A stretch of 36,333 bases of DNA from Patellaria atrata CBS 101060 (taxonomy: Eukaryota), in contig MU006101.1 of the NCBI GenBank assembly GCA_010093705.1, positions 310,001 through 346,333 on the forward strand, read 5' to 3'. The position numbers were made by a program, and so were the translations under genes. A model generated the notes under the pieces. The model was not told where the DNA came from, did not search any database, and saw nothing but the letters and a program-made list of their open reading frames with translations. Within the stretch, counting starts at the first letter, position 1. Each line of letters opens with the position of its first letter. Positions 1 through 36,333 of the stretch are shown here, piece by piece.

Positions 1-212
1 ATAGAAAAAGACCTTGGTGTTCTCTCCTATGAGTGGGTTATGCTACAGTCTGCATATCCAGAAAGGAGGTGTACCGCAGCATCTACCTGGGGAGTATGCA
101 ATGACGACGGCGCGTAAAAATCCGCAAGGCTGAAAGACGTTCGCATATATATATTCCACATCGGAGTTGACCAGTCAGTTGACTAGTACACCACTAGCAG
201 AAAATTTTCAAC

Positions 213-2462
213 ATGTCGAAGCGCTTATTCACAGAGCCTGGACAATTAGATATTGTTGAAATGTTTACTGGTCGGCCTTCGAAGCGGAGAGCTGGCGAGA
301 ACCGTAGGCTCTGTGGCCGCTGCAACGATGTTGAACTACATGTGTTTCTCGATGCCGTCCTTAATGGGAAATACGTGCCTACAACTCACGGAGGAATAAC
401 TGTCTATAAACTTGGCCACCCGAGTGACTGGTCCACGTCTTGCCTGCTCTGTCGCTTGTTTAGTTACGCCGCTGAATGGAAACAGCACAGAATATTCGAC
501 GAATTTGTTCTACGACTAGTAACTCGTAGGTTATCCAATGGGCCCTTCCGCGACCGACCCACTGCATCTATTCCTGAACTGGACATCCCCTTTTTGGCTG
601 TAACAACAGATCCTAACCAAGACATGTGTGCTTCAGGAGATCTCAGCCACGAGTTCGAATGTTTCGGTCACATATCATGGAATAGCTGTTCTACAAGCGC
701 TCCTCCTACCGGTAGAGGGAGATTTATAGATCCCCTGCTTGCCGACTTCGAATTGGTTAGGAATTGGTTGACCTTTTGCTGCAAAAATCATACAAGAGAC
801 TGCACCGTCGAAAGCGGTGATCCAATAAGAATGTTTCAGCTCATTGATTGCAATTCCAACAAAATTGTAACGGCTATACGAAGAATGAAATACATCGCGC
901 TAAGTTACGTGTGGGGCGTTCACTCCTCAGAGGATGCATTGGAGGACGGCAAACTAGTCTGGAAGCATTTACCACAAACTATCCGGGATGCTATTAAGAT
1001 CACAAAACTACTTGGATATCGATATCTCTGGGTGGACCGTTACTGTATACCAGCAGATCCTAGACTAAAGCACACACAGATACGGAAGATGGACATTATC
1101 TATCAACATGCTCAAGCAACGTTGTTAGGAGCCGCTGGTAAAAACGCTACTTATGGACTTCCAGGAGCCGGAACACGTTGTAGAAAGACACAGCGCGCTG
1201 TGGAGATGGGACAACACAAGTTGTTTTCCACTTTTGCACGTCCAGAAACAGTGATAAAACAGTCTACATGGATGACCCGAGGATGGACGTACCAGGAAGC
1301 GATGCTATCAAAACGACGGATTTTCTTTACGGATGAGCAAGTATATTTCGAATGTGCAGGTATGCAGTGCTCAGAGGTTATCCCGCCGGATCTTGAGCAA
1401 TGGCATACAGAGGATAGGCAAAGGTTTCGTGACGCATTGAGCCGACCTATGTTTGAGCTCTCGACGCTGAATCTGGCTCTACATGACGTATGGGGATACA
1501 TTGCTGCTTATTCACAAAGAAATTTATCTTATGATAATGACTCTCTAAACGGTTTTTTGGGTATCCTTGCATTTCTGGAGACATCGACAACAGCACTACG
1601 GAACTTCTGGGGAATTCCCATTACCACACAGTCCGACTACATTGCCCGTCGAAGGGAATGGCACACCACGCACTGCTTCCTGAGCTCTCTGACCTGGACA
1701 CATAAAATGAAAAAAAAGAGCCAACGACGGCCTGGTTTCCCAAGCTGGTCCTGGACCGGATGGGAAGGTGAGGTGGAGTTTCGACACGGCTATGTAGGAT
1801 GTGAGTGCGACGAGGCGGTTTCCCCAACGATCATTGGCGCGGAAACAGAGGATAAGAAATTGGTAGACTGGGAGAGCCTCCAATTGAAACTCAATGCACA
1901 AACTCAACACGATATGCTTCCCCGAATAATCGTCATAGAAGCATGGACCATTTCGCTGCGCGTCAAATACGTTCCATTTCCAACTCCGACAGTTCTTGAG
2001 GGGCGAAATTCAGTTTATATACCAGTTCTCGATCCAGCAATCTTACCAACCGAGCGTATTCTTGAATTGGGGTACCATGTTTACGCCGAAATTGGACAGT
2101 ACCAGGACGAAAAAATTACGATGGAAGACTGTACAGCGTACGCAAAGTTTCACCTCAACAACAGAGACCATGATCTCCTAGAACGATTGGAGTTTACCAA
2201 GTTCACCGGAGTACTCTTACGTTGCCCGAATAAGAGGCAGGAAACGGTGATTCTCGTACTTGGTCAACGGTGCGATGGCATCTATGAGCGGATAGGTACT
2301 GTCGATATGGGTAAAGGTACTACGAAAATTCACGGGAAACTGGTTCAAGGCCGTCTCAGTTACCCATTCAAGATTGGAAATCGGTATTACTTTCGCCCGT
2401 TGGATACTGTGATCGAGGATTGGAAGTTGGAGAAAACGTGGGAGAGGTTGAGGATTGGGTAA
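213..2462 (+). CDS. HET-domain (heterokaryon incompatibility) protein, TOL-like, 749 aa, intronless
   Basis: HET motifs YIALSYVWG, LPQTIRDAI..T..LGYRYLWVDRYCI, QIRKMDIIYQHA and WMTRGWTYQE..LS.RRIFFTDEQVYFEC; also N-terminal CxxC...CxxCxxF, WLxxCxxxH and a downstream FPSWSWTGW. Confidence 0.92.
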   Translation: MSKRLFTEPGQLDIVEMFTGRPSKRRAGENRRLCGRCNDVELHVFLDAVLNGKYVPTTHGGITVYKLGHPSDWSTSCLLCRLFSYAAEWKQHRIFDEFVLRLVTRRLSNGPFRDRPTASIPELDIPFLAVTTDPNQDMCASGDLSHEFECFGHISWNSCSTSAPPTGRGRFIDPLLADFELVRNWLTFCCKNHTRDCTVESGDPIRMFQLIDCNSNKIVTAIRRMKYIALSYVWGVHSSEDALEDGKLVWKHLPQTIRDAIKITKLLGYRYLWVDRYCIPADPRLKHTQIRKMDIIYQHAQATLLGAAGKNATYGLPGAGTRCRKTQRAVEMGQHKLFSTFARPETVIKQSTWMTRGWTYQEAMLSKRRIFFTDEQVYFECAGMQCSEVIPPDLEQWHTEDRQRFRDALSRPMFELSTLNLALHDVWGYIAAYSQRNLSYDNDSLNGFLGILAFLETSTTALRNFWGIPITTQSDYIARRREWHTTHCFLSSLTWTHKMKKKSQRRPGFPSWSWTGWEGEVEFRHGYVGCECDEAVSPTIIGAETEDKKLVDWESLQLKLNAQTQHDMLPRIIVIEAWTISLRVKYVPFPTPTVLEGRNSVYIPVLDPAILPTERILELGYHVYAEIGQYQDEKITMEDCTAYAKFHLNNRDHDLLERLEFTKFTGVLLRCPNKRQETVILVLGQRCDGIYERIGTVDMGKGTTKIHGKLVQGRLSYPFKIGNRYYFRPLDTVIEDWKLEKTWERLRIG

Positions 2463-3295
2463 TGGCCTCGAATTCCACCCTCCGATGTACTTTTTATCAA
2501 GTGGGGTTGATACACTTCCGATACTTTTTTCCCCTCGAGCTGGATCTCCACTCCCTCTCGACGGGGTTAATTTTGCGCTTTTAGCAATTTACCTTAGCTC
2601 CCCTCTTTCCAAGTTTCGCGATCCTCAGCTACAGTGAGCATGCTATCAATTCCTCGATGGACACTTATATTTAGGTGCCGATGGCTTTTATACAGAGTAC
2701 ACATTTTGCAGCTTGTACAGCTGGATCAAAGACTGTTGCTACTGCAAGCGTACGGTTGCACCGTGGTAGCATAGGGGTAGGCATAACAAGGGACGGGATA
2801 GGTTAAGCAAGCAATTAACGAATGATGTCTGTAAGATTTATGTAATATGGTTTAAGACTTGAGTTTTACTTAATTTGCAAGTGATAATATAAGAACGCAA
2901 ATCAGAACCTTTTCCCGCATTGTACAGTACGACTAGAACTATGAGAACTTAAGGAGGGATTTTTCTAAGCGTGAGAATTATTTCATTGACACTCTTCCAT
3001 ATCTGACTTAATACTTGCGAATGCTAGATCCGAATACGAGGAAGTACTTCCGCAGATTTTCAAGCTGTGGCTTTGTGGCTGACTTAGCTCCTGTTTAGAT
3101 TAAACCTCACACTTTGCTCAGCCTCGTGGTTATTCAGGAAGCAAGAAAGTCTTTAAAAGAATTTGAGCCTCCACCATACGATGTGTAATGTAGACATATT
3201 TTCTTGATTACATTTTGAGGTATCCAAAGTTTCTAGGAAATACACTTCTATCCTGTCTTACAAAATACCACAATTCTTGGACCAAAATTTAAGTC

Positions 3296-4645
3296 ATGCC
3301 AGATCAACCAACCCACCCCTTTATCAATGTCACCACGCATTCCAAAATTCTCGGCACGTTTCTCGGTTCCGCGCTGGGAGATACCATAGGGTTATACACG
3401 GAGTTCCTCCCTCGTACGGAGTGTCTACGCTCGTACCCACCCGGGATGTTCTCTCTTACAGAACCAAACATCACCCCTTTTCGCGCAGACACCCATCGTG
3501 ACAAATTCGACGAGGGAAGCTGGACAGACGACACAGACCAGTCAATCCTCCTACTCCTTTCCTTCCTCCATCAAAGTATCAAGAAAAACGCGCATAACCC
3601 GAGCCAACCCAGTCCGGATCCCAGGGATATTGCGCACCGCCTCCGCATCTGGATAACCCAAGGCCTGCGAGCTCTTGAAAGACCACCGCTCGGCATAGGC
3701 CGCACGACCAGCCTCACGGTCTGTCATCCGAGCTACCTCGACGATCCCGCGGCCAGGGCCCTCCAAGTCTGGGTGAACGGGAATCGCGATGTCGCCGCGA
3801 ACGGTTCGGTCATGCGCACGCATCCCCTCGGCGTCATCTGTCTGAATAGCTCCCTGGAAGAGACGTTCCGAGCGGCGACTGAGGTGGGGAGAATTACTCA
3901 CGTGGATCCCCGGTGCGTGGTTGCTTGTTGCCTCGTTACTGGTTTGATAAGGGGGATGCTCCGCGGCGAGGTGACCGAAGAGGAGCATCTTGACGAAATG
4001 ATCCAGACGGCGTATGAGTGGGTGGCTTCTAAACCCGAGCTCTGCGATCCCGATGGAGGGATGGAAGCTAGTACAAGCACGGAGCCACGGTTGAAGTTGG
4101 ACGAATACCGGGCCCACTGTCACGCGAAATCCTTCGCTGACTTGAAGCTTGATGAGGCGCAGAAGATCGGATATGTGTACAAAGCGCTCGGTGCAGGTGT
4201 GTTGTGCCTTCGATTGGCGATGAGGCGGAAGCCATTGGTTTCTACGAGTACACATGGAGAGGTATTTGAGACTCTGGTTACGGAACTTATTATGGAAGGT
4301 GGTGATGCGGATACCAATGCGTGTGTTGCTGGGGCGTTGTTGGGTGCGTGGCTCGGGTACGAGGAACTACCGCAGGCCTGGGTCAAAGGGATGAAAGACG
4401 TCAAGTGGTTGGTCCGGAAAACTGAACGTGCAAGTGTAAGGTTAGGTGTTCTATGTGATCCGACTGCGCAAGATGAGGCGGAAGATGAAAAGCCAGACGG
4501 GGGTAAGCCTGAAATGAGCAAATCTGAAACCGACGAGATGGAGAAGGCGGTGCTGACGAAGATTTTGGAGAAGCAGCAGAAGCGCCGGGAGGATGAAGAG
4601 AGAGCTAAGAGTAGGAAAGGTGCATTGTTCCGGCTTTTTAAATAA
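3296..4645 (+). CDS. ADP-ribosylglycohydrolase (ARH/DraG family), 449 aa, intronless
   Basis: Family motifs GSALGDTIG, WTDDTDQ, AANGSVMR, THVDP and GGDADTNACVAGALLGAWLG; the metal-binding acidic residues appear intact. Confidence 0.92.
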   Translation: MPDQPTHPFINVTTHSKILGTFLGSALGDTIGLYTEFLPRTECLRSYPPGMFSLTEPNITPFRADTHRDKFDEGSWTDDTDQSILLLLSFLHQSIKKNAHNPSQPSPDPRDIAHRLRIWITQGLRALERPPLGIGRTTSLTVCHPSYLDDPAARALQVWVNGNRDVAANGSVMRTHPLGVICLNSSLEETFRAATEVGRITHVDPRCVVACCLVTGLIRGMLRGEVTEEEHLDEMIQTAYEWVASKPELCDPDGGMEASTSTEPRLKLDEYRAHCHAKSFADLKLDEAQKIGYVYKALGAGVLCLRLAMRRKPLVSTSTHGEVFETLVTELIMEGGDADTNACVAGALLGAWLGYEELPQAWVKGMKDVKWLVRKTERASVRLGVLCDPTAQDEAEDEKPDGGKPEMSKSETDEMEKAVLTKILEKQQKRREDEERAKSRKGALFRLFK

Positions 4646-5282
4646 TTGGATCTGGATGAAAAGTGAATAGGGAGTCCGTTAGATTTGTCGATTTAAGCTT
4701 AACCTTAAGGGCTTGAATGACTATTAATAAGCTTACAACAGTCTATTTTGACCACAGTATTCCCAAGGAGACATGAGACTATTCAATCTTTCATGAGTAC
4801 ATTAAGAAATCTATTTCGCAAAATTGAATCATTCTGCCACGATAGGTTGGTTGATTTAGAGGTTATAAGAATGAGATAGCAAAGATAGTCTCAGCTCTAC
4901 GTATCCTAGGAGTCCTACTTCTAGGAATAAATGCTAATAAGAGATAAAGGAAAGTCCCTTCGAGCATGGCATAGATATATAGAACAGAGCCACCTCATGA
5001 ACCTCTGGAACTCCCGTTGAGCATATCCAGACATCAAATATGCGAGCAAAATTCAGTCCGTGTTAGCTTAGGGCTATAACCCTTTTGAAGTAAGTACATC
5101 CGATGGTGAAAGCACCCCACAACACCCTTTACCTTGGTCATTCTTAAATTCTCATCTGGAACGGTTTCCACTATCCGCCCTCAGCGAGTCTAATTGAAAA
5201 ATCCTCAAAAAATTCAAAGAACTTACTCCCAGGTTTGGACGTAGTGAATAACAGTAGCTCCGCATTCCCATAGGAGGGCATC

Positions 5283-7331
5283 ATGACGACCAAGCCTTAC
5301 CCGTACAGGAGACTACCCACAGCAACATCAATCCGTCTATTGAGCCTATATACCTATAAAGAGAATAGCCCGAATGGAATCTGCTCCTTGGATATCGTTG
5401 ACATGAACGAGAACCCCCAGTTCGACGCTCTCTCCTATACGTGGGGAGATCCAGTTCCAGAAAAACTGAGATTCGACATCGCCGCTCAGCGTGATTACAA
5501 TGCCAACCAATTCCTAGGCAACACCCCTGTGACGGGCTTCCTCTGCGACGGCGTATTACTTAAGCTAGAGCCCAATCTTCACGATGCGCTTATTGCTCTC
5601 TTGATGCAAAACTCGGCGAGAAATATCCCGCGTCAGCGATATTGGATAGATGCACTTTGTATAAATCAAGCTGACATGGAGGAAAAGTCTCACCAAATCG
5701 CTCTCATGGGCAGGATTTACTCTGTTGCGGAATCTGTGATCGTTTGGCTCGGTTTACAAGACGAGAGCGGCGTCGATGCTCTCAAGTTGATCGTGCAACT
5801 CTCCGAATTTCCTTCTGATTCGTGGGAAAGCATACGCAAGACTTCTGTAAACGTGAAGGAGCCGTCTGGTCATCCGCAAAAGGGTTTGATACCAACTGTC
5901 CGCAAAGAGTGGGTCGCATTTGGACGTCTGATGCTCCGGCGCTGGTTTTTCAGGGTGTGGATTCTACAAGAAGTCATTCTTGCAAAGACAGTCATATTAT
6001 TGTACGGTCATCAGTACATCCAGTGGGAACATGTGGAGCGAGCATGTATGTTCCTGGAACAGACTAACTGGGATGTTTACTTGTGGAGGTGTCTGGAAGA
6101 GGAACATCCCGAAGCAGCATCTTCTGCGGAGTTACTGTTACGACGGTTTACGGTACCTGTAAGGACATACCTCTTAAGGGTAGATCTTGATCTTCGAGAT
6201 ACGCTAAACGTGCTTTACATCAGCCGCTATCAGAATGCTACTGATCAAAGAGATTATGTATACGGCTTGCTTGGTCTTATCAAATTTCCGGGAATCTCTG
6301 ATAACTCAACATTAATCAGAGCAGACTATACAATAACTACGGCTGAAGCTTTTACTAACTTGGCTTGGGCGATCCTCTGCGCTAGTTCTAATCCCGATCA
6401 GAGTCCTCTCGCGCTCCTTTCACTGGTGCAGGATGTATCAATAACAAGAACCGAAGGTCTACCATCCTGGGTACCGGACTGGAGTGTACCAGCGAAGCAT
6501 AACCTTCTAGAATCATTGCGGCCACCAGACTCCTCAAAGCCATTTCGAGTTTGTGGTAATCTCGTTCAAACCCAGGACAACGAGATGTCGTGGACAAGAA
6601 CGCTTCCTGGGCTTTCTAGAATGTCGTTGCAGTCAATGAATTCACTTCATCAGGGAAACCTTTTAACAGTAAATGGCATGTTCGTGGACGAGATAGTCGA
6701 AACTACAGTATCTTATTATACTTTGACGAAGTACTTTAAGCTCGCAAGCGTGCTCGAACTAGTCTCAAAGGTAAGCGTTTCGTCTTATCGTACCGGTGAA
6801 CATATCACACAGGTAATTTGGAAGTGCCTCATAGCGGACTCTGTGGACCGGAAGCCTGCCGAAGCGCACCTAACGGCGATTTTTGCTTGCTGGGTGGTCA
6901 ACAAACTTCAAGGCATTGAAGAAAACTTGGATCAGGGTCTCTTGGGTAGGACAGAGGAACTGATATCGAACTTCGCAACTAATGAAAAATTGGGAGGCTT
7001 TTTGCCTCTGGAAGAGATAAGATCTTTCCCCGCACAGATGGGCCAAGATGTATGGGATAAAACAGCCCAATCGTTCGAAGATGCGCTTGCTTTCAGTTAC
7101 ATTGGAAGGCGAATGTTCAGAACCAAGTTAGGCTTGCTCGGAAGCGGGCCTGAGTCGGTTCGGCCCGGAGACTCGGTTTACATACTATCAGGAGCTAATG
7201 TGCCATTCATACTCCGAGGATCACAGGATACCCGCTATCGTCTCATTGGAGAAACTTATGTCCATGGTATCATGTATGGAGAGTACTTCAATGCAAACGT
7301 TGAGCAACTTCAAGAAATAGAATTAGAGTAA
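5283..7331 (+). CDS. HET-6-like heterokaryon incompatibility protein, 682 aa, intronless
   Basis: Motifs IRLL, FDALSYTWG, WIDALCINQAD..EKSHQIALMGRIYS.A..VIVWLG, WFFRVWILQE, ATDQRDYVYGLLG, LPSWVPDWS and the C-terminal GRRMFRT..G.LG.GP...RPGD...VPFILR...YRLIGETYVHGIM.GE. Confidence 0.93.
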   Translation: MTTKPYPYRRLPTATSIRLLSLYTYKENSPNGICSLDIVDMNENPQFDALSYTWGDPVPEKLRFDIAAQRDYNANQFLGNTPVTGFLCDGVLLKLEPNLHDALIALLMQNSARNIPRQRYWIDALCINQADMEEKSHQIALMGRIYSVAESVIVWLGLQDESGVDALKLIVQLSEFPSDSWESIRKTSVNVKEPSGHPQKGLIPTVRKEWVAFGRLMLRRWFFRVWILQEVILAKTVILLYGHQYIQWEHVERACMFLEQTNWDVYLWRCLEEEHPEAASSAELLLRRFTVPVRTYLLRVDLDLRDTLNVLYISRYQNATDQRDYVYGLLGLIKFPGISDNSTLIRADYTITTAEAFTNLAWAILCASSNPDQSPLALLSLVQDVSITRTEGLPSWVPDWSVPAKHNLLESLRPPDSSKPFRVCGNLVQTQDNEMSWTRTLPGLSRMSLQSMNSLHQGNLLTVNGMFVDEIVETTVSYYTLTKYFKLASVLELVSKVSVSSYRTGEHITQVIWKCLIADSVDRKPAEAHLTAIFACWVVNKLQGIEENLDQGLLGRTEELISNFATNEKLGGFLPLEEIRSFPAQMGQDVWDKTAQSFEDALAFSYIGRRMFRTKLGLLGSGPESVRPGDSVYILSGANVPFILRGSQDTRYRLIGETYVHGIMYGEYFNANVEQLQEIELE

Positions 7332-7863
7332 TGACCATTCGTATGGCATCGGGTTTACCTCGAGACTGTTGGTTGGGGTATTAGGCGAGAAAGTGTATAG
7401 GTACGATGGTTATGCTATATCAGAGGGTTTTGCCAGTCACGCTCGCTCTGATTGATACTACAGCGAGAAGATAGAACCTAAGATCACTGTGTCTAGTTGT
7501 CAGCACAGCCATGACGAGACAGGGGGGTATCACAACAGGGAAAGCAAACAAATATACTTAACATCAACAAGTCGCACAATATGCGCCCCGCCATATGCTG
7601 GATGTCATTGTGGTATTCTATCCATTGAGAAGGGGTTCATGGGTCACTCACGAGAAGACTTGCTCCCTCCTAGCTTGCTCCCGAAACTAGAACTTGGACG
7701 TCACAAGGAACGTTTTAGCTTCAGTTAAGATCACCGGTAGACCTAAGTAAGAACCATATTCCTCTTCATACAGTCAAACTACAGCGAAGCTCCCTGGTTC
7801 CCTCAAGCTCTCTGTCCGCTCAGTATTTAGTCTTCTGCTTCCCATTTCGCTATTATACCACGC

Positions 7864-8782
7864 TTGACACCGCAAAAACGCCAGTTCTATGATCACTCAT
7901 GCCCCAAAGGCAGCGAATGGTACGTCTGCGACTTCTCTGGGGCCTCAAGGTTCCTCGGGTGCTGTATATCAAATCTCTGCTCTAACGGCTGTTCTGCTGA
8001 AGACCTGCGTCCTGCTAGCTTCGACCCTTTTCATTATGCTGATATCCAGGATCAAGACTGTGAGGATGGCGAGTGGTGGAAGTGTGCAAACACGGGTCCG
8101 CCGTTCATCGGTTGCCGTGCGAGCAACCCATGCGAGCAGGGAGAGTGTCCGGCCGAAGATTTAATCGCGATGAGGTTGTTGGGAGGATTTCACTGGTCTT
8201 CTACGAGACTGGCGACAGTGATGGCCTCAACGGTGTCTCAATCAAGGAGAAATATATTTGTTCTATATTAATCACAGCGTCGGTGCGTTCATCAACAATA
8301 ATTACGCTCGGAAGTCAAACAATGTCGGTACCTCCATCGACGCTCATTGTCACCGTATTTCAAACGCATCAAGGGACACAAATATCGACTCCGAGTCTGC
8401 GGAATGAGCATAATGGTTCAGGGTCGATACCAATTTCTGCGATAATTGGTGCCACATTAGGCGGTATCATCGCCATGTATCTCGTAGGAGCATATATTTT
8501 CTATTTCCGCCGCCGCAGACGGGGCAGACTCACAACCCTCAGACAGAAAAAAAGCAAACATCTCCGTAAGCGCAGTCATCGCTCGAGTTGGATTCTACCC
8601 CCGTGGCGGCGCAGATAGAGATGGCTGAAGTCTTAGCAGACTCTCTAAAGGAAATGCCAGCTAATGTACCAGTCGGACTGGACGCAACGGAGAAGAGAAG
8701 AGTAGAAGAGGGCACTTTTGCTCCGAAATTGTCCCCGCTTTCTTCCGCAGATGCATTTGAAGGGAATTCGAGAGGAAAATAA
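7864..8782 (+). pseudogene. Frameshifted gene for a single-pass membrane protein with two Cys-rich extracellular repeats
   Basis: Three consecutive frames give: Cys-rich repeats (CP..SEWYVC...RFLGCC..N.C..GC and C...WWKC....PFIGCR..NPC...CP); an S/T-rich stalk plus TM (AIIGATLGGIIAMYLVGAYIFYF-RRRRR); and a tail ending at 8782. There is no ATG between the in-frame stop at 7828 and the Cys domain, and I found no in-phase intron joining the frames. Confidence 0.55.
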
Positions 8783-10734
8783 TGGAATTCTAAAGTATCA
8801 ACTCTTTAGTGTCCACATATCGGTTGCTATTCGTGTGGCGTTCTACTCTAAGAATTACGCAGATCAGGCGAGCAAGCGAAAGGATGAACTTGAGTTCGAA
8901 TGGAGGAGTAAAAAGAAATGAAGGAATAACCTCACAGCGATTCAAAGGCCTCAAGCGAGGGTAACGCAGATTCACAATCTAGAAGCTCCTGGATGAGCTA
9001 CAATAGTTTTAGAGGACTCACGATGCTGGTCAGAGGCAACCCGCATATCCAAGGTAAAAAAAGGAAACTCTGAAAAAGTATATTACAAAAGAAGGTCTCC
9101 CTCGGACCTTGGGCGATGATTCGGTAATCGAGTCCTTGACGCAGGATGTTGATATCATTCATAAGTGAGCTACTGGTGCACCACTAGGCCACAGTCCTTG
9201 AAATTTGAAATTTGGGGACGAACACTTGATTAACAGGTTATAAGAAAGAAGTTTTTTCTAGAATTCGTGAGACAATATGACTTTGAACAATGAAAGTGGA
9301 GACAGTAGCGAGACAACCACCAACTCGCTACCTGACGGTGAACTGAACGTATCCGGGATTTTTGTTGATTAGTGGACTTCGAACTTTAACCTCATGGTGG
9401 GAAATGGCTTGCAACTTCATGTTATGATAGAAATAATATCTTTTATATGAAGGATTTGGAAAGCCTTCACCAAACATCCTGCAATAATGAGCACACGGCT
9501 CTTACTTAATCCTGACAACAGACGTAACAAGTGAGAATAGCGCAATCAAGTGCTACAGTATCTTACCCACATTATCCGCTGTAGTGTTTCACTGGCTTTA
9601 GCTATTGGGCGAGGGGAAAGTGAATGCAGGGACCTTGCGGGAGGGTCATTCCCAATGACTGAGCAATGCTCCTGTAATCAATCAAATAGTTCTCCTCAAA
9701 TAACGATCCTACATTTCTTATCCACCCAATTGGACACCATATTTAGTCTTTCGTATGTCAAAGCCGCTTGAAACCGCAAGGAAATCGAGCACATCGTTCG
9801 TGATCTTTCATTTGGGTCGTAAAGCAGTTGAATCGTTGTTCTGGTTACAGGACTCAGTTTTGAACACCCGGCGCGCAGAGAGGGAGAAGAGGCCTCGGTC
9901 AGGAAGTATACCGAAAATACATTTCCTATGTCAAAATCAGCCAACTTGAAGGAATTGAATGTTCAACGTATACGTATTGACGTATATTGTGAAGTTATGG
10001 TGCCTAAACGGTCATCATGAGCGTAAGATGCTCGATAGGAGCCTGATTCAACGAGAAGAGGTTGTCGTCGATCACCATCGCATTCCGTAGCTCGATTATG
10101 TAAGCTACGCTCTCATCCAACCAATGTCCCAATCCCACACTTTGATCCCTTGATCCACATCCACAGCACACTCACTCAGTATATTCCATAACGGATTCAC
10201 TCGAAACGAAAATTTCCATCAAAGAGATGCCATGAGTCTATAATTTTACCCTTCATGGCCTCTCTATGACACCATAACAAGCGAGAGTCATTGATTGAGG
10301 AGCCCTTTCGTATTTCTCCAACTGAAGCCCATCCAGCTTCAGAAAGCATCCCGTCTGATTAATATGGGTCTTATGAGCTTCCACTAAAAACTTTCGGTTC
10401 GTTAGCTAGGTAGTTCTATACAGCCACTCACCATATTGTTTTACACTAAGAAAAAAAATAGCTCCCAGAATCCATTGGACTTATACCTCCCTCCTGTCTC
10501 TTTTCATGATTGCCTTGCTCTCCAACATTTGAATATAGAACTAGCTATTAGTTACTGTCAATTTGTGGCTCGCAACCCTTTTTTCTCGGTTTTGTTTGTT
10601 GATTGACTTCATACCTTTGCTATCTTGTAGCTTGTCCGCCAATGTGTTCTATCAACTATGTAAATAGGAATTTCTCTTTATCAACTTACCCTTAAGTTAC
10701 CGCTGCAGTATATTGAGTAAGACCCCCGAGATCT

Positions 10735-10769
10735 ATAAGACCCCGGCCGAAGCCACCACCTTACCCCGG
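10735..10769 (+). promoter_or_regulatory. TATA-like box and two CreA-type sites upstream of the mannanase
   Basis: TATAAGA at 10735; CCCCGG (reverse complement fits SYGGRG) at 10741-10746 and 10764-10769. These are short motifs that could occur by chance. Confidence 0.3.
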
Positions 10770-10834
10770 GTTTTCAAGGCCCCTTGTCCTGTGGGTGACC
10801 TGGTTCTCCGCATTTACCGAATTCGGCATTCGGA

Positions 10835-12512
10835 ATGATGTCAACACGAAACAATTTAAAAAGGAAGATGGGACCGTCAGATTCCTATCTTCCTACTTGG
10901 AATCCCAAACTAATCAATGGTGTGCTAATAATGATTACTATGATATCGTTCGCAACAATATTAGCTGCCCTCCTGGTCAGCCCGAATCCAGGTACCGCCC
11001 TTCCATCAAGGGGAAAGCACCATGGTAAAGAGATAAATGAATTCGTTTACGTGGATGGACTTCGTCTTAGGACTTCCCAGGGCCTCCACTACCTCACTGG
11101 GCTCAACTACTGGAGCTGCATGAATCTGGCTGCGGATGAATCTTTGGGTGGGAATTACTCACGCCTTGTTACAGAACTAGACCAGATGGCAGCCAAAGGG
11201 GTCAACCATCTGCGTATCATGGCATCATCCGAGGGTGCGCCCACACCTCAGCCGTTTAGGATGAGTCCGCCCTTATTAGAGGCCCCTGGCAAATACAACG
11301 AGGATGTATTCGTGGGCTTGGATCGATGTCTCGCAGAGATGGGAGCAAGAGGTATGCGTGCTACGATGACGCTCGGAAATGAGTGGCAATGGTCTGGAGG
11401 GTTCGCACAATTCGTAAGCTGGGCTAACGATGACGAACCGATACCATATCCATCATCTTGGAACCTAACTGCTCCGCCGCAGCGCGAGATTCCAAGGACA
11501 GGATGGGGAGATTACACGGTACAGGGCATAGACGCAGCGCCCTACCCCGAATTTGTTGATTTTGCGAACAGAATCTACAATGACACACGTGCGGAACAGA
11601 TGTACAGAGACCATGTCGCCACGGTGATAAATCGTCGTAATACTATCACTGGCCGTGTCTATAACTCGGATCCAACGATCATGACATGGCAGCTTGCTAA
11701 CGAGCCTCAAGCTCAAGCACCGTTGGGTTGGGAGGGTCCTTACGATATCTTCTTGAAACCTAATCCCGACGACTTACTCCTCCCCTGGGTGGAGCGTACT
11801 TCGGCTTGGATCAAGTCGCTAGCACCTAGACACCTTGTAAGCGTAGGCCTTGAGAGTAAACAAGGGGAATGGTACTTCAAAGAGGTTCATAAGTTTCCTG
11901 CGGTTGATTACGCGACAGCCCACTGTTGGGTGCAGAACTGGGGTATCTACGACATGTATAACTCGAGTGAAGCAAACCTGCGAAAAGCAGAAGATTTTGC
12001 GGTAGATTTTGTCAGGAATACCAGCCAGTGGGCGGTTGATATCGGGAAGCCGGTGTTTCTGGAGGAATTCGGAATGGCGAGAGATAACTGGGAGAATATT
12101 GGGAAGGAGTATCCATACCTAAGTTCAGCGAACACAACGCATAAGGATGCTTATTTTGAAGTATGTACTTTCCTCTTCGCTCTTCCTTCTTTCCACCCAC
12201 CTCATCCCTTTATCACCTGATATGAGTAAAGTTAGATGCACATACTAACGTACCTAGACCATTATATTCACCGTTGTAGAGAAATTCAAGGATGACGGTG
12301 CTTACGTTGGCACCTGTCCTTGGGCTTACGGAGGTATCTGGCGTCCTGAAACACAGTATATCAATGACTTCGGCATGGTTTGGGCAGGTGATCCACCACA
12401 CGAGAGCCCCGGATGGTACGATCTCTATGATACCGACTCTGCGATGGAGATTGTACATAACCAACAAAAAGACGTGCACGCATGGTTAGAGGAGGAAGGT
12501 CTCTGTAGGTAA
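10835..12512 (+). CDS. Glycoside hydrolase family 5 beta-mannanase (GH5_7-like); exons 10835-12160, 12258-12512
   Basis: Motifs G.NYW, LRIMASSEG, N.WQWSGG..Q, catalytic WQLANEP and LEEFG, and C-terminal GDPPHE.PGWY.LYD.D. Intron 12161-12257 reads GTATGT...ACTAAC...TAG and restores the frame. Confidence 0.92.
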
Positions 12513-13476
12513 AACAGATTGTGATCACTTGAACCTTCCCTGCACATAGCATTCCTGGTTCCTGTACGCTACCTGCCACTTTACATGGGAAAAAACAGAA
12601 CGAACAAGGTACTCTTGAATCGTACCAGATTCCTGGTTGATTAGACAGGTTGAAGAGGCCCCTAAGCGATCAACTTCCCATAAGGGTTGTTCGCGGACTT
12701 GGTGACAAACTGGCCTTGCTAATAGAATAACAACACCATAGTAAGTGACAACGGGCCAGTGACCTGAAAGTCGATCATCCAGTCCTATTATCAGTGTTAG
12801 CACCTCGTAAAGCAGATCTGCAACAGATCACCACATTTCAAAACCGAACATCTCCCATGCAACCCACAAAGATCATCCCTTTAACTTTCCCATTACTAAA
12901 TAAAAGTCAACCTACACTAACCCTCCAGAGACACATCACGTAGGAACTAGCGCTGACCGCTCCGATGACCTCATCTCCCACCTCCTTCCAAACCCGTAAA
13001 TCCTAATTATCCATCTCTTGAACAAACTATACCCCAGCATTATCCCCAGACAGCAACCGACCCAAAACACAAAATATTCACCGAGTCGCGCACGTCCCAC
13101 GGGTCAACGCTACCCACCGATCTAGCCACGAAAGCGCCAGATCGACGAGACTTGGCGGAGCGGGCGTCCTTGGCAACTATGGGGCGGAAAAATGGCGTGG
13201 AGTTCAATGTTACTCATGTCAGTGCTCAGGGAGAGTATTTCCATTTCGGGGATCCCACTCGAAATCCAGGATGAGGCGGAAAGATCTCGGTCTTAACCGT
13301 CTTAGCGAAGAAGCGTTTTCTGCTCTAGGGAAACGGTAGGAGAGGTTTGTTAAGAAGAGATGGGGATGGGTTGGGATTGTTTTGTGGAAGATGGGCTAAT
13401 ACCAGAACTGAAGGTGCTTGAACGGGAGAGAAGGACGCGAGTTGTGAGTGAAGACAGATATAGTGGCTGGGAAGGT

Positions 13477-13484
13477 TATATAAA
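13477..13484 (+). promoter_or_regulatory. TATA box of the small secreted protein gene
   Basis: TATATAAA about 80 bp upstream of the ATG at 13561, which supports that start over the longer computed ORF. Confidence 0.55.
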
Positions 13485-13560
13485 GGGTTGTCTTCGTCGC
13501 TATTTAGCACAACGACAGCATCACGCATATCATCAACCCTCTGCAGACCAGCTTGTCACA

Positions 13561-14061
13561 ATGCTCTTCTCAACTCTCAAAGTGCTCGCTTTGTCCCTCC
13601 TCGTCAGCAGCGCCTTCGCTGCTCCCCACGATGTTGCGGCGCAGAACTCCACCCTCGTCGACGCGGACTTAGAAGCTCGCCAGGTCGAAGCATGCCGTCC
13701 AGTCGGGCTCCGCGTCTTCCAGAACGATCGGTGCATTCTCGGCACCTGCACGCCGACCGGGAACTGCTTCTACAGCCCGTGCCATCAGATAACCGTTTTC
13801 AAGCGCGACGGAAGCATCTATAACAGCCAGCAGTACCCGGCCAAGGCGCCATTTGAGTATGGGTACCAGAAGGACATTGGCGGGGGATATACTTACTTCG
13901 GGAAGAAGAATGGGGACCCGGATGGTTTGGGGATGTCGGTTTCTAGCAGTTCGTGCGGCGGGATTGGGTGCCAGAACAATGCTGTTAGGCCTACGACAAG
14001 ATCGGCTCCGGGAGTTATTAGGAGGTATTATGACTGTGGTCAGACGCCAGAGGTTCCTTAG
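13561..14061 (+). CDS. Small secreted cysteine-rich protein (166 aa, 8 Cys), effector-like, family not recognised
   Basis: Signal peptide MLFSTLKVLALSLLVSSAFA, pro-region ending LEAR, 8 Cys in the mature part, upstream TATA box. Confidence 0.8.
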   Translation: MLFSTLKVLALSLLVSSAFAAPHDVAAQNSTLVDADLEARQVEACRPVGLRVFQNDRCILGTCTPTGNCFYSPCHQITVFKRDGSIYNSQQYPAKAPFEYGYQKDIGGGYTYFGKKNGDPDGLGMSVSSSSCGGIGCQNNAVRPTTRSAPGVIRRYYDCGQTPEVP

Positions 14062-14578
14062 AGGTTGATAAGGGACAAGATTCCGGTTCAGGTGAGAATT
14101 TTAGGTATCGTGAGGGTTGATGGATACTTACTCTGCACAGATGCTCGCCTGCACACGTAAAGCTTCAAGCTCTTGCTTTCGATTATATTCTCTTTCTGTC
14201 ATGAGTCCTGGTGGCTAGGGGCGGAAACTTCGGCGGTGAAAGGTTTTCCATTGTTGAAATTAGCTTTTGGGGAATTTTTGTTTTCTTTTTATACTGTCAT
14301 CTAGACCACTCTTTTGAACCAATAGAACACCCAAAAGTCCACTCGTGTCTCCAACCAGATTTGTGAACTTAGAAATCGCCAATTGTGAAGAGTTGGTTTC
14401 GTCAAGACCTCAAGAATCGAGTATGCAAAGGTAAAAAGAAATTAAATTTAAGTAATCGGCTGTAGCGAAACTTATACCTAGGTCATGGTCATTTCCCACA
14501 GAAGAAATCGCTTCTTCTTCGCTATAGCAGGTTCTAAGGAAATCCATACTCTTAACACAACGACTACCTAGTTTTCTC

Positions 14579-15305
14579 TCAAGGGATTTCATCCACTATC
14601 AGATATCAACATATGGACAAAGTAAAGATCATGAAGGGTAGTTAGTACTAACCCTCTAAAATACCTTCCTTAACAAGGTCTTCCGGCTTTGGTCTATTCG
14701 CGAGGTGCTTATCTAGACTGTCTGCACGCATGTGCCGCTCGAGTTCACGCTGATTAGCCTGCAGCGCAGGAGCGGCAGTCGAGTCTGGGAGAATATTTCC
14801 TGGGAAATAATAAGTACAATAGAAGGGAGGAGAGGCTTTCTTATTGTGGGGAAGCAGTGGTAGAAAGTGATAGCCCAAAAAATATATGTTATGATCTATG
14901 ATGTGAAGACAACGTACTCCCAACAAGCGTCTCCCGATCTGGTCTCTTCTCGAGGCTCTTCTTTAAGCTATCTGTGGCCCTTTGGCGCTCGAGCTCTTGC
15001 TGGGCTGATTGAATTGCTCTAGTATGGTGGACTTAGTTAGCCTATGTGCAAGATATATCAGATAGCAGTGGAACAGGTCAATACAGGTATTTTTCGGCAG
15101 AAACGTAGATCCAGCGGTGTTACAAAGAATCGAAGGATATTACTTACGGTGCAGCATTAGTGTCTAGAAGGATGTGTCTGTTTTTCAAGTCCTGCGCGTC
15201 TGGTCTCATCTGAAGATGCTTCTCCAGGGAGTCGCGGCGCTCGAGGGGTGAGATGGGAGTCGTGTCGACGCTAGCGGGATTCTGTGCGCTATCCTCTGAT
15301 GCCAT
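14579..15305 (-). CDS. RPEL-repeat protein (3 repeats); exons 15305-15148, 15018-14918, 14799-14653, 14595-14579
   Basis: The spliced product gives DSLEKHLQMRPDAQDLKNRHIL / DSLKKSLEKRPDRETLVGRNIL / DSLDKHLANRPKPEDLVKEGIL, with canonical GT-AG introns. The last intron and exon are less certain (alternative stop at 14648). Confidence 0.85.
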
Positions 15306-15735
15306 GTTCAAGTTGAAGACTACGAGTTAGGTATAACAGATTGAATGGCGAGTGTTCTAGAAATGGTTCGTCTTTGTTGTTTTTACGCTTGAGTAAAGTG
15401 TTTGGTAGAGATGGGTGAGATGGTAGGTGCAAGTAAGCTGTCGGAGCTTCCCTGTGGGCTGACGCAGTCACATTCCCCCCGTCAGCCGTTGCGGAGGAAA
15501 CTGGCACGTGCAGCCGTTAAGACCCCTTTGTTCCGGGGTTCTTTGGTGCGTGTGCCCCGCATCCGCTTTAGGCTAGTGTCTCATAAGGTATGGAATAGTA
15601 AACCGAAATGTTTCAAGCGAAAAGTCAAGATATATTACGATACGTTAAGATCTAATCTAATCATATCATACCCGACCTATTCAGGTTGAATCATTCTCAT
15701 CCATTTCCTTTGAGTATAAGAGTATCTCCCCTAAT

Positions 15736-17700
15736 TCATCCGCTCAATTCCTGCCTCTCATTCCTAGTTACGGGTTCCTTCTCGTTACCAGCGGCAAGCT
15801 CTGCACCGCGGGGGCTATCTCCACCTTTTCCCATATGATTTAATCCGACCTCGCGATTTATTCGGTCCATCAGCTCTTGATCAGCTTGTGCTGCACCAAC
15901 ACTTCCGAAGAGCACATCCATTTCTTCGAGCGTCAATGCCTTTGTTTCAGGGACAATGAGCCAGACGAATAGCGCTCCTCCGAATGTCAGAAGACCGAAG
16001 AAGATGTATGTGCCATAGCGCATACTTGTGAGCATATCTGGTGTTACTTGGCCGACAATGAAGTTGTTCATCCAGTTGCTGGATGCTCCGAGAGCAATTC
16101 CATAAGGACGGTTGGATAGGGGCCAGATCTCAGAAATGACAATCCAGGCACAAGGACCCCATGAATATCCGAAGTGGATGACGAAAAGCCAAACCATGGC
16201 AACAGCACCCCAACCTGCTGCTTGATGTGTTGGCCATTGGTCCTCATTCTTAGCAAAGATAATGGCGATGATGATATGGCAAGTAGCCATGCCAATGGCG
16301 CCGACAATGAGGACAGGCTTTCTTCCAAGACTATCGACGTACATGACCGCAGGAATAGTAGCCTAGGTGCAAGTTAACCGGAAGTTCTAACATCTGGTAT
16401 AGAAACCACTTACGATAAACATCACAATTCCGACAACACCGGTTGCCAGAAGCTGGATAGTATTACCGCTTAATCCGAGCCCCTCGAAGATTTGAGGTGC
16501 ATAGTATCTAAACGAAATTAGCACTCCCGCTGGAACACATGGCAAAAAGAAAAAGGAAAAGCGAAGGGCTCTTACAAGACAGCGTTGATACCAGTCCATT
16601 GCTGGAAGAACATAGTAACTGTTGCAACAATCACGCGGCGGAACATGGGCATCGTCTTAAACAATGAGGCGATGGCGACAAATTGCAGTTTGAACACGTT
16701 CAAGGGAGTCTGTTCCTTCAAGTGTGGGAACTTTTCTTCAAGAGTTCGCCTCTCGAAGTACGCCTGGGCTCTGATTTCCGCGAACTCAATCTCAATGAGC
16801 TCATGGTCCTGGTGTAATCCTCTAAGGTTTGCAAGAATACGGCGGGCTTCTGGTTCGCGGTCCTTGTAGACAAGCCAACGAGGGGAAAATGGCATGAACA
16901 GAATTCCACCACCTAGGAGTACGGCCGGAACGAGCTGCAAGCAGAGGGGAAGAAGCCATGCAGCGTCCTTCTGGCCAAGGCCAGTACCTCCGATGAAATG
17001 CTATGTGCAATTGTCAGAGAATTCCAATTCGAGTCTATGAGCTTGCCTAAGTGGTAACTTACAGTACCGTAGTCGATCCAGAAACTGATCATGATTCCGA
17101 GTGTGATAGACAGCTGCTGCAATCCGACTAATGCACCTCTAACTTCCGGTGGTGCAATTTCGGCATTGTACATTGGTACTATCATAGACAAGGAACCAAC
17201 ACCCATACCAGTGATAAATCTTCCAGCGAGGATGGACTGGTATCCAGCTGTGATTGCAGTGGCCTGAATGACAACTCCGATTATAAAAATGGTAACGTTA
17301 ACAAGAATTGCCCATTTTCTCGAAAGAATCTGTGCTAAGAAACCACTGTAGAGAGTTCCAAGCCATGCACCCAGTTCGAGAATCGAGGTAAGCCAGCCCT
17401 TCTTGGTATCGTTGGTAACATAATCACCCATATCTACCCATTATCAGTCATGTTCAGAATGTGTTTTTTGGGTCGGGATAATTCAGTCCACATACGGTTG
17501 CCGAACGCGTTCATGGTAAGGACACCACTGAAGACTCCCTGATTATAACCATAGAGAAGTCCACCAAGGCAAGCAAAGCAAGCAATACCGAACACCTTGA
17601 TATTCTTCACTAAGGCCATTGGACCAGAAGCTCCAGCAAGCGCTTGTCGGCGCGCCAGTGCCGCATGGTCGAATGGTCCACCACCGCCGATGGGAGCCAT
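15736..17700 (-). CDS. MFS sugar porter, possibly of the Lat1/LatA (L-arabitol/L-arabinose) clade; exons 17700-17496, 17433-17063, 17000-16576, 16507-16414, 16362-15736
   Basis: Sugar-porter motifs [67 protein letters not shown]...SEIWP and PETK..TLEEMD. Four in-phase GT-AG introns. The clade assignment is recalled similarity only. Confidence 0.93.
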
Positions 17701-20533
17701 GATGATTATCTATATGGTCGCTGGAACCCTAAAGTCTGAAGTTTGGATAGTTGATGCAGATGGAAGGTCCCAACGCTGGAGAAACGGTTCAGTCGCGAAG
17801 AGCTCTCGGTTCTTCGAAATCCTTCCCTGCAACGACAGGGAGAGAAGTGGGAGAGCTCCAATATATGGCATAGCTACTCGCTGATCAATAGTCATTTCGG
17901 GTGCACGGCGTTTGGAAGATACAGGACCTCCTCTCTATCCAATGCTGCGTTCTGCAAGGACCAGATCGAAGCTCCTAACCAATTGCAATTCTAGCTTGGA
18001 TAAATCAACGGTTAAATGGTCCCGCGCCGATCTGGGGTGCTCAAGCTTCCCCTTGTTCGGTGAATAAGCTCCACCTTCTGTCACCACCGACGCCTTGAAC
18101 TTCTTGAACAGCGGGAGAACTTTCTTTGGCGTTTGCTTAGTTTCGTGGCTAACAGTAAACTACAAATTATTATTCGTTCTACCCTCTACTGTCTGGGAGC
18201 GGGATAGAACGTCTACATGTCAGAACGATGTAATGGAGGAGTTGGGAATAAGAACATCAACAACTACCGAAGAGCCTGTAAGAGCGCCACACTTCGAATT
18301 TGATGTCAAATTTTTCCAACTGACGGTAGATTACAAATGCCGGGATAGTTGAGCTTAGGTACAGGTATTTCCCCAACAGGCTCATCAACTTTGCCCGAAT
18401 GCCTGGTGTAGAGATATATGTAGGGTCGAGACCAAGAACCAGAAACAGCCTACAGTTATGTGGGACCCCTCGTTGGATCGGTCTTCTGGAAGGGTGAGAT
18501 TCACGAGATGTAAGGGCTGCAAAGGCGACAATGTCGAATCAGAAGACATCTGTCAGATGAGTTTATACTACATCCACGCCGAATCTAACCCAGCCTATGA
18601 TCATTTCTGCCTGAATTGTTGCGCTACCTTACTCGTTAATGTTACTGTGTTGCTTGAGTGCTGATAGAATATGGGCCACGCTTCATCAGCTTGTTGGCAT
18701 TATTATTAGAATTATGTCTCTATTACAGTAAAACTTCCTTCACTGCTAGTAAGGCAGTGGGAGGCCTATGTAAAGAAACTCTTTGGATCATGGATCTGAC
18801 ACCATCACTTACATCTGCAGATAAAACATAATAATGGGGGATTGTATTCATCTTTTGCTTGGACAAATTTCCCAAAACCATCCCCTTATAGCAATAGTAT
18901 AATCGACAGCTCCCTGAAAAGGGATTTATGTGTATAGGAAGTTGCGCAATAGCTTAAAGGCTGCATGCGCAGTATTGTAGGTAATGCAATACAATGGGAT
19001 TAAAAAAAAAAATCAAAAAATCGACAGCTCTAAGTAGGCGAAATGTACACCTACTAACCAACTGCGAACCCAACTTACTTTTGTAGATAAACTGTTATCA
19101 ACCATAGAAAATCTCCAATCTTCAAATATATGTGGAGTCAAAGCAGCGCCTTAAAACTTATCAATCTCCAGCAAAATCTGGTTGTCCGGGATAACTGCTT
19201 TTTATGTTTTTTATGTTTGCGCACGCCCCGTGCTTTAGAAGTCTCATTGTCTATGAGGTTGCATTTTTCATCTCTCTACTCTCCTGTCATCTCTCCTCTT
19301 ATTAGGAGGTTCCCGGATTATAAAAGGAATGTCGTCGCATCCGCTCAGAATTTCTTCGCTGCGCTACGTGTACAGTACAGTACATTCACCGCGACTTTTT
19401 ACACCCAGCTCTCTAGGAAAGGATGTAACACCTTTCTCAAGGCTGGTCTTCGACCTTACCTTTGATAACTCTCTTCGCCATTATCACTTTAACTGGCATA
19501 TACCGCGAGTTCCAGGTATGCGTTTATCAGGCAACCATTTAATTCTAGCAATCGTAGGATCTAAATATTCTGTCAACTTTTCAGGCATCACAGTTTCATG
19601 AAAGGACTGTGACAGAATAGTCTCACGCTCTGCCGTGTATTGAAGGTTTGGGGGGCGGAATCTCTCATATTTCTCCATTCGCTAAACCCCCTTGAAGAAG
19701 GCTTCGAGCGCCAAATCTCTTGGTAGCAACAAAGACAAAAGACCCAGAGGATGACCGGGGTAACGCTCAGCTGAAATGTTTCGCATGGGTTAATGAAAGA
19801 ATTTATACTATACTCTCTTCTTTATCTCTATTTACAAATGCTTCTTCTAACTTCACCTTCACTCACTCATGCATCTCCTTTCCTCCCTCTGCTTGTTTTA
19901 GTCAAAGCTAGAGCAATTGTTCAAATTGAAGTCAGTCGAAGCCTCAATTCTGTTCTTGCAAATATACGTCACTCGTTCAATGAATATACCAATGAGAATG
20001 TGTATTACACGTATGGTTCATGCTGCGCCAAGCGGAAAGATGACTCTCAACAACTCATAGCTTCAACCAACGGAGAGACTCACGATAGACTCGTCTGGAA
20101 GATCGCCAATCACCTGGAGAGCTCAGGGTGCGTCTCTGCATAACATGATGATAACCAATTACTTGGTCGAAGCGGCCCCAAAGAGTTATCGCGTCCGGAT
20201 CTTCGAAACCCTGAGCTCCGAAAGAAGAGGAAAAGGTCCATTAAGAGGTCGACTCCGTACACAGTTGTAATGAGCAAGAGAGCGACATTGACACAGCTGG
20301 TCCCTGGTTCGATGGAGTGACTCTTCTCGAAGACAATATGACCGCGGTGGATACAGCTGCGGCTAAAGCTAAAGATATTGCTATTATTGGAGCAGGTATG
20401 GCGGGCTTGATGATCTGGACGTGCTTATCAAGCTTAGGTATGAACATCATTCGCATCGTTGAAGCAAGCCAACGCTTGGGGGGTCGTGTTCATACTGCTT
20501 ACTTTGGCGATCCATCAGAACGGCAATATCAAG

Positions 20534-20820
20534 ATAAGTTATTGAGTTCTTTTTTCTTTCTTTTTTCTTTCTCTACCGTGGCATTCCTCAGCTGTTGTAC
20601 GCTCAACCTTTGAAAGCAGCCGAGTCTACTGTATAGTCAACCTGAGAAGGTACGAAGAACTTCTAACCGTACCAATCAATAAACTTTAAAAATGTCGGAT
20701 ATTTACCCGTATTCTTGGCTCGAATGCTCGAGATATCTTTCAATAAAATTATAGACGCTGAGGAATGCCGACTATGGCAGGAAAAGAGATATAACCTAAG
20801 AGTATGCTAACAATTACCAC
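20534..20820 (+). other. Putative AT-AC intron (287 nt) with U2-type signals
   Basis: Begins ATAAGT, has branch site TGCTAAC at 20805-20811 and ends CCAC. Exact removal gives CAA G|AA ATG GGT CCA ATG CGC = QEMGPMR. Confidence 0.65.
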
Positions 20821-21601
20821 AAATGGGTCCAATGCGCTTCCCACATATCATCCGATATGCAGGCACGAATGAAAGCCTTGAAATCCAAGACCAGAAACTT
20901 ACGTTCGATTTCGTCAAGGAGGTCAATCGGCTCAATTCGAACGATCCAAATGTGACTGTTAATCTGATTCCGTGGATCCAAAACAGCCCGAATGGACTCA
21001 CCCACCGCTCTATTTGTCGTACTCAAGACGGGACAATACCCACCATTTCAGAAATCGTTGCGAATGCATCTCTGGGGCCTCCGCTCATGATACCTGATGC
21101 TGAAACGACCGAGTTACTGACAAAGTTGACAACTGAGCTCTTTAACCCAGCTTTCATTAGTGAACTTTTCAACAACATGTTCCAAGCACATAATGAATGG
21201 TTAACCTCTGGTCTTGGTGGACAAGGAGAGAACTGGTCTGAATTTGGACATATGCACAACTATCTTGGATACTCGCTCAATGCCATCGACCAAGCACTGG
21301 AACAGCTGTATGGAGGACCGGCAGGGTCATTCCGGGAGCTCCTAACGGAACTCAACTACTTTTCCGCGACAGATTGGAAGACAATTGACGGGGGTCTTTC
21401 TAGGCTACCCGAAGCGTTTCATCCATTGGTTGACAATATCACGACTTAAAACCGTAAAACTAGTCAGATCCGATACGAAGATGGCAAAGTACATCTGGGT
21501 TGGAAGGATAACTTCCTAGATCCGGGATATTAGACTGAGACTTTCGACTATGCGATTTCCACGGTGCTGTTCCCAATTCTGCGTTCCTGGCGTCTTCCAG
21601 C

Positions 21602-21772
21602 TGTCACGGGGTAGACCCGATAGGTATATGCCTTGGATGATCCAGCGGCTTAGTCATACTATACTTCAGTAGAACAGCATATGCTGTCTCAACACTTTCT
21701 TTCCTTAAGTCTAAGCTTCATGTACATATAGGAATATACCTTTCCGCTTTCATCTGAGGTTGAGCCATGACA
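21602..21772. mobile_element. Solo LTR (171 bp) inserted in the oxidase coding sequence
   Basis: TG...CA ends, inverted termini TGTCACGG / CCATGACA (7 of 8 match), and a 5-bp duplication CCAGC at 21597-21601 and 21773-21777. Removal restores the frame WRLPAFNPTIQSAI. Confidence 0.85.
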
Positions 21773-23010
21773 CCAGCTTTCAATCCGACAATTCAAAGTG
21801 CTATAGCTACATATCCATACGCAACGGCATGCAAAGTGGTCCTCCAATTCCGGACGAGATTCTGGGAGCATTTGAAGAATCCGATCTACGGTAGTTGTTC
21901 GACTACCACGGATATCCCAGGGATTGGTACTGTCTGCTGTATGTCTCGACTCACTTAATCACATATGTTCCGTTCCATGCTATTCTTACCGCTTCTATAA
22001 AGCTCAACTAACTTAACTAGACCCATCTTATGACATCAACTCCACTGGCCCTGGTGTCATGCTCGCTCAATATACTACCCCTAATATGGGCGACACCTTC
22101 GTTTTCTGATCTGAAAAGCAACACGTCGAGTACGTCCTCTCCGCCATTTTCGAGATTCACGGAGACATTGCTCCCGTGCAGTATACTGGTCAGTACAACA
22201 GGCGCCGCTGGGCGCTCGATGAGTACGAAACCGTGGGATGGGCGATGGCGCCGGTTGGAGCGCGTTCGAATCGGTTAAAAGCGTTCTTTGAAACGGAGAA
22301 GAATGTAATATTTGCGGGTGAAGGGGCTAGTTACACGAGAGCGTGGAGTAAGTACTTTGAGCGGCATATATAAGGTGAGACTTCCAATGCTGACTGGATT
22401 GTAGTTGCGAACGCTTTGGAGAGTGGAGTTAGGGCTAGTGTGCAGCTTTTACTTGGTGAGTCCCCTATAAATCAGATATCATTACAGAGAAGTGGATGGC
22501 TAGGTGGATCAGTATCTAACAGACGAATGTATAGCCCTATAATATTAAAGAATGCTTTGGGTTAGCGGCTTATCGCGCTCTAATTCGCTAGAGGACTGTT
22601 CATTATAGAAGAATTATAAAGCTGACAGGTTTAGCAAGTGTTGTCCTAAGACTTTAGCGTATCGCACTCCACGTTAACTACGTAAGCAAACTTTCGCCAA
22701 ACTTAATATCCGATCGGACGCTAGGGAATTCCCTGCCGGAATATATGAAATACTTAAAACACCATCTATATGCAAAATTGATAATGCATTTCTTGGGATC
22801 ACAAGCAACAAATTCGACGAACGTCTCTGATTTAAATCCCGAATAAGACTTGGAGCATTGACCTTCCACAAATGAAGCAGGCCCATTCTTTACAAACTAC
22901 TTTCCCAAGGTCCAGTTTATCACGATCATGGACTCACTTAAGAATATGTGATCTTCCACTGGTTTCAAGTCTGTGGTTGAGGATTTGTTAGACGCTGCCC
23001 TTCGTTCAAG

Positions 23011-24375
23011 ATGAAGCTTTTTGCATCTTCAAGCATTGCCCTCGCAGCGCTGCTCCAGAGCAGCCAAGTGGCCGCCCATACATTCATTTGGGTATGATAA
23101 TCTGTCTTATCTTCTCTTATTGTGGTTGGCTCTATCCAGCCACTGTACGCTTTGTACAGACAGAAAAACGTCTTCTCCAGTTCGACTGTCCATGAGATCT
23201 TCGGGACATGCACAGCTCGAAGGAAGCCTAAAGCCGTAGCACCAACTAAGAATGCAATGAAACAAAGAGAAAGCACAAATCTAACAAACATACTAACTCC
23301 TCCCAGGGCGTCTTCCTCAACGGCGTCGACCAAGGCAGTTTCCGCGGCATCCGAACGCCCGCCTTCAACGGTGCTCCCCCCTCGGGCTACAACAACTCGC
23401 CCGTCAAAAACCTCACCTCGATCGACATGCGCTGCAACGTGCTCGGGGACTTCCAGAACTCGCACACGATCAAGGTTGTCCCGGGCGACACGCTCACCTT
23501 CGACTGGCACCACGACTACCGCACCCCGGCCGACGACGTCATCGACACCTCGCATCACGGCCCCGCCATGATTTACCTGAGCCCCGACCCGCCGACCGAG
23601 AATAGCTTCGTCAAGATCTGGGAGAAGGGGCTGTGGGATGCGGGGGAGATGCTGAAGCCCGGGAAGTGGGCTACGACGGCGGATATTAAGGCGAATGGGG
23701 GGTTGATGCATATGCGAGTGCCTGAGGGTTTGAAAGCGGGATTGTAAGTCCATTTACCTTCTCAACCTCTTTCTAGCACGCATCGGGGTTTTAAGGGTGT
23801 ACTTTACGTGTTGACGAACGAGACAGTTACCTCGTCCGCGCCGAACTGGTCGGCCTGCACGAGTCCGACGCCCGCTTCGACCAGAACCCCATCCGCGGCG
23901 CCCAGTTCTACCCCAACTGCGTGCAGATCGAAGTCACAGGGGACGGGACCGTCGAGCTCCCCGAGGGCGTCGGGTTTCCCGGCGCATATAAATACAGCGA
24001 TCCGGGCGTTCATTATGATGTAAGCACTCTCTCACTCTTTTCCCTTCTCCCTTCCCCCCACAAAATAAATCACCCACACTAACACCCCCCTAGATCTACT
24101 GCTCAACCAAAACCAAAATAACCGCCCCGTGTACCCTGACCTACGAGATTCCCGGTCCGACGGTATGGTCAGGCGCTTATCCCGACACGACGGCCGTGGA
24201 GGTGGGACCGGTGTCGGGCGCGACGGCGAAGCAGCCGTGGTCGAGTTGGATCATCAAGAGCGTTGTTACGAGCGCGACCTATAGCGGCACGAAGGCGTTT
24301 GCCACCGCGACGAGTGTGTATACGGCGAGTTGGAGTAGTGTGTATCAGACGCCTACGCCTGCGCCGATGAGTTAG
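23011..24375 (+). CDS. AA9 lytic polysaccharide monooxygenase; exons 23011-23091, 23307-23743, 23827-24019, 24094-24375
   Basis: Signal peptide followed by His1 (HTFIWGVFLNGVDQG), NSPVKNLTS.DMRCN, SHHGP, YLVRAELVGLH, GAQFYPNCVQIEVTG, FPGAY...DPG and YEIPGPTVW; three canonical introns. Confidence 0.93.
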
Positions 24376-24831
24376 GGGTAGAGGGGGGGTATGACAGGGA
24401 TTTGTGGATCATGGACGTGGTGGATGATGGATGGATAGATGGCTGTATATGATTAACAATGTTGTGGATGTTGAATGCTACCGAAATGAATAAGGGTACA
24501 GTTGGTTACTTGCCATTTTGTGACAATTCGTGCCGATTGTACAATTATCTTCCGAATCGATTTTAGCTTGAGTTGTACTGTACAAACCTGTGCGGTCTCA
24601 AGGAACGAATTTAGTAGGACGCCATTGCGCGTACGGTGAAATGGACAGTGACCTGAGGCCATCAAACAAAAGACTGAAAGCAACAATTCATATCAATTCC
24701 CAAAGCACCATAGACTCAGTATACACAATAAGAACAACCGAACGCCGCCGTCCCAATTCCGAATTCCAGCCGATCTCATCCCAACCGCGCCACTGCACCA
24801 ACTCTTAAAGTCCCGAGTTTGGTTAACCAAT

Positions 24832-26021
24832 CTAGCAAACAGTGATGTACGCACCAATTCTAAAAACCAGTTAGCAAATGGAACCTATACCGAGGAGGAC
24901 AGTACTCACGGAGCAGGGTTATAGTCTTGGAACCAACTCAAGCTAGTATTGTCGCAGCCCTTCATCTCAACGCCGATGCTCTTACCAGCCGGGCAGGGGA
25001 ACGTAGCGATGAGCTTCGAAGTGCCAGGGGTGAACGTGAAGACACCGAAGTCCTTGTTGATGGATGGAGCCGAGTTCCACGTGACGTCCTCCTCAACGGC
25101 GTCGCAGGCCGCAAAGCGGATGTTGCCGGGACCGGACATCGCGTAGTCCGATGTGGTGAGGTACTTCTTCTCGGGGAGAAGAAAGACCAGACTGCATGTC
25201 TTGCCCGAGTATTCCTTTTTGACGTCAAAGTTCATGATGGTGTTGAAGGTGCCGCCGATGGTGCCGAAGTAGGATGTGCCGTAAGACTTGTCGGGTGCTG
25301 AGGAGTCAACTGGGACTATGAGATGAGGGAACTGTAGTTGTTAGGGATTGGATGTTTGGAGGGGAGAGGCATATATACCTCCCAGAGTCCAGTAAGCTTT
25401 GTGTGATCGCATGTATCCGCGGGTGCGGGAGCTGGTACATCTGAGCCACAGGACTTGTGACAGCCATCCGCCTCCAGCGTTAAAGGTACGCATCCACCTT
25501 GGCCAGCAGGAGCAGTAGTGAAAATGTTGAAACCACCGTGATCACCGGTAGGGCATGCAACGAACTTGGGGTTATTCTTGTAGGTGAGTTGGCCCTTGCA
25601 GTCGACATTGAAGAAGGGTGTTGGAGCCGCGCCCTGGTCACACTGCCATTGGGATGTCGGGGGTGTCAGAATGCAGCCACGGCCGTCCTGATCGGTCACG
25701 CCTGTATTGAAAGGCAAGTTAGAAGTGGTCGGTAAAGTTATGTGCAGAGAATAGATAACTCACCACCATACTTGTCAATGGAGTATGTAGATGCAGCAAG
25801 CCCTTGACCGATACGGTTTTGACCATCTGAGAGTTGTCCAATGATACCACCAGGACCACCCTTTCCAGTAAGCTTGAAGCGGCTATCCTGCATTTAGTAC
25901 AGCAGTAATAAAGCGTAATGATTGGCGGTGGGATGATTGGAACTTACCAAGATGTAGGGGCGGGTTTGGCAAATGCACCGGTAGCAAGACTAAGGGCAAC
26001 AGCTAAGGCAGCAGTCCGCAT
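24832..26021 (-). CDS. Secreted/cell-wall protein with a C-terminal But2-type (ubiquitin 3 binding protein But2 C-terminal) domain; exons 26021-25948, 25882-25764, 25701-25379, 25331-24910, 24859-24832
   Basis: Signal peptide, IGQLSDGQNRIG, D..GRGCILTPPT.QWQCD, EFPHLIVPVDSSAPD, NFDV....GKTCSLVFLLP and WFQDYNPAPIGAYITVC; four in-phase introns. Confidence 0.8.
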
Positions 26022-26966
26022 TCTGTATAGGATTGATGAGGCGACAGATGCGTACGAGGTTGTATATGAATTTGTTTGCGAGAAGAGGACAAGCAAGCGT
26101 TGACTTCAATTGTATGGGATAACGATGCTTGAGAATGAATACACTGTTGTAGAAAGTATACAAAAGTGATATGAAGAAAAGAAGAAATGGAACAAGAGGA
26201 CGAGAAGAGCAGCTTATAAGAGAAACGGTAAACTGGGCCTTCCGTAACGAACGTTCCCAAGATCCTTCATAGCGCTTTCCAAGTACATGCAGAGAAGGAA
26301 GTGAGGACCATATTACAGCAAGAACGTTTGATACAGCAGGTAAGAGCAGGTAATACAATGCAGGAGACTTGAACCACTACTAATATTAAGGAAAGTAAGG
26401 TTTACAACGGAGGTCATAGAGCCCTGACTGACTGTACCTTTTACACAAAGTTGACTTTCGATTGATTGTATAGATCGTGAGAACAACATTATCGGTCGAA
26501 TATGATACTGTTCCACTACAAGTACAGCAAGTGCACGGTAATTCAAAAGTGAAAAACCCAGAACTGGAAATGATACGCAAAGGAGGTGCAAGTAGACTAA
26601 CGTATAAAGCGAGCACTTACTGTCCTTCTATCATATGTAGTGAAGTCCTTGCATCCAGCTGAAACATGACGAAAGGTTCCTACTCTGTTGTTCAAAAGAC
26701 ATCATATACCGCAGAATTTTGCCTTACCTTAGAAGACACCCCTATTATATTGATAATCATGGAAGGTACCAATGTAATTAATGATTGCCCGGTAAGAGAA
26801 GACATCAGAATTGGTGAAAGAAGTAATAGTTAAAGAAGTATGTATTGACTAAGGACTCCATATGGAGAAGTCACCATCCTAGCTCACTCGATACTGAATA
26901 ATGGCGAAAGAATTGTTGTTGTTACACGTATATCTAATCTCTAGTATGAGACGCATTGATTCACAC

Positions 26967-27890
26967 TCAGATCTTCCCTCCCGTGAGCTCCTCAGCAATC
27001 TTTTTAAGTCGTTGTCTTGCCGGATCACTGAAGCCAGCACCAGAAAACATAGCCGTAGCATTGCGGGCATTCTCTTGATTAAGAAGGTCCTGAACAGAAG
27101 GTGGCTTGGTACCACTTTTAACGTCCCAAACACTTGTGACGGCCTCTCCTTCGAACATCGCGGGCTTCTCTGGGGTTCCGAATACTCTCTCCACAGCCTC
27201 ATCGAGCTGTGCTTCTGTTGTGATGAAATTACGAGCTTGCATGTATAATGTGTGCAGTGCATCTTTCTGCTCGTCAGTTTTTCTTTTTTCCAACCGCCGC
27301 ACTCCAGCCTGTTTCCTCTTCAAGTTTTCTACCCTCAGCACCGATAGCTTTCCATTCATCAACATCTTTAGTGGTAGATCAACGCTAGCGCTTGTCAAAA
27401 TCTCATCGTCACGCTCAGGCCGGGAAACAAGCTCTTGATTCTTTGCTTGCCGTCTTGTTGTCCGTTCGACCACTCTAAGGTCGGTCTCCTCTTTGCGTTG
27501 GTAAAGTTCCTGTAGACCAGAACGTAGATTTTTCCGTCTCGTTTCTGCTAACCGTTGTTTCCACAATAATCGCTCCGCATTGGGACCCCGAGGGGATTTC
27601 GCTTGTGAAGGTTCTTTCGTGGTTTTGCCCAAATACTCAGGGGTAACTTTTTGGGAACCAGTCACTGGATTGAATAGCGTTCGCGGAACAGGTAAGATGC
27701 CTTTGAGTCGTTGCCGCGTCTCAAAATCCGGTTGGGGAGCTTTTGGGATATCGATGTATTTAGGATGTTCTGGTCCTACAGCTTGCTGAGGGGATAAAGT
27801 TGAGAATGGACGCGACCGCATCGCAAGGGTGCAGGACCAACATGATGACGATTTCGAAACGATAAGACGTGGTGCCGAGGTAGATTGCAT
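26967..27890 (-). CDS. Probable mitochondrial small-subunit ribosomal protein (mS26-like), 307 aa
   Basis: Basic Ser/Arg-rich presequence (MQSTSAPRLIVSKSSSCWSC...RPFST), PEHPKYIDIP, KGILPVPR, WKQRLAETRRKNLRSGLQEL, LHTLYMQARNFIT and C-terminal IAEELTGGKI. Start placed at ATG 27890; family recalled, not searched. Confidence 0.65.
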   Translation of the reverse strand: MQSTSAPRLIVSKSSSCWSCTLAMRSRPFSTLSPQQAVGPEHPKYIDIPKAPQPDFETRQRLKGILPVPRTLFNPVTGSQKVTPEYLGKTTKEPSQAKSPRGPNAERLLWKQRLAETRRKNLRSGLQELYQRKEETDLRVVERTTRRQAKNQELVSRPERDDEILTSASVDLPLKMLMNGKLSVLRVENLKRKQAGVRRLEKRKTDEQKDALHTLYMQARNFITTEAQLDEAVERVFGTPEKPAMFEGEAVTSVWDVKSGTKPPSVQDLLNQENARNATAMFSGAGFSDPARQRLKKIAEELTGGKI

Positions 27891-28116
27891 CCTTTCGGTG
27901 CACAATTGAAAAATATGGAATAGATTTGATGGGATGCTGAGAAGAAGAGGATAAAATGTCTGTAAGTCGGGTTGCTGGTCGGGGATTAGTGCAAACAATG
28001 CAAATATATCTTGGCATGAATTTGTCCGCCAAAATTTAATTTGCATGTCTAGAGAAAAGCTCGATATTTCTTAACAACACATCCCCCAGACCATTCCTCC
28101 CCGATTTTTCGTCAAC

Positions 28117-30583
28117 ATGGGTACTGGTAAAAAGGAAGCAAATAGGAAGGCAAATCTGCCTTCCGGAGGAGATGGCATGGCCAACGTCAAAGTTAAAGGC
28201 GAGAATTTCTATCGGTATAATCCCTCGATTCCATTCTACAACTGGGCTACGGTTAACGAATCATGGCAGGAGTGCGAAGAAGGTCAAGACGCTTAATATA
28301 TTCAAGGATGGAAAGCGTATGTTTAACCTGGGGGATGCGGAATCCAACTTCTTACGGCGGCTGAATAATTTCTAGCACAACGTAATGCGTCTGGCAAGAT
28401 CACGAAAGCGGGGTCCTACCAGTCTCGCGATGCACCGATTGCTCGGGTAGAACCTAATAGGAAGTGGTTTACGAACTCAAGAGTCATCTCACAAGATGCT
28501 CTGGCCGCATTTCGGGGAGCTGTAGCAGAGCAGAGTTCCGATCCGTATTCCTGTATGGCTTCTACCTAACAGCTCAGTTGCGTCGATACTTATCACTTCA
28601 TAGACCTACTCAAGCAAAACAAACTTCCCATGAGTCTAATCCGGGATTCGTCGACTAAGAACGGTCTCAAACAACATCAAGCCAAAATGACAGTTGAAAC
28701 TGCCCCATTCAGCGATACATTTGGACCTAAAGCTCAACGTAAGAGGGTCAAGATTGGAGTGAGCTCACTGGAGGATCTAGCAGGAGAGACGGAAAAGATG
28801 CATGATACATACCTCGATCGTTTAGAACAAGCAAGACTTCTGAGTGGCAACTCTGGTGCTGATGCGGACAGGATAGACGATGACTCCCAAGACGGAACAC
28901 TGACTACAGCACGCGAAGCGATATTCTCTAAAGGCCAGTCGCGGCGAATCTATAACGAACTTTATAAAGTAATCGATTCCTCAGACGTTGTGTTGCACGT
29001 CCTGGACGCGAGAGACCCGGACGGAACTCGATGTCGAAGCGTAATAAAATATATACGTGAGGAGCACCCTCATAAGCATTTGGTTTTTGTTTTGAACAAA
29101 TCGGATCTTGTTCCCACCAACGTTGCGGTAAGTCTAAGAACTTCGAATTTCCTTTTTTCACTACCAAGTCTCCCTTATTCCTATGCTCTCCGAACGACTA
29201 CAGCAAGACGGTATCTCCTTAGCTTCCAACTTAGCAGGGATATTTGTCATAGTCCTACAATCGTCCAAGAAACCGTGAAATCGTGAAATCTTGAATATCC
29301 ATAGTTAAGTCAAGGTTACTTCCCGTACTACGTACGACTCGATGGAAGATACCTGTTACAACTGTGGGAGAATAACTACCTCCGCCCCTCTCAATGCCGT
29401 ACTGGTTGCGAGAAGATCTGGCTCGTTTTGAGCTGGATCACCAAGGAGCGTAGATGTTTCATTTATGAGTTGAGGAACAACGCTGTCTTTGGCAGCCCCA
29501 TGTTGTTTTTCATAGTAATGATCCATACAACCTTTTGTGTCACTTACTAATTTTTCTGTTTATTACTACTTAAGGGTTTATTTAGCGTTAGAGGCTAATC
29601 AATTTTTGTAGGCATCGTGGGTACGGAATTTGTCGAAAGAATATCCGACTTTGGCATTTCATTCGTCAATTAAAAATAGTTTCGGAAAAGGTTCGCTGAT
29701 TTCCCTACTACGACAATTTTCCTCATTACATTCCGACCGCAAACAGATATCCGTAGGACTTGTCGGATATCCGAATACAGGAAAGTCCAGTATCATCAAT
29801 ACATTACGAGCGAAGAAGGTATGTAATGTTGCACCGATTGCAGGGGAGACCAAAGTGTGGCAATATATCACTTTGATGAAACGGATTTACCTGATCGACT
29901 GTCCTGGAATCGTACCTCCAAACCAAAACGACACCGAAGAAGATCTCCTGCTCCGTGGGGTTGTTCGTGTCGAAAACGTTCAGAATCCTGAGCAGTATGT
30001 TGCAGCCGCCCTTCGTAAATGCAAACAACATCACGTCGAAAGGACGTACGATTTGAAAGGTTGGACATCAGCTACTGAATTCTTGGAACTGCTAGCAAGA
30101 AAAGGAGGAAGACTGTTGAAAGGCGGTGAACCAGACTTGGACGGCTGTGCGAAGATGGTACTCAACGACTTCCTAAGAGGCAAGATCCCTTGGTTTACAC
30201 CACCGCCAAAGGTCGAGGGAGACGGTGCAGTGAAGGAGGTTGGGATTGCTGGGAGAATAGGCAGACTGGGCGAGATGGGAATGAAGAGGAGAAGGGAAGA
30301 AGACCAGGATGAAAAAGAAGTTACCGAAGACACCGATGGTGTTGTCGAAGATACTAATGTTGATGAGGATGAGGATTTCAATGGATTTGATAACGAAACG
30401 GAAGCTCCTGATATCGACGACACGTCTTCACGTTCAGACGACATAGAAGGCGACGAGGAAGCCTCTATAGGGAATGACGCTACCGATGTAGAATCAGCAG
30501 GTGAGGGGGATGAGTCGGTCATGGAAGATGTCAAAGCAATATCTGCGGTTTTGGCAGATGCCAGAAAGAAAAGGAAGGGATAG
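28117..30583 (+). CDS. NOG2: Nucleolar GTP-binding protein 2 (pre-60S GTPase); exons 28117-28214, 28270-28316, 28376-28552, 28604-29127, 29612-30583
   Basis: MGTGKKE...[80 protein letters not shown]; four in-phase GT-AG introns. Confidence 0.97.
29296..29532 (+). ncRNA. snR191: Intronic box H/ACA snoRNA, snR191/U19 homologue guiding two pseudouridines in LSU rRNA helix 69
   Basis: Lies in the 484-nt NOG2 intron 4. Hairpin 1 has pocket strands AGTCA (29308-12) and GTTAC (29355-59), 14 nt before H box AGAATA (29369-74). Hairpin 2 has pocket strands GAGT (29467-70) and TAGT (29513-16), 14 nt before ACA (29527-29). The 5' end is approximate. Confidence 0.88.
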
Positions 30584-31939
30584 ATACTTGACGAACATGA
30601 TGACAGATGATACCACTTGAGAATTCGCATTTCACCTAGTTGATGTGCTTTCAATGAATATGGCTGTGCTGTACTTTACTGTACAATAGGTAAAACATAC
30701 AGGACTATGGTTTTTTGCGGTCACTTGCAGCGACTCTTACTTCTACACACTTTCCCGACACTACTGAATTCTCTCAAATGTCTAGAGCGAAAGTATAGAG
30801 TGCATCTCACTATAGTTACGCTTGAAAAACCCCCTGTAAAAGATACTAATTTAAGCTCAACTGAAAACTACATTAACTCAATCCGGCTAGCTCAAGACGG
30901 TCGAGCCTTACCTGCATTTCATGACTACATACAAATATCTGGAACTTCACCTCAAACCACCAGTGCTACACTCTCCTGGATGAGAAATCCGTATGATCAT
31001 GAAGTATTCAGCACAAACATAACACGAGGCACGAGTATGAAAAGAGGAAGGACGAGAATGAAATACTAAGGTACTGCGGTTCATGCACGACGTCGGAGCT
31101 GGGTCCTAAGGTATACACGACGCTCCGCTGAAGAGGGAGAGTCGGGACAGTTTTAATCCTGATATAGCATGGTATTCTATAAACACGATACGCGAAAGCT
31201 GGGTTATCATCCCGTTCAACCAAAGTTATACCATCCATCAATAGGGAACCCCCTCCCCTGTGTCAATTTCCAGACTCACATGAGATCTCGGCATAGGAGG
31301 TCTCTCCCGGTAAGTCAAATAGAAATTTCATCCGGCATCTCGATAGTCTGTGGCGTGAATGTGACCCTGGTACAATATAAACCCCTTCTACACCCATCTC
31401 TTAGCAGCTTCCTTGCATGGTCTGCGAAGCGTTCTGAGGGGATGGAGGTCGTGTGTTGGTTGGATTGACATCGGCCCATCCCGTCTGCGGTTGTTAGGGG
31501 AGATTCCTCCGATTTAGATATCGGAACTTCCTCCAGTCTCGATAGCGACAGTCTCTCCGTCATTGAGAATAGAAATGTCCCCTGGATTGTGAGTGGAGGT
31601 TCCTCCGGTACTGCAACTGCTCTTCCGCCCCCGCCCTTGTTCACAGTACGACTACCTCCATCACTAACAGCAAACCTAAATTTCCCCCCTCGTTCAAACC
31701 ACAACACCTCCATAGCCAACCGAACACCCCTACGGGAAAACCGGAGCTAGGTCTGGCATATTGGTAAGACCTGAGGGAGGCAAGTCCGTATATTTCGTCA
31801 CGATAGCTTTTTGGGTATTAAGTCGTTGGGGTGGGAGAGAGGGAGGGGAGAGGTAGTGGAAGTCTTTCGCTGAATAGTCAAGGTATGGGTTGGAACTGGA
31901 CTCCCAATTGAGCTATAGGAATCAACGGAACAAGAGAAA

Positions 31940-32037
31940 GAAAATAGAAAATAGAAAATAGGAAATAGGAAATAGGAAATAGGAAATAGGAAATAGGAAA
32001 TAGGAAATAGGAAATAGGAAATAGGAAATAGGAAATA
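31940..32037. repeat. Heptamer tandem repeat (GAAAATA)3(GGAAATA)11
   Basis: Counted directly; degenerate GGAAAA/GGAAAC units follow. Confidence 0.95.
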
Positions 32038-32810
32038 GGAAAAGGAAACGGAAACGGAGAACAAAAATAAAGACGATATTATCCGTGAGTAAGCTAACCA
32101 AAACGGGTTGTACATTGAGTTTTTTTTCGTCCAACGTCTAGGTATAGGAAGCAGCTCCGGAATCTTGTGTCTTCTTCTGATTGGATCCGCTTCGAAGTGA
32201 TATATTCCCGTACCTCAGCGGAGACTCGTAGTAGACTGACAGTATTTGGGGATTGTATATTCGAGTATTGGAAGTAAAATAGTGGTTTTGTTTAGAGTGA
32301 GGTTGTTAGGTTGGTGAGGAGAGGAGGGTGATGACGGGCCGCTTTGGGCTTAGCGTTTACCTGATTGGGTATTGAGAAGTGGAGATTGCCCTGGGAGATG
32401 GTGGAATAAGAACACGGGCCAGTTTGTCTTTGTTTTACGATTCCATTATGTTGAACTACATGTTGGATGTCAATTTAAGGGTATATTAAGGTGAGAAGTC
32501 ACTCATCATACACTTGATAAAAAAAAACCTTTTATTGAACAGCCGTGCGAGTGACCCTCGTTTACACTGATTGGGTATAAAATACTAGCGCCCTTAACCT
32601 TTCATACTCATAAGTAAATGTACATCAATAGATAGTTACAGTCCTGCAGGAATCGAAAGTATGCAACCTTTTAATTTCCCTTCGTGATGCGCATGTCTTC
32701 ATTACCTCTGCTAAATTGAGCCAGGAGGATGCCAAAAGGTTCTGCGATAATCGTATACTAACCACCCAATTCGCATCTCTTATACTCCAGAAGACGAGGT
32801 TTGAGAGGTT

Positions 32811-33763
32811 TCAATCACCTTTCTTGAACGAATCCACGCCCCGGACGATGCTGTAACTCGTACCCGCGGCCGCAGCGCCGATGAGTAAGGTCTGTCCAGC
32901 GCTAAAAACAGCCGCTTTCCTTGTCGTCCCTGTTACGATCGCTTTGACGTAGCCGAAGACTAGTAATATCACGATCGTGATGCCTATGGAGCAGAAAAGC
33001 GCCGATTGTACGTTATCCTGAAAGAAATAAGGGAGCATAGGAACAAGGCCGCCTACAACTCATAAGCCCACACCCTTTAAAAAAAAAAAAAAAAAGGTTC
33101 CAGACGCGCAACTCACCAATAAAATACGACATTCCCATAACCAGCGCACTAATCCAGGCCCTCGACAGCGCCGGCTTCTCCAGCTTTAGCTCAAAGTCCA
33201 TCATGAACTTGACCCACATGTCCGGATTCGCCTTCAGGCCGTCCACCACGCCGGCCACCGCGTCGCGCCCGAGCCCGTACTCGTCGAAGATCTCGTATAT
33301 CTCTTCCTCTTCGGCTTTCGGGGATTCGGCGACTTCGCGCCATTCACGCGCTTCTTCGACTTCGTAGTGCTTAGCCTCTGTTGTTGCAGCTAGCCAGGCC
33401 CCGAGACCCATCGATATGGCGCCTGAGAAGAGCTCGGCTAGACCGCCGAGGATGACGAGTCGGGAAGAGTTGAGGCTAGGAGGGTCAGTGGGCGCGTTGG
33501 GGATGTGGTGTTTAAGGGGGGTGTTTGGAGGGAGCTTTTAAGATAGCAAGGGGGAGGGGAGTTAAAGGAGGTAAAACTCACGATGATAAACCTGCTGTCA
33601 GTGCAAAAGGGACGGTAAGGCCGTCTGCGAAGCCAATTATCACATCTCTGATTATTTCGTTGTGATTCTTGTGTTTTTCTGTATGAGGATTGAGGCGAGA
33701 CTGGGGGAATGTCTGATAACCGGCCTCCTCGGGGAGGATGTGCTGCTTTGAGAGGAGTGACAT
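32811..33763 (-). CDS. CCC1: Vacuolar Fe/Mn transporter (VIT1/Ccc1 family); exons 33763-33582, 33475-33117, 33052-32811
   Basis: RDVIIGFADGLTVPFALTAGLSSL, GLAELFSGAISMGLGAWL, FMMDFEL, SYFIGGLVPMLPYF, LLVFGYVK; two in-phase introns. Confidence 0.93.
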
Positions 33764-34097
33764 GTTAGAAAGTTAATGTATTATCTCACACCGACTGGTA
33801 AGATGGATTTAGTAGGATTCGACTGTAATCGCGGTCCTTTGAAGCATATATCAAGATCCTGAGTTTCGGCAAGAGTGACCTAAGTAGGTAGTACACTAAC
33901 GCGGGGAATAGATGTACAGTATAAGAGTGCTGAAGGCACAGCACAACTGAATAGTAGTATAGAGTAGTAGGAGTCAGTATGATAGAGTAGGTAGGCAGTC
34001 AGATTGAAAAGCACAAGAGTGTTTATAAAGTCTTTCTATGGAGTTTAGACCAAGCTTCATCGAAGGTGGGCGAGCTTCCCGTATCACACTAAATTGA

Positions 34098-34117
34098 CGA
34101 ATCAGAACAAAGAGATT
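34098..34117 (+). promoter_or_regulatory. Candidate CBC:HapX bipartite site (CSAAT-N12-RWT) upstream of CCC1
   Basis: CGAAT (34098-34102) in the context TGACGAATCAG, a 12-nt spacer, then ATT (34115-17); about 335 bp upstream of the CCC1 ATG. Confidence 0.55.
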
Positions 34118-35840
34118 TCTAAGAGAGCAAGCTTCTAAAAGAAAACGACGTCGTATGAGTCTCCTCTCTCCTCCGTCAACTCTTCGTGTTTTCCTAAAGA
34201 CTATGTTTGTTTTGCCACTTGCTAATGTTTGAATAGCTTACATATGTGGTGAGAGATGCCACGAGGCTAGAAAAGGACCGATGGACATCTCAGCAATGGC
34301 CTTTTCTATGCAAAGACCGGGCCTCTGGGTCTTTATGGAGATATGTGGGGATTGCCTGACCATGAGCTCATCCCAGTTGGACTCCAGCAATAGTAATGGA
34401 CGAAGGATCGTACGGATGAATACTCAGACATGTTCTTCGCGGTCGAGAGAGCGCTGAGAGCACAGAAAGATCTCACCGCCTTGCGGCCAAAAACCGGGGG
34501 AGCTAAGAAGACAATAGCCCCTTGAATCTCTCCACCTTTATAATAGTACTGCTCGTCCTCCCTCCGATCAAGTCTTATATTCATCATTCTGTCCGGGTTG
34601 TGGCGAAGATGATTGTTAATCCACCGCGGATGAGCAGAATATCACAATTACCAATCCCTTGATTCTATGGAGTACTCATATCTAGTAATACCACGATGAC
34701 AGGAAACTCAAGACCGCCTTTACCGTTATTTCACGTATTCGATCTGCTGCTGTGACCGTTACGATGATTCCTTTGAAAGCTCGTGGTGACTTGATATACG
34801 TAGACATACATGGGTATGGAACTTATCCCCTTGGACTCATCAAGCAGATTTACCAATTACCAGAGTATGAAAACAGCAGGAATTGACAATCATAAATAAC
34901 TAGAAACATATTCACGCATACCGAAACATATTTCTTCTAGATATAGTTGATGCGGGCTGGATGTCAGATCGTAGACCCTAATTCAAGGTGAAATGAATAT
35001 TGTCTTTGCGATGCTTTTGATGGAAAACTGAGATTTAGTACCATATGCTACTTGGAAACTACTTTTCCATTTATGTCCTCTTCTCTACCCCTTTTACGCT
35101 ACGTATTCCCGCTTTTCGCTTGAATATTCTCTTATTCAGTTTTCTATTCAAAACTTGGCCGAAATGCTTCAATCGCAATTCTATCGTGTTTTCTACTTTT
35201 ATTCATTGTCAACCTGCACCGTACTAGTCTATAAAAAAAAATTATTCTTTGGTATCAGTCATCCTACTCAATTTTCGCAAGGCGTTGTCATTACAACGAC
35301 TGTTAAATCATCCCTCGGATATTATGTTGTAAGATCCTCACAAGGGAGAATGCTAAAACACCAAGATGTCACCAGTATAGACCCTCTTAGCACTTAAGCC
35401 CCTTAGTAATACTGAATTTTCTAGGGAGTAGTATCCCGAATATTCCTCTCGGTATACATTATATCAAAATTATACCCCGGATCCGCCATCCCCGACACCC
35501 TTGTTTCCCCGCGTTTTGCCTTCTATACAACATCCCCGTGGATAACCCTTGATACAATCTTCATATAAACTACGAGTATTTCAGGACCCGACAACTCCCT
35601 ATTCGTGGGATCAAACGTATTCACAATCATTTTGCGGAGGTATAGTTCGCTACTATCAATATGGGCCTGAGGAAAAACAATTGTCATCGTACTGTACCAA
35701 CGACCCGGTGATCCAGCTCCTTTCCAAGTCACGCAATCATCTGTACTTCTACCGACAATGATATATACCTTCCACTCGACGAATCCCCGGTTTGCGCTAC
35801 AAAGGAGAGATTGTGACGTTTCTGCAACCGAACCTTCAAG

Positions 35841-36333
35841 ATGAGACTCTTCAGCATAGTCGCAGCTCTGTCTACCTGCGTTTTTGCATTACCAACTCAG
35901 TCTCTAGACTTCTCTTCCCTTGCCCCGCGGGCAGATCCGAATCTGGTAGGTTATTTGGGCGCCTTCTTCCTCGGAGACCAGCCCAAGGTCTACCTCTACC
36001 TGAGCAATGGCAACAACCCGACCTCCTTCCGCGCATTGAATAAAGGTAATCCCGTCGTCGTTCCCACGCTGGGTACCCGAGGCGTGCGTGATCCGGCTAT
36101 AGTGGCTGGAGGGGGAGAGGAGGCGGGTAAGAAATGGTATATGCTCGGGACTGACCTGGACATCGGCAAGGTATCTTCTGCTCTGTCCGTCCATCTGGCC
36201 TCTCGACGACGAGACTGAATGTACACAGGTGAGCTGGGACACAGCACAACGGCGCGGCTCCCTCAGCATCTTTGTCTGGGAAAGCACAGACCTAGTAACC
36301 TGGACCAACGAGCGCTTAGTGAAAGTCGAAAGT
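35841..36333 (+). CDS. Secreted glycoside hydrolase family 43 (arabinosidase-like), 5' part only; exons 35841-36170, 36229->36333
   Basis: Signal peptide, GYLGAFF, LSNGN, GTRGVRDP, WYMLGTDL; after intron 36171-36228, W..AQR.GS.SIFVWESTDLV.W. Runs off the window end. Confidence 0.88.

Follow-up and report, generated by a model that had tools for sequence, protein, structure and literature searches.

A probable U2-type AT-AC intron in an L-amino acid oxidase pseudogene of Patellaria atrata

The oxidase gene and its intron

The window, i.e. the whole stretch of 36,333 nucleotides of the Patellaria atrata genome that was analysed, contains a gene encoding an L-amino acid oxidase of the type found in Pezizomycotina. 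The gene is interrupted by an intron with AT-AC ends. The following features were assigned to it:

19838..22519, forward strand: L-amino acid oxidase pseudogene (flavin amine oxidase, PF01593), host of the intron
20141..20143, forward strand: premature TAA
20531..20539, forward strand: 5' splice site AAG/ATAAGT, with 8 of 9 pairs (positions -3 to +6) to the 5' end of the genome's U1
20534..20820, forward strand: AT-AC intron of 287 nt, phase 1, interrupting the Glu codon of YQEMGPMRFP; the metagenomic relative L104 has an intron with these ends at this site
20805..20811, forward strand: U2-type branch site TGCTAAC; the branch A is at 20810, 10 nt from the end of the intron
20815..20820, forward strand: tandem TAC-CAC at the 3' end (AC positions taken from the sequence)
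21447..21449, forward strand: premature TAA
21531..21533, forward strand: premature TAG
21602..21772, forward strand: 171-nt repeat, TG...CA, solo-LTR-like, with a 5-bp target duplication, inside the coding sequence
21939..22020, forward strand: ordinary GT-AG intron with intact ends
22107..22109, forward strand: premature TGA
22348..22404, forward strand: ordinary GT-AG intron with intact ends
22456..22480, forward strand: remnant of the last intron, with the GTGAGT donor kept and the 3' part and about 9 codons missing (comparison with the intact relative P0004)

The pseudogene status given in a preliminary description of this DNA is borne out by four stops in 671 codons, a frameshift near 20277, the repeat insertion and the deletion at the last intron. 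The 171-nt repeat has 7 of 8 terminal inverted bases and a high read depth, and is present in at least 40 genomic copies at 88-100% identity (40 of the 98 candidates were scored and all of them matched). A second high-depth repeat lies upstream of the oxidase gene, at about 18912-19056 of the window.

The public gene model of this species (P0001, Patellaria atrata, Dothideomycetes) is 99% identical to the second exon and uses a different, wrong GT-AG pair by which the EMGPMRFP motif is dropped, so that intact orthologues with an AT-AC intron are probably mis-annotated as well. The genome's own paralogue (L002) has no intron at the site. The dropped motif is near-invariant, continuing as [ED][MVL]G[PA][MLQ]R in 324 of the 354 anchored proteins (511 proteins examined), and its Arg is presumably the substrate-binding residue.

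The upstream exon ends in ...TATCAAG and the intron in ...TTACCAC, after which AAATGGGT follows; the AT-AC cut yields ...ERQYQEMGPMRFPHII. When the sequence was re-read, the ATAAGT start, the CCAC end and the TGCTAAC branch site with its A 10 nt from the end were found exactly as previously described. Excision of AT...AC restores the frame and the Glu codon, again as had been claimed, and none of the 234 GT/GC-AG pairs (donors 20501-20760, acceptors to 20830) gives an open frame into MGPMRFP. The first AG 3' of the branch A is at 20861, past the motif. Sliding the cut by one base (TA...CA) gives an identical mRNA. At the tandem 3' end it is the distal CAC that restores Glu, and use of the proximal TAC (20815-20817, 3 nt earlier) would give Ala-Gln instead. 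The distance from the branch A to the intron end is 10 nt in the window and in L104, and 9 and 11 nt in the two intact GT-AG introns of the host gene.

The sole mismatch of the donor to U1 is at position +1 (the U1 5' end was taken from L125). On the exon side U1 pairs better with the AT-AC donor than with the GT-AG donors of the same gene, as is expected if the rest of the site compensates for +1. The 287-nt intron also contains inner GT donors and a second CTAAC. No second genomic copy of it was found at E <= 1 (the one match is the intron itself), and no Rfam family reached its gathering score inside it.

Reads from two sequencing runs of a single sample, which was probably DNA, span the site, and no alternative letter is listed at 20534 or 20820. 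These uniform reads argue against an assembly slip at the intron ends; the two runs may be of the source sample and are therefore not independent support. They contain no joint at the intron site and, as probable DNA, are neutral on splicing.

Spliceosomal components and proposed mechanism

AT-AC ends combined with phase 1 would be typical for a minor intron. The donor had previously been described as not of U12 type, and this holds: ATAAGT does not match ATATCC and is the consensus of U2-type AT-AC donors (PMC5029451; papers are cited here by PMC number or DOI for the extracts of them that were available). Neither the window intron nor that of L104 has the U12-type donor ATATCC or branch CCTTAAC, and both have a CTRAC branch. 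Extracts of PMC10639083 report no minor introns in Ascomycota. Searches of the genome for spliceosomal RNAs gave two matches over the cut-off for U2, two for U6 and five U1-like matches under the cut-off. In this search, which ran without a positive-control genome, U11 and U12 had no match in the genome and U6atac had one weak match under the cut-off, lying on a U6-like copy, an outcome in line with the lack of minor introns reported for Ascomycota.

The U6 snRNA gene (L124:1500-1650, G000:C1) has an intact ACAGAGA box and an mRNA-type intron, GTAAGT...GCTAAC...TAG, inside it. The U6-like copy (L123:1500-1600, G000:C1) is intronless, has a shortened ACAGAGA box together with other changes, and can be a pseudogene or a variant. 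The five U1-like matches are L125, L126, L127 and two further places in G000; the three that were read have a common 5' end, differ in their bodies and carry U at position 11.

In the mechanism that we propose, U1 would bind the A-start donor since all the other positions from -3 to +6 match, U2 would bind the CTRAC branch site and the major spliceosome would branch to A(+1). In the exon ligation step A(+1) would pair with C(-1) where G(+1) normally pairs with G(-1), and A(-2) could still pair with the branch A and thereby select the AC 10 nt past the branch. The A-C pair has been modelled as tolerated in the yeast P complex, in which the pair itself was not observed (10.1101/212811, in part), and among yeast mutants only GT-AG is a more efficient pair than AT-AC (as cited in the available part of PMC6726248). 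The efficiency of AT-AC splicing is lower than that of GT-AG (PMC1557818, extract).

Relatives at the same site

Metagenome contigs were scanned for the coding motif that follows the junction, which gave at least 118 stretches. Among the matches listed, 74 of 118 were oxidase homologues by tblastn, and the 44 without a hit were dropped. The site is uninterrupted in 72 of these 74 homologous loci among the matches listed; one of the 72 has just 6 nt upstream and some may be cDNA. A first scan, based on protein, had given 41 pattern matches of which none was confirmed.

Locus L104 has a 46-nt intron at the exact base of the window's intron, CAAG/ATAGGT...GCTGAC...CAC/AG ATG, with the donor AAG/ATAGGT. 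It is known from 622 nt, the 3' two thirds of the gene lying outside. Excision gives 193 aa with no stop or gap; the exons have no stops in 84 + 106 codons (190 codons seen) and are identical to P0004 at 61 of 83 and 70 of 104 residues. The first part of a gene of the L104 type (P0218, 261 aa) is likewise open and recurs identically in a second assembly (P0296). Only 9 of the 50 four-fold degenerate sites are alike in L104 and the window, i.e. synonymous sites are saturated, so the terminal A and C are common to the two where neutral sites have lost their resemblance. The window and L104 are the two AT-AC copies known as DNA.

Within the AT-AC intron of L104 a canonical 39-nt GT-AG pair is nested (L104:259-297). 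A cut there would be unproductive, since it changes the frame, and may compete with the productive one. In the same locus 4 of the 20 canonical pairs keep the frame, all with poor donors and with loss of the Glu. The locus further has a strong GT donor at +5 and, 3 nt short of the AC, a CAG.

Locus L083 has a GT-AG intron (1866-1999) one base 5' of the AT-AC site, between the Gln and Glu codons. It forms a near-intron pair with the AT-AC site, by sliding or by separate gain.

Protein databases gave a second view of the site. Where a gene caller has ignored an intron, the predicted protein runs on into it, and the amino acid that follows YQ then shows which donor is present (Asp with G/A[TC], Gly with G/G[TC]). 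Ends read in this way are back-inferred from protein, in which the codon behind an Asp can be GAT or GAC and that behind a His CAC or CAT, and uninterrupted NCBI proteins are uninformative on the presence of introns. In the 354 anchored proteins the residue is D in 7, G in 20 and another in 3. The 7 D rows represent five distinct junctions: the window, the L104 type, P0205 (=P0209), P0216 and P0225. Donor positions +3 to +5 in these five read as DK, DR, DE, DM and DM, all of which allow a G at +5; the U12 reading, DI, occurs in none of the five.

The proteins P0205 and P0209 translate the whole intron and the shifted next exon, YQ-D-E-F...V-L-T-L-P-H-R-W-D-P-C (...VLTLPH-RWDPCAS), from which we infer an intron that starts with A[TC], has a branch compatible with CTRAC and finishes in CA[CT], with AG ATG GG following. 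Taken together, the D rows suggest that the donor begins with A in as many as three further genes; P0216 is ambiguous, as a canonical GT donor within the Met codon would fit too, and in P0225 the donor side alone is visible. Asp takes the place of Glu in a few uninterrupted relatives (P0078, P0228, P0265 and P0267).

The 20 G rows comprise 12 of the Verrucariales type, 6 of the Cytospora type and 2 from another oxidase subfamily. Rows of the Verrucariales type belong to clusters with Endocarpon pusillum members, and P0003 gives the matching L-E end; in the Cytospora type a single read-through (P0495) has both the G start and a T-E (CAG/AG) end. These proteins point to an ordinary GT-AG intron at the AT-AC site in Verrucariales and Cytospora. 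No further read-through was found in members of 10 Chaetothyriales-side clusters. The oxidase relative P0362 has an in-frame insert translated directly after YQE.

The preliminary description had looked to intact orthologues for conserved AT...AC ends. L104, with such ends at the same base, bears this out. The ends are not shared by all relatives: other lineages have GT-AG and most have no intron at the site.

History of the site

One subfamily (support 100/99) holds the Verrucariales genes together with L104, the P0205 group and the window's gene. Within it, a group supported at 98/95 is made up of the window's gene, three intron-less genes and the P0205 group, the nearest intron-bearing group to the window's gene. 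L104 is sister to Herpotrichiellaceae genes (89/88); in trees made from exon 1 only it falls inside them, and it becomes their sister after the exon-2 columns are added. A tree with the five AT rows as one clade was rejected (p-AU 0.027 and 0.016), the window row being a long branch. It follows that AT-AC ends arose either once early, with reversion in Verrucariales and loss in most lineages, or twice.

The presence of GT-AG in outgroup oxidases speaks for GT-AG as ancestral; the exception would be repeated gain of the site, and its patchy distribution leaves room for that. The simplest history would be that AT-AC derives from GT-AG by a switch of both ends, and this could have taken place once near the base of the subfamily, with reversion in Verrucariales and loss in most others, or twice.

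A wider reading is offered tentatively and we regard it as possible rather than probable. An orthologous U2 intron, lying within the active-site motif of fungal L-amino acid oxidases, would have exchanged both terminal bases together, G-G for A-C, at least twice, or a single time followed by reversion, across ascomycete classes, and the AT-AC cut, as the only productive one, would have been kept by selection, perhaps throttling the output of the oxidase against unproductive GT-AG sites. If this were true it would be a natural covariation of the first and last nucleotide pair, and AT-AC II introns would arise from GT-AG introns instead of being relics.

Real intron or decay

The four stops correspond to about 0.05-0.06 changes per site (0.013-0.16), from which decay of both ends of an ordinary intron, G to A at +1 and G to C at -1, has a probability of about 3e-4 (2e-5 to 2.5e-3). 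The AT-AC share of annotated fungal introns is about 0.02% (~2e-4) by our own arithmetic on the figures in the extract of PMC7072748 Table 2 (46 at 10.7% against 208,522 at 9.2%). As the two values are of the same order, the window taken alone leaves a real AT-AC intron and double decay about even. The parsimony argument previously put forward against double decay is thus weak from the window by itself, and it is the relatives that decide for a real intron. Since the independent locus L104 has the same ends at the same base, with a U2-type donor and branch, the intron ends predate the death of the host gene, which supports the earlier suggestion of a real non-canonical intron older than the pseudogene. 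In our view the intron very probably belongs, as a genuine member, to the U2-type AT-AC ('AT-AC II') class and was inherited from a living gene, its splicing being deduced from the sequence. In the P. atrata genome the intron is a relic within a pseudogene; in relatives an AT-AC intron is probably working.

Post-mortem decay of an ordinary GT-AG intron could draw on the drift of the gene by about 5% per site, on GT-AG being present at the site in relatives and on the fact that ~3e-4 per intron is not negligible across many scanned windows. Nevertheless it would require the same double change independently in L104 and an A start in the P0205 group. The host gene's remaining intact introns also retain their ends; we regard decay as close to refuted and give it very little credence. 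A less improbable alternative, which we still consider unlikely, is that the shared ends barely work: the switch would have crippled splicing, the AT-AC copies would be dying or dead, and their transcripts would be mostly retained or mis-spliced at nearby canonical sites. The window copy is indeed dead, AT-AC is the less efficient pair in the source cited above (PMC1557818), and L104 offers the strong GT donor at +5 and the CAG 3 nt before the AC. However, the exons of L104 and the 261 aa of P0218/P0296 are open and conserved despite saturated synonymous sites, and donors starting with A are seen again in three genes that form a group of their own.

The ends might also become canonical in RNA, by two-step (stwintron-like) splicing or by A-to-I editing, and the inner GT donors and second CTAAC of the 287-nt intron and the nested 39-nt pair of L104 would be compatible with this. 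Removal of an inner intron cannot supply a G at +1 or a 3' AG, however, and in L104 it would leave 7 nt behind; editing could mimic a G at +1 but could not change the last C to G. Such a route is very improbable, although somewhat less so than decay. Least credible of all is a U12-type (minor) intron or its relic. The AT-AC ends and phase 1 of the window intron would suit it, but the donors are not ATATCC and the branch sites are CTRAC, not CCTTAAC; U11 and U12 had no match in the search without a positive control, U6atac was not over the cut-off and Ascomycota are described as lacking minor introns (PMC10639083, extract). The patchiness of the position, uninterrupted in 72 of 74 loci among the matches listed, also stands against it.

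Comparison with known AT-AC introns

As a probable AT-AC II intron, the window intron joins an established class. Extracts of PMC1557818 count 15 AT-AC II introns in human, 6 in mouse and 3 in fly, and its Table 1 gives 24 U2-type AT-AC introns among 608,562 U2 introns, interpreted as a vanishing relic. The examples named there (Sheth et al. 2006, PMC1557818) are human SCN4A/SCN5A, TAF2 and chicken parvalbumin, and xylanase genes of filamentous fungi are hypothesised. As far as these extracts go, the class is like the window intron in its AT...AC ends, ATAAGT-type donor, U2-type branch and ends kept in orthologues. The present case differs in belonging to a new gene family (fungal L-amino acid oxidase), in being a candidate by sequence and in having GT-AG or an empty site elsewhere.

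The same swap of first and last base from G-G to A-C is known from yeast A1/C-last suppressor introns (Parker and Siliciano 1993, as cited in the available parts of PMC5029451, PMC6726248 and 10.1101/212811). As described there, the yeast suppressors were engineered, whereas the oxidase case is a natural coding intron kept across synonymous saturation. In Saccharomyces cerevisiae the nested AT-AC junction of RPL30 and the SUT635 protointron are, like the window intron, ascomycete cases of AT-AC without a minor spliceosome (PMC5029451, PMC6726248). In the extracts of these papers the events are minor or non-coding (RPL30, about 1-2% of mRNA), whereas AT-AC in the oxidase is the sole cut that gives the conserved protein.

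RNA-seq surveys, each seen in extract, report AT-AC for 69 of 14,305 junctions in Trichoderma longibrachiatum, 13 AT-AC junctions (0.014%) in Ganoderma lingzhi (PMC11590231) and AT-AC among the rare junction types in Fusarium graminearum; AT-AC junctions were also counted in C. elegans (PMC3033335, extract). The fungal surveys resemble the window in that AT-AC junctions occur in Dikarya. In the extracts they are counts or single validations in which no orthologous position is followed across lineages, unlike the oxidase site. Our literature search, with supplements and subscription journals outside its scope, found no report of an oxidase AT-AC intron, nor one of a fungal position with both a GT-AG and an AT-AC form of a U2 intron.

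What is new here is a natural pair of G-G and A-C ends at one orthologous position, and a three-state orthologous position with a paired terminal-base change is uncommon. AT-AC, GT-AG and empty states at one site, in fungi without a minor spliceosome, make the direction and the route of the two-end switch testable on a tree. Its 46 nt would make the L104 intron a small, naturally occurring substrate in which to study the A(+1)-C(-1) pair, which in the available part of 10.1101/212811 is only modelled.

The rest of the genome and of the window

A genome-wide search for an AT-AC pattern found 24 places, fewer than the 37 found with the reversed control. Not one of the 24 was a clear junction of two exons, so there is no evidence of a genome rich in AT-AC introns. 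GH10 xylanase genes were examined since xylanases are the published fungal lead; the three in this genome, read by eye, have GT-AG introns only and none of AT-AC type.

Two long genes with a single ORF lie at 198-2462 and 5274-7331 of the window, the first with a HET domain (PF06985) and the second similar to it by eye. The H/ACA snoRNA snR191 (RF01263, 58.9 bits) is found at 29297-29532 (forward strand), within the long intron that a NOG2-like GTPase gene has at about 29129-29612; budding yeast presumably has the same arrangement of snR191 in the NOG2 intron.
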